This document shows positions 1 to 64,000 of a stretch of 64,000 nt of DNA, one piece after another. The position numbers and the translations under genes were made by a program. The notes under the pieces were generated by a model that saw only the letters and a program-made list of their open reading frames with translations, searched no databases and was not told where the DNA came from. Within the stretch, counting starts at the first letter, position 1. The number at the start of each line of letters is the position of its first letter. Source of the stretch: Octopus vulgaris (taxonomy: Eukaryota); assembly GCA_951406725.2 (NCBI GenBank), contig OX597815.1, positions 163,122,001 through 163,186,000 on the forward strand, given 5' to 3'.

Positions 1-1192
1 AAATATTCTTCTGTGTGGGGGAAGGGCTTGTGTGGGGGAGTGAGAATACTCAGAGAACTCATGTGACATATTGTTGTATTGAAAGGACTGACATGGTTTG
101 GAATTAACAGTAGAAATGTGTGATGCTTTTTTTAAGTAAATTACAACATTGTGGAATATTGTGAAAGCTTCCCAAAAACAAAGGTACTGAGGGTTAAGAT
201 AAATTTGTGTTTCTAGTATTTCTTTCCTCTGTCACTGAGTTACCATTTCCTAATGGAGTCTTAGGGGGTTCTATTATGGCATGATGTCTTCAGTAACTAA
301 ACATGGTGGGAGCTCATCCTACTCCAGGTCTGAGTAGAACCAATTTCTTACAGAGAGAGAGAAGAGAAAAAGAATGATCAACTCCAAATTCTGGCTCCTA
401 TCTTAATTGGGCAAATGTTATGGTCTCTAGATAGAGCTATGCTGTTCTATCACCAATTGGTCTACCAAGTTTCAGCTACCAATGATCATTGTCCTTCTGA
501 AAGCATGTAAGTCAAAGTTGACCTCAAAAGGACTTGACCTCGAGATGCAGTGAACCAGATTATCTAACAGATCTGATATTTGTTAGTATCCTATGATAGT
601 CTATCCAGCATTCAGCTTTCCTCACTGCTAAAGGGATTAGAATAGCTTTGAGCTCTACTCACTTGACCATGATGAAGTCAATAAGATGTTAGTCTTTGGA
701 CCTGGTGTTGGAAATGGTGTAGTTGTTGGTTAAGTTATGTTTCACACATAGAGAAAGAAGTATGATGCTGTTACTGTTACTATGGTTTCTGATTACTCAT
801 TTTCAGTTATTGTTGCATTAAGATACCCTGTTAGAATGACTTTGTTTTTTTGTTTGAGTATTTTACTTAGTGTCATATCTAATGTCTGATAGAATAGGTC
901 AGAGTGGCAGAGATCATAGCAGCTCTCTTTCAAGAGCAGTACCTAGTAACATTAGCTACTCCCTAATGCCAACTAGTGTTTCAGTCAGTTTAGTTTGCTA
1001 TCTTTTATTTGTTTCAGGCATTTGACTCAGGCCATGCTGGGGCAACAGTACTTGCTTTTTGTTAATCCTGGTACTAATTCTATCAATCTCTTTTGCCAAA
1101 CTAGGCTAGCACTAGACAGATATACATGGCATCACAATCAGGTCCTCAGTGTCATAAACGTAGCACTCAAGGAGAAGATCGAGGGATATAAT

Positions 1193-1228
1193 GTTTTGGC
1201 TGATATACCCTCCAGCCTTCATCAGGTG
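1193..1228 (-). ncRNA. Hammerhead ribozyme core, truncated and mutated, at the Penelope 3' end
   Basis: Minus strand CTGATGA-A-GGCTG-gagggtatat-CAGCC-AAAAC: core box plus 5-bp stem II. GAAA reads AAAA (consistent with CpG decay) and stem III/I are cut off by the TSD. Confidence 0.7.
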
Positions 1229-1299
1229 TCTTGGGGAAATTTTGAACCTGGGTTCTCATTCCTTGTTGTTTATTGTTGTTGTTATTATTATTATTATTC

Positions 1300-1373
1300 A
1301 GGTCACTGCCTAGAATCGAACTTGGAATCTTGATGTTAGTAGCCGGCGCTCTTAACCACTATGCCTTATGCCC
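1300..1373 (-). promoter_or_regulatory. tRNA-like segment (Pol III A and B boxes) inside the Penelope 3' region
   Basis: Minus strand GGCATAGTGGTTAAG (A box) ... CTACTAA (anticodon-loop-like) ... GTTCGATTC (B box), about 74 nt. Stems are imperfect, so this is not called as a tRNA gene. Confidence 0.65.
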
Positions 1374-4019
1374 GTGGGCAATTATGGAGTGAATTTTAGG
1401 GCTTATAAATTTAATATTCTCCTATCCTACCTTAATACCAGTTCCCATATGCTGTTCATATCTGCACTCGGTCTGCTTAGGAGTTTGTTGTGTTCTTTTA
1501 GTTTTTGTATTTTCCAGTGGTGTTCTCTGTCTATTATTTTAACTTCATCCCACAAGAGGAAGTGGTCTCCATTTTCCCATACATGATCCTATACCCGATT
1601 TGTCAATATCTCCCCATGTCACAGCTTTGCGATGTTCCTCTACCCTTATTTTGAGGAGGCGGCATGTTTCACCTTTGTATAACCTATCACAGCTGCATGG
1701 GATGGAGTACACATAGTTCTTAGTCATATTCTTTTCTATTGGTGGTTTTACTTGAAGGAGATATTTGCGAAGTGTTGTATTACTTTTGAATGCTGTCCTG
1801 ATGTCATATGGATATAATAGAGTACCCAAAAGTAGAAAAGCACGGAAGGATATACTTCTAGAAGGAGGGAAAAAGACATAAGGCCAGGCCTTCAAAAGAA
1901 ATATACAAGATATATTAAAGATAGAAGGAATACTAGGAGGTGGCTGCATGGCTGGAAAGACTGTTAATATTTCCACTCATAAAAACAACAAAAAGACCGA
2001 ACTTAATCCTATGGAACACAGAATGGAAAATTGGAATTTTGCTAGAGCTGACAGTGCCATGGGAGGTGAACATCGCTAATGCAGAGCAATGAAAGGAGAA
2101 GAGGTATGAGAGATTAATCGAAGATTATGGAGAACAGGGATGGAATGTCAAGTTTTTACCTCCTGGCAGTGGGGGCTAGAGGTTTCATTGAAAGAAAAAT
2201 GGCAATGTTATTTAAAAGAAGGTTTGCATTTTCAAGCTCAGAGCTGAGAAAAGTAATAAGGTGGATACAGGAGGCAGTCAACAAAGCCAGCTTCTATATG
2301 TAGCTGAAATGAGAAGACTCAAAATGACTTGAAAGCCATAACATGCCGACTGGGAAAAGCATTGCTAGATGAGGCTGGCTGACACTGAAGCAGCATCACT
2401 GATTGACAGGTGGGCCAAGATAGTGATCTTGTTCATAGCACACCCTCCTCCAAGTTTGAAAGCTTGTACCACCAAACAGGTGGTCGGCTTTGGCTGCTGG
2501 AACTGAAACTAACATGACCCTGTTGAAAGGCAGGTTTAGAGAGGGCATGGACCAAAACTACGTGCCCTTGCCCTCCATCAGTCAGTTGAAGCTTAGACAG
2601 TGACACAGAACAGTTAGCTGGTGCTGGTTGCTGGAGTTTACCAGGGAAATTTGGCAGATTGGTCATTTGCCCGCTGACGTTTGTTGATACTGCATCAAAG
2701 AAACCAAAGAGCAAAAGAAAAAACGCACTCAACACCAGAGCTGAAGATACTTCTGAAAGGATGAGGTGCCCACCACATCAAAAACAGTAAAGGAGTAGGG
2801 ACTGAAACTGGACTTGGTTCATCCTGATGATGTTTTTAGCCATTGGATCCTATAAAAGAGATGTTGAGGTAGTAAACCATGAAACATGGTTGGAATTCCA
2901 CAGGGGCTTAAACACACCAACGCCAGTTGTCAGTCAGGGAGCAAACAGAGGCACACAAACAAACACACATGCATAACGGACTTCTTTCAGTTTTGATCTA
3001 CTAATTGCACTCACGAGGCTTTGCTCAACCTGAGACTATAGTAGAAGATGCTTGCCCAGAGTGTCATGTAGTGGGGCTGAACCCAGAACCATGTAATTGG
3101 GAAGTAAGTTTCTTACCACACAGCTATGCCTACACCTGTGATCTGATCCTTACAGCAAAAATTATGTCTTATAAATAATGTCCACTCTGAAAATAGCTCT
3201 TGCATAAGAAGGTATAGACCACAACAACCTTGTTGAGAGAACCCCCTCTAAGTAGCCTGATTTCATTGAGTTCCACATTATAGTGCCTTGGTTCACTGAC
3301 CTTGATAACTGTTTGTCCCTGGTTTTGGCTTGTCAAGTTGCTGACATCAAGTGATGCCTATATATGTCACATGACAAGCATAATTACTTAAATTATGTTT
3401 CTTGATTTTTATGATTGCTACTGTATATAGGATGCCCTGACATGTGGGTTTTCTGTCCAGAAACTGAGCTGAGTGGACAATTTTTAGGTTACCTTTCCTT
3501 AGCTCCTATCCTGCTAGGGAAAATGGTATATCCCTACATAGAACTATTCAATCACACCAGTTTCCTGCCAAGGGCCAGGAAACTCAGTCCCAGCTACTAA
3601 TGATCATTGCCATTCTAAATTGATGATGGGCAGAGTTTTGACTAGAAATTTCTTTCACACTCAGACCTGATTCTGTTGCCTTACATTTTTTGTGTTTACA
3701 GTTAATCACTTTGTCAACCCAAGTGAAATCATAGTTGTGTCTGATGCTGGTGTCATGTAACTGGCATCTGTGCTGGTGGGATGTAAAAAGCACCTTTCAA
3801 GCATAGAGTCTCATGGATGCCGGTGGCATGTGCAAAGCACCTTTTGAGTGTTGGGCCTCATGGAAGCAATGACAAATGACTGAAACCTTTGGCATTTTGC
3901 CATGCTTGAGAAGACCTGTCAAGTAGAATTGCAGTTGTGACAGATACTGGTGTCATGCAAATTGCACACATGCCAGTGGTGCATAAAAGCACCCATTGCA
4001 CTCTCAGAGTGGTTGGCGT

Positions 4020-4528
4020 CCCGACAAGACTCCGAGCGAAGGGGTGAACCAGACTCGAAGGGCGAACCAGACTTGAAGGGCAAACCAGACTCGAAGGGCG
4101 AACCAGACTCGAAGGGCGAACCAGAATCGAAGGGCGAACCAGACTCGAAGGGTGAACCAGACTCGAAGGGCAAACCAGACTCGGCGGGCAGTGAAGACTG
4201 TTTTAACCATGGTGATTTAATCCGACTCTGCTGCTTTCCTAACCCTGGCATTCACGCTACCGATGACCAGCGATGAAGTATCTCCTTCTGTGAAAAAAAT
4301 AAACTATTATTGTTATTTGTTCAGCGATTCGTGTTCCTGCCATTTTATTCCTTTCTACAACATTGTAGGGAAATGTGTGAAGCAACCTACAAGTGCAGAT
4401 ATCACACAGAGATAGATAACAAAAATCCTACACATACAACAATTTCACAATATTTTTCATTATTTTCAAAATTAATTAAAACAACAGTTAAGAGTGATTC
4501 ATTAGGAATACAGTAATGAAAGAGTTAA
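4020..4528 (-). mobile_element. CpG-rich insert, probable piggyBac-like terminal fragment
   Basis: Interrupts a SINE at GGTTGGCGT (4019). Ends GGAATACAGTAATGAAAGAG-TTAA (TTAA at 4525-4528), resembling the AAAGGG-TTAA ends of the MITEs in this window. Confidence 0.4.
4038..4190. repeat. 18-bp tandem minisatellite, about 8-9 copies of CCAGACTCGAAGGGCGAA
   Basis: Directly visible. Reads EPDSKG on + and PFESGS on -. Confidence 0.95.
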
Positions 4529-5009
4529 AGCTGACCATCACAGCTTATTTTTCTCTCAGAGGATAATTCTTCCTAGTCTCACCTACAAGATAACAAGGCT
4601 ATGATTGATAAATACCAAAGCATATCTCTCTGGATAAGCCTGCTCATTGCATCTCTGGGAAGGAAATAAAACTCTGCTTTGTCACATGAACTGGCCAATA
4701 GCAGCAAACTATATGCAAAAAAATTGCAGAAACTAGAGCATTAGAGACATCTCATCAACCTTATGCTTGTTCTATCCCTGGTTCACATCACTAAATACAC
4801 CACCCTGTAACTTTTGTGTACGGCCTCTGCCTCCTCTCTCTCTCTCACATCTATACCATCTTTCTCTCCTCTCTCTCTCTCCCTCTCTCTTCCCCCTCTC
4901 CCCCTCTCTCTTTCCATCTTTCCTTCTAATGCAAGATATCACCTTCTCTATCTCTCGATACTACTCCCCCCACCAATTGAGGGGTCTTGTTCTGCAAGTT
5001 ACTTAGTGA

Positions 5010-5200
5010 CCTCACTGTTGCTGGTGCCATGTCAACTGCACCTGGCACACTCTGTAAATATTAAGTGGTTGGCATTAGGATGAGCATCCGGCAATAGAAA
5101 CCATGCCAAAACAGGATAGCAGAACTTGGTGCAGTCTTCTGACTTGCCAGTTCCTGTCAAACACCGTCCTATCCATGCCAGTCTGGAAAACGGACTTAAA
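5010..5200 (+). mobile_element. SINE with RTE-type tail (family C)
   Basis: Degenerate GGTTGGCATTAGGA...CATGCCAG...GGACTTAAATGATGATG, shared with many copies in the window. Confidence 0.7.
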
Positions 5201-5213
5201 TGATGATGATGAC

Positions 5214-5246
<33 letters not shown>

Positions 5247-5320
5247 GGTGGTGGTGGTGGTGGTAGTGGTGGTGGTGGTGATCGTGATGGTGATGATGAT
5301 GATGGTAGTGGTGGTGGTGG

Positions 5321-5354
<34 letters not shown>

Positions 5355-5409
5355 GGTGGTGGTGGTGGTGGTGATGGTGGTGATGGTGATGGTGATGATG
5401 ATGATGATG
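5200..5409. repeat. (GAT)n/(GGT)n compound microsatellite
   Basis: Directly visible. Source of the poly-His/Pro/Gly ORFs. Confidence 0.98.
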
Positions 5410-5665
5410 TATTTGAACAACTGGAAATTGATAGATGATGAGAGTTTGGCATGATGTAATTCTTGGCAGGAAATATGTCGTACAGTGTTGCAATTACATT
5501 ATAGCGTTTAGTTCACACATTTAGAAGAATAGCACTAAATACTTTTATTGGAAGCAATACTGGCTTAAACTGAGTAAGCATTATTCAATAGCAGAAAAAA
5601 AATTTGAGCCATCCATGAAGCAAGTTTCTTTATAGGTCTTCACTTAGCCCAGCAGTTAATAGTAC

Positions 5666-5905
<240 letters not shown>

Positions 5906-6533
5906 GTATATGTATATATTAGAAAGTCTGTGCGATATTTTTATGTGTATTTTAGTTTTTCTAACATTTCATTTCTCGCTTTTGATCTTATTAATGTGAT
6001 CTAGAAAACAGTATATCAATAGCTGCTACAAAGCTACAATCTTATATCAAAACCACTTTGCTGTGTGTCAGGCCACCATGCTCTTAGTTAATTACCTTTG
6101 CATTTTAACTGATATACATTTTATCAACGTACAAGGGAAGCTGATAACATGCTACGCAAAAAGCTGATAACATGTTCAGTTATATAGAGCTGACAGCATG
6201 ATTCAGTAGTCATAATTATAAGGAGCCAAAATTGTGCTGTAAAATCTTTAACCCATTCATTCATCCTTTGTTGAGATCTACCATAGAGCTGTACTTTTTA
6301 ATTACATTTTTTCTATGAATGTATTTTAAAGGGAAACAGTAGAAATAGATATTATATTCTTCAATTCCATTTTTGTTAATTAACCATATTTCACTTGTTA
6401 AAGAATTTTTTGGGTTTTTTTTTTTCATGTTTTTCAGTTTGTTAACGTAGTCATTTTCAAACTGAAAAATGTAGTTTGAAATCTGAATTACAAAACCATC
6501 TTTCATTTCCTCTGTTATTCTTGGTGATTTCAG

Positions 6534-6714
6534 GCAGCAAAGAGAAGATCTTTTAAAAAAGCAGAATGAAAACAATGAGTATATAACGAAAATTAAAAAG
6601 AAGGATACCAATCTAAACTTGCGTCCAGAAAGTCCTATGCCCAAGAAACAGTCGAAAAAACACACTGGACCATATGCTAACAAAAGGAAGATATGTGCAC
6701 TCCATAAAAGAAAG
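6534..6714 (+). CDS. Internal exon of unnamed gene 1 (QQREDLLKKQNENNEYITKIKKKDTNLNLRPESPMPKKQSKKHTGPYANKRKICALHKRK)
   Basis: Acceptor ...ttggtgatttcag|, donor AAG|gtaggc, 181 nt. Open frame in unique sequence, phase 2 to 0. Confidence 0.75.
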
Positions 6715-6791
6715 GTAGGCAGTTTAAAGAACCGAAAGTGTCATTCTGTTATTTGGAATATTGTTATGAATTTATTCATATCTAGTAGAGA

Positions 6792-7620
<829 letters not shown>

Positions 7621-7808
7621 AGATAGTAAGTAAAAAGGCAAAACAAACAATTTGTCTGCAGCACATAGACTTATATAATAGTGGATCTTGAAGTACATAA
7701 AGCCACATTGGGTTGAAAAATCCTGTTTGAATAGCAAAAGTCAAAGGCTGTTTGTGAGACATGTTTACAACCCAATATTTCCATGCTGTTATCAATGAGT
7801 TTCAAGTC

Positions 7809-8250
7809 AGCGAGCTGGCATAATCGTTAGCATGCCAGGCAAAATGCTTAGCAGCATTTTGTCCATCTTTACAATATGAGTTCAAATTCTGCTGAGGTCA
7901 ACTTTGCTTTTCATCCTTTCAGGGTTGACGAACTAAGTACCAGTTACGCGCTGGGATCAGTGGAACTGACTAGGCCCTCCCACAAAAAATTCAAGCCTTG
8001 AGCTTAGAGTAGAAAGGATTATTTATGGGTTTGCATAGGAGGCAAGATGGCTGAGTCAGTAGTATGATGGGTAAAACGCTTAACGGCATTTTGTTCATCT
8101 TTATGTTCTAATTTCAAATTCTGGGAAGGTTGACTTTGCTTTTAATCCTTTTAGGGTCGATAAAATAAATATCAGCTGAGCACTGGGGTCAATGTAACCA
8201 ACTTAACTCAACTCCCAAAATTGCTGGCCTTGTGCCAAAATTTGAAACCT
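7809..8250 (+). mobile_element. Two degenerate family A SINEs
   Basis: Repeated GAGTTCAAATTC...CTTTGCTTTTCATCCTTTC...AGTACCAG core. Confidence 0.8.
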
Positions 8251-8711
8251 TTCAAGACTCAGTGGTTAAAGCGTTGGGCTCACAATCATGAGGTGCTGAG
8301 TTTGATTTCTGGATTGGGCTGTGTGTTGTGTTCTTGAGCAATATACTTTATTCCACATTGCTCCAGTTTTACTCAGCTGTAGAAATGAGTTGTGACATCG
8401 CTGGTACCAAGCTCTATCAGCCTTTGTCTCTCTTTTGGATAACATTGGTGGTGTGGAGAGGAGATTCTGGTATGCATGGGCGACTGCTGGTCTTCCATAA
8501 ACAACATTGTCTGAACTTGTAACAATTCCATGGTCATTCATGACTGAAGGTAGTCTTTATCCTTTACTCTAAGTGCTTCAAGCTATACTATTCCATAAAA
8601 GAATTGTTTTATGTTCTCTTACAAGCTTATAAATTCTTATGATGTCAGCAACTTACAAAATAGTGTTTAAAATACCTATTACACACACACAAAAAAACCT
8701 TTCATAGCAAA

Positions 8712-9096
8712 TCTCTCTGTATGTAAAGCTGAAGTTGTCTGTGTATGGCAGGTTTGGTAGCCTTCAACTAACACTCTCTCCTCCGAGACCCTGTAGTGCA
8801 AGTTGACCAAAATTGATTGAAGAAGGCTTGCTCTTCATTTCGTAGAAGAAAAAATTCAAATTGGACCATGTTAACACCAAAAATTATTTACATCAAAAAG
8901 GTGCTTATTTTCTATGAAAATCCCTATTTTTTATGATTTTTTTACTGCTGTGTCGCCATTTTTCGGTGTATTTCAACCAGAAAAATGTTCACTTAAAGAG
9001 AATAACAAACTACATAATGCAAAATTTTCTACTTTTCAAAAATTCCATTTCTAAAGGATCGAAACAAACCCAAGCAACGCCAGGTGATACTGCTAG
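8712..9096 (+). mobile_element. Non-autonomous Helitron-like element
   Basis: Starts TCTCTC after an A. Ends with a degenerate hairpin (ACCCAAGCAACGCCAGGT) followed by CTAG|T. Confidence 0.6.
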
Positions 9097-9641
9097 TAGA
9101 AGTTAAAGTGAGGCGTTGATAATATATTCGTGGTAGGAGCTTGTAGCTGAGCACAATCAGAAGAACTCTGTAAATTTAAGAAGTTAAAAGACAGAGTAAT
9201 AAAGTGAAGATGAGCTGAAAATCTGATTCTATTCTAGGATCAGATCAGCATGTTCTATTCATTTACAGTTTATAAAAGAAATACAACTAATTCAGTAGAA
9301 ACTGTAGGTTGTGTGACTCATGTAAAATTTTCCTTAATTCCCTGTTTATGAAATAGATCTTACAAACCAACTATGTTACCATCAAGGAAATGATTCAAGT
9401 GAAAAATTAGACAGAAAAATTAGTACATCTTTTGTATTGTATGTATATGGCTCAAATCATGACCAAAATTTTCCAGTTTAATTTTTAGAAGCTGGAACGT
9501 GGATACATTTGAATTTTTCGATATATTTATGAGAATTTTGTTGAGAAAAATTTTAACTAGATTCATTGTTTTTAGGCGAATTTCCCATGTGACTTTCCTT
9601 TTACTTTAAATACATTTAAAAAGCACATGCTTATGTATACT

Positions 9642-9868
9642 TTAACCTGTAGTATTTAAACCAGCCACATCCAGCCCAAATATTGTATCTGTTTTATAGT
9701 GAAACTAGCCACATCCAGCTTCTCACCTATTCTACAATATCATTCTGAAAATAAACAATCACATCATTGAACTCTCAAAGCTATGAGATAATGCATGATT
9801 AATTCAAAACAATGTGAATAAATAAGCATTGCATTTGATTAAGTAATATCTTAATGCCAAAGGGTTAA
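9642..9868. mobile_element. piggyBac-type MITE with TTAA-CCCTTTAGCAT termini. Related copies near 10531-10960, 18247-18670, 21326-21517, 41060-41245 and 47580-47801
   Basis: Degenerate TIRs ending AAAGGG-TTAA and shared internal AATAAGCATT/TTCAAAACAATGTGAATAAA. Confidence 0.7.
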
Positions 9869-9961
9869 AGAATAAAGGATACTTAAAAGATACTTAGAGT
9901 AAGGCTATAGTTTTTCAGTGCTTTAAAAGTGATGGGTACTAAACAGTTGAACTGCATATAT

Positions 9962-10394
9962 ATTCTTTTCTACTCTAGGCACAAAGCCCAGAATTTGGGG
10001 GCTGGGTCCAGTCGATTAGATCGATCCCAGTATGCAACTAGTACTTAATTTATCGACCCCCAAAAGAATGAAAGGCAAAGTCGAACTTGGCAGAATTTGA
10101 ACTCATAATGTAAAGACAGACAAAATACCGCTAAGCATTTTGCTTGGCGTGCTAACATTTCTTATTTCTTTATTGCCCACAAGGGGCTAAACATAGAGGG
10201 GACAAACAAGGACAGACAAAAGGATTAAGTCAATTACATTGACCCCAGTGCATAATTGGTACTTAATTTATCAACCCCGAAAGGATGAAAGGCAAAGTCA
10301 ACCTTGGCGGAATTTGAACTCAGAACGTAAGGACAGACGAAATGCCGCTAAGCATTTTGCCTGGTGTGCTAATGTTTCTGCCAGCTCACCGCCT
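9962..10394 (-). mobile_element. Tandem pair of family A SINEs
   Basis: Reverse complement of the 6813-7046 element, present twice. Confidence 0.85.
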
Positions 10395-11394
10395 TAAACT
10401 ACACATATATTGAACCTTAAATGGCGAGAAATGCTTGCACGAATATGTGTGCAAAATAGGCAAAAAACAAAAAAAAATCTCTTTTTCTTAAGGGTAATTT
10501 TTATGTTTTTATACTTGTTTTTAGTTTATTTCTTTAGCATTCAGATTACTCTGCCAAATGTAATGCTTATTAATTCACGTTGTTTTGAATTAATCATGTT
10601 TATTTTCAGAATGCCTGCAGCAATTATTTTTTTAAGGTGGCGAGCTGGCAGACTCATTAGCACTCTGGACAAAATGCTTAGTGGCATTTTGTCTGTCTTT
10701 ACATTCTGAGTTCAAATTCTCCCATGGTTGACCTTGCCTTTCATTCTTTCAGGATCGATTAAATAAGTACCAGTGGAGCACTGGGTTGATGTAATTGATT
10801 AGCCCCCTCCACCAAAACTTCAGGCCTTGTGCCTATAGTAGAAAGGACTTTTAGAATGACATTGCAGGGTAAGCCTGAAAGGCCAAATCTGGCCAATTTG
10901 AACATGAAACAAGGAGGATATCTGGGCCAGGTATGGCTGGTTTAAATACTAAAGGGTTAACCTTTAGCATACTGTAGGTGCATTATGTCACCATATGAAT
11001 TTTCTCCCCTGTAGTAACAGGGCAGTTTGGCAGGAAAAAACAATTCTAGAGAAAATGCAGTGTTCTAAAAGTTAAACAAGTATAAAAACTATTATATTTG
11101 ATTGCCTCTTGCACAACAAAATTAACAATTTCATTACTGAAATATAATAGTTTCATCACTTTCCTTTGATGATGGCTGTTTCCATGTAAAATTTTTGAGA
11201 TATCAGCTAATGATGTTTGTTGTTCTTTAATGAAACATCAATTGATGATGTCCAGCATTTAAGGGTTTATGGTTGACATTCTGAAAGAGAGTTCCAGAGT
11301 TTAAAATATGCAGAAAGGAATTGTTTTGACCAGAATTAAAATATGGATAAGAGAAAGCCATCAAGGCATATATTGGGCAATTATTATTTTACAG

Positions 11395-11616
11395 TCTATG
11401 ACCAAAGAAGAGAAATTTGATGTTGGGTATGATAGTTCTAAACCTGATGAAATCCGTGATGATGAAGAGCTGATTCGAGTAAGCGCTTTAGTCCAACGCG
11501 ACACTCTTGTTCGAGGGCTTGGTGTTGCTAACATTGTCTATCGACTGCTTAACATACATCGGAACAGTGAAACTTCACCAAGTCATGAAAGACATGACAA
11601 GCAATTAGTTGTTCAA
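11395..11616 (+). CDS. Internal exon of gene 1 (SMTKEEKFDVGYDSSKPDEIRDDEELIRVSALVQRDTLVRGLGVANIVYRLLNIHRNSETSPSHERHDKQLVVQ)
   Basis: Acceptor ttattattttacag|, donor CAA|gtaagt, 222 nt, phase 0 to 0. CpGs are retained and the phase is compatible with the previous exon. Confidence 0.85.
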
Positions 11617-11759
11617 GTAAGTATATCTTTTTATCTTTTGTTTTGTTTCAGATACTGGACTGCAGTCTTGCTGGAGAATTGCCTTTGTTAAAACATGTGT
11701 CTAATTAATGCTAGGTTATTAATTGCTTTTTGGCATAAATTTCATCTTGATTTGTTTTT

Positions 11760-12640
11760 CAATGCAGGATCTTTTCGAATATCTCCTGTGGTTGAAATTT
11801 GGAATTAATAAGCTTAATAATGATCCAGTGGAATGTTGGAACTTTCCCACATAATTTGTCTCCATGTGTCATAATTAGGCCAACTTAAACAGAATCCAGT
11901 AGTTGGACCCTGGTTCAGAAGTTCTAGGATTTTGAGGAGTGTGGAACCAACTCTTAGTCATTATTGCATGCCTGTCACTCAGGGGCTGCACTGGACAGCA
12001 CTGTCCTCTCACTATTCAGTGATTCACCCTCAAATTTACACTGATACATTTATTTTGAAACTCTGCTTTAGCATTATTACAAACTAGTGCCTACCCAGAA
12101 TATTTTGAAGAACCCACCCCTAGGCACCAAAGTTTGGCAATAGGCCTGCACTCTTGAACTCAGCTCTGCTCTGATCCAGAGTTGTACATTTGTCAGGGTC
12201 CCAGCTATGTATTAAATAGCATGTAACCACCTGAGCCAGGGTATGTTGAAATCATGGGACGCAGCATGGCAGGTGTGAACTATTTCAGCAAATGAATCAT
12301 ATTGAAATCAAAGGCAAATATCACAAGATGCTGAGCAGATGAACAGACAATAAACTGTCAATGACCAGGATCAACCAGTTCAGTTTGCAAACTACTGCTA
12401 TCATCTGTAGTCTTGGCATGTGCAGATGAGATATTAGCTTCTGAAAGATTAATGTAATTTTCACACCTCATCGCTCAATCAATGCATTTGGCATGGAACA
12501 GTTACTTTGTTTTGAGCAAGTTACCTGACCTGGATAGATGGATTAGCGACCATAACTTTTCAGGCTTTAAACAGCATAAAGACTGGAATTCAACGATCAT
12601 TCGAGTATTTCTACTTCTTAATGCAGCATGACCCAGTATA
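11760..12640 (-). mobile_element. Highly degenerate CR1/L2-like LINE fragment
   Basis: Decayed coding-like sequence with weak endonuclease-region resemblance. No intact ORF. Confidence 0.35.
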
Positions 12641-12676
12641 TATTGTATCTTTCTACAGCTAGGTGAGAAGTTCAGC

Positions 12677-12862
12677 TTCTTCTTCTTCTTCTTCTTCTTC
12701 TTCTTCTTCTTCTTCTTCTTCTTCTTGTTCTTCTTCTTCTTCTGCTCCTCCTTCTTCTTCTTCTTCTTCTTCTTCTTCTTCTTCTTCTTCTTCTTCTTCT
12801 TTGTCCTTCTTCTTCTTCTTCTTCTTCTTCTTCTTCTTCTTCTCCTCCTCCTCCTTCTTCTT

Positions 12863-12942
<80 letters not shown>
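12677..12942. repeat. (CTT)n plus (TTA)n microsatellite
   Basis: Directly visible. Confidence 0.98.
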
Positions 12943-12989
12943 CATCTCTCTTTATCACATGTTTTGTTGGAGCTCCTGGACTTTTACAT

Positions 12990-13590
12990 GCATTGTGGGC
13001 TTGCTAACTGCAGCCTACAGGATCATGCTATCCATTCTTTTCAGCTGTCTAATATTTTCCTGATTATTCTGGCCATACCAAGGTGGCAAACCTTTTGTAA
13101 CAGTTCTACCGGGCACTCTATTCCAATTTCCTTCATATTCCCCTTGATGCCTTCTGATACTGTTCCCAAGAACCCAACACTTTCACCTTCATTTTCTATA
13201 GCCAGGTTATTTTGTACTTAAGAGGGTTGTATCTATCTATCTTTTTTAGCCTTCCTTCTTGACTATCCGTGGGTCAAAGGAGCATGCAACATCAACCATA
13301 TAGCATATGTGGTGCATCTTGTCCACCACCACTAGGTCCAGTCTGATATGCTCTAGCACCCGATCTGTTTGGATTGGGAAATCCCAGAGGATTTTGTTAG
13401 TCTCCAATTCTGCCACTCTCTGTGGTTTGTGCTCGTACCATGTCTTGACTCTTTCTAGCCCCCACTTTTCGTACAGATTCCAATGTAGCACTTTCGCTAC
13501 CTGATCATGTCACCACAACTTGTAGTGGTTTGGGGCAAATTTAGGGTACTCGTTTGTAATATGGGCAGTGGTTTCAGATGCAGCAGAGCG
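12990..13590 (-). mobile_element. Dong/R4-clade non-LTR retrotransposon 3' fragment
   Basis: LHWNLYEKWGLERVKTWYEHKP...KILWDFPIQTDRVLEHIRLDLVVVDK...DVACSFD matches the R4/Dong RLE motifs. Flanked by (TTA)n. Confidence 0.85.
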
Positions 13591-13854
13591 GAGATTATTA
13601 TTATTATTATTATCATCATCATCATCATCATCATTATTATTATACTAGCTAACCCTGTGCGATCAAAAATGATGACTAATTGTAGTATTTTATATATAAA
13701 TAAGGTATAAAATAAGGTACATAATAATCACAGATACATATATTCACATACTTCCCTTGTACATGCACACAGATACACATATATACTCAATCAGAGTTGA
13801 AACGCTGTTTGATTTTTCTTTTCAGCATTGAATGTTCACCATCCCATTTCCATT

Positions 13855-13889
<35 letters not shown>

Positions 13890-14219
13890 TTCACATACCT
13901 CCCTTTTACATACATACACATAAACTCACACAGAGTTGAAACTCTGATCTTTTTCCCCCCTTCCTTCATTATTCATCTATCAGCCCTTCTTTCTCATTCA
14001 TATGTTGTGATAGATAAAAATAGAAGATACACGATGCACTCTTTGCCACTTCCTTTCTCTCATTGCTATTACTTACTCTCACTCTCTCTCAGTCAGGGCT
14101 ATTACTCACACTACTTCTCATTCACTGAATTACTATTTTCTCTCTTTTCTCATCACTTATACTACTCTTACTCCTACCCTATCCTACTTCTACTTGGTGA
14201 TTTTGAACAAAAACCATTA

Positions 14220-14263
<44 letters not shown>

Positions 14264-14695
14264 AATATATAAAAACACTACACTTGTTATTATATTACAT
14301 TAGGAGATGTTTAGTTTTTGCTTTGCATTCGTACAAGTTGACTCCAAGTCTCACCCAGAGACCTCAGGAGACAAGCTAGAAATTCAAGCTGGTTTTATGA
14401 TTAGGGTGCCACACTTTTGGTTTTGCAGAGTATTATTCAAGACAGTGTCTGTCAAAACATAAGAAAATTAAAAGTTTGTTTTAAAAGTAATTTGATGGTA
14501 ATATGATAGTGTGATCTAAAGATGACAGTAAAAGTTGTTTGCTATTATGTACATTTAAAAGTACTTTTGATAACATTCGCAGTTTAAGATGTTTTTGGAA
14601 TTACATAGACAATATTTTTCTTTTATTATTATTATTCAATGCAGAGCTCCTCCTGTTACTCAGTGTGGAGCTCTTCCTTATTATTATTATTATTA

Positions 14696-14733
<38 letters not shown>

Positions 14734-14807
14734 TTTCTTCTTCTTTCAAATTTGTTTCCATTTCTTGCCGAGTGTCTTCCCGACTCCTAGGGCAAAGAAA
14801 CTCATAC

Positions 14808-14853
<46 letters not shown>

Positions 14854-15397
14854 CATTATTATTATCATCATCATCATCATCATCATCATTATTATTATTA
14901 TTTTAATGAGACCTCTCAGCTTATTTTGCTGCCAACAACAAACAGACTAAGGTGACTCTTGTTTACTGATTATGCTTCAAGAACTCCTGCGGAGAACTCT
15001 TTCAGTTCCAAGCTATGATGATTTTTGTATCTTTACAGTGCTGATACTTCCAAGTGCATCAGTTACTATTGGTATCACGTCCAGTTAGTTTTGAGCATTA
15101 TTATTATTACAAACTCTCTACACTGCTAATTGAATTGTCATCTCTTCACTAAACTAAATACAATCCACCTGCCCTTCCTCCTCCCATCACCTTTATAGTG
15201 TGACATCTCCCAGGTCTTATATCCAATGCTTTATGTAATCTATTTTCCCAGAACCACATCACCTTGAGAACCCCCTCCCAGCCCAGAAATCAAACTACCA
15301 ATGTTCACGATAAACATCAATTGTCTTGATCTCACCATTCTAGAAGTGTCTGTAAAAGTTATTGGTATTCCTCCTCTTACTCCTACTACTCTCATAT

Positions 15398-15701
15398 TCT
15401 TTTATTCTTTTACTTGTTTCAATCATTTGACTGTGGCCATGTTGGAGTGGGGATGCAAGCACACTAACATCGGTTGTCAAGTAATGTTGGGGAAACAAAC
15501 ACAGATACACACACACATAGATATATATAAATATACATGATGGGCTTCTTTCAGTATCCATCTACCAAATCCACTCACAAGGCTTTGGTCAGCCTGAGGC
15601 TATAGTAGAAGACACTTGCCCAAGGTGCCACGCAGTGAGAATGAACCCGGAACCATGTGGCTGGTAAGCAAGCTTCTTACCACACAGCCACTCCTGCACC
15701 T
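15398..15701 (-). mobile_element. Family B SINE
   Basis: Reverse of GCAGGAGTGGCTGTGTGGTAAG...GCACCTTGGGCAAGTGTCTTC...GAAACAAGTAAAAG. Confidence 0.85.
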
Positions 15702-17399
15702 AAATAAATAAAAAAGAAACTTGACCATTTTCAGCAATTCTCAGACTGCAATTTCTCATTTGCAATTTACTACATCATAGTCTTCTCCGTTGGGAAGAGG
15801 TGCCTGCATTGACTAACCCTTTTATGGATGGTGTTTGTTATGAGCTTGAGGACCTGGTTATAACCCTAGTACTAGCTGCCCTCACCCAGAACTTTTGAAC
15901 AGCTACAGAGGATGAACACCAGTGCGTCTTTCCACAGGCTCAGAGGAGACACTGGTGACTCCATTTTACCCCAATAGAACAAATTGGATATCTCAGTAGG
16001 ATATTATGAACTGACTAAGTCACTTTACAGCATCCAATTAGTGAGGCTCTGTTTTCCAAAGGTCATCAGACTTTGTGTGCTGCTGCCTGTTCCCATCTTA
16101 AGTAGGCTTCTAGTACTACATTCCAACACTCTTACTCCATTACTCCACAATCATTGCTCTTACCTTGTTCTAAATCAGTAGCTTCTCTCCTCTCCTTGTC
16201 ATAGCTAGATATTGTTCTGTTATTCAAACTACTGCAACAATCCATATTGGAGAAATAGCCTAAGTATAGGTTAAAGAATTAGGGAACACTGGAGTGAGTA
16301 TGATGAAAAGAATAAAATATCTTTACCAACATTGTCATACAGAAAAACAATGGGTCAATAAACAATGCAGAAATGTTACTCTTACCATTCACCCAAAAGA
16401 CCTGATTCTATAATAGGTTACAGAGAATATAGATTCTGATTCAACACACATCCTCAATAGAAGGAATCAGTAGATTTATAACACACCAATAGCATTGCCT
16501 ACCACCATCACCATTGTAATAGAAGAATGAGTATAAAGTGGAATTAAACCCAACAAAATTCACTCACCTCTCCTCCCCCACATACACTCACATAAATACT
16601 TCTAGTAGGAGCTACAAAAGCAAAAAAAAAAAACAGACAAATAAAAATTATAAAGATGCAATGAAAATAAAATACACATGCTTGACAACATAGAGACGAA
16701 ACTTGGCTGCATAATATGCACAAGAAAATAAGTTGTAGAATCTGAATTCATTGAAAAAGTTACATTGGTGATGAGCAATTTCTGAGAAATTAGTCAACAG
16801 TAAAATAAAAGCTGAAGTGAACAACACACAATGCATGTATTTATTGGTATTATGACCCTCTCAAAGAATAAAAGCTTCTAAATATTCATAAGAAAACACA
16901 AAAATTATAAAATAGTAGCATTTTAAGGAAATTTGGTTTGTTCCCCTTGCTGTACATGAACAAGGTTTCCTTCATCCTTTTCATGCAATAAGTGCTATAA
17001 CAATATTTTCATTACAAAGAAGGTAAGACGGACAGGTGGAAGTGATGAAAGGGTGAATCTAATATTAATGAGGAATACAGATTGGAAGAGAAGTTTTCAG
17101 TGTTATTAGCGTGATTAAGAACTTTTGAGAGATGATGGTGACGATGTTCAAACTGAAGAATAAAGCAACATGTTTTTAAGCCTATATTAAAATCTTAATT
17201 TAACTATCATTTTAGATTGATCCAAATGGTTGGTTGTAGTTTCAGTTACATATATAGATAAACTTACATTATAATCATTGTATATCATCATCATCATCCT
17301 CATCATCATCATCCAGTGTTTTAAATCCAGGTTTTGTCTCTGATAATGGAAGTGGCTAGATCTACCTCAATGCCATAGCCACCACCATCACACCATCTT

Positions 17400-17905
17400 G
17401 CCCAGTTTAGGGTGTCCTCCTTTCTGAAACCAACCCTCCCAATCTCCTCCTCCTCCACCTGTCCCCTCCACCTTTTCCTTGGTCTACCTCACTTTTGCGC
17501 TCCATTTACCTCAAGCGCAATCATCCTCCTCAGAACATGCTCTTCATCCTTCCTCAACACATGCCCATACCACCTCACTCCATTCGCGCTTGCCAGCCAT
17601 TCCACCAATTCCTCCAACCCCAGCATCCCCATCAATTCCTCAGTCTTCCTCTTATCAAATGGCTTTCTTCCAACATTGCTCTCGGTCCTTCTCAAAATTG
17701 CCATCTCACTCTCCTTCAAACACTATGTCTTACTCCCATACAGCAGTGCAACTCTCACACAACTCTTATAGACCCTTCCTCTCCTCTTCAATGAGAACCT
17801 TTTCCCATATAACAATGCTCCACATTCCCTGAACTTCACCCAGCCATGCCTCGCTCTTGCTGTCACAGCTGCTTCACATCCACCACTTACATCCACCCTA
17901 TCTCC
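17400..17905 (-). mobile_element. RTE-clade LINE 3' fragment
   Basis: GGCEAAVTARARHGWVKFRECGALL...RGRVYKSCVRVALLYGS and RWYGHVLRKDEEHVLRR. Contains a frameshift. Confidence 0.85.
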
Positions 17906-17930
17906 CATTTACATCCTATTTATATTTCAG

Positions 17931-18222
17931 GTAAAACCACCAGTGCCCTTAACAAGTGGCAGCAGTTCAAGCAGCTTAGTACATTGCAATAACTATCAAT
18001 TTACCCGTTCTGGTGAGATGCATCAGATCACTACTAGTATTCATCCTGGGACTACAAACTTATTTATCAATAACTTCGGAAATTTTTCCTCGACCAGCAC
18101 CATGCCAAACGAAGATCAACAAGTAGCCGTGGCTAACAACTGTAATACATTTTATAGCTGTCATGCGAAACCAAGACAACACTATTTCAATATGTTTGGT
18201 ACAGTAAATAAAATAGTGGTAG
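17931..18222 (+). CDS. Exon of gene 1 (VKPPVPLTSGSSSSSLVHCNNYQF...PRQHYFNMFGTVNKIVV), Asn/Ser/Thr-rich
   Basis: Acceptor cctatttatatttcag|, phase 0, compatible with the previous exon. The donor is ambiguous: GTAG|gtatga (18222) or GTG|gtaggt (18218). Confidence 0.75.
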
Positions 18223-19261
18223 GTATGATTTATAATTTTGTTCTCTTTAACTCTTTAGCATTCGGTTTACTCTGTCAAATGTAATGCTTTATTTATTCAC
18301 AATGCTTTGAAATAATCATGCATTATCTTGTAGCTTTGAGATCCCAATGATGTGATTGCTCATTTTTACAATGACATGTGGTAATACTGCAAGTGTGTTG
18401 GCTTGCTTCAGTAGGTTCCGTTGAACCTTGTAGGGTGCGACCAATTGAAGCACTTAGAGTTGCATTGATGGGTTTTTTTTCTGGGTTTTTTTTGTTTTTC
18501 ATTTGTATAAATTATACAATAAAATATTCTAAACATTTCAAGGTTGTACACATGTGCAGCATTGTAGCATAGATGTGAGAAGTTGTGAGAAGTTGTACAT
18601 GGCCATTTTGAACATAAAACAGGTAGAATATTTGGGCCTGTTATGGCTGGTTTAAATGCTAAAGGGTTAAATCTCTCACAGATACATATTGTGCCCTAGA
18701 TTGGTTGGTGTCTGAAATATATAATACTTTGGATCTTCCATAAAACTCAAGCTTTCTGGTGATGTTAGAATCTCAAAGATAGAAGACCTCAATAGAAACT
18801 ATGCCTAATATGTAAATTACTTCCATAGGGCCTTCCTTAGATTATCTTTTTTATTCAGTTTCCCAATCTATCTTTTATCTTATACTTGTTTAAGTCATTG
18901 GACTGCAGCCATGCCGGGACACCATTTTGAAGGGGTTTATTAAACAAATTGACCCCAGTACTTACATTTTATTGATACTTATTCTGTCAGATTCTTTTCT
19001 TGAACTGGTAAGTTACAGGGATGTAAAGAAATAAACACCTGATGTCAAGTGGTTATGAGGACAAACATAAAGATAGACACAAATATACATATTCATCCAT
19101 CCATCCATCCACTCATCATCCATTAATCCTTCTTTCCTCCCTTCTTAAATTCCTCTCTCCCTAATCAACAAAACATGCATGTTCATTGCTGGCATAGGCT
19201 GGATAGTTTGCCAGAATCCAGTGGGATCTAGGGTTGCCTCATACTCCAATGTCTATTTTGT

Positions 19262-19720
19262 GGAGGCACAGGGCTTAGTGGTTAGGGTGTTGGACTCATG
19301 ATCATAAGACTGTGTTTCGATTCCTGGACCTGGCAATGCATTTTGTTCTTGCAAAGCACTTTATTTCACATCACTCCAGTCCACTCAGCTGGCAAAAATG
19401 AGTAATCCTGCAATGGACTGTCGTCCCATCCAGGTGTGGAATATATAGACCATGAAACTGGGAAACCAGCCCTTATGAATTGATATGACCCCAGAAGGAA
19501 ACTTTGTGGAGACGTATGGCTTAGTGGTTAAGGTGTTGGACTCATGATATAAGATTGTGGTTTCAATTCCAGGACTGGATGACACGTGTTCTTGAGTAAA
19601 ACACTTCATTTCATGTTGTTCCAATCCACTCAGCTGGCAAAAATGAGTTCTCCTGCAATGGACTGGTGTCCCATCCAGGTGCGGAATATATATGCCATGA
19701 AACCGCAAAACTGACCCTTG
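19262..19720 (+). mobile_element. Tandem pair of tRNA-derived SINEs (family E)
   Basis: Duplicated GGCTTAGTGGTTA..GGTGTTGGACTCATG...CCACTCAGCTGGCAAAAATGAGT. Confidence 0.8.
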
Positions 19721-20422
19721 CAAGTAGGCATAATTCAAGAAGGTAAATTTACCTTTACCAGTGTCTATTTTGGCTTGGTTCAACAGCTTGATGCCCTTCC
19801 TAACAACATGCACTTTACAGCATCTGTTGGGTGCTTTTTACATGTCACCAGCAGTATTGAGGTTACTATGCAGCCTGCAAGATTGCATACCCTGAGGTGA
19901 AGTGGGTGGTGGGGTAACTTTACACTAGGAGAATAAGAAATAGAGAAGGATAACATATGAGAGAAAAAGGGCTGGAACAGATCAGATTTCTTGCTGTGGA
20001 GGGGCTATATGACTACTCACATTTTACAAGAGAGGGTGGGTGTGTGGAGCTGGAAAGTGATAAAAATATTCACAGAGGAGGTGAATGGGGTGTTCCATTG
20101 GTCAGTTCAGATCACATGTTGAGGTTAATCATGCAGTGACAGCATATTTTCTTGTTTGCTGCACCTTGCAAATGCATAAGGGCTTCAAGGTTAAGATGGT
20201 GTTTTCCAGGTATAAGTAACCAATAATTTGAAGTTCATTAGCAGGTCATTTATTCATTTATTTATTCATTTTTTTTTTCTTGTGGCAATAATCTGATAAA
20301 TTGGTTTACTTGTTAATATCCTGTGTTGATGTTGAAATTCCAGTGAAAGAGCCTTGGATCTAGATTAGAAACAGGTTCTTTCTCTATTGGCAAGAAACCT
20401 TGAAATAAAACTGAACAATGAC

Positions 20423-20481
<59 letters not shown>

Positions 20482-21604
20482 TACAGACAGACAGACATGC
20501 AGCTATATGCATGAGGAGGCATATATAAAACAAAATAAACAAATCTGCTCATATACTTACATACAAAAATACTCTGCTGATGTTTTTGAAATTCCAATGA
20601 AGAAACCTTGGATCTAGGTTACAAACTGACTCTTACTCTATTGGCAAGAAATCTTGAAATAAAACTGAATAATGACATATATACATATGCACATATATAC
20701 ATTTGTAGCGGCACGTGCACACGCGCACACACATACACGCATTATATGTTTATCCATGTATGTATGTATGTATGTGTGTGTGTGTTTAGTGAAAGAGTTA
20801 CAGAAGGAGAGGGAGACAGAAGACAGAAAGAAAGAGAGAGAGAGAAACATCTAAGGAATTTGCCCTCAATAATTCATTTGTACTGTAGTCTTTCAGAAAG
20901 AGTGCCAATACTTCTTTGTCGATTGTGTTTTAGGATAAGAGAATAAACTATATTAGCTTCCTGTTCTATTTTGTGTTATCGAATACATGGTCAATTGTTG
21001 ATCCTTCAACAGACATCACATCAAGTATCTCCACACTGTTATAGATTAATGATTAGTTTTTTGCTGAAGCAGCTCAATTTCCAATTTGAAGTATGAAGTT
21101 CATAAATTCTCTTTGTTGTTCTGTATGTATGCAAATTTGGGGTTAGCAAATATTTGATATACAACCACAGATGAAAACATTTAATGCAAATGTTAATTAA
21201 CAAAAGTTCTTGCGGGCTATGGTAAAATTTGTCTGAAGTTTCCGCCAAGTGGAATGGTCTTACTCCAAAAGGTCTGTAATGTCTTGCTGGCAGTTGTCAA
21301 TCATATTTTGAGCAAATGTGTGTTCCCTGTAGCATTCATATTATTCTGCCCAATTAACCATTCATTTTCTCATAGGTTCAAGATTTTGATGATGTGATTG
21401 TTTACCTTTAGGATGATATTGTAAGGTAGGTGTGAGAGGCCAGATCTGGCCTCTTAGAACAGAAAACAAGTAAACTTTTTGGGCTGGATATGGTCAGTTT
21501 AAATGCTAAAATGGTTAAAGTTTTGGTTTCACAAATTGGTTTGATCAAATATCAGAGATACATATCATGTATTCACATCTGTCAGAGACACAGGCAATCT
21601 GAAT

Positions 21605-21812
21605 ACCATATTTTTTGGCATGCAAGTCGAAATTTTCTGACCAAAATTTACAGCTAAAACAGGTAGGTCATCTTATATACCAAAACAACTTTGGAGGACC
21701 AAAAATTCAATTTGAAATATAGCTACATTTGGAAAGATGGTAACAATGTTTGAATGTTTTACATTACATGTTAATATTATATACTATGTTGACTTGTATG
21801 CCAGAAAATACA
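21605..21812. mobile_element. pogo/Tigger-type MITE
   Basis: Imperfect TIRs: TA-CCATATTTTTTGGCATGCAAGTCGA and TTGACTTGTATGCCAGAAAATACAG. Confidence 0.55.
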
Positions 21813-22256
21813 GAATGCTGGGAATTGTTCTTCCTCCTGCTAGTAAGATTAGCAATCAATTCCTGTCCATATTGTTCATAATTACTTCAAGAGATATCAG
21901 CAAATAAAAAAAAAAAGGCATGTTTTACTAAATCCACTTGGAACATCAATGTAAAATCAGTTATTTGCAAAGATTCTTCCTTTAGTAATTTTCTCAGTAA
22001 AATTAACGACAACATCTATTCATTAACTTTTACTCAGAAGTGAAAGAATCAACATTTGGCTGACAAATATTCTGTTCATTGATTCTTTGTTGAGCATGTC
22101 CTCTCCATTTCAGTAAACCAATCCTTTCACAAGTTATTGTTCTATTTTCAGTTTGGACTTAATTTATTTCATGTAGTGCTACATGTAGTGCTACATGTAG
22201 TGCTGTAACCTGGCATTTCTTGATGAATCTCGTCATTGCATTATTAATATGTTTCA

Positions 22257-23266
22257 TATTTCTTTATTACGCACAAGGGGCTAAACACAGAGGGGACAAA
22301 CAAGGACAAACAAAGGGATTAAGTCGATTACATCGACCCCAGTGCATAACTGGTACTTAATTTATCGACCCCAAAAAGATGAAAGGCAAAGTCGACCTCA
22401 GCGGAATTTGAACTCAGAATGTAACGGCAGACGAAATACCGCTAAACATTTCGCCCAGCATGCTAACGTTTCTGCCAGCTCTCCGCATTATTAATATGTT
22501 TTATAGCAGTGTTACATTTATGGGATAATAATGTGCATAAATACCTACAAACATTATTCTGTCCTGAACCAACATCTTGAAAGTAAAGGCCTCTGGTGTA
22601 GCATTTTCAAACCGTTCATCATTTTCTAATAGTCCAAGATATTTGCATGGTACCACATAAGTAGGCATAAATCCCTATTCAGCAGATTTCCAAGCATCAA
22701 ACACAAAGCAATAGCATGCAAAGGGGGAGTTTTCTGTCTCTCTTAGGTTAACTGCTTACATGCAGCTAGTCACATTGGGATTTCTTCTTAATGTCATTTC
22801 CACTGTACAAGAAATTATATGCATTCATATGAAGAGTACTAGCTTAAAGCATGCAGTCAAAATAGTATTCTTTTCTACTCTAGGCACAAGGCCCAAAATT
22901 TTGGGGGAGGAGGCCAGTCGATTATATTGACCCCAGTACACAACTGGTGCTTAATTTACTGACCCTGAAATAATGAAAGGCAAAGTTCACCTCACCAGAA
23001 TTTGAAGTCAGAAAGTAAAGACAGATTAAATTCCTATTTCTTTACTACCCACAAGGGGCTAAATACAGAGAGGACAAACAAGGACAGACAAATAGATTAA
23101 GTCGATTATATCGACCCCAGTGCATAACCGGTACTTAATTTATCAACCCCGAAAGGATGAAAGCAAAGCCAAATTCGGCAGAATTTGAACTCAGAACGTA
23201 GCAGCAGACGAAATACTGCTAAGCATTTCACCCGGCATGCTAACGTTTCTGCCAGCTCACTGCCTT
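22257..23266 (-). mobile_element. Cluster of family A SINEs (22257-22487, 22866-23266)
   Basis: Reverse-complement matches to 6813-7046. Confidence 0.85.
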
Positions 23267-23821
23267 GCAGTCAAAATACTATGGCAATTATGTTGAGTTT
23301 AAGTGGTTTGATGAGCTTCATCTCCTTGAAAGTACACTCATTGCTAACCTAGAAAGTGAATAGCCAGTCCACAAAATGTGGTTTTGATTCCTGGACTGCA
23401 TAGAGCATTTTGTTCTCGAGCAAAACACTTTGTATCATGTTGCTCCTGTCCATTCAGCTGTAAACAAGTTCCAACAATAGATGTGGAGTTAACCCTGTGA
23501 TGGAAACTGGGTTAAGCTCTGGCCTTATGAGTTGTAGTACTCAAGAGGAGTGTCTGGACAAGGTTGTTTATGGAAGACCAGCAGTCACCCAGGCATACTA
23601 GCCCCCCCCTCTCCATGCTACTGATATTATCCAAGAGAAAGGCAAAGGCCTGGCACCAGTGACATCACAACTCATATCTACATCTGAGTGAAGTGGAGCA
23701 ATGTGAAATAAAGTGTCTTGGTCAAGAACGCAACACACAACCTGGTTCAGAAATCAAACTCACAGCCTCGTGATTGTGAGCCTGATGCTCTAACTACTGA
23801 GCTATGCACCTTCACATACAT

Positions 23822-23852
<31 letters not shown>

Positions 23853-24919
23853 TACACATATTAGGAGGGAAGACCCCCTTTGGTCATGAATGACCATGGG
23901 ATTTTGTGAATCTAACAGATTTTTTTTGTGTTTCTTATATGGCTTATAAACACCTTCCACGCTGCAATTGTTTTTGTTCCAGCACACAATCTCAGATCAG
24001 GTCACTTGCTATGCAAGTACATCTCTGTAATTCTTTACCTGAAACTGTTCTGAAATTTGTTTTGATATGATCCATTCTCTATGCAAGTGAGTGAGGATAT
24101 GCCAATGCAACAGGGCCAGTATATCAAATTTCTTCACAAGTTCATGTAATAACTATCTTCCTTTTCATTCAAAATTTATGCTGAGACTAATCTGTCAATA
24201 CTAGCTCAATGTTCTATCTTGAGAGTAAAATGTTCAGTGCAAAAGAATTACACGACGATAGAAGATAACAAGAAACTGGAATAGCTTTTCTTGTCTTTCT
24301 ACCTGTTATCTAAGAAAGTGAAAGTGCTTACCTTGTGAAAAGTGATGATGAAAGTGCTTACATTTGCAAAACAGTGACAATGCTTACTAAGGAAATGAAA
24401 TTATTAAGGATCAGAAGTATTCTGTATTGATTGTATAATAAATAGTGCATTGTATGGGAGACGCTAGGTGCTATAAAGTATGCAGCATGATAAAAGCATG
24501 TTGTAACATTGTGGAATTGTACAAAAAGAAGACATGAGAAATCCTTACATAAATGTGTGTGTGTGTATATCGTCATCATCATCGTTTAACGTCCGCTTTC
24601 CATGCTAGCATGGGTTGGACAACATATATATATATATATATATATATTTCCATGCTAGCATGGGTTGGACTATATATATATATATATATATATTCTTTTA
24701 CTCTTTTATTCTTTTACTTGTATCAGTCATTTGACTGTGTGATACACACACACCTAAATTTCTGGATATTGACCCATCATCAGCATATGACAATCACCTG
24801 TTATTTCTTTATTATTGGCACACAGGCTAGCCCTTAAAGGTGGATGCTACAGTAGCTTGTAACCCCTTAAGGGTTAGCCACATTTAAGTGGAAAAGATAC
24901 TTTACAATATATATATATA

Positions 24920-25382
24920 TATTGGTACCTGAGCCAGTGGAGCGCTAACAGATCCATCCAAGTGAGATCGCTAGCAGAGCAGCTGTCTGGCTTCCATGCT
25001 GGTAGGCCTGTAAAAATGCACCATCTGAGAGTGATCGTTACCAGCGTCACCTTACTGGCATTTGTGCCGATAGCATGTGAACAAAACATTCGAGCGAGGT
25101 CGTTGTCAGTGCCGCTAGACTAACTCCTGTGCAGGTGGCAGCATGAAAAACCACCATTTCAAGCATGGCCGTTGCCAGTACCACCAGACTAACCCTTGTG
25201 CAGATGGCACGTAAAAGCACCCACTACACTCTCAGAGTGGTTGTCATTAGGAAGGGCATCCAGCTGTAGAAACTCTTCCAGATCAGATTGGAGCCTGGTG
25301 CAGCCATCTGGCTCACATCCCTCAGTCAAATCGTCCAACCCATGCCAGCATGGAAAGTGGACATTAAAGGATGATGATGATG
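24920..25382 (+). mobile_element. Family C SINE
   Basis: AAAAGCACCCACTACACTCTC...GAAGGGCATCCAGCTGTAGAAA...CCATGCCAGCATGGAAAG plus a (GAT)n tail. Confidence 0.8.
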
Positions 25383-25401
25383 TACATACATATACACTTA
25401 T

Positions 25402-25800
25402 GTAGGGAGTTGAGGCTCAATTTGACAGTTTGCATAAAAGGGAAAAAAAACACAGTAACCCATCCAAAAAGTAAAAGTATTATAAATATAAAAAAATATC
25501 CACTAGATTATGGCTGAGTGATAACTGAGTGTTTACTCAAATTAGCCACCCTCAGTTTTCATCACAGCTGCAAGACACCTCTGAAACCTGGTGCATGCAC
25601 TCCTTACTGTCTTCTTGGGAAGATCTTCGAACACCTCCTTGATCTTGGCCACCAGCTTGGTCTTGGTATTGCAGGCAGAGTGGTTGGTGACTTTCTCAAC
25701 TGTGCCCACCACATACTAATCCATGGGATTAAAATCAAGGGAATAGAAAGCCAGAAATTGTGGCTGGTGAAATCATAGAAATTTTCCTACAACTACATCT
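25402..25800 (-). mobile_element. Tc1/mariner (maT-like) transposase C-terminal remnant
   Basis: Minus translation (frameshifted, with stops) NFWLSIP..FNPMD*YVVGTVEK...ACTRFQRCLAAVMKTEGG, a decayed WPPxSPDLNPxDY region. Confidence 0.65.
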
Positions 25801-26209
25801 AAATTGAGCTTAAGGCCTCGTTTATCATTTGCTGGATGAATTCTGGCATGTGGATGCAGTTAGAACATCTACTGTGTTCCTTCCTGCCGGCCATGGCTTT
25901 GTAATCTCTGTTGCAGCTGTTCATGTCATGCCTTACAGCCTTTACAGAGCTTTGAGCAACCATCATGATGTCAGCATTTTGATACCTGGTGCAAATGCCA
26001 ATGATACAGGTAACTATTTTCCAATATTCAGATAGCTTCCAGTGCCATCATGTCAGCTAACTTTTTCACAGCTACAAATTTAATCTTTATGCTCTTCAAT
26101 GCCACTGATTGTTCGCTATTCACCAATATATCAGGCTGTTCCTAAGAAAGGGAGGGTGTTATAAAAATATCCTCAAACTTAGTACAAACACCCTGTGCAT
26201 ATATATATT

Positions 26210-26720
26210 TGTTGTGACCCCCTTCGGTCATGAATGACCATGGGATTGCACCTAGAAAGTTAACCCCCAAGGCACAAGTCTGGGCAAGGTTGTTTATGGA
26301 AGACCAGCAGTCGCCCATGCATACCAGCCTTCCCTCTCCACGCCACCGATGTTATCCAAGGAAAAGGCAAAGGCCGATACAGTTTGGCACTAGTGACGTC
26401 ACAGCTCAATTATTAACATGCAAGTAGCTGAGCACTCCACAGACACGTGTACCCTTAACATAGTTCTTGGGGAGATTCAGTGTGACACAGAATGTAACAA
26501 GGCTAACCCTTTGAAATACAGGTACAAGAGAAACAGGAAGAAAGAGTGAGAAAAAGGTGTGGTGAAAGAGTACAGCAGGGTTTACGACCACCCCCTGCCG
26601 GAGCCTCGTGGAGTTTAGGTGTTTTCACTCAATAAACACTCACAATGCCTGGTCTGGGAATCGAAACCGAGATCCTACGACCGCAAGTCCACTGCCCTAA
26701 CCATTGGGCCATTGCACCTC
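26210..26720. mobile_element. Composite SINE block including a family D head on the minus strand
   Basis: Minus GGAGGTGCAATGGCCCAATGGTTAGGGCAG...GTTTCGATTCCC. Related copies at 33367-33671 and 47230-47541. Confidence 0.75.
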
Positions 26721-26983
26721 CACACACATATATATATATATGTATGTATATATACACATACACACATACACACACACGCTTGTAAATCATTATGTCTATT
26801 GTCTATTATTTGCCCTTTTTTCCCCTTTTATCAGCTGACATGCACCAGTATGATTCCTGGCATAAATCAATAAATTAATTGCCATACCATCATCATCCAC
26901 GAGTCAATTACTTAAACGCCAGCCCTTAGCAGCCATGCAGTCATTAACTAATTATATTTATATTCAATTAACAAACTAATTGT

Positions 26984-27052
26984 GTTTTTTGGCAACAGTT
27001 GGAAGTTTATTTATGAATCGCGAGGAAGAAAGCATAAAATCACCATAGCAAC
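26984..27052. promoter_or_regulatory. Two RFX X-box-like motifs
   Basis: ATCACCATAGCAAC (27039-27052) matches 13/14 positions of GTHNYYATRRNAAC. GTTTTTTGGCAAC (26984-26996) is a weaker site. Both lie in unique sequence. Confidence 0.4.
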
Positions 27053-27394
27053 AAAGCAAACATTAACCTACTGTTTTCTTAATTATACAGAGAGGATATG
27101 CTGTTAATGAGGTGAGAGGGTGGTCATTTTAACCCTTTTGTACAGTGGAGGAATGTTGGGATACCTGTGTCTCAATATACTGTGATTAATGTTTAATTCA
27201 GATGTTTTCCATAATTGGTGTTTTTTAACTCTCAAGCCACACTGGTCAAACCGACTTATGAATAAAAACAGCCCAGTTGCGATCATACTATCTCTTTCCT
27301 TTGTACTAATACTATAAGAGTTTTGTTGTATCTTGGGAGGGTCATTGTGCCAATAATAAACATACACACACACTGGTTCTATTTCACTTCTTTT

Positions 27395-27428
27395 ACTACT
27401 ACAACTACTACTACTGCTGTTGCTGCTG

Positions 27429-27510
<82 letters not shown>

Positions 27511-27531
27511 AACTACTGCTGCTACTACTAT
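27395..27531. repeat. (CTA)n microsatellite
   Basis: Directly visible. Confidence 0.98.
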
Positions 27532-27629
27532 TCAGTAGTCTTAGTTTTATCATGTGCTTTCACTGCACTACGGATCACAGCTCTGTGTGCCTTAGGTTTG
27601 CTGTGGTTTGTTATGTTGCATGTATTTTC

Positions 27630-28150
27630 ACCATATTGAAAGTACTTTAGGTAGGATGTATGCGGTTTCTAGTAGTGCTATTTTCTGTGTTATATACATT
27701 CTTAAGTCCTGATGTTTTGGTGTGTATTTGTCTGAATTTTTTTAATCATACCTAATGCACCTATTATTGTAGGGATTGTTTCTGTTTTTAGGCTCCATAT
27801 TTGGGTTATCTCCATTTCCAGATCTTTGTATTTTTAGAGTTTCTCCATTTCTTTTAGAGATACATTGTCATCTGTTGGGATTGACATATCGGTTAGAAGG
27901 CCTATTTATCTTGGTGATCTCTGACAACTATATCTGGTCTATTAGCCTTGATTTCTCTATCTTTATGTATTATCATATCCCAGAGTATGGTTGCTTTCTC
28001 ATTTTCTGAGAGCATTTCTGGGGTGTGCTTATACCATCTCTTTTTCTGTTGTCATTCCATGGTGTTGGTATAGCTTCCAGTGTATTTAGGTCCCAACTCT
28101 GTCATGTCTGTTGATATATTCCATCTTTGCCACAGCTTGGCAGCCAGAGA
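27630..28150 (-). mobile_element. Dong/R4-like LINE 3' fragment
   Basis: Minus strand decayed WYKHTP...LWDMIIHKDREIKANRPDIVVRD motif. Confidence 0.7.
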
Positions 28151-28984
28151 TGAAATGATTTATTGTTTCGTCCCCATCACTACATATTCTTCAGTTACTT
28201 GTGCTTTTCTTCATTGTGTTTCTGGTGGTTTTTGGTGGGGAGGCTTTGAACTTGTGCAGCAGTTAAAAATTATTATTATCATCATTGTTGTTGTTGTTGT
28301 TGTTGTTGTTATTATGCAGGTGGTGAACTGGTAGAACTATTAACATGCTGGGCAAAATGCTTAGAAGCATATCATTTGTCTTTACATTCTGAGTTCATAT
28401 TCCACCGAGGTCAACTTTGCCTTTCATCCTTTCAGGGTCAGTGAAATAAGTACCAGTTGAGCACTGGGGGCAATATAATTGACTTACCCCCTCATTAACA
28501 TTGTTAGTCAATTGGTTAACCATATAACCAATTGATCAATTGATTGTTTGATTAGTCACTCAGTCAATCAATCAATCAATTGGCTAGGTTTGTCAGGGTC
28601 CTTTCATCACCATTCATGGCCTTATCAATGACAAGCTCTCTTTCCATCTACTTCAGGTTTGATTCAAGTCTGTTTACGAGTTCCATATTTATATGGAAGT
28701 GAGTGAGAATATATGTGTGTCTGAGCATGTGTTTCAGAGGGGGACAAAAGGAAGGAGAGTGAAAGTGAGAAGATGTGTGTGTGTGTGTGTAATGACCCTT
28801 CCAACTTACAATAATGTCTGTTCTGACACAGGAGTTCACAGCAAGAATCTTGCAAATCATATACAGAAATGAAATGCTTTAAAACCTGCATTACCTATTT
28901 TTTATCATTTGCTTGTTTCCATCATTAGACTGTGACCATACTGGGGCATCTTGAAAGATTTAGTGAACCAAATTGACCCTAGTA

Positions 28985-29900
28985 TTAGGTTGATGCAAAG
29001 GTAATGGCCGAGTTTAAGGTCTCTATTAAAAATGAAAAAGCCCATAATTAATACAATATTTATTTGTTAACATAATTTCCATTGCTTTCTAGAGCTTCAT
29101 TCCATCTGTCAACAAGCTTATAAATGCCACATTTGTAAAATTGTTTAGGTTTTGATGTGAAATATGAATCCAACTTATTTTCAAACTCTTCTCTTGATGT
29201 CAACCTAAGACCATTCAAATGGTTCTGTAGTCCCCGAAACAAGTGATAATCAGGAGCAAAGTCTAGACAATTTGGAAGATGAAGCAATATTTCTCAACCA
29301 AGCTTTTCCAAGAGATTCTTTGGTCAGTAGAGCTGTGTTAGGACAAGCATTATCATGGTGGAAGATGACACCCTTTCTGTGGACTAAGTAAGGTCGCTTT
29401 CTGTTCAAAGCAGCTTTCAAACAATGAAGTTGATCACAGTAGAGATTACCAGTAATTGTTTGATTGTTGTCTAACAGTTTGTAACAGACAATTCCTTTAA
29501 CATCTCACCACACACTCAACATGATCTTCCTTGGATGAAGTCCTCCTCTTGGTTGTTGAACAGGTCTTCCTCCTCGACTGACCTATGATTGGCAGCATTT
29601 GACATTATGGTAAAGGATCCACTTCTCATCACCTACAACAAGCCTTCCTAAAAATAATTCCATAAGATGTCGTGAAAGCAATGACTGACAACAAACAACG
29701 TGCTGTTGCAGATTCTCTAGAGACAGTTCATCCAGAACCCATTTTCCAACCACTGAAACCTTTCTGATCCTTTTCAGTTGGCATAGAAAAGTTGTGTGGG
29801 CTACGTTAAACTATTCTGCAAGTTCTCTACAAGTAGCAGTTGGATTTTCTGTGGCAACAGCTACCAACTGTTTTGAACGACCTTAATTTGGCTTGTCTTC
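28985..29900 (-). mobile_element. Degenerate mariner transposon with an Hsmar1/MADE1-like TIR
   Basis: TA-TTAGGTTGATGCAAAGGTAAT TIR. Translation LDFAPDYHLFRGLQNHL...GIYKLVDRWNEALESNGNY (SPDLAPxDYHLF region), with upstream FHHDNA. Confidence 0.85.
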
Positions 29901-30439
29901 CAAACTCAAGTCACTATCTAAAGGTACCACAAACTGGGACTGAAAGCAAAACCACATTGTCAGGAAGCAACCTTCCTAACCACACAGCCATGCCAGTGTC
30001 TATTTCTGTATTTATGCAGTTAAAGAGTCCTTATTTTCCTAAGTACAACTGCACTCACACACATGTTTTTATGCACTTGGAATTCATTCTCAATTCAAAA
30101 AAGATGCCCTTGGTTTCCGAGCCCTTTTATCAACTCAAAGAACTTTCTGAAAGCAGTTTAGTCAGCCAAGGGTTCCTTTCTCGGACAATCTGAGATTTCT
30201 TCATGTGTATGTGTATGTGTGCATGTATGCACACACGTGTGTGTGTTTGTACACTTGTGCATAATCACAGACATGGCAACCGTATTCTAGTATAGAAATT
30301 AGATTTTATTTTTCTTCTTCTTCTTGCGTCCTATTTACTTTCTAAACCAAAATTAGCATCTGCAATTGCAGGGGTTTACAACAGGGGTCGATTGTAATCA
30401 ACAGGTTTAACCAAGCTGAGAAGATACTTTTATTTCACT

Positions 30440-30733
30440 GTAAAGAGTTCTGTTGTGCATTTGTGTGCATGTGTGTGTGTGTGTATGTGTATGCATTTGT
30501 ATGTGTGGGCTTGTGTGTATTTGTGTGTGTGAGTGTGTGTGTGTGTGTGTGTGTGAGCGTGCATGTTTTTCCTGTCTTTGTTTTAGCTATTAAGCAAAAC
30601 ATTGATTTTTTTTTTACGAGGTAATATATGTTTTCTAGGCAAACAACATAAACAATACTTTTCTTTTGTGAGCACATACACATACACATAAAATATATAT
30701 AAACATATAATACATATATATATATATATATGT

Positions 30734-30764
<31 letters not shown>

Positions 30765-30831
30765 CAAACATATATATATATATACATACAATATATATAT
30801 ATATATAAATACAATATATATACACACACAT

Positions 30832-30891
<60 letters not shown>

Positions 30892-31039
30892 TCACATGCA
30901 CATATATATATGTTTGTGTGTATATGTATATATATACATACATGCATACATAATATAAAATATACAAACATTCATATATATATACACACACATATTTACA
31001 CACATGGGTGTAAATATGTAAGATATATTTGAATAGTAC

Positions 31040-31086
<47 letters not shown>

Positions 31087-31211
31087 GCATACATGTGAAA
31101 TGTTGTCATTGGCATTGTTTTTATTTTTTTCATAACTGCTGTTTTGTCTATGTTGATTTCAATTTCTCCAAACATTTTTTTGTAAATCTAAACACATGCA
31201 CACGCACTCAA

Positions 31212-31272
<61 letters not shown>

Positions 31273-31534
31273 TCAACAAAAAATGTAATAAAATTAAAAG
31301 GAGACATTTCAAAAGAATTAATAAAAGAGAAAATGGAAATGTTATCTGGCAATGATAGGTGATTCTAGAAAATTCTAAATTCTCTCTTCTTGGTAGCATA
31401 GAAAGAAGACATTACCATTTCCAGTTTTCTTTCCAGTAACTAATAGAATGGCGCCACAATTTTACCAGGTCTTTGAAATTCTTCCTTTTTTATTTTAATT
31501 TCTTGTTTTCATTTCTGTATACACATGTACACAT

Positions 31535-31573
<39 letters not shown>

Positions 31574-31820
31574 CACACATACATATATATACTTAAATAT
31601 ATACATATGCATACACATATATATATGCATATATATATATGTGTATGTGTGTGTGTACATATATACACATATATATGCATATATATATATATGTACATAT
31701 ATACACATACATATGCACATATATATGTGTGTGCATATATATACATGTGTGTATATATATATGTATGTATACATACATCTATACACTCACACACACATGC
31801 ACATACACACATACATATTT
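30440..31820. repeat. Extended (TA)n/(CA)n/(TG)n low-complexity blocks (30440-31270, 31518-31820)
   Basis: Directly visible. Confidence 0.95.
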
Positions 31821-32339
31821 TTATTTTATAATTTTTTGAAAATTTTGACTTTATTTCGGGTTTTATTATTAATATTGATATTTTCATAGTTTCCTTATTT
31901 TCAATTACAACATTTAAGAAGTTAGTGAAAAAAAACTCAAATGTATTTTTCACCATTCGCAGTAAAACTTCTACTTTCACCACCACCATCATTGTCATCA
32001 TCTTTGTTATGTTTCTCATCACTGTGTTCCATGTTATTGTCACGTGACCGCTATAATACCAAATGACTCACATCTCTCACATACACACACAAACACACAC
32101 ACACATATGCTTACATACATTCTCTCTCTCTCTCTTTCACACACACAAACATAATCATGTTACGGCAATCATTTCACCCCTATGCATTTAGTGTTGGGTC
32201 GGAGAGACAATTGTCATGTCTTTCAGGTATTCAGGGTCTGTGTTTCATCATAACTCATGCAGCACCCATTCTCTATGTATATCCTATTACGTATCAATAC
32301 CACCCCACCCCCACTCAGGCACCAGTACCAGTACTTTTG

Positions 32340-32773
32340 TTATCACTGCCACTACAATCACCACTACAAATATGATTACAACTCTCATCACCATCATCAC
32401 CATTATCGTCATCATTGGCGGTGGCAGCAGCAGCATCATCGTCATCATCTTCATCATCATCGTCGTCAACATCATCATCGCTGTCCTCTTCATTGTTGAT
32501 GCTGTCATCATCGTTATCTTCATCATCATTATCATCGCCATCATCATTGTCGTCATCATCATCATCAATAACTGCACCACCACCAACTTCACTGTCATCA
32601 TCATCGTCATCATCATACTTGATGCTGTCATCATCATTGTTATCTTCACCATCATCATCGTCATCGTCATCATCATCGTCATCACCATCATCGTCAATGT
32701 CCTCACCACCACCAACTTCACCGTTATCATCATCATCATCATACTTGATGCTGTCATCATCGTTGTTATCTAC

Positions 32774-32804
<31 letters not shown>

Positions 32805-32902
32805 TTGTCATCACCATCATCATCAATGTCCTTAGCACTACCAACTTCACCGTTATCATCATCATCATCATTGTCATCATCATCATTGTTGACATTGTCA
32901 TT
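32340..32902. repeat. (CAT)n-derived repeat with a higher-order unit of about 125 bp
   Basis: Marker TTGATGCTGTCATCATC at ~32496, ~32619 and ~32745. Marker ACCAACTTCAC occurs three times. Confidence 0.85.
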
Positions 32903-34229
32903 GTGCGTTACACTGAATCTCCCTGAGAACTATGTTAAGGGTACACATGTCTGTGGAGTACTCAGCCACTTGCACATTAATCTCACAAATGGGCTGTTTG
33001 ATTGATCACTTGTTGCCATAACCAATAGAGTGCCAGATACACTGTGGCTTACTGTCAGTAGCTAAATACCATAGGGCCCAGTGCACTGATACACCTAGCG
33101 GCCTATAACGCTAAGATGGCCCTGACTTATGGATCAGATGAAGCTAATTACATGGAATATGCAAGTAACTAAATCCAAAATAGAAGCCAGTGAAGCAGTG
33201 ATAAAAGAGTCAAAGAGAAGAAACAGTATGTTTGTGAGTTAGTGACCATAGCATGCCGGTCAGTGAATTTATACCAATCAGTCAGAAGGCCTTCATTTGG
33301 ATACAGTCAGGATGTCTGTGTGTGTAGCAATATTATCATGTATAAATGAGCTGTATGAATTTTTTTTATTTATGTGCCCTTTTCAAGCCTAGCCAGGCTC
33401 ATGGGCCCGGTTTCCCGGTTTCTATGGTGCATGTGTTCCCCCCAGCTGGATGGGACGCCAGTCCATCGCAGCGTTACTCAAGAAACAGGAAGAAACAGTG
33501 AGAGAAAGTTTGGGTGAAAGGGTACAACAGGGGTCGCCACCACCCCCTGCCAGAGCCTCGTGTAGCTTTAGGTGTTTTTGCTCAATAAACACACTCAACG
33601 GCCAATCTGGGAATCAAAACTGCGATCCTCCAACCACGAGTCCGCTGCCCTAACCACTGGGCCATTGCGCATCCTAGCTGTATAAATAGTGCTGTGAAAA
33701 TTTCATCTGCTTTTGTCCCTGGTTTTAGTCTCCGTGACAAAATGCTTTTGAGTGTTTGTTGTCTCTGTCCCCAGCCTGACTGTGGCTGACAGCTCCATCA
33801 TCAGTGCAGCCATTGCCCAGGAAAATACTGTCAGACTTTTGTAGTTTGGTGTAAGCTACCAACAATAGTTCCAGCTCATTCTCATCAGCCAATGACATGA
33901 AATTGTTTGACTTTACATCAGTGATTCCTGGACCCACTTTCTCTAGCTCATTCAGTATCGTTACCATGATGGGCAAAATTCTTAGCAGCATTTCATCCAT
34001 GTCTGTGTTTTGAGTTCAAATTCTGCCAAAGTCAGCTTTGCCTTTCGTCCTTTCAGGGTTAATATATTTAGTACCAGTGAAACACTGGGGTTGATGTAAT
34101 CGACTTGTCCTCTCCCACCAAATTTCAGACCTTCTGCCCTTAGCAGGATGAATTATGTAAAAGCTTCTTGAATTGATGAGCTTCCTTTTTGTCATGCCTC
34201 ACAAATCTGTACTATTTTTTTGTTTATAG

Positions 34230-34270
34230 TGGAGATGAAACTAGCCCAAACCCCTGTAGGTATTTGTACT
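34230..34270 (+). CDS. Candidate short exon of putative gene 2 (MKLAQTPVGICT from the ATG at 34235)
   Basis: Acceptor ctatttttttgtttatag|, donor ACT|gtaagt. Ends in phase 0, compatible with 48209. The frame is uncertain. Confidence 0.4.
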
Positions 34271-34809
34271 GTAAGTGGTATAGTAAGTGGCAGCACAATG
34301 GAAATAAGAAATGCTTAGTTGACAACACTAAATCCAGTTTGTCCCACAGAAAATATTTTAATTGTAATAGACTAGCTTCATATCTAAAGGAATATCACTT
34401 CACTACCTCTTGCTGCAGAATCAGGAGATGAGCACAGCCTCAAGTAGCTCTGGATTAACCCATCAAAGAAAATAAGCATGTGCTTAGGACATCAAGGGAT
34501 GGGGGAACCACACGAATGAAAATGGTTTACGGCACAAAAGAAATCACTTTAAGCTTACTAAAATAATATTCGTAATGCCTTATCTATACTAAGTATAGAA
34601 ACAGAAGTTTTACATAAAATTAATTTTAATGATATCATCCAACACTTTGCAATTAAAAGAACAAAACGAGGGAGAAAGCATTTCAAATATAAATACAAAA
34701 ATTAAATTTATTTTGCATCCTACTCTGAATTTTGTTTCATTTTGAAAAATAAAAATTCATTCTATGGTTTATTTTTGTTTACATTTTGAATTATTTTTGT
34801 TTACATTTT

Positions 34810-35360
34810 GGACGGTTCGACCAGGATCTGGGAAGCCAGGAGGCTGTGCCAAGCTCCAGTCTGATCTGACAGTGTTTCTACAGCTGGATGCCCTGCCTAA
34901 TGCCAGCCACTCCGTGAGTGTAGTGGGTGCTTTTTACCTGCCACCAGCACAGGAGCCAGAGGAGGCTGGCAATGGTCATGATCGGTTGGTGCTTTTTATG
35001 TGCCACTGGCACAGAAGCCATTCAAGGCAGTGCTGGTATCAGCCATGTTTGGATGGTGCTTTTTACGTGCCACCGGCATGGGTATCACAACTACAATTTC
35101 CATTTGATGTTCATTTTGATGTTGATGTACTTGACTCAATAGGTCTCCTCAAGCACAGCATGTCGCCCTATGATCCAAGGTACTTTGAATGGGCTGGGGC
35201 TGGTGATGCATAACTGGTGTAAGATACAGCCATGAACTCACTTTATTTGCCGGGTCTTCGCAATCACAACATAGCTCCAGAGGTCTTGGCCTTTTGTCAT
35301 TGCCTCTGTGAGGCCCACCGTTCAAAGGTCATGCTTGACCACCTCATCCCATGTCTACTC
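34810..35360 (-). mobile_element. Family C SINE, long form
   Basis: TTTCTACAGCTGGATGCCC...GTGTAGTGGGTGCTTTT core. Confidence 0.75.
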
Positions 35361-36549
35361 CAGATTCCTTCAACCTCCTTCATATATATACAGACAGACA
35401 GACAGATGGAGAGATGGACTGTCAGACTGACAGACACACAGTTTGGTTGACGTAACATGACCCAGTTTTAATGGATTATCAGCTCAAAGTCACTGCAAGT
35501 GTTACACCTCACAATCTCTGGTGATTTGATGATATATTTGTTGTTCTTTTCCCTACTTCTTCTTTTTTTTTTTGTACCACTTAATGATTCGAATCCTGCA
35601 GTCTTCAAGGCACAAAAAACAAAAAAGTTGAAAAAAAATGACAAAACAAAAAAATGAGAAAGAATCCTAATATCAAAATTGTTTTTCGTCAGTTCTCTTA
35701 AAAATTTTACGAACACTTCTTGGTTCTAATAAAAAAAAAAAGAATATTAATGAAAGAACACATCATGAAGCTTAAAGTGTTATGGTTCCATCAAACATTA
35801 ATCAGCAAGCCTTTACTTTTTAGTTCGTTACAAATTCTGATAAAACCTTTTAATATGCCTCATTTGCCACAATTTACATTGCACTTCATAATTCGTTGTA
35901 TAATGTTTTTCCTCGGAGCTGGAGTCAATAGGTTTCTTTTTAATCATTCCATACCAGTGACCTTTTTTCCCATAATATTGCTTTTAGGTGAACTGCCGAA
36001 ACGAAATACAACCACTTTGATATACTGCATCTAGCCTTCCTCTTACGCAACATTGATAGATCCTCAGGTGTACTTGGCAGTAAAAGGACTCGTCATCATC
36101 ATTTTCATTGTCATCATCATCATCACTGCTATCATCATCATCACAGTCATCATCAACATCATCATCATCATCATCACTACCATCATCATCATCATCATCA
36201 TCACTATCATCATCACGATCACCATCATCATCAGCAGCAGCATCATTATCATCATCATTGTACTCATCATCATCATCATCATCGTCGTCGTCATCATTGT
36301 TTTAAGTTTTCCATGCCAGTATGGCTTGGATGGAGTGTTTGAGGCACATTTCCTACAGCTGGATGAGCCTTTCCTGTCAGTAAACCCTAATTTGTGTCCA
36401 AGCAAAGTAATATTTCCCCATGGCTACACATAATTTTCTCAGAATGTTGGAAATGAGTGTCATTCATTTACAGCAATCACATGATGCCATGATAAAAAAA
36501 AACATAAACATTCACACACATTCATGCACACAGACATGCATTCATATAT

Positions 36550-37248
36550 ATGGCCGTCTGCCAGCCTCGTCTGGCATCTGTGTCGGTGGCACATAAAAAC
36601 ACCATCCGAGCGTGGCCGTCTGCCAGCCTCGTCTGGCACCTGTGTCGGTGGCACATAAAATCACCCACTACACTCTCGGAGTGGTTGGCGTTAGGAAGGG
36701 CATCCAGCTGTAGAAACACTGCCAGATCTGACTGGCCTGGTGCAGCCTTCGAGCTTGCCAGACCCCAGTTGAACCGTCCAACCCATGCTAGCATGGAAAG
36801 TAGACGTTAAACGATGATGATGATGATGATGATGATGAGATGCAGGAGTGGCTGTGTGGTAAGTAGCTTGCTTACCAACCACATGGTTCTGAGTTCATTC
36901 CCATTGCGTGGCACCTTGGGCAAGTGTCTTCTACTATAGCCTCGAGCCGACCAAAGCCTTGTGAGTGGATTTGGTAGACGGAAACTGAAAGAAGCCCATC
37001 GTATATATGTATATATATATGTATGTGTGTGTATATGTTTGTGTGTCTCTGTTTGTACCCCCAACATTACTTGACAACCAATGGTGGTGTGCTTACATCC
37101 CTGTAACTTAGCAGTTCGGCAAAAGAGACCGATACAATAAGTACTAGGCTTCCAAAGAATAAGTCCTGGGGTCAATTTGCATGACTAAGAAAAGGCAGTG
37201 CTCCAGCATGGCCATAGTCAAATGACTGAAACAAGTAAAAGAGAAAGA

Positions 37249-37294
<46 letters not shown>

Positions 37295-37784
37295 TCTTCA
37301 TCATCTTTTAATGTCTGTTCTCCATACTGGCATGGGTTGGTCGGTTTGACAGGTGTTGACCCGTTGGAGCACTGCCCAAGCTCCATTTGTTTGTTTTGGC
37401 ATGGTATCTATGATTGGATGCTCTCCCTACCACCAACCACTTTACAGAGTATACTGGATACTTTTATATGGCACCAGTCCTCACCAGACCCCAAGACTAG
37501 GATCTCCCAACTGAGAGAAGGATGTAGAAGACATGCCTGCATGGATGCATGTGTGTGTTACTGTTTACTCTTTTACTCTTTTACTTGTTTCAGTCATTTG
37601 ACTGTGGCCATGCTGGAGCACTGCCTTTTTTTAGTCAAGCAAATGAACCCCAGGACTTATTCTTTGTAAGCCTAGTACTTATTCTATTGGTCTCTTTTGC
37701 CGAACTGCTAAGTTACGTGGATGTAAACACACCAGCATCGGTTGTTAAGCAATGTTGCAGGGACAAACACAGACACACAAACAT

Positions 37785-37816
<32 letters not shown>

Positions 37817-38130
37817 TCTCCTCATCATCATCATCGTTTAACGTCCGTTTTCCATCCTAGCATGGGTTGGACGGTTTGACCGGAGTCTGGGAAGGCAAGG
37901 GGCTGCACCAGGCTCCAGTCTGCTCTGGCAGTGTTTCTACAGCTGGATGCCCTTCCTAATGCCAACATATATACGACGGGCTTCTTTCAGTTTCCATCTA
38001 CCAAATCTACTCACAAGGCTTTGGTCAGCCCGAGGCTACAGTAGAAGACACTTGCTCAAGGTGCCATGTAGTGGGACTGAACCTGGAACCATGTGGTTGG
38101 TAAGCAAGCTACATAGCCACTACTATGCCT
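36550..38130. mobile_element. SINE cluster: C (+, 36550-36836, internal ~61-bp duplication), B (+, 36839-37250), C fragment, B (-, 37565-38130, split by a C insert)
   Basis: Family-specific cores as described above. Confidence 0.85.
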
Positions 38131-38219
38131 GTATGTATATAAATGTATATGTGTGTGTGTGTGTGTTTATGTATGTATGCATATGTGCATATGTATATGT
38201 ACATGTGTGCACATGTGTA

Positions 38220-39174
38220 CGTATGTCATTATACCTTCTTTCCTCCTCTATGATTCCTACCTATCACACTAACCTATCACATACACCTATTTATAGAAAT
38301 TTGACACCCTTGTATTCTTCCCTCCACTTTAAATTTTACTACTAAAACTACTACTCACTTTGGTATCACCTCACCCATACCTTTTCTCTACCCATCCTTT
38401 AATGCAACACTTTCATATCACCCCTACTCACATATCTCACACTTATTCACTCCTTACCTTCTCATCTCTTCCCATCCACTCCTCTCCCATCCTTCCCTCA
38501 TGTTATCTTGACCACCAACTAATACTCCTTTTCTCACTTCTTTTACCCTTTCTTCACTTTTTCTTTTTTTCACTCTTTCACTTTTTCTTCTCTCTTTATT
38601 ATTTTTAGTCCTTTTTCTTTTTTTCTCTTTCTTCCTCTCATTTTTTCTCCCTGTCTTCATTGTGACCTATCTCCTCATTCTAATCATACCCCACCCCAGC
38701 CATCTATCCACAAATACTACCAATACATACTCAAATTTTCATTCACACCATAAAACCCCTTCCAATGAGCAACACAAGTATCCATGGCTCCATACTTTGA
38801 AATGACTAAAGATGAACTACTATTGGAACTTACATACTATGTACAGGAAACTTTTTTACCACTTCTAAACACCACTCTACCCAAATAATGGAACTGCAAC
38901 TACAGTGCTTTATATTTTATTTCTACTTTCATTCTCTTATTTCCCTCTATATTCCTTATCTCCTTGCCATGATAGCTCACTAGCCACTAAACCTTTTTCT
39001 ATTTTCTCTCCCTTTTTATTTCTGTGTTCCTTTCTGTCGAAGAGCGTAGGCTCGAAATATAAAAGACTTTCTCATTTCCCGAGCATTAAACTAATACATC
39101 TGTTTGTTGTTTACACACCCATCTTTGTCTTTTGTTTTTAGTAAATTCTCACTATATGTATATGTACATGTGTG

Positions 39175-39207
<33 letters not shown>

Positions 39208-39352
39208 CTGTATATGTATATTCATATATACTCTGTAGGCTCGAAACGTTAAAGACTTGTTTTATTTATATTTCCTGAGCGCCATACTAATACAATTGTT
39301 TGTTTGTTTTCCACCTGCCTTCGTCTTTTGTCTATTTTCATAAAGCTTCCCG
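38220..39352 (+). mobile_element. Degenerate Penelope-like 3' region with tandem hammerhead-like repeats
   Basis: Weak GIY-YIG tail resemblance near 38845-38895. Two imperfect units containing GTAGGCTCGAAAYRT.AAAGAC...CTAATACA. Confidence 0.5.
39030..39066 (+). ncRNA. Minimal type I hammerhead-like motif with a CUGUCGA core
   Basis: CTTT-CTGTCGA-A-GAGC-gtag-GCTC-GAA-ATAT-A-AAAG gives stem I CTTT/AAAG, stem II GAGC/GCTC and a palindromic stem III. Confidence 0.55.
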
Positions 39353-39373
39353 TTACATATATATATATATATA

Positions 39374-39770
39374 TCATCATCATCATCATCGTTTAACGTC
39401 CGCTTTCCATGCTAGCATGGGTTGGACGGTTCAACTGGGGTCTGGTAAGCCCAAAGGCTGCACCAGGCCAGTCAGATCTGGCAGTGTTTCTACAGCTGGA
39501 TGCCCTTCCTAACGCCAACCACTCCGAGAGTGTAGTGGGTGATTTTATGTGCCACCGACACAGGTGCCAGACGATTTTATGTGCCATCGACACAGGTGCC
39601 AGACGAGGCATGGAGGCCAGTCAATGCGATACTGGCTACAGCCACGTTCGGATGGTTTTCGTATGTGCCACCGGCACTGGTACCATAAAGCTAAAAATTC
39701 CATTAATGTTCATCGAGTTTGCTTTTGATTTTGTCCATTTTCACTTGCCTCAACAGGTCTTCGAGTAGTA
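39374..39770 (-). mobile_element. Family C SINE
   Basis: (CAT)n-CGTTTAACGTCCGCTTTCCATGCTAGCATGGG. Near reverse complement of 36550-36836. Confidence 0.85.
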
Positions 39771-40317
39771 TATGATATGAATTAAGATAATCACAGTAAG
39801 CTTCTCTTACAGCCTTGCCTGTCAGTCTACTTTGTAATCAATTACAAAGAAGTGTAATGTAGAGTGTCCACCTAACTGAAAATTCAGAAAATCTAAGCAA
39901 TGAAATTATTTCATGTGGAATATATAAAAGCATAATGCTAGAAGGTATGAGAAGTGAATATGTTTTTAATTAACCATGTGAATTCCAAAGGATTATGGCC
40001 ATTTCATAATGTTTCCCATGCAGTGTTAATTTCAATAGGGAAGAAATTATTCATACACGCTTCCATTAATATGTATGCTCAGTATTACACAAACAATACC
40101 ATATTCACAAATTAATACAAATAAAGAAAGCTAGTACATCAGATCACGAGAACCTTACAGTTACACTTACACACTCATACACACACAAACATGTGCACAC
40201 ACACACACACACACACACAAATACATACATACATATATACATACATACATACATACATGCATACATACATACATACATGCATACATACATACATACATAC
40301 ATACATACATACATACA

Positions 40318-40353
<36 letters not shown>

Positions 40354-40436
40354 TATAGCAAATGTCTTCTATTATAACTCTGAGATGGCTCAATCCTTAT
40401 GAATAGATTTGGCAGGTGGAAACTGAAAGATGTCTG

Positions 40437-40490
<54 letters not shown>

Positions 40491-41756
40491 GACATCTTTC
40501 AGTTTCCATCTACCAAATCTATTCACAAGGATTTAGCCATCCCAGAGTTATAGTAGAAGATATTTGCTCACAGTGCCTTGCAGTGGGATTGAACCTAGGA
40601 CCGTGTGGTTAGTAAGGAAACTTCTTAATCACACTGCGACACCTGCACCTATAAAAGGTAATAAAGTTATATTAAGCATTCATATGGCTAACTAAGCCTA
40701 AAATATGATGTTTAGTTTGTAGGTAATCTAATTAGTGTAGGCGATAAATATACCTATTGCATAGTAATTACAATTGATAATGGTTTTAAATTTTGATATG
40801 AAGTCAGCAGGTTTGGGGTAGAGGTTAAGTCACTTTCACTGAGTCCCAGCATTCAACTGGAACTTATATCGTCTCTGAAAAATGAAAGGCAAAATTGACT
40901 TTGGTGGTATTTGAACTCAGAATGTAAAGACAGACGAAATACTGTGAAAGATTTTGCTCAGCATGCTTATGATTCTGCTGGCCTTCCAGACTTGTGCCTC
41001 GGTGGATAACTTTGTTGGTGCAATCCCATGGTTATTCATGACCAAAGGGGGTCTTTATGCAACCTGGGTATTCTACCAGACTGTCAAGATCTGACCTCTC
41101 ACACCTACTCTACCAAATTCATCTAAGAAATAAAGAACCACATCATTGAAATCTCAAAGCTATGAAATAATGCATGGTTAATTTAAAACAATTTGAATAT
41201 AAAAGCATCACAATCAAAAAAGTAACCTGATTGCTAAACGGTTAAATAGAATTAATAAGGAGAATGATAACATAGGTTTGTGGTTTAGTAGAATATTTAG
41301 AGCATTGGACAGAATATATTGTTTTGACTTTACTTTCTAAGTTCAAATCACATCAGGGTCAGCTTTACTCTTCATTTTATAAGGATCAAAAGAATAGCGT
41401 ATCAGTCCAGGACAATGGATTAGCAGATTTGTTAGCATGTTAGAGCATTCAAGTAATCCTACATGAATTGGTAATGAATGTATGTTATAGAATTGACAAA
41501 TAGCCTTTTGGTATTTGTGCTAGCTCTTATTGTTCTGAGTTCACTGTAATGGCACAAACTGTCCCTGGGGACTCAACGATTAGTACAGACAGGCTGCACT
41601 AGCTTCATGAAGTGTTCATGGTATGGATGGATGAGATTTGTAGCATGCATAATTGCTTGTCTTCCACATTAAATGTTGAGCAGGCTTGCACTCCAGAGAT
41701 GAACTTTACAGCTGGAGAAACACAGTCAGCTCTGAATAAACAAAGGATATATATAT

Positions 41757-41822
<66 letters not shown>

Positions 41823-42830
41823 GTATAAACACGTGTGTGTGTGTGTGCAGGCACAGTTGTGTGGTTAAGTTAAAAAACTTGTTTTGCCATCATGTGGTTT
41901 GGAGTTCAGTCCCACTGCTCGCCAGTGGCACATGGATAGCACCTTTTGAGTTTTGGGCCTCATGGAGGCAATGACTGAGACCTTTAGCATTACATTGTGC
42001 TTGGGAAGAAGATCCATCAAGCCAAGCAAAATCACAGTCATGGCAGATACTGGTGTCACACAAATGGCACTTATGCCAGTGGAATGTAAAAGCACCCATT
42101 ACACTCTCAGAGTGGTTAGCATTAGGAAGGGTATCCAGCTGTAGAAAACCATGCCAAATCAAACTAGAGTCTGGTGCAGCCGTCCAGTTTACCAACCCTG
42201 GTCAAACCATCCAACCCATGCCAGCATGGACAATGGATGTGAAATGATGATGATGATGATGATAACGATAATGAACACTGGTGGCATGGAGAGGGGAGGG
42301 TGGTATGCATGGGCGACTGTTGGTCTTCCATAAACAACCTTGTCTGGACTTGTGCCTTGGAGGGTGCAATCCCTTGGTCATTCATGACCAAAGGGGGTTT
42401 TATCCTTACCCCACTGAAAGGCCAGAAGCTGTGGGTTTTCATCCCGGAAAACTCCCTTTATAGATGCATAGTATTAAAAAATACTTTACACTTCAAAGCT
42501 AGGCAGAACAAAATTACACTAGAAGTAACCATGAGAGTAACATACATCTATTTCACCATTGCTGCAGCTTCTCAATGTCATGCATTTGTTGTGTCTTAGT
42601 GCAAAAGACAAACTGAATGCATAAGAAAATATGTGTAAGAAACAAAATACTCCATCATGCTGAGATGTTGGTACTTAATATGAAAGGCATGAGGAAACTG
42701 GAGAGAAATGTTGTGAGCTGAGTGATTAAGTTGCTGTAAAACTGAACTGTGGATTATATCTTTTATCCTTTACTTGTTTCTGTCATTAGAATTCGGCCAT
42801 GCTGGGGCACTGCCTTGAAAAAGTTTTATC

Positions 42831-42975
42831 AGATGTGGCATGCAAGAGACATTTGTGCTGGTATGGTCATGTACTACGGATGGATGAGGAGAGATGTGTG
42901 AAAAAGTGCCACTCCCAAACAGTTGAAGAATTCTGGGGTAGAGGTAGACCTAGGAAGACATGGGATGATTTGGTC
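42831..42975 (+). mobile_element. RTE LINE 3' fragment
   Basis: HLCWYGHVLRMDEERCVKK...GRGRPRKTWDD. Confidence 0.8.
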
Positions 42976-45023
42976 ATGCATGGAGTGGTTTGCGTTAGGA
43001 AGGGCGTCCAGCTGTAGAAACACTGCCAGATCAGACTGGAGCTTGGTGCAGCCTCCTGGCTTCCCAGACCCCGGTCGAACTGTCCAACCCATGCTAGCAT
43101 AGAAAACTGGCATTAAACGATGATGATGATGATGATGATGAATTGACCTCAGCACTTTTCTTTTAAGCTTGATACTTATTATATCATGTATTCGCTGAAT
43201 CATTAAGTTACAGAGATGTAAACACACCAACACCAATTGTCAAGTGGTAGTGAGGGTCAAACACAGACAGAAACATACACACACACACACACACATATAT
43301 GATAGGATTCTTTCAGTTTCCATCTATTGAATCCACTCACAAGGCTTTGGTCAGCCTAAGGATATAGTAGAAGACACTTGCCCAAGGTGCCATGCAATGG
43401 GACTGAACCTGGAGCCATGTTTGTTGGGGGAATAAACTTCTTACCACTCATAGCACAAACCAAAATAAAACCCTGAAGAAGTAAAATGAAACATTTGAAA
43501 AAAATGAAATATTTTCGATTTAAACAAAAACTCTTTACTGGAATCTAATCATTCATTGTTTTCAGATGTAAAACCAAAAACTAAACAAAAAAGATGGAAA
43601 ACTATTTTTGTTTATTCACATTAATTATTGAATGATCAATGCTTCTGATATATTTAGCATGTTGTTTTCTTTTTCATCTTTTTAATCTTACTGCCAGCAA
43701 GGATTTTCAATAATGCAGTTCTTCAATTTATAGCAGTGGTTTCTAATTTTTTGTTACTCAGCTCCCCCTTTTTTCATTGAATGGCCTTTTACAAATGTCT
43801 CTCAAAATACTTAGCAACAAAAATACATTCATAAAAAATAAGAGCAGACTTGAGGAAGTTTTATTGTTGGTTGGTGGTCTGTTCCCACAGTATTTGACCT
43901 CAAATAACATCTCTTGCAGATGTGCTGTGTTAAAAATACAATAGATATTGGAGAGGTAATATCTATCCCCACTTAAACATTGGATGTTCTGTTGGAACAA
44001 ACTATACTGTGGTAGATACCATGAGAGAACCTGTACTTTTTCTATATCACCAGTGGGGAGATAAATCCCCACCATCTCTAGTGCTGAGACCACAAGATCA
44101 TTTGATTTCAATCTCCCTGTATGCAACTGAGGTAATATATATACATTAAGAAAGCAATGAGCTGGCAGAAACATTAGCACGCTGGACAAAATGCTTAGCA
44201 GTATTCCATCTGTCTTTATGTTCTGTGTTCAAATCCCGCCGAGGTCAACTATGCCTTTCATCTTTTCGGGCATTGTGCCTAAAGTAGAGAAAACTATATA
44301 TACATTAAGTGATACATAAACAACACATATTTTTAATGAAATGGAAGATAATTTTTTGGCACAGTGGTCTATTATCCATATTTTCTTATAGTACCCCATT
44401 CAACATGGCTGGCTGGATATACATTACAATATTTGCATGAATTTACATCAAGGGTTGTACCCATAACACCCGTTGGCATGGTTAGTTGGCAAGATACTCA
44501 GTGTATTCTTCAAAACATCTATATATGTGGACATACATGGATATCTCTAATTGAGCAGATTTATAACTATCCCATGTTCTTGTAGACATAACTAGTCATA
44601 ACTGGTCATAACTAGTCTGTAGTTATCTAATGGTAATATAAACAGAAATAAAGAAAAGTCAGAATCAATAACATCAATATCTGTATCAAAAATTGAAATA
44701 ACATTGCAGTTACAAAACAAACTATAAAACATCAAATGCTTAGATCACCATCTAAGCATTTGTGAGTAAAATGAAAACTTATTTTATTAGCATTTTCTAA
44801 ATTGGTTTATAAGATTAGAAGTTGAACATATCCAATGCTCTTTGTTTTTCTTATTTGGCATTAGATCCGTTCTGATTGAGCAGATTTATAACCATCGAGA
44901 CTAGTCATAACCAGTCATATCCAGTATGTCATTTTGGCTAACATACCCAGCAGAAATCAGTCATAAGCATCCTATCTTTTTGTGACATGTAAGCATATGA
45001 CCAGTCATAACCATCTTGTTGTT

Positions 45024-45216
45024 AAGCAACAAGACAGGTAAGGGTGATCAGGTGATGGTCAAGGGCTTAGGGGCGGGAGACCCCAGACCTTGGAAAAAAA
45101 AATAACTTTGTTCATCTTGTTGTAGTCGAGGGCTCTTCATTGACGCCCGACACCACTGGGAGGTGGCCCTCGAAGTTGCTGGAAATGGAGATCTCCAGGT
45201 CCAAATTCTTGGATGG
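45024..45216 (-). mobile_element. ~190-bp retroposon with a candidate 5' HDV-like ribozyme (copy 1)
   Basis: TSD CATCTTGTTGTT / CATCTTGCTGTT (45012-45023, 45217-45228). Colinear with 50562-50752. Confidence 0.75.
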
Positions 45217-45484
45217 CATCTTGCTGTTTTGCCCAACATAGTGAATCTGAACCTTTATTATTCAGTACATCCTTTATTTTTGGAAGACTGTACTGCATGA
45301 TTTGAAGAAGTATTGACTCTCACCCCATTTATTTGCCCTATGTACTATGTTATCAGTTTAGCAGGGTTTATAAGATTGTGAATTTTTGAGCTGGAAAGAA
45401 AGATTATTGATGATTTGTTGAAATATCTGAGATTTTTTAGGAGTGTGTTTTTTGTTCTTTTTTTGTGTGATTTGTTGTAGAGTA

Positions 45485-45800
45485 GGTGGTTCTCAGCCTT
45501 TTTTTTTTTTACCTATAGTCCCTTAGATTACTATTTTATTCTGGCAGATCTCCATAGCCATTCCATGTTTAAAAACCAGTTTTATAGAAACTTCTTTCAA
45601 AATTTTATTTTCTTATTTGCTCATGCACTTGTATAGGTTGAACTTTGTAAAATGTTAGGGAAAGAAACGTAGTAATTTTAATGCATATATTTAAATCAAA
45701 ACTTTTTGTGGGTTCTTAAAATACTACTGTGAATCCCCAATTTATTATTTTACTAGCATGAAACCCCAGGGGTCATATGGATCCAAGTTGAAAGCCGTTG
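45485..45800. mobile_element. hAT (Charlie-type) MITE
   Basis: Degenerate TIRs GTGGTTCTCAGCC and AGTTGAAAGCCGTTG. Confidence 0.5.
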
Positions 45801-45809
45801 TTCTAGAGG

Positions 45810-46260
45810 AAGAAGTTGTACATATTTGCAGGCCCTCTGATGCTGGTGAGACTGAGGTGGTTGAAGTCTTTTTTCTTAAACAGGGAAACATATGAGCAGA
45901 GTGGTATTCTACAGGACCAAAATTCTTTCTTGTGAGAAAGGACAGGGTAAAACACAGAGCTGAGGGTTGAAGGATGGGTGATGACAATATAGATGATGTT
46001 GAGGAAGAGAGAGACAAGTAGGCTGGGAAGGCTTGAGTTGGAGTAATTCAAGAGCAACCAGCTCTGAGAAGCAAAGGCCATTGTAGTAGCAATAGAGAAG
46101 TCATAGGGAGGACATAACACATCTGTAGGCCTGAAGTTGAGAATGTCAGTGACTGACCTCATGCCACTCAGTTGGATAGGCTTTTTTTTTTTTTTAGTTG
46201 CTGTAGACTAGGATGTCTGTAAGTGTAGCAGCAGTACCATTCCTGGCGTGGGAGTAGTAA
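45810..46260 (-). mobile_element. CR1/L2-like LINE endonuclease remnant
   Basis: Decayed coding-like purine-rich + strand. No intact motif. Confidence 0.35.
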
Positions 46261-47853
46261 ACCTTTGTTATCCAATAGAGCTTTAAAATAGAGATAAAAG
46301 ATTTAGGCCTTTACACACGTTAAATATGATTGTAAAACGTCAATGTTATAAACAATTTTATTATTCACACAGGGAAAATTCTATAGAACTTGTTATTCAA
46401 TGGGTCTGCAACTCTCCTTGATTTTCTTTCTGAGAAACCATTTCATTTGCTTTCCATTTCAATGAATTCCATCCACAGAAAATTATGAACCTTTAAACTC
46501 ACAGATACTTTATCTTCTTCCTTGTAAGCAGTGTGCTTACAACAAAATATCCATTCGGTTAAAATTTCTCATGCATAACTTTGATAATAATGGATTCTTG
46601 AAACACACAGATTATCTGATCTCATATTAAAATTACAGACTCTTTTCAAAGTAAGTACTGCATAAACATCATAAAATAACTTCCTGTGTTGTTGTTTAAC
46701 CCTGGGTTATCTATCATTGCACATACTTACCATACTTACAATCAAAGCAAAGGCATTCCAGCCATGACCATCTTGTAATTTTAAGAATGCTAGGAGTACA
46801 TTATCTAATATGTTTTTCCATTTTCTTTTTTGAATGAAGGCACAAATTGATGTAAACTTGGTTACTATTTCCAGTAGACCACATAGAGCTTTCTTTACCA
46901 AGTCATGTGTTTTGCAGAGTTTTGATGTTATTGTTAGCAGGACACTGTGTGTTGTACAAATTTATCTAATTTTATTTTATTAACTATATTATTTGTTTCA
47001 TTTTTTTTTATTTTTCTGATGCATTGTTGGTTTCTATTTCCTCTTTAATATATAGATATACCATATCAGTCAATGTTCTCTGTTTTAGCATTGAGATCTC
47101 ATGAATAAAATAGTTCAACACAATCTGTCAATCACATGATTGGATCATTGAGAATTTCTTCAATCTTTTTGCACTGAAACCTCTAGCTTTTAGCTTAGTC
47201 TTTTGTCCTCCTCATGCATGCTCTACATTTCTTTATTTTTCATACTTTTCAAGCCTAGCCAGGCTCATGGGCCCTGTTTCTCAATTTCTATGGCATATGT
47301 GTTCCCCTCAGCTGGACAGGGCGCCAGTCCATTGCAGCATTACTCAAGAAACAGGAAGAGAGAGTGAGAGAAAGTGTGGCAAAAGAGTACAACATGGGTC
47401 ACCACCACCCCCTGTCAGAGCCTCGTGGAGCTTTTAGGTGTTTTCACTCAATAAACACACACAACGACCGGTCTGGGAATTGAAGCTGCGATCCTCCAAC
47501 TGCGAGTCCGCTACCCTAACCACTGGGCCATTGCGCCTCCACTCTACACTAGTTACTGGTTTAAAGATTAAAATGCATTTTTTAATATGTTCTTAAGATT
47601 TACTCTGTTAAATGTAATGATTGTTTATTCACATTATTTTGAATTATTCATGCATTTTCTCATATTTTTGAGATTTCAGTGATTGTTTATTTTTAGAATG
47701 ACATTGTAGGGTATGTATGAGAAATTAGATCTTGTTGGTTTGAATGTAAAGCAGGTAAGATATTTCGGTTTGATATGATTGGTTTAAATACTAATGGTTT
47801 AAAGTTACTTTCAGTTTTTCCATCGCCACACACATCTGAAACTAAGGAGTATA

Positions 47854-48070
47854 CGATGGGATGCTGGAAAGTTCCTCGCTTTGAGTAAAAGAAAATTTAC
47901 AGGAAGATCAGTAAATTATGATATTATTCAACATATACTCCTCTCAGATTCACACACTTATTGCAGTGGTCCTTCACTTTTTCTAAGACCAATAAAAGAA
48001 CTTAAAAGGTTTGACCTCTAACCAGGCCTTTTATGATACCCTTAAAACCAGCGACTTTTCAGCACCCCCT
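47854..48070. mobile_element. Non-autonomous mariner MITE
   Basis: TA-CGATGGGATGCTGGAAAGTTCC ... GACTTTTCAGCACCCCCT-TA. Confidence 0.75.
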
Positions 48071-48208
48071 TAGTTAATTCTGTGCACTGCCCTTCATCAG
48101 CAAAAGTTTAATAAAGAAAATTCAGGTATAAAAGAAAAATTCTAAAACATGTTTTTTCTTCTAGAATGTACAGTCTATTTAATTCTATTTCACAATTTAT
48201 TATTTCAG

Positions 48209-48386
48209 GGTGGGAACAAGAGAGTACCAGCAACGTATAACCAACTACCTCGTGGTTATTCCACAGAAAACCCTGACCTGCCATCAACTTTTGTTGTTAA
48301 GGAATCTGGAAAACAATTTCAGTATGCAAATCGTCAGCTTGAATCCTATTTCCATCCCACTTTCTCCAAACCTTCAACTAATAAAG
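48209..48386 (+). CDS. Exon of putative gene 2 (GGNKRVPATYNQLPRGYSTENPDLPSTFVVKESGKQFQYANRQLESYFHPTFSKPSTNK)
   Basis: Acceptor aatttattatttcag|, donor AAG|gtttga, 178 nt, unique and coding-like. A second frame is also open. Confidence 0.6.
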
Positions 48387-48842
48387 GTTTGAATCTCTTT
48401 GGTCATTTATCAACTACTTTTAAATGTAAGACAACGATGGGGGCCTCTTCACACTTGTTAGATCTTCAGGAAATAACAACCAAGTATCCCTCAAATAACA
48501 TATTACTAGCTAAGAAAATTGAAGGATACAGATATTGTAATCCTAGATACAGTATGACATTAGGACAACATTATCTATTGTATCCTTAAAAAATATAATA
48601 AGATAAAGATTGAACAGTCACAATGGAAATTACTTTGATCATAGGTTTATAAAAGGAAGACTGACCTTGGATTAAACAATAACAACTTCCTTGAATGAAC
48701 TGTTAAATCAATAGTGTATATTTGTTAATCATTGTTAATCAATGAGGTTTCATATCTTTGAATGACTTTGTAGTTACTCTTCTACCTATAAGCAAGATGT
48801 TATGTGAAATAATGTATTTCATATATATGTTACCTATATTTT

Positions 48843-49205
48843 GAGGCACAGGCCTGGCTGTGTGGAAAGAAGTTTGCTTCTCAACCACATGGTTCTGGGT
48901 TCAGCCCCACTATGTGGCACTTTGGGCAAGTGTCTTCTCCTGTAACCTTGGGCTAACCAATGTTTTGCGAGTGGATTTGACAGATGGAAACTGAAAGAAG
49001 CCTGTCATGTGTGTGTGTGTGTGTTTTTGTGTTTTTGTCCTCACCACTGCTTGTCAACCAGTGTCGGTGTGTTTATGTCCCCATAATTTAGTGATCCAGA
49101 AAAGAAGCCAATGGAATAAGTATTGGGGTCAGTTCATTTGACTAAAATCCATCAAGGTAGTGCTCCAGCATGGCCACAGTCTTACGACTGAAACAAATGA
49201 AAAGA
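48843..49205 (+). mobile_element. Family B SINE
   Basis: Head, core and GACTGAAACAA tail are present. Confidence 0.85.
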
Positions 49206-50561
49206 AAAAAAAAAAGCAAGATTTGAGCAGTGTCTCTTGGGAATGTACAAAGTGATTCCAGTACATCTTCCACACATAAAAAACAACAACACAGAAGTTC
49301 TCTTCTTGAAGGTGACCCAATACTGTCCATAAATTACCTTTGAATGTCATCTACCATTTTAAGTAGCAGCATCCCTTCTGCTTCAGTTTCCTCATGGTAA
49401 AAAAAGATGAAGCTCAAGATACGCATCAAGGTATAACTGCTCATCATTCGAGTTTCAAGAGCAGGAAGATCACCTTCATAGGAATATGAATTCAGGTTTT
49501 CCATGGGATTCTCTGGTCAGACTCCATTAACTCTATGTTCTGTGGATGTATTGATTAACAGTAATATTTGGGCAACTCATAACCATTGGTAACCAGCTAA
49601 TCAAATCAGTCCACAAATATGTTTCAAGTTCTTGGGATCTGCTTGTGCTCAGTTATTACATAAGGCTGTTTAACAGTGTGTAAGGACAACTTTGTGATTT
49701 TTATGATGGCTAATGAAGTAAAGCAAAGCACCTCATATAACACCTCATAACTTTTTTATTTTCTGGAATTTTCAGAATATATTTCTGAATTTGTGTTCTA
49801 CACTCGAAAATTCATATGATTAAGCAAAAAGAAAAAAGAAATTTGTGCGATCTAAGGGTGATTTGGCTGTTATTTTAAGCACATCTCACAACCATCTGAC
49901 ACCTTCCTCGTATCCTTATCACTCTGAGATATATTGATGTTTATCAATATTTTTTTCCCCATAAACACATTTTAATGGAATAATGGTGCACCCAAGTGTT
50001 ATTTAGTGCTGAGATTTAAAGCAAAAATTTAAAACCGTCTGCATTTTATACTTTGATTTAAAAAAAACAAATTTTAAGTGTGTGAACTTTTAGGATTTAT
50101 GGGGGATTTATTCATAATCATATGAATTCCAAAAGATAAACAAGTTATGAGGGGTTATATGAGGTGCTTAGACCAGAATGCTGCCCACAAAGCTACAACC
50201 AATACTCTTAGAATGGTTTATCAGATTTTTGGTAAGAATTCTTTAACTGAAACTATTAACTTTAACTGCTTTTGTTCTTATAGTTGTTTAACTCGTGGAC
50301 ATTACTGACTGAGAAAACCTATGATCTTAAGTGTTCCAACCATTCCCATTTTATTTTAATCTGGAATTGTATACTTTTGACTACATTATAGAATGTTATT
50401 TATGAAGATAGTATAGTTTGAGGGAAATTAGGCTGTTATTTCTATGAAGTTAAATGACCATGTAGAGGCTCCCTTATCTCAACTTGTTTTTGTTTTATTT
50501 GTTTGGTGGTGGTGTTGGTAGTGGTGACAGTGCTGCTGCTGCTGCTGTTGTTGTTGTTGTT

Positions 50562-50752
50562 AAACAACAAGACGGGTAAGGGTGAATGGGTGATGATCTA
50601 GGGCTTAGGGGCAGGAGACCCCAGACCTTGGAAAAAAAAAACTTTGGTCGTCTTGTTGTAGTCGAGGGCTCTTTGTTGATATCCAACACCACTGGGAGGT
50701 GGCCCTCGAAGTCCCTGGAAATGGAGATCTCCAGGTCCAAATTCTTGAACGG
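50562..50752 (-). mobile_element. ~190-bp retroposon with a candidate 5' HDV-like ribozyme (copy 2)
   Basis: Same ends as copy 1, an (AAC)n tail, and (CTG)n on both sides (TSD-like). Confidence 0.75.
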
Positions 50753-51921
50753 CTGCTGCTGCTGCTGACACTGGTGCTGGTGGTGGTGCTAACAAATTGA
50801 ACTCACAACAGTCCCAACTAATTCAGAGATATCAAAAAAAAAACAAAAAAAAAAAGTTAATGAGCCTGAATAGAAGGAACAGTACCTACAACCCTTCTGC
50901 AGGCCCTAATAATACTGCTGAGATCAATACAATTACTTTTCAGTTTGAAATTCTACAGGCTGGTACCTGTAGGGTGATTGTCTGGGAAGGTTGTGGTCAG
51001 GCAAAGAAAGGACTCTAAGAAGTGTTTAGTATAGATTGCAGGGGTTAAGATACAGATAGCTTGGATGAAAGAATGAGAAGTGAGTGAACCTTGGTGGCAT
51101 ACTGATCAACTGTTTAGAGTTGGATCATGATTGTAAGGTCATGAATTTGATTCTGCAGGAGTGGCTGTGTGGTAAGAATCTTGCTTCCCAACCACATGGT
51201 TCTGGGTTCAGTCCCACTGTGTGGCACCTTGGGCAAGTGTCTTCTACTATAACTTTGGGCTGATTAAAGCCTTGTGAGTGGATTTGGTAGACACATGGAA
51301 GTATGGTGTGTATGGAAGTTATACCTGATGAAAACTTATTTTACAGGGTTTTTTTGTCCAATCCATGCCAGCATGGAAGACATGTTAAATGACGATGACA
51401 ATAATAATGATGCTGCTGTTGTTGTTTAACCCCAGTCATCCCTGACAGGAAAGACATGAGGAAAAGCATTCTAGCTATAACATTCCATCATCTAGCTGTT
51501 TGCAGATGAAATTCATTAAAGACCCATATATAAAAAATGGTTTAAGCCTTAAGATCAAAACAGCACTTAATTATAAGTAACACTGCACACTTATGAGTTA
51601 TAATTCATTATACCTGATACATGTATAATATAAACAAATTTTTGCAATTCTTTGAAAATCTTAGCTGTGGAGATTGTAGTTTGTATGAAAATATCCTATT
51701 GTCCTTTTGCAATAAACAGGAAACACCATATGTTCCAGCATATAAATTGACTTAGTATAAAGTGTAAACATTAAAAAAAAACCTTCACTGTCTTTCCAAA
51801 TCCTGTTGCATTTCACATAGAAGTTTTGGTCCTCCAAAAATATCTTGGTGTATTCGTCAACCCATCTTTGTTGGCTGTGCACATTTCAGTTTGAAAAATT
51901 CAATTTGTAAGGTGGAAAATA

Positions 51922-52240
51922 CATCATCATCATCATCATCATCATCGTTTAGCGTCCGTTTTCCATGCTAGCATGGGTTGGACGGTTCTACTGGGGTCTG
52001 TGAAGCCAGAAGGCTTCATCAAGCCCAGTCAGATCTGGCAGTGTTTCTACGGCTGGATGCCCTTCCTAACGCCAACCACTCTGTGAGTGTAGTGGGTGCT
52101 TTTTACGTGCCAACCGCACAGGTGCCAGACAGAGCTGGCAAACAGCCACGAACAGATGGTGCTTTTTATGTGCCACCGGCACGGGGGCCAGGCGAGGCTG
52201 GCAACGGACACGAACAGATAGTGCTTTTTACAGTAACTGG
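51922..52240 (-). mobile_element. Family C SINE
   Basis: (CAT)n tail and core. Confidence 0.85.
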
Positions 52241-52612
52241 AATTTTTCTGGTTACTTAAAAGAACAATAGAATGTTTCCACATCAGCTGTAATGTCCACA
52301 ACTAAGGTTTTCAAATGAATAATTTTAGAGTTATCTACATTCTACATGTCTTAGGTATTAAAATTTACATTGCATCTTGTGTAAATATATTCTAGTGATT
52401 GGTTACTTTTCTCAATATATATGAGCCTTTTCTCACAGTTTGTTATGCACTTGTAACTCACTCTTGGTACTAAAAAGGTTTTGTCACATTTACTCTAACA
52501 TAACAGAAATTTCTAGCTAAAGAAAGACCTGTTTATTGTATACTTATATGGTATAGGATGTTTAATACAACATAATTTTAAGTTTAGGCTCTGTCATTTT
52601 GGTTTACTTTAG

Positions 52613-52635
52613 ATGTAACACCGGATGAAGTTTAA
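52613..52635 (+). CDS. Candidate terminal coding exon of putative gene 2 (DVTPDEV*)
   Basis: Acceptor tcattttggtttactttag|. Phase 1 matches the 48386 donor. Confidence 0.3.
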
Positions 52636-52699
52636 TGCTGCTCCCCATTCAGTTCAAATGGCTGGGGGAATTAATGCATGCTTGTATACATACATGTGA

Positions 52700-53192
52700 A
52701 GATGCATGGCTTAGTGTTCAGTGTTGATTGCAAGATTGTGATTTTGATTTCCAGATCAACAGTGAGTGCTTTGTGATCTTGAGCACTCTGCTGGTTATGA
52801 CGATGAGGGTCCCAGTTGATCCAATTCATGGAACAGCCTGCTCTTGAAATTAACATGCAAGTGGCTGAGCACTCCACATACATGTGTATGTGTACCCTTA
52901 ACGTAGTCCTCAGATAGATTCAGCATGACACAGAATGTGACAAGGCTGGCCCTTTGAAATACAGGTACTACTCATTCTTGCCAGCTGAGTGGACTGGAGC
53001 AATGTGAAATAAAGTGTCTTGCTCAAGGACACAACACACTTTTATTATTTTATTCTTTTACTTGTTTCAGTCATTTGGCTGCGGTCATGCTGGAGCACCA
53101 CCTTAGTTGGACAAATCAGGGGATGTAAACACACCAACATCGGTTGTCAAGTGATGGTAGGGGGACAAACGCAGACACACAAATACATACAT

Positions 53193-53231
<39 letters not shown>

Positions 53232-53400
53232 ACAGGCTTCTTCCAGTTTTACGTTTACCAAATCCACTCACAAGGCTTTGGTTAGCCCAAGGCTATTGTA
53301 GAAGACGCTTGCCCAAGGTGCCACACAGTGGGACTGAACCCAGAACTATGTGGTTGGTAAGCAAGCTTCTTACCACACAGCTACTCTTGTAGAATCAAAT
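52700..53400. mobile_element. SINE cluster (family E/Nin-like block and a minus-strand family B copy)
   Basis: GTGGCTGAGCACTCCACA..GTACCCTTAACGTAG block, then a B copy at 53050-53390. Confidence 0.75.
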
Positions 53401-54957
53401 TCATGACCTTACAATCATGACCCAAATGCCCTTTCTACTAAGCCATGTGACTTCCTGAGTAAAATACTTTATTTTACATTGCTCCAAGTCATTCAGCTGT
53501 AAATGGACAACCCTGCAATGAACTGGCTTTCTGTTCAGGGTGGGGGAGCGTGTTGTCCTGCCCACCTAGTCTGCAGGGTGGTATCATTCGAAAGGTACAA
53601 CAATGTGAGGAAGTGCATTGTGATCAGAGGTATATAACAGCATCGAATTGTTTAGTTGATACAGTGATGCAGTGATATGCATATACATACAGCCTATTTG
53701 AAACTGTACGTGAGACTTTGATGTTTTCCTAATATTAAAAACCGAAGAAAAAATAAAGATATGAAAATGAACCACTCCAACCACCCCTTGTTCATCATCA
53801 TCATTGTCGTCGTCTTCGTCGTCGACATCATCATCGTTATCAACATCATCATCATCATCATCATCATCAACATCAACATCATCATCATCAAGGAAACTGA
53901 CGGAATGTATGTACGAATGAATGAATGAGTGGGTGAATCTTACAGGCATTAACATGAAGCGGGCAAACAAGAATTGTTTCTATCCTACATATTATTCCCT
54001 AACCTTTTTCCAGGCTTTGAAGAATGTGCACAAGGTCACGCCACAGTGCCAAATACCATATCAGGTAACAGCTCATAATTTCCTTTGTTTTGGAGCACTT
54101 GATCCAAGAACACTACTCCATTAATCTTTTCCTTTCTGCGGTTGTTATTGTTTTTTGCTGTTGACACTGAACTCCTTTTCATTGTTGTATGATATTCGTG
54201 TATTTCATGGCTTTGGCTCTTTCGTGCTAAAACATATGTTTATTGTATTTTTCTATTCTTTTTGATAACAGATTCTTTGTTTTTTTTTGTTGTTAGTTTT
54301 TTTTCTTCATTTTTTTTTTCTGTTATAATTTCTGAGTAGTCTTTAAACTCCATAAAATGATATATTATTTCTCAGCTATCAACGTATACTATTGATCATA
54401 TAATATGCATTATATTATATTATATCACATTATATTATATTATATAATGTTAATAATGTAATGTCATTCATCCACAGATTATATTTGCTTGGATGATATT
54501 AAATGATGAATATATACACACACACATGCATATACACTCATACATACACAAACACATATGCACATTTGCTGTGTTGTTTCTCATCATTTCAACCTGCTGT
54601 CTCTCACATTAAAATAATTACAATTATTGTTATCGAATGCTGTTTTATTTGTTGTGTTATATAATTCAGTGATAACACAGAATAAATCATTAACTGAAAT
54701 GTACTTAACGATATAAACACTGGTTATCATTAACTGATATTGCTGCCTCATATCAGTTTGTTTTAAGAGAGTAATGCTTTTGTTTTCCATTGGAGGTAAA
54801 TGTGTATTTTCAAAAACAGAGTAATTAGGTTCAATTCCTATCTGACATTCAAAGTACCCTCTTGCTGATTCAGTGTAAGGAAATATAACTGAAGATTTGA
54901 TGGAACATACATACATACATATATAGTCTGGGCCAAAAGTCACGCACCAGAACATTT

Positions 54958-54964
54958 GACATTA

Positions 54965-55035
<71 letters not shown>

Positions 55036-55052
55036 TACTATTATTATTATTA

Positions 55053-55092
<40 letters not shown>
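54958..55092. repeat. (TTA)n microsatellite
   Basis: Directly visible. Confidence 0.98.
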
Positions 55093-55321
55093 CTTAAAGG
55101 TGGTGGCAAACTGGCAGAATTGTTAGCAGGCTGGGCAAAATGCTTAGTGGTATTTCGTCTGTTGCAATGTTCTGAGATCAAATTCCGAAGAGGTTGACTT
55201 TGCCTTTCATCCTTTCAGGGGCGATTAATTAAGTACCAGTGAAACACTGGGGTCGATGTAATCGACTTATCCCCTCCCACCAAAATGACTGCCCTTGTGG
55301 CAAAATTTGAAACCATAATTG

Positions 55322-55773
55322 TTATTATTACCTCTACCTTATTGAAGGTGGAGGTATTGTTTTCAGTCGTATTTGTTTGTTTGTCCGTGGATAAGATATC
55401 TCAAGAACTGCTGGGTGGATTTGGATGAAACTTTCAGGGATGTCTGGCCTTGTGACTGACACAAACTGATTATATTTTGGGATTAATCTGGTACCGAACA
55501 AGGATTCTGGATTATTTTTCATGTTTTTTTTACTTTATCTTTGAGAGTGGTCAGGTTAACTTTTCATATTCTCGTTTGTGAGTGCAGTCAGGTTTATTTC
55601 AGATATTCTCTTTTTAAAAATCATCTCTGGCTAATCATTGAGAGGGGGTTGGTGTTGCCTTGGTGGAAGTTTGCGTTCTCTAAGTACTTTTGTTATTATT
55701 ATTATTGTTGTTATTATTATTGTTATTGTTGTTGTTGTTGTTGTTATTGTTATTATTATTATTATTATTATTA

Positions 55774-55814
<41 letters not shown>

Positions 55815-55985
55815 TCCACCTTAGCGTAGATGGAGGTATTGTTTTCAGTTGTGTTTGTTTTTTTGTCCGTGGATGGATTCAGATGAAACTCTCAATCATG
55901 TTTGGCCTCATGACTGGCATGAACTGATTAGATTTTAGGACCAATCTGGTACTGGACAGGGATTCTGGATTATTTGTTCTATTTA
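55322..55985 (+). mobile_element. Two Helentron-associated (DINE-1/HINE-like) non-autonomous elements (55322-55690, 55807-55985)
   Basis: TTATTACCTC(T/C)ACC...GGAGGTATTG sub-terminal inverted repeat, a TGTT repeat, and a 3' GGTGGAAGT..GCGTTCTCTAAGTACTTTT end. Confidence 0.55.
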
Positions 55986-56343
55986 CTTTACATGATTACG
56001 ATCTTACATTGACTTTCAAGTCTTCCTCAATTATCTCCCTTTAGGCTGTTTCTGAAGTTTTATTTTCAGTACTCTGTTATTAATTTTACTCGCGTCTGTA
56101 TCTTAGTAGAAACTGATGGATTAAAAAATCAAGCTACATAAACAAACGGCAGAAAAACCGTTCAGAAATTAAATAACATTAACATATTTTTATAATATAT
56201 ATATTATGTATTATAAGTTCAGCAAAAATTTAGATTCAAATGAATATGGTACTTAATTTAGATGCACCAGAATTTTGTATGGTGTTATCCATAAAAATTT
56301 GTGGGGTGATTATAATCAAAATAAGCAACAAGAATGACTCCGG

Positions 56344-56436
56344 TAATTTGGTACAATTGTTTCGCACTACATCATTTTATTAAATGTTGTAAGTATTGCA
56401 ACAGATTTAAGATGCTGTGTGCTCATCAGCCAATTA
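56344..56436 (-). ncRNA. Type I hammerhead ribozyme with an intact core
   Basis: TTGG-CTGATGA-GCAC...GTGC-GAA-ACAATTGT-A|CCAA. All core positions are present, with a GUA cleavage triplet. Confidence 0.75.
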
Positions 56437-56727
56437 TAGAGGTTTTCCATTAATACAAAAGTTTTCAAATCAAGTGGCAACATTATAGAGAAGGTAGATA
56501 TACAGACAAAGATGTAGATTTAAATTTTAAGAACATATGAGGTAGTGAAGTCCAACCACTGACTGACCAAGCTATGGCTGTACCTAACATAGCTTGGTCA
56601 GTCAGTGGTTGGACTTCACTACCTCATATGTTCTTAAAATTTAAATCTACATCTTTGTCTGTATATCTACCTTCTCTATAATGTTGCCACTTGATTTGAA
56701 AACTTTTGTATTAATGGAAAACCTCTA

Positions 56728-56820
56728 TAATTGGCTGATGAGTACTCAGCATCTTAAATATGTTGTAATACTTACAACATTTAATAAAATGATGTAGTGC
56801 GAAGCAATTGTACCAAATTA
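56728..56820 (+). ncRNA. Type I hammerhead mirror copy with GAAA changed to GAAG
   Basis: TTGG-CTGATGA-GTAC...GTGC-GAAG-CAATTGT-A|CCAA. Confidence 0.6.
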
Positions 56821-57214
56821 CCAGAGTCATTCTTCTTGCTTATTTTGATTATTATGTATTATATGTACATATTAAGACTTTTCAGTATACTTACATATAT
56901 ACATATATCTATCCATCGATCTAAAACAACAGGAATGCTAAAGGAAGGCCGGAATTTAAGTGAAGAGAAAACCAAAAGCTCTCATACTATTCATATAAAA
57001 TTTCCCGAGTAGAACCTATTATTACCTCTGCCTTTGAAACTATTTTGAATGGTGAGTTTGTTAACTTTGGCTTGTATTAGATAAACTATTTATTACTGTT
57101 ACTAAATTTTCTACAGCCTCCTACACATTCCATGACTAACAGTGAGATCGATCTGGTACTGGACAATTGGATTATTTTTCTGGGTTTTTTTACTTAATTT
57201 TTACTTAATTTCTT

Positions 57215-57990
57215 TCAAGTGCATATCTAACCCTGCCTCTATTCTTCTTTTCCACTGTGGATCTTTTGTCACTCCCATTATGTTTCTTTTTCTTCACACC
57301 AACACCCACGTTTTATGCTACAACAATACTTGCTGCTTTGATCAAATTATTTGTTTCTGTGGTGTTGTTTGTTCTGATGTATTTCAGAATTTCATTGACA
57401 TTTTTTTTGTTTCTTGACTCAATTTCCACTGATCAACTTTTTAATGTTGCAAATAATGTCACTATCGTTCTCCTGTAGTCTTGACTTTATTCTGGAGTAG
57501 ATTGCTTTTTGTTCATCTGTCATATCGCCATTACTTTTATTGTCTTCTTACAGATCATCTATATGTCTCTCATCAAGTAAACTACTACTGCTCCTTTCCT
57601 GTGCTATGAGATTACTCCTATTAGTAAGAACTATATTTTCATCATTTTCTCTGCTGCTATTTTCCGAGACATGTCTTTTGATAGCTTCAAGCTCTACTTC
57701 TGTGAACCAACGATTTTTTCTTATTGCTCTAGCTTGATCACATAATCTCTGTTCTGTGAGTTAAAATAATCCCTTTTCCCTCCAATGATCATACATATGT
57801 TGTCGGTAACCTCTAATTTGAGCACCATTTTACCAGGTTACTCAGGTAGTAACACTCCATGACCATAGCAGTAATTTGCTTGCTCCACCTACGCCGTGTG
57901 TGGTGGTCCCTTTCTGCATATCGACAGGCTGGAGCCGGACTAGAATCTCTGAGCCTGCCGAGTGCAACACTGTCACCATCAATGGCTTCA
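57215..57990 (-). mobile_element. Dong/R4-like LINE N-terminal fragment
   Basis: RRRWSKQITAMVMECYYLS...GYRQHMYDHWREKG...[28 protein letters not shown]. Frameshifted. Confidence 0.7.
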
Positions 57991-58645
57991 TTTTCATTAC
58001 CACCGTTATTCACAATATTTTGTTTTTTCATTATCACACATATGAGGTAGTGATTATCAGGTTGTGCAATTACGAGTGTTTTTATTGTGACACCATCACT
58101 AGATGTATCATTAATCAGCCCATGAGGAGGAGGCTTTACCTGTTTCCTTTCATTATTATTATTATCATCACTGATATTATTGTTTTTGTGTAGTAGCAGC
58201 AGTGGTTGCAGCAATAGTAACAGTAGCAGGGTGAGGGTAGTGGTAAGGGTGGTAGTTGGGCCTCATATTCCTGTGCTATCATAATAGTAGTAGTTTAGTA
58301 GTATTTAGTATTAGCAGCTGCAGTATATTATTTTTATTTTTTATGATTATCACCATCACCACCACTACCATTGTTGGTGGAGGAAATAGCTGGGAAGCAG
58401 TTTGGTGAATAACTCATATTCTACAGGTCTATAAATAGATTCGGCAGATGGTGGGGAAATCAGCCATAGAAACAAAAGAATCTTCGCACCCTTTGGGTCA
58501 GCAGAGGTCAAATGTGTATACTACTACTAGTGGCCACTGAGAGTGCTGCCTTGAAAAGAAGAATTTCAGCCTGTTCTATTTGAAATTACTGGAAGTAAAA
58601 ACAACAATATATATATATACACATACACACACACACACACACATG

Positions 58646-58677
<32 letters not shown>

Positions 58678-59072
58678 TATATATACTGATATTCATGTCA
58701 TTGAGTTTTTAAATTTCTGAATTTAATTGTGTTGTTACAATAAAAGGTGTATTTATGTATTTGGGTAATAGTTTAAAGTTTTTTTGATGTTCATTTGTCT
58801 GTCCGGTTGGAGAATACAGTAGGACTTTTGCAATGTAAAGGATGTTTACATTTTCCCATACTCAGGGAGAGTCAAAAAGAAAAGAAAACAAGTTGTAGAT
58901 AGTAAAGTTTTGAGATTTACTAAATATAGTCTTTTGTATGACTGCACAGAGAGAAATGGTAGTGTTCTTAGAATAAAAAGGGGGATGATGTTTACATTTT
59001 CAAATACTCAGGGAGAGAGAAAAGGATAAATATTCACACAATAGTTGTAGATATTAAAGGTTTATTATTACT

Positions 59073-59481
59073 CTCTTTTACTCTTTTACTTGTTTCAGTC
59101 ATTTGACTGCGGCCATGCTGGAGCACCGCCTTTAGTCGAGCAAATCGACCCCGGGACTTATTCTTTGTAAGCCCAGTACTTATTCTATCGGTCTCTTTTG
59201 CCGAACCACTAAGTGACGGGGACGTAAACACACCAGCATCGGTTGTCAAGCAATGCTAGGGGGACAAACACAGACACACAAACATATACACACACACTTA
59301 TATATATATACATATATACGACAGGCTTCTTTCAGTTTCCGTCTACCAAATCCACTCACAAGGCATTGGTCGGCCCGGGGCTATAGCAGAAGACACTTGC
59401 TTAAGATGCCACGCAGTGGGACTGAACCCGGAACCATGTGGTTGGTTAGCAAGCTACTTACCACACAGCCACTCCTGCGCC
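59073..59481 (-). mobile_element. Near-intact family B SINE
   Basis: Complete head to (GTAAAAGA)n tail with CpGs retained. Confidence 0.9.
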
Positions 59482-59515
<34 letters not shown>

Positions 59516-59689
59516 TACTTTTAATTGGCATGTTTCTTACAATCACTTGCTGAGACATACCCAAAGGATAAGAGCGGTTACAGTATAACTGAAAGCTTGG
59601 GGAAGGGAAGTAGTAGGGGGAAGTAGTAGGGGCAATAGTGAAATATTTTCATGTAATGCAACACAGATATTTAAATTGGTAGGGTTTTT

Positions 59690-60430
59690 CTAAAGATGTG
59701 GGCAGTAATTGATAGCACAATCTTTTGGATTTCTCTGAGACATAGTTCTCCTGGGATATTATCTAGATGTTTCTGACTACCCTTTCTTATCATACCTAGA
59801 GTACCCACAATAACAGGAACAGTTCTGGCTCTAAGATGCCACATCTTTTATATTTCAATTTCCAGGTCCTTATATTCACCTAATTTGTCAAATTTCTTTA
59901 AAGATATATTTTTATCAGTATTTTTAACACTTACATCTGTTAGTCTACAAGTATTTTCTTCCTTATCTTTAATGACTATGTCTGGTTGATTAGCATGGAT
60001 CATTTTGTCAGTGTTGACTGGAAAATCCCAGAGGATAGTGTCATTTTTACCTTCATCGACTGGTTCAGGATTATGTTCATACCAGTAAGCAGGAGAGCTG
60101 ATTTTGTAGCATTTACAAATTTTCCAATGTAAATACTGTTCTATCCTATCGTAGCAATTTTTGTATTCGTTTGGTGTCAACACAGGACATCCCGAGACGA
60201 GCTGATCTATTGTTTCAATCAAATATGTCGCAGAATCTGCATTTAAGGTCAGAACTATTTTGAAGAACGTTAGCCTGGTAGTTTTTGGTAAGCAAGCTTT
60301 GATCTTGTGCCACTAATATGAAACCTTCAGTCTCTTCTTTCAGTCCTAAGCTTCTCAGCCACTGATGGGTTGTTGCTTGGTCTACATCAGCATTTAAGCT
60401 TCAAAGTATAAACTGTCTATACAGAGGCTT
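59690..60430 (-). mobile_element. Dong/R4-like LINE 3' fragment
   Basis: ETIDQLVSGCPVL...YLHWKICK...WYEHNP...ILWDFPVNTDKMIHANQPDIVIKDK...KYKDLEIEI-like motif. Confidence 0.88.
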
Positions 60431-60622
60431 CAGGCTTTATTATTATTACTACTACTACTACTATTATTATTATCATCATCATCATCATTATTATTATTGT
60501 TGTTATTGTTGTTGTTGTTGTGAAAGACTCCCAAATAGTTCCTAATTACCTGTTATTCTTTACTTGAAAGTAAGCAACAACAAATCACCAAAGGTTTCAA
60601 GTAGTGCCTTCTCCTGTGACTA

Positions 60623-60674
<52 letters not shown>

Positions 60675-61920
60675 CATCATTATTATTATTTATTTTGTTC
60701 ATCATGTACAAATACATACGTATTCTTTATTATTTTATTCGTTTCTACTCAATTTTAGAAAAATTGAAGAATATCTTTAACAATTCCGGAGTGTATTGAA
60801 CCTAACTTGTGCATGACTTTTAGCCTACACTGTATGTGTATATATATATACATGTATGTATGTATGTATGTATGTATATATGTATACACACACATATATA
60901 CACACATACAGAGAGATAGATATACATACATATATGCATATACATGCATGCATACACACATACATACCTACATACATATAATACATATATATATAATTAG
61001 TTATTTACGCAAACCTTATTTATATATTTAGGTTTAGCAACCATCACTCAGCTTTTAGAAAGCTACTGTTTCATTCTGCATCCCTTCAGTCTTTGAAATA
61101 TTAATTGCATATTGATGTCTCCGTTTGATCTCAGAGAAAGCCAGTAGCAATTTTAGCATCAGGTGTTGCTTCTAAATTGGCCGCACTTGTGTTAAAGGCT
61201 AGTAAACTGAAATATTTTTGGTTAACTTAGAAGATAAGTTTTATGATGCTTGATTTTAATATTGTTGCATCGGAATTGTTGTTTCCACTAAAGGCTTTCT
61301 AATCATAAAAACCGCATTTTGTTTTGCTTTCATTTGCACCACTGAAGTATGTGTGTTTAATAGTAAATTCATTGATGAAATAACTCGCAAATAATGAATT
61401 TATTACAAACGCCTTTGAGCAATTAGTACGCTATCAGTCGTAGCCAAACCGAATTATGATCAAATGCATGTAATATAAATGATAACAGCCATGATAATAA
61501 TTCAAAGTGAAGAACTTGTATGATGCAATTCTACAAACTCTTCTCTGGTTACTGAATCCCTCCTACTGTCAACTAGATAAACTGCAATATATGGTTACAA
61601 ATAATGTAAGATCAATGACCAACAATGCAATACCAAACAACACTGCAGTCAATTCTGAATGGTGAATAACGTATCACAAGTTCAATACAAGCTGTATGAA
61701 GATAATGATGTGGAGGTGAAAGAAAAGACGGATAAATAGGAATTGTGGCAGCAATTATCTTGGGAATAAGAAATCAGTTAAGAGAGAGAGTATGTAGATA
61801 ACTAAATAGTAAATTTGTCTTTCATGCTTTTAAATATCTCTGATATCTGTGATGGGACGGACATTTTATTCTATGGAAAACCATGTTGCTAAAATTACCT
61901 ACAGACGCGAATGCATACAT

Positions 61921-63214
61921 GTGAAGGTTGGGTGAAAAGTTCATAGGCTGATGAAGATAGTTTCATGGAATATGACCAAATGAGATTTGTTTTTCAACAT
62001 TGTCCATCTTGTGGTCCGCACAGTTGTTCCATGTGTTGTAGTGCTTGGATCCCATTGGTGAAGAAGCTTTCGTCCTCTTGGTTAAAAAAGTCACCAACAG
62101 CAGATATGACATCGTCATTACTGCAATATTGGTTCCCAGCCAAATGTTTTTTTATGTTGGGGAACAGATGATAGTCAGATGGAACCAAATCAGGAGAATG
62201 GGGAGGCTGTTTAACCAATTCAAATACAAACTCGCATACAGTAGCCATTGAAACCAAGAATCTGTGTGCTGGTGCATTGACCTGATGAAACAAGACCCCT
62301 TTTGTCAGTTTTCCTGGGCATTTGGTCTTGATAGCTTTTCATAACCGCCTCAGCAAGTTGGCATAGTTTTCTCCATTGTTGGTGTGGTCCTTTTGAAGAT
62401 AGTTACTAAACACAATGCCTTTTGCATCCCAAAAATCTAAGGCCATCACCTTCCCTGCAGATGAAACAACCTTGGCCTTCTTTGGAGCTGGTGAGGAGGG
62501 TGTTTCAACTGCATGGATCATCTCTCTGTCTCTGGCTCAAAGTGATGAACCAAACATTCATCCTGGGTTAGGGAGCATTCAAGGGAACCAGCTGGATCCG
62601 ACTCAAACGATGTCAGATTTTCCCATGATTTGATCAGTCTGGTACACTTTTGATCAAGTGTCAGAAGACATGACACCCAGCAAGCAGAAACCGTTGTCAT
62701 GCCAAATTCGTTGTACAGAATATTCTCAACTCTATCACAGCATATGTTAATAGCATTGACCATTTGATTTACTGTCAATCAGCTGTCAACCATCAGCATG
62801 TGGTGAACACAATGTTTTCTTCAGTGGTGGCATTTGCAGGATATCCAGACCTTAGTTCATCTTCAAGACTCTCCATTTCCTCTCCTAAGTTCAATTGCCC
62901 ACTTTTGCACTTTTGATAAAGCTGGGGCATCATCCCCTAATGGAGCAACCATGTCAGCATGAATGTCCTTGGGGATTAAACCAATTTTCTATCAGCATTT
63001 GATAATGCAATGATGCCGAAATTTGTCCATTTTCAACAGAAGTTGCTACTAGTTACTTTTGAAGTCTTCTTTGAAAAGTCAGAGGTTAATTTATCTGGAA
63101 AGAAACAATGCAGTTATTCATAAGAAGGGTTGAAATTAATGCATCATACAATATTTCACAGCTCTAGCATCACACCTTCATAGTCAGCCAATGAACTTTT
63201 TCAGTACACCCCTT
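61921..63214 (-). mobile_element. Full-length degenerate mariner (irritans/Hsmar2-like), about 1.3 kb
   Basis: WVSCLLT, TQDECLVHHFEPET, KKAKVVSSAGKVMA..FWDAKGI, FHQVNAPAH, PPHSPDLVPSDYHLF. TIR-like TGAAAAGTTCATAGGCTGA and TCAGCCAATGAACTTTTTCA. Confidence 0.92.
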
Positions 63215-63747
63215 ATACACACAAAGATACAAACAAAATATGTAATATATACGTGTTAAGTTTGACTGGTCGCTGCTGTTGCTGCTGCTGCCATCTGCAG
63301 TTGTTTTCAGCAGTAGAGGCAGAGAGAAAGAGGGCTTGCTAAGAAATAGAAAAGGGGGAGAAATTTCCCTCGAGGAGAGAGAACTGCTGAGATTTTATTT
63401 TTATTTTTTTATACACTTATTTTATTATGCGAGTGGATATTAGTATATAATTCATTGTTTTTTGGGGTTTTTTTTTTCTTACTGTCCTAGTAGAGGCAGA
63501 TAAATTTATTTCACTCTGATTTGGAGCTTGTCAATGCACCACAACTTGGGATAAACCTACATGGTCATATAAAACATTTAGGAACTATATCATTGATCGA
63601 CTTTCTTTTCTTTATAGTGGAGAAAAGAGGTAATACAATATATAACTCTCTGTGTGTTGTACTTAACATGAATACATCATGAAAGGCAAATTTACAGTAG
63701 TATTTGTCCAAAGATAATATCTCTATAAATGTGATGTGCTCAAAAAC

Positions 63748-63750
<3 letters not shown>

Positions 63751-63802
<52 letters not shown>
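63751..63802. repeat. (TA)n microsatellite
   Basis: Directly visible. Confidence 0.98.
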
Positions 63803-63807
<5 letters not shown>

Positions 63808-64000
63808 CATAGACAGACAAAAATCTCCAAGCAGCTGCTAGTGAAAAGGCTAGATACATTTCTGCTGTCTACCAAATTTGTGCCAAGCCAAAATTTGTCA
63901 CCACTGATGCAGGAAACATTGGAGTGTCAGAAAAGAAAATGCCTTGCAGTTTTTGTTCCAGTTCTTTGCATTCTGTGTTCAACTCCTGCTGAGGTCAGGC

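Follow-up and report, generated by a model that had tools for sequence, protein, structure and literature searches.

A short minus-strand retroposon and its family

The window, i.e. the whole stretch of 64,000 nt analysed here, carries on its minus strand a short retroposon of 194 bp (copy 1, 45217-45024) bounded by target site duplications (TSDs), the parts of which are listed in Table 1. A previous reading of the letters alone (the sequence-only reading) had placed a TSD-flanked short element here, and this was confirmed, but the element is one base longer: 31 of the 32 copies aligned carry a G just ahead of the proposed start, hence the element starts with the G at 45217 and not with the C at 45216. 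The second copy described in the same reading, with a shared 5' end, lies at 50753-50562 and is 89% identical to copy 1. The lack of a tRNA head was borne out as well; ARAGORN detected 0 tRNA genes and Rfam, searched with copy 1, returned just three chance matches (E 6-8) and no relevant family, so that the element falls outside the tRNA-derived SINEs. The window also holds a long inverted repeat at 56309-56855 (arms of 268 nt at 97%, spacer of 11 nt), several further families of abundant interspersed repeats, some 200-350 bp long (e.g. 15492-15702, 36860-37057 and 28269-28493), and many microsatellites.

Table 1. Features of the retroposon copies in the window, with pairings as predicted and model positions counted from G1.
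Feature	Position	Strand	Remarks
Whole short retroposon, copy 1	45024..45217	-	head resembling a ribozyme; middle with a U-tract, 5'-UTR-like; 3' end as in the LINE
5' TSD of copy 1	45218..45228	-	11 nt (12 counting the G at 45217), one mismatch to the 3' TSD
P1a 5' strand (model 1-3)	45215..45217	-	G1 at 45217 is element start and predicted cleavage position
Inserted hairpin A	45199..45214	-	6 bp, 4-nt loop; outer pair broken in copy 1
Inserted hairpin B	45179..45198	-	8 bp, 4-nt loop; abuts hairpin A
P1b 5' strand (model 40-43)	45175..45178	-	one pair broken in copy 1
P2 5' strand	45165..45173	-	9 pairs, bulged A on the 3' strand
P3, 7-nt L3, P3'	45152..45164	-	identical in the sister LINE family
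P1'	45145..45151	-	7 nt; pairs with P1b (4), then P1a (3)
Single G for a predicted 1-bp P1.1 (45144) and 4-nt linker replacing P4	45140..45144	-	
J4/2	45136..45139	-	family majority CGAA; copy 1 TGAA, predicted catalytic C lost at 45139
P2 3' strand	45126..45135	-	
Middle part of copy 1	45050..45125	-	U-tract and GC-rich hairpin
Last 26 nt of copy 1	45024..45049	-	common to the partner LINE 3' end
3' TSD of copy 1	45013..45023	-	overlaps the minimal (AAC)n tail
Copy 2	50562..50753	-	more decayed; one break each in P1a, P1b and P1.1; J4/2 CAAA

The genome (2.8 Gb, 227 contigs) was searched with the element, and the best 40 of 1,424 candidates were scored, all of them close to full length; a search by similarity to the query favours query-like copies. 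An 18-nt core word gave at least 1,528 exact genome matches against 0 for the reversed control, and as only 13 of 30 copies chosen by a 3' word hold the core word exactly, the true copy number must exceed 1,528. The core word had 0 matches in viral contigs.

Thirty copies were sampled, being the first 30 core-word matches listed in order of position; they were thereby selected for an intact core word, so the integrity of their P3 and L3 is not a finding. Their mean identity to the family majority is 0.96. The 5' start falls at model position 1-3 in 29 of the 30, with a G start in 27, i.e. the ends are sharp and not ragged, the 3' end is reached by 29, and a permissive search found TSDs of at least 9 nt in 25. 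Directly before G1 a CA is found in 21 of the 30 (flanks of L247-L276), often inside (CAG/CAA)n runs, an insertion preference. Elements also lie in tandem or closely spaced at L028, L047, L053 and L032:930-1573, with three within about 650 bp at the latter. In sequencing runs, contigs holding the element (X3, X5, X16 and X17, compared with L027:1480-1720) number thousands under three other organism codes and two under a fourth.

LINE families with ends like those of the element

At one element locus an unrelated stretch was found to end in the last bases of the element, and this revealed a partner LINE family with at least 42 matches; 30 were fetched, most of them ending in the shared 26 nt followed by (AAC)n. 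The longest fragment, of about 0.9 kb, holds an open frame of 300 codons with an RNase H (Pfam RNase_H, E 1.1e-11) and a C-terminal Cys/His motif. An RTE partner, first suggested by the (AAC)n tail, was rejected because of this RNase H. Neither a full-length master of the family (the ~0.9 kb being the longest 3' fragment) nor a sense-oriented head on one of its LINEs was detected in the assembly. A 3' end held in common with a LINE (26 nt plus (AAC)n), TSDs in 25/30 copies, a fixed length with 29/30 copies reaching the 3' end and no small-RNA head are the features of a bipartite LINE derivative.

The 5' end of the element is seen on the partner LINE only in inverted orientation. In 8 of the 30 fragments and in two more, making 10 (L061, L063, L065, L067, L073, L076, L077, L083, L101 and L112), the element head lies inverted on the truncated 5' end of the LINE, and inverted heads also occur in the sister family described below (L148 and L149). 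Six of the ten extend to position 1, and in three of these G1 is not explained by microhomology to the LINE, while the other four end short of it, two at 3-4 by microhomology and the remaining two at 7 and 27. We infer that the inverted heads are products of twin priming on an RNA starting at G1. The ends of seven of the ten pieces fall at model positions 108-112, immediately downstream of the ribozyme-like head, and this looks like a twin-priming hot spot adjoining it; L065 and L083 have one common junction and are possibly not independent.

A loop variant of the inverted heads is also present in 9 short copies; in two long inverted heads it is joined by a second variant that those 9 lack, which fits a LINE template. 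At L112:1358-1371 the inverted head runs 14 nt, including an ATG, beyond position 169 (in the short element, the junction to the 3' end); these 14 nt, a single occurrence in the genome, may be the start of the lost LINE ORF. No longer continuation was found in the contigs of four sequencing runs. As inverted heads on LINE fragments reach model positions 148 and 169, the middle part of copy 1 would be a remainder of the LINE 5' UTR, and we infer that the partner family's own LINE carried the head in sense.

A sister family with 46-52% protein identity to the partner LINE was found by protein search. Its member L146:2308-6965 (G000:C10) is a near full-length, degraded copy of 4.66 kb bounded by TSDs of 12-13 nt, with an (AAC)n tail, and encodes a 2A-like peptide, PHD fingers, APE, RT and RNase H (a weak Pfam match). 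It starts with a homologous head in sense, ahead of the ORF, and the sister head begins at the same G in 3 distinct places. An autonomous LINE sharing both ends, as envisaged by the sequence-only reading, was thus found in part: the partner LINE shares the 3' end, whereas the 5' end stands in sense only on the sister LINE. A longer insert in the sister head was rejected, as the sequence is TSD plus LINE junction. A third, more distant LINE family bearing RNase H (L152-L158, about 30% protein identity) was also detected; its fetched copies are all 5'-truncated and none carries a head.

RNase H after RT was found in the partner family fragment and, weakly, in the sister family, and a single ORF with an N-terminal 2A-like peptide before APE in the degraded L146 only, the N-terminus of the partner family being absent from the assembly. 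No protein named Ingi or L1Tc was returned by the homolog searches. Elements of the Ingi clade are reported to have one ORF and a 2A-like peptide (PMC3708506), while Vingi is reported to lack RNase H (PMC13708176). Hence Ingi is the best label on domain content. Of the earlier suggestion of an internally deleted Ingi/Vingi-like element, the deletion and the Ingi side stand, as the partner LINE has RNase H, and Vingi does not.

Predicted fold of the head

The segments P2, P3 with L3, P1' and J4/2 named in the sequence-only reading are all present on the minus strand. P2 closes with 9 pairs, and P3 has 3 bp and a 7-nt L3 with U first and G sixth, all intact in copy 1. A catalytic C followed by a purine and A is found in J4/2 of the family and of the sister LINE head. 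The CGAA proposed as ancestral is indeed the family majority, the first base being C in 24, T in 5 and A in 1 of the 30 sampled copies, and the loss of the catalytic C in copy 1 was correctly seen. After P1' there is one G, which may form a 1-bp P1.1, then four linker bases, CGAA and P2'; the C-G pair of P1.1 is possible in 27/30 sampled copies, without covariation. Where almost no P4 had been claimed, this family has none, and a 4-nt linker takes its place.

The contiguous P1 of the same reading, described as imperfect in copy 1 and followed by a J1/2 hairpin, was rejected. Within the first 46 nt of the family majority no 7-mer pairs with P1' at more than 5/7 positions (3 Watson-Crick), so a contiguous P1 of 6-7 bp is lacking. 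On the other hand, positions 1-3 and 40-43 taken together pair with P1' at 7/7 positions, all Watson-Crick, in the family majority, which was reached at the same fixed ends in 11 of 200,000 shuffles of the first 43 nt; this split-P1 model was chosen after seeing the sequence, so that the significance is somewhat overstated. Hairpins A and B occupy model positions 4-19 and 20-39, and the P1 halves flank both without a spare base. The supposed J1/2 hairpin is in fact two abutting hairpins inside P1, and J1/2 is a single U. As P1a and P1b abut the two hairpins and both pair with P1', a four-way junction inside P1 is predicted. We therefore consider it likely that the head folds with P1 split 3+4 around two abutting hairpins, i.e. 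that P1 in copy 1 is not merely imperfect but most likely split by a 36-nt insert.

In the sister head the two P1 halves, again of 3 and 4 nt, are parted by one U instead of the 36-nt insert of the short-element family, and a short P4 hairpin stands where the latter has four bases. P3, L3, P1a and J4/2 are equal in the best-preserved copies of both. Among 19 shared P1, P2 and P3 pairs in a structure-anchored comparison, 14 are unchanged, 4 show two-sided changes (3 in P2, 1 in P1b) and 1 is broken; all two-sided changes stem from one comparison of two families, i.e. one branch, and the one in P1b is also expected from CpG decay on both sides. Of the P1/P2 covariation that the sequence-only reading looked to, two-sided changes are seen in P2 and P1b, and none in P1a. 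In an alignment of 15 heads (11 of the short-element family, 4 sister) 94.2% of 445 cells are paired, against 31-47% in slid controls, and the three P2 changes were recovered independently; MAFFT shifts the sister P1b by one column, so that this alignment omits the P1b change. A contiguous P1 of six pairs, one of them U-G, is possible in the sister head as well if it begins at position 3. No two-sided change was found in the inserted hairpins, which show one wobble-keeping variant and one loop variant, and a search for a third family with other loop sequences gave 0 genome matches. Distant relatives in metagenomes (80 loci, 490 kb) gave 0 matches to our own descriptor, and shuffles 1, 0 and 1.

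The core is intact in 12/30 sampled copies and the whole model in 8/30. L253 (G000:C1) is one of the intact natural copies, and in L251 the insert is partially deleted. Copy 1 has three defects, namely the broken pairs 4-19 of hairpin A and 41-69 of P1b and a T at 45139 in place of the catalytic C, and would itself be inactive. Folding of the nested part placed an intact copy ahead of 199/200 shuffles (z -2.3), and copy 1 did not stand out (z -0.9); the programs used cannot fold pseudoknots, and P1 was not predicted by nested folding. Rfam gave no HDV-like match at E up to 10 for copy 1 and up to 1 for the intact copy and the sister head. The earlier view of an HDV-type head thus holds for P2, P3, P1' and J4/2, and not for the P1 pairing or for the 5' hairpins as J1/2. 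Since P1 is found only as a split helix, we file the head as a variant of the HDV-like ribozymes, not a canonical member, as far as the predicted fold can tell.

Probable origin and predicted activity of the head

The fixed start at G1, the TSDs, the LINE-shared 3' end and the (AAC)n tail were all observed. We are confident that the element is an Ingi-type deletion derivative resembling NARTc and RIME, and just as confident that the head descends from an HDV-like ribozyme. The family master probably cut itself. Taken together, we favour, a shade more guardedly, the reading of copy 1 as a decayed copy of a short deletion derivative of an Ingi-like LINE, with a P4-less HDV-like head (the first 92 bases) whose P1 would be split 3+4 and which would cut at G1. 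In this scheme a copy would be transcribed by read-through from host DNA or from a promoter of its own, and bases 1-3 and 40-43 would both pair with the 7-nt P1' in a double pseudoknot. Hairpins A and B would be stacked one on the other to form a side arm of the four-way junction, leaving P1 a continuous 7-bp helix, and the C of J4/2 would cleave 5' of G1 and so remove the upstream RNA. An Ingi-like protein would then act in trans, binding the shared 3' end and reverse-transcribing the RNA into a nicked site, which would often lie in a (CAG/CAA)n run.

HDV-like ribozymes are reported seldom to have mismatches in P1 and to be harmed by them (PMC3774820), and a junction in P1 combined with the lack of P4 could therefore be crippling. 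The main rival, to which we give a clearly smaller though real chance, is a relic of HDV-like descent which no longer cuts, disabled by the insert and the loss of P4, with the 5' end set by an internal promoter at +1 or by a protein binding the fold. The 77 nt of L1Tc/NARTc double as an internal promoter (PMC3383444), inactivity is reported for some trypanosomatid SIDER heads despite adequate folds (PMC4035085), defects in P1 are reported to abolish cleavage (PMC3774820), and a catalytically altered sister subfamily still made at least 7 copies. Against this, the master retained the catalytic C, L3, the P1.1 G and 7/7 P1 pairs around the 36-nt insert, and the altered subfamily has upstream extensions and few copies while the main family has sharp ends and more than 1,500 copies.

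This subfamily was met among 12 matches to the sister head, 8 of which lie in short internally deleted elements of about 270-295 bp with a common deletion junction (L279, L280, L281, L282, L285, L286/L287 and L288), two of these matches being the halves of a single interrupted copy. All 5 copies that retain the catalytic position have A there. Ahead of position 1 about 41 non-simple bases are common to L279 and L280 and about 30 to L286 and L288, while L281, one of five headed subfamily copies, shows no shared 5' extension. The TSD of L280 lies 217 nt upstream of position 1; those assigned to L279, L281 and L288 are unreliable, lying within simple repeats. Among the 30 main-family copies upstream sharing is limited to simple-repeat sequence. 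The extensions of the C-less subfamily lend weak support to cleavage as the maker of sharp ends, in a comparison that comprises two extension lineages and a subfamily with further substitutions.

Further, the head might be an active HDV-like ribozyme that lacks a true four-way junction and has another P1, e.g. the 4-bp P1b alone, or a short P1a next to which the hairpins serve as a J1/2 domain. Structured J1/2 domains are reported to activate large HDV-like ribozymes (PMC4908430), P1a and the hairpins are without two-sided change, and the sister family permits an alternative register. We find this improbable, as the best contiguous P1 reaches just 5/7 pairs with 3 Watson-Crick while P1 of the R2 ribozyme is typically 6-7 bp (PMC3774820), both P1 halves abut the hairpins with zero unpaired bases, the start at G1 agrees with P1a, and the sister keeps both halves around one base. 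An independent SINE with a borrowed LINE tail, the inverted heads being template jumps to SINE RNA and the fold incidental, would suit the lack of a sense head on the partner LINE and the loop variant shared with 9 short copies, but is very hard to reconcile with the homologous sense head before the sister ORF, the four compensatory changes and the second variant of the two long inverted heads.

The predicted self-cutting head with a split P1, which we prefer, has close relatives among known systems. NARTc has its first 77 and last 30 nt in common with L1Tc (PMC3383444), and NARTc and RIME of trypanosomatids are, like the octopus element, short and non-coding and share with an Ingi-clade LINE about the last 30 nt and the head, the latter presumably so in the octopus element (PMC3383444, PMC3185411, PMC4035085). 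Their ribozyme, L1TcRz (Pr77), is described with an HDV-like fold from +1, a 3-bp P3, a 1-bp P1.1 and a start that is the predicted cut site, as is predicted for the octopus head, where the P1.1 is a possible pair. The octopus element differs in its animal host, an (AAC)n instead of a poly(A) tail, the lack of P4 and a P1 predicted to be split by a two-hairpin insert. Bipartite LINE derivatives have been described from the RTE, Ingi, Vingi and R2 clades, and six clades are reported to have 5' ribozymes (PMC5786205); in bipartite LINEs and SIDEs, as presumably here, the 5' and 3' ends of a LINE are joined by internal deletion without a tRNA head (PMC5786205, PMC3414825), whereas the 5' part is here tied to its own LINE only through the inverted heads and the sister family.

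HDV-like ribozymes without P4 or with a 1-bp P1.1 are known to be active (PMC3774820, PMC10879173, PMC3185411). In the P4-less silkmoth R2, abalone, minimal and theta ribozymes a few nt link P1.1 to the catalytic C, as predicted here (PMC3774820, PMC10879173), but these are described with a contiguous P1, while 36 nt would interrupt it in the octopus head. Large HDV-like ribozymes such as Agam-2 also have a peripheral helical domain near P1 and P2 (PMC4908430), in their case a J1/2 (P1.2) domain between P1 and P2 and not, as predicted here, inside P1. The sister family also resembles Ingi-1_AC, an Ingi-clade element of the mollusc Aplysia whose one ORF has a 2A-like peptide at the N-terminus (PMC3708506), a likeness by description; the word ribozyme is absent from the main text of that paper.

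A search limited to the literature brought up neither a multi-way junction within P1 of any HDV-like ribozyme nor an account of this family, and the main text of a recent octopus repeat paper mentions neither Ingi nor ribozyme. A prior description of the family or of a split P1 is possible. The overall system is already known, namely from the ribozyme-headed internally deleted Ingi elements of trypanosomatids, while the predicted branched-P1 architecture of an HDV ribozyme is likely to be new. The chances seem about even that a perfect four-way junction in P1, combined with the lack of P4, occurs here for the first time in a natural HDV-like ribozyme, one active enough to seed more than 1,500 copies, with a one-base-bulge sister and a catalytically dead, 5'-ragged subfamily in the same genome as natural controls.

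The cleavage site lies in P1, a helix considered not to tolerate defects. If the predicted fold is true, a 36-nt two-hairpin branch in P1 of a P4-less ribozyme would widen the known HDV scaffold and provide a new insertion point for RNA engineering. The C-bearing, sharp-ended family beside the C-less, 5'-extended subfamily would make a rare natural comparison of cleavage and internal promoter in setting the 5' ends of Ingi-type elements. Further, descriptors requiring a contiguous P1 would miss such ribozymes, a blind spot of motif searches, and as they would overlook the branched-P1 class, Ingi-type ribozymes in animals may be undercounted.

Follow-up and report, generated by a model that had tools for sequence, protein, structure and literature searches.

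Penelope-like elements (PLEs) that carry a C-terminal endonuclease (EN+) include the Hydra clade of Craig et al. (2021; PMC8557442), one described member of which is Hydra-1_Obim from Octopus bimaculoides. The elements described in PMC3846280 display inverted pseudo-LTRs (pLTRs), a one-sided tail of 31 bp, target duplications, palindromes at the junctions and Asn-rich inserts; self-priming was proposed there, and zero-loop palindromes were interpreted in the same terms. Dual hammerhead motifs on opposite strands, lying 100-700 bp apart, and a low activity of dimers were reported by Cervera and de la Pena (2014; PMC4209133). In PAc, a Poseidon element of Anolis (Frangieh et al. 2024; PMC11167929), there are two start sites for reverse transcription (RT) and a hammerhead assisted by protein; both strands are extended and a dimer is predicted. 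How the head-to-head inverted ends of Penelopes originate is an open question in these sources (PMC3846280, PMC8557442, PMC11167929). A published descriptor of the hammerhead core allows a spacer of 7-17 nt, and precedents for longer spacing are approximately 52 nt in the spike-moss element PLE-X1_sMoe and 35-50 nt in the 'half cores' of Naiads, one of which comes from Octopus.

Here we describe an insertion in Octopus vulgaris, contained in a window (the whole stretch of DNA analysed) of 64,000 nt. A sequence-only reading of this window had recognised a foldback insertion at 56202-56863 with 265-bp arms, an 11-nt loop, a 14-bp target-site duplication and no open reading frame (ORF), and all of these hold. 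The inverted repeat (56309-56576 and 56588-56855) is 268 nt long and 97% complementary around an 11-nt loop; the element's own arm is shorter, 262-265 bp, because a few bases at the outer end of the repeat also belong to the target duplication. The 14-bp direct repeat (56202-56215 and 56850-56863) is exact and has only these two copies in the window, while no ORF of at least 120 aa in the window's ORF list overlaps the insertion. Absent from the earlier description was a tail of approximately 95 nt (56216-56311), which is found on the left side only, so that the insert is asymmetric. The features, in window coordinates, are:

56202-56215, plus strand: left target-site duplication, 14 bp, TA-rich, an exact direct repeat; family ends nearly all abut (TA)n
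56216-56311, minus strand: one-sided 3' tail of about 95 nt; the same sequence runs into the ORF in the parent element L031
56312-56576, minus strand: left arm, a sense copy of the 3' pLTR (the element's 3' non-coding end), 95% identical to both pLTR copies of L031
56345-56436, minus strand: type I hammerhead motif; its core is intact, helix II measures 59 nt and helix III is the palindrome CAAUUG; pairing kept in family copies
56577-56587, minus strand: 11-nt loop, parental sequence forming the further 5' extension of the tailed arm; its junction is unique in the genome
56588-56849, plus strand: right arm, the same pLTR segment in inverted orientation and without the tail, with all 12 non-majority alleles in common with the left arm
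56728-56819, plus strand: mirror hammerhead motif, likely inactive, with GAAG for GAAA; the G occurs in 4/107 family arms
56850-56863, plus strand: right copy of the 14-bp target-site duplication, at a junction that contigs from two runs cross

The arms overlap by 1 nt at the apex junction (56588), and the loop is ordinary parental sequence that continues the left arm. Eight mismatches distinguish the two arms, one at the outer edge beyond the arm proper and seven within 56329-56421, and the innermost 155 bp of the palindrome pair perfectly. The full hairpin has a predicted fold of -440.8 kcal/mol, compared with -123.8 for shuffled sequences, and this is consistent with the earlier suggestion that a read-through transcript would pair along its entire length and bury both ribozymes; the siRNA, ADAR and cruciform roles that the earlier reading attached to the hairpin are putative. 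With its head-to-head pLTRs, one-sided tail and a duplication around the whole insert, the locus resembles the published Penelope architecture (PMC3846280; Craig et al. 2021, Fig. 2), and the inverted, one-tailed layout is itself already in print (PMC3846280, PMC8557442). Around the insertion lie three copies of another, unrelated repeat, which is interspersed and of high copy number (window 55315-55538, 55797-55996 and 57017-57202). A Pfam scan of 145 of the 170 filtered ORFs of the window returned two minus-strand fragments of Transposase_1 (29253-29504 and 62342-62536) and nothing else; no host exon was identified, at a resolution that short exons would escape.

On sequence evidence, the insertion is a 5'-truncated, non-coding, dead copy of a coding Penelope-like retrotransposon with Hydra-clade motifs, and we regard its status as a truncated PLE copy as close to certain. 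A 30-mer from the left arm and tail has 608 exact matches genome-wide and none for the reversed control; the left arm with its tail has 2,483 candidate matches in the 2.8-Gb genome, and the 40 that were scored are 94-100% identical. Longer family copies extend upstream into an ORF that ends in a GIY-YIG domain. A near-complete parent, L031 (G000:C14:19641000-19650900, minus strand), has the order pLTR, ORF, pLTR with tail, and a further pLTR, with an Asn-rich linker between the RT and GIY-YIG parts, and is broken by frameshifts; all long parent copies observed carry frameshifts or stops. In the upstream copy of L031 the tail is non-coding and lies between the hammerhead and the start of the ORF, the first Met following approximately 50 nt further on. 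The GIY-YIG domain scores 23 bits against PF01541 (cut-off 22.6). The RT part has no Pfam match of its own; it has 181 homologues, and PF00078 is present in 3 of the 120 listed, among which the named relatives of highest identity are Octopus sinensis proteins (77%). Public annotations call such pieces of the parent uncharacterised or kinase-like proteins. The Penelope origin proposed by the sequence-only reading is thereby borne out, and the parent that it suggested looking for has been found.

The parent has the characters of an EN+ PLE, namely a single ORF with RT and GIY-YIG endonuclease, pLTRs in partial tandem, an inverted 5'-truncated copy and a one-sided tail. Near the start of one protein piece (P0002) DKG is changed to DKT, and a second piece (P0001), inspected by eye, has a CxCX5C linker and CxxC and CxH around a conserved E and N, with no CCHH at its usual positions. 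Nearly all family ends abut (TA)n, and in one parent copy RWI occupies the N-terminal place expected for the RWK motif of the Hydra clade. Set against the definition of that clade in section 11 of PMC8557442, DKT, the linker, the CxxC and CxH motifs and the (TA)n target fit a Hydra-clade assignment, which is made by motifs; our initial guess, the Neptune clade, was abandoned on the same definition. Shared with the clade are the order of RT and GIY-YIG, DKT, CxCX5C, terminal CxxC and CxH, the (TA)n target and a hammerhead in the pLTR (PMC8557442), and Penelope-13_HM has a comparable inverted, 5'-truncated copy at its 5' end (File S1, PMC8557442). The octopus family differs in its unit of approximately 3.4 kb with an Asn-rich linker (L031), whereas Hydra-clade units are generally under 3 kb, in its tail of approximately 95 nt rather than 30-40 nt (PMC8557442), and in a helix II of 59 nt, compared with a range of 11-25 nt among the Hydra entries in File S2 (PMC8557442) and approximately 22 nt, by our own count, in Hydra-1_oBim. 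Six loci (L072, L094, L096, L101, L145 and L148) have a different common sequence upstream of position -555, which indicates a family with at least two 3' non-coding variants. Fragments of other Penelope-like ORFs adjoin some family copies (L026:2342-3079 minus, L059:2518-4833 minus and L041:7684-8499), in line with shared (TA)n targets.

The layout of the family was surveyed in 87 loci drawn from the first 100 of the 608 30-mer matches, the window locus included; one single copy (L119, 79% identity) was dropped by an 80% filter, leaving 86 mapped loci. Head-to-head pairs are present at 43 of these 86, and every pair comprises one tailed and one tail-less arm (p about 2e-14 for 43/43 under independent choice of ends). 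At three 'singles' there is also an inverted arm, very short but again in a tailed and tail-less combination, giving 46 of the 87 loci with the layout seen in the window, which agrees with the integration by inverted ends put forward from the window alone. Since pairs have a double chance of being sampled and ten of them match in both arms, the corrected share is approximately 40%. Arm mismatch is 3.0% within tight pairs and 4.4% within the others, against 6.6% for random arms, and this low mismatch indicates that the arms of a pair share a donor; at the window locus all 12 non-majority alleles are common to both arms.

Family copies end mostly at the outer end of the tail or 95 nt short of it. 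These two ends are the two TTATAAT words, 95 nt apart and downstream of the hammerhead; the 5' copy of the parent has seven TATA words over 720 nt, and these are the only two of that form. In 25 of the 40 directly joined pairs the 5' breakpoints fall within 20 nt of each other, where permutation gave a mean of 6.2 and a maximum of 15 in 20,000; breakpoints are equal in five pairs, and the tail-less arm is the longer in 23/40, by more than 20 nt in six. Parsing succeeded for 29 of the 40 direct junctions, three others lying beyond the reference range and eight failing the register check. Extra bases are present at 13 of the 29, while nine of the other 16 have an overlap of at least 2 nt, against an expectation of 24% (p 0.005), and loops among family pairs reach 850 nt. 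Junction palindromes and Asn-rich ORF inserts are common to the octopus family and the elements of PMC3846280. Where PMC3846280, PMC8557442 and PMC4209133 give examples, the features are counted here: tailed with tail-less pairing in 46/46 and coincident breakpoints in 25/40, both ends mapping to the same 7-nt word. Two other hammerhead families (L152:1431-1895 and L155:1439-1839) also form palindromes in head-to-head orientation, located inside (TA)n and extended on one side.

The coincident breakpoints, together with two ends that both lie at TTATAAT, favour a reading in which two primed cDNAs, one from each cut strand of the target, were joined end to end at the points where they stalled, and we consider this the probable origin of the palindrome, with appreciable doubt. 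The GIY-YIG nuclease would nick the two target strands 14 bp apart; two primers ending in TA would anneal to the two TTATAAT words, which probably belong to a single RNA; the two reverse transcriptases would stop near the same point, in this case 11 nt apart; and end joining would seal the apex, either through an overlap of 0-5 nt or with a small number of bases added. The hammerheads are passengers of the pLTR in the insertion; those of the parent would act on tandem transcripts, cleaving them as dimers that form by way of the palindromic helix III and probably have help from protein. The parent, the truncation, the tailed and tail-less arms, the TA-rich target duplication and a single donor haplotype for both arms are established directly; the mechanism is read solely from such end products, no intermediate having been seen. 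PAc offers a close parallel, with two start sites that define a tail, a hammerhead upstream of them, an AT-rich target and two strands that are each cut and extended (PMC11167929). It differs in that its ORF begins within stem II, whereas hammerhead and tail are non-coding in the octopus family, and in that its start sites lack homology to the DNA that is cut (PMC11167929), whereas TATA pairing is proposed for the octopus family and both of its ends match the TA target.

A single tail-primed cDNA might instead fold back on itself, copy as far as the inner TTATAAT and anneal to the other TA-rich end of the target. We judge such a snap-back unlikely but worth serious consideration, because with one enzyme it accounts for the tight apex (25/40), the common haplotype and the strict pairing of tailed with tail-less arms. 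It sits poorly with the excess length of the tail-less arm in 23 of the 40 pairs; an arm longer by more than 20 nt, as in six of them, is not directly possible by tail-primed fold-back and supports priming at two sites, although later asymmetric deletion at the centre of a palindrome could lengthen either arm, so that these six do not rule against snap-back. The five pairs with equal breakpoints also count against it, since there is no loop to fold around, and tail-less ends are found without any inverted partner. In the model of Arkhipova et al. (2013), an antisense transcript serves for self-priming and the endonuclease trims the two ends; it was put forward for rotifer Penelopes, which have the same head-to-head layout (PMC3846280). 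For the octopus family it appears improbable: the added bases at 13/29 junctions and the loops of up to 850 nt resemble end joining, and for another PLE priming on sense RNA at two sites was shown in vitro (PMC11167929).

The sequence-only reading had favoured a non-autonomous, ribozyme-bearing palindromic retro-element, and this part of it fails. The apex junction has one match in the 2.8-Gb genome (degenerate sites, one mismatch allowed), other family foldbacks turn at many different positions, and a coding parent exists; given that the loop is parental sequence and the junction was found once, the insert is a one-off truncated copy and not a spreading unit. That the palindrome spreads as a unit is contradicted by these data. 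A self-propagating element of this kind, or a palindrome that the host retains because it functions as dsRNA, is accordingly given very little credence, in spite of a very stable fold and of the perfect inner 155 bp, all seven mismatches (of 257 positions) clustering away from the apex with p about 0.003. In the other long, tight pairs of the family no gradient from the apex is seen (9/460, 11/500, 13/437, 11/307 and 10/233 mismatches per 50-nt bin), on which ground gene conversion from the apex was also rejected, and one of the two ribozyme cores in the window is mutated. Nor is the locus a non-LTR retrozyme, there being two inverted copies and no tandem array of a short hammerhead unit.

A fold-back chimera of the assembly is scarcely credible: no contig bridging the apex was present among those listed from two public runs, but the arms differ at seven sites, the 14-bp duplication is present, the right junction with its rare variants is identical in runs of two studies, and the same layout recurs in about half of the sampled family copies. 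The right junction is crossed without difference by contigs of both runs (X1 and X4), which also carry the GAAG letters of the plus-strand copy, and either run may be the source of the assembly. Among the contigs listed from the public runs, none has a joint that skips the insert (an empty site), and a run guessed to be RNA contributed short pieces only, assignable at family level.

Returning to the reading of two joined cDNAs, the passengers deserve description in their own right. The minus-strand motif comprises CUGAUGA (56429-56423), helix II (56422-56364, 59 nt), GAAA (56363-56360), CAAUUG (56359-56354) and a GUA site, where cleavage is predicted to fall between 56352 and 56351; helix I has 4 bp. 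The outward-facing type I hammerhead in each arm, the stem II of approximately 60 nt, the palindromic stem III and the GUA site are all as the earlier reading had them. The type I core (CUGANGA, GAAA and UH with helices I-III) is complete in the minus copy and fails at GAAA in its plus-strand mirror (core 56735-56812), where GAAG is a rare change, as had also been observed. A change from GAAA to GAAG in the core would likely inactivate the hammerhead. Among 107 family arms, GAAA is present in 102 and GAAG in four.

The minus-strand motif is a predicted self-cutting RNA, and comparison within the family is consistent with this. In an alignment of 69 distinct copies of 85 found (those left out being mostly second arms of the same insertions), 96.5% of pair cells of the drawn structure are kept, a value reached by 0/500 shuffles, while slid controls give 29-51%; a compensatory change from U-A to C-G occurs in 11 of the 69. 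This conservation is support and not proof, because the structure was drawn from the same sequences and the copies are related. The loop of helix III is the palindrome GAUC in 73/107 arms and AAUU in 15, with 13 G-U intermediates and six mismatches; such a switch between two palindromes is the expectation if helix III pairs between two molecules. Against these observations, the hammerhead is not the minimum-energy fold in either copy, RNAalifold on this family prefers a competing hairpin to the GAAA core and does not recover the hammerhead, and helix II of the window copy has a folding z of -1.4. The insertion has no Rfam hammerhead match at the gathering score, nor among its 18 matches to E 10; its Rfam matches are hairpins to miRNA models, far below their cut-offs.

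The CUGANGA and GAAA core, G10.1-C11.1 and a short helix I are shared with the hammerheads of PLEs (PMC4209133) and of retrozymes (PMC7229834; bioRxiv 10.64898/2026.07.22.740005), as is the palindromic helix III with the dimer-type hammerheads found in PLEs and in non-LTR retrozymes (PMC4209133, PMC7229834). What differs is helix II, which is 7-8 bp in PLE (PMC4209133) and retrozyme (PMC7229834) hammerheads and 47-107 nt in those described here. A whole-genome search for the core pattern returned 12,585 matches, of which 12,274 have a helix II of 47-107 nt: 150 at 8-32 nt, 161 at 33-46, 10,544 at 47-77 and 1,730 at 78-107, with 5, 2, 3 and 8 respectively in the reversed controls. The pattern requires that CUGANGA be followed immediately by G and that helix III measure 6 nt; short-stem forms of other shape therefore lie outside these counts. 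The first 30 loci and the window fall into 11 sequence clusters; of these 31 motifs, 22 have a folding z for helix II of -2 or lower, and helix III is palindromic in 22 and self-pairing with G-U in the other nine. When RNAalifold was applied to 16 motifs from other families, the basal part of helix II was recovered, and five of its ten pairs are changed on both sides. A PLE protein match lies within 1.5 kb of only three of the 30 loci, and linking all long-stem motifs to PLE proteins was dropped.

In metagenome loci that encode relatives of the parent RT, 58 hammerhead motifs were present at 48 of 77 loci, and helix II is 10-25 nt in 58/58 even though approximately 120 nt was allowed (0 in reversed sequence). 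The octopus long-stem hammerhead stands as a lineage-specific variant of predicted activity. Two tandem arrays of long-stem hammerheads were also observed (G000:C1:10836774-10838643, with a period of approximately 594 nt, and C1:16526555-16529083, approximately 535 nt), and an inverted copy terminates the second; both are candidate long-helix-II retrozymes. In the literature searched (including PMC6765202), neither a hammerhead class with long helix II nor counts of paired arms such as these came to light, a partial coverage in which absence carries little weight. As far as we found, the coincident breakpoints with TTATAAT ends and the long-helix-II class go beyond what is in print.

The locus itself is ordinary retrotransposon debris: it is a common outcome of a mechanism already described, with probably hundreds of the kind in its family, and the copy probably does nothing, leaving the site likely inert. 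It is the family that is informative, since its countable rules (strict pairing, coincident breakpoints and a 7-nt word) separate the models for inverted Penelope ends and could be tested in the existing in vitro system. Long-helix-II motifs are missed by Rfam and fall beyond the 7-17 nt spacer, so that ribozyme counts in genomes of this kind would be severe underestimates. A broader proposal, which we offer tentatively and hold to be doubtful, is that octopus-type genomes contain more than 12,000 active dimer-type hammerheads with a helix II of 47-107 nt, distributed over many Penelope families, and that insertion by two primers, paired with two TATA-containing words of a single RNA, seeds long, perfect palindromes by the thousand that feed dsRNA editing and silencing. 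If true, this would be an undescribed class, invisible to Rfam and to short-stem descriptors. The animal group to which the octopus belongs is known for heavy A-to-I editing, and the many long palindromes in octopus-type genomes would merit a check as sources of dsRNA. Should the long-stem motifs cleave, the natural design space of the hammerhead would be widened.
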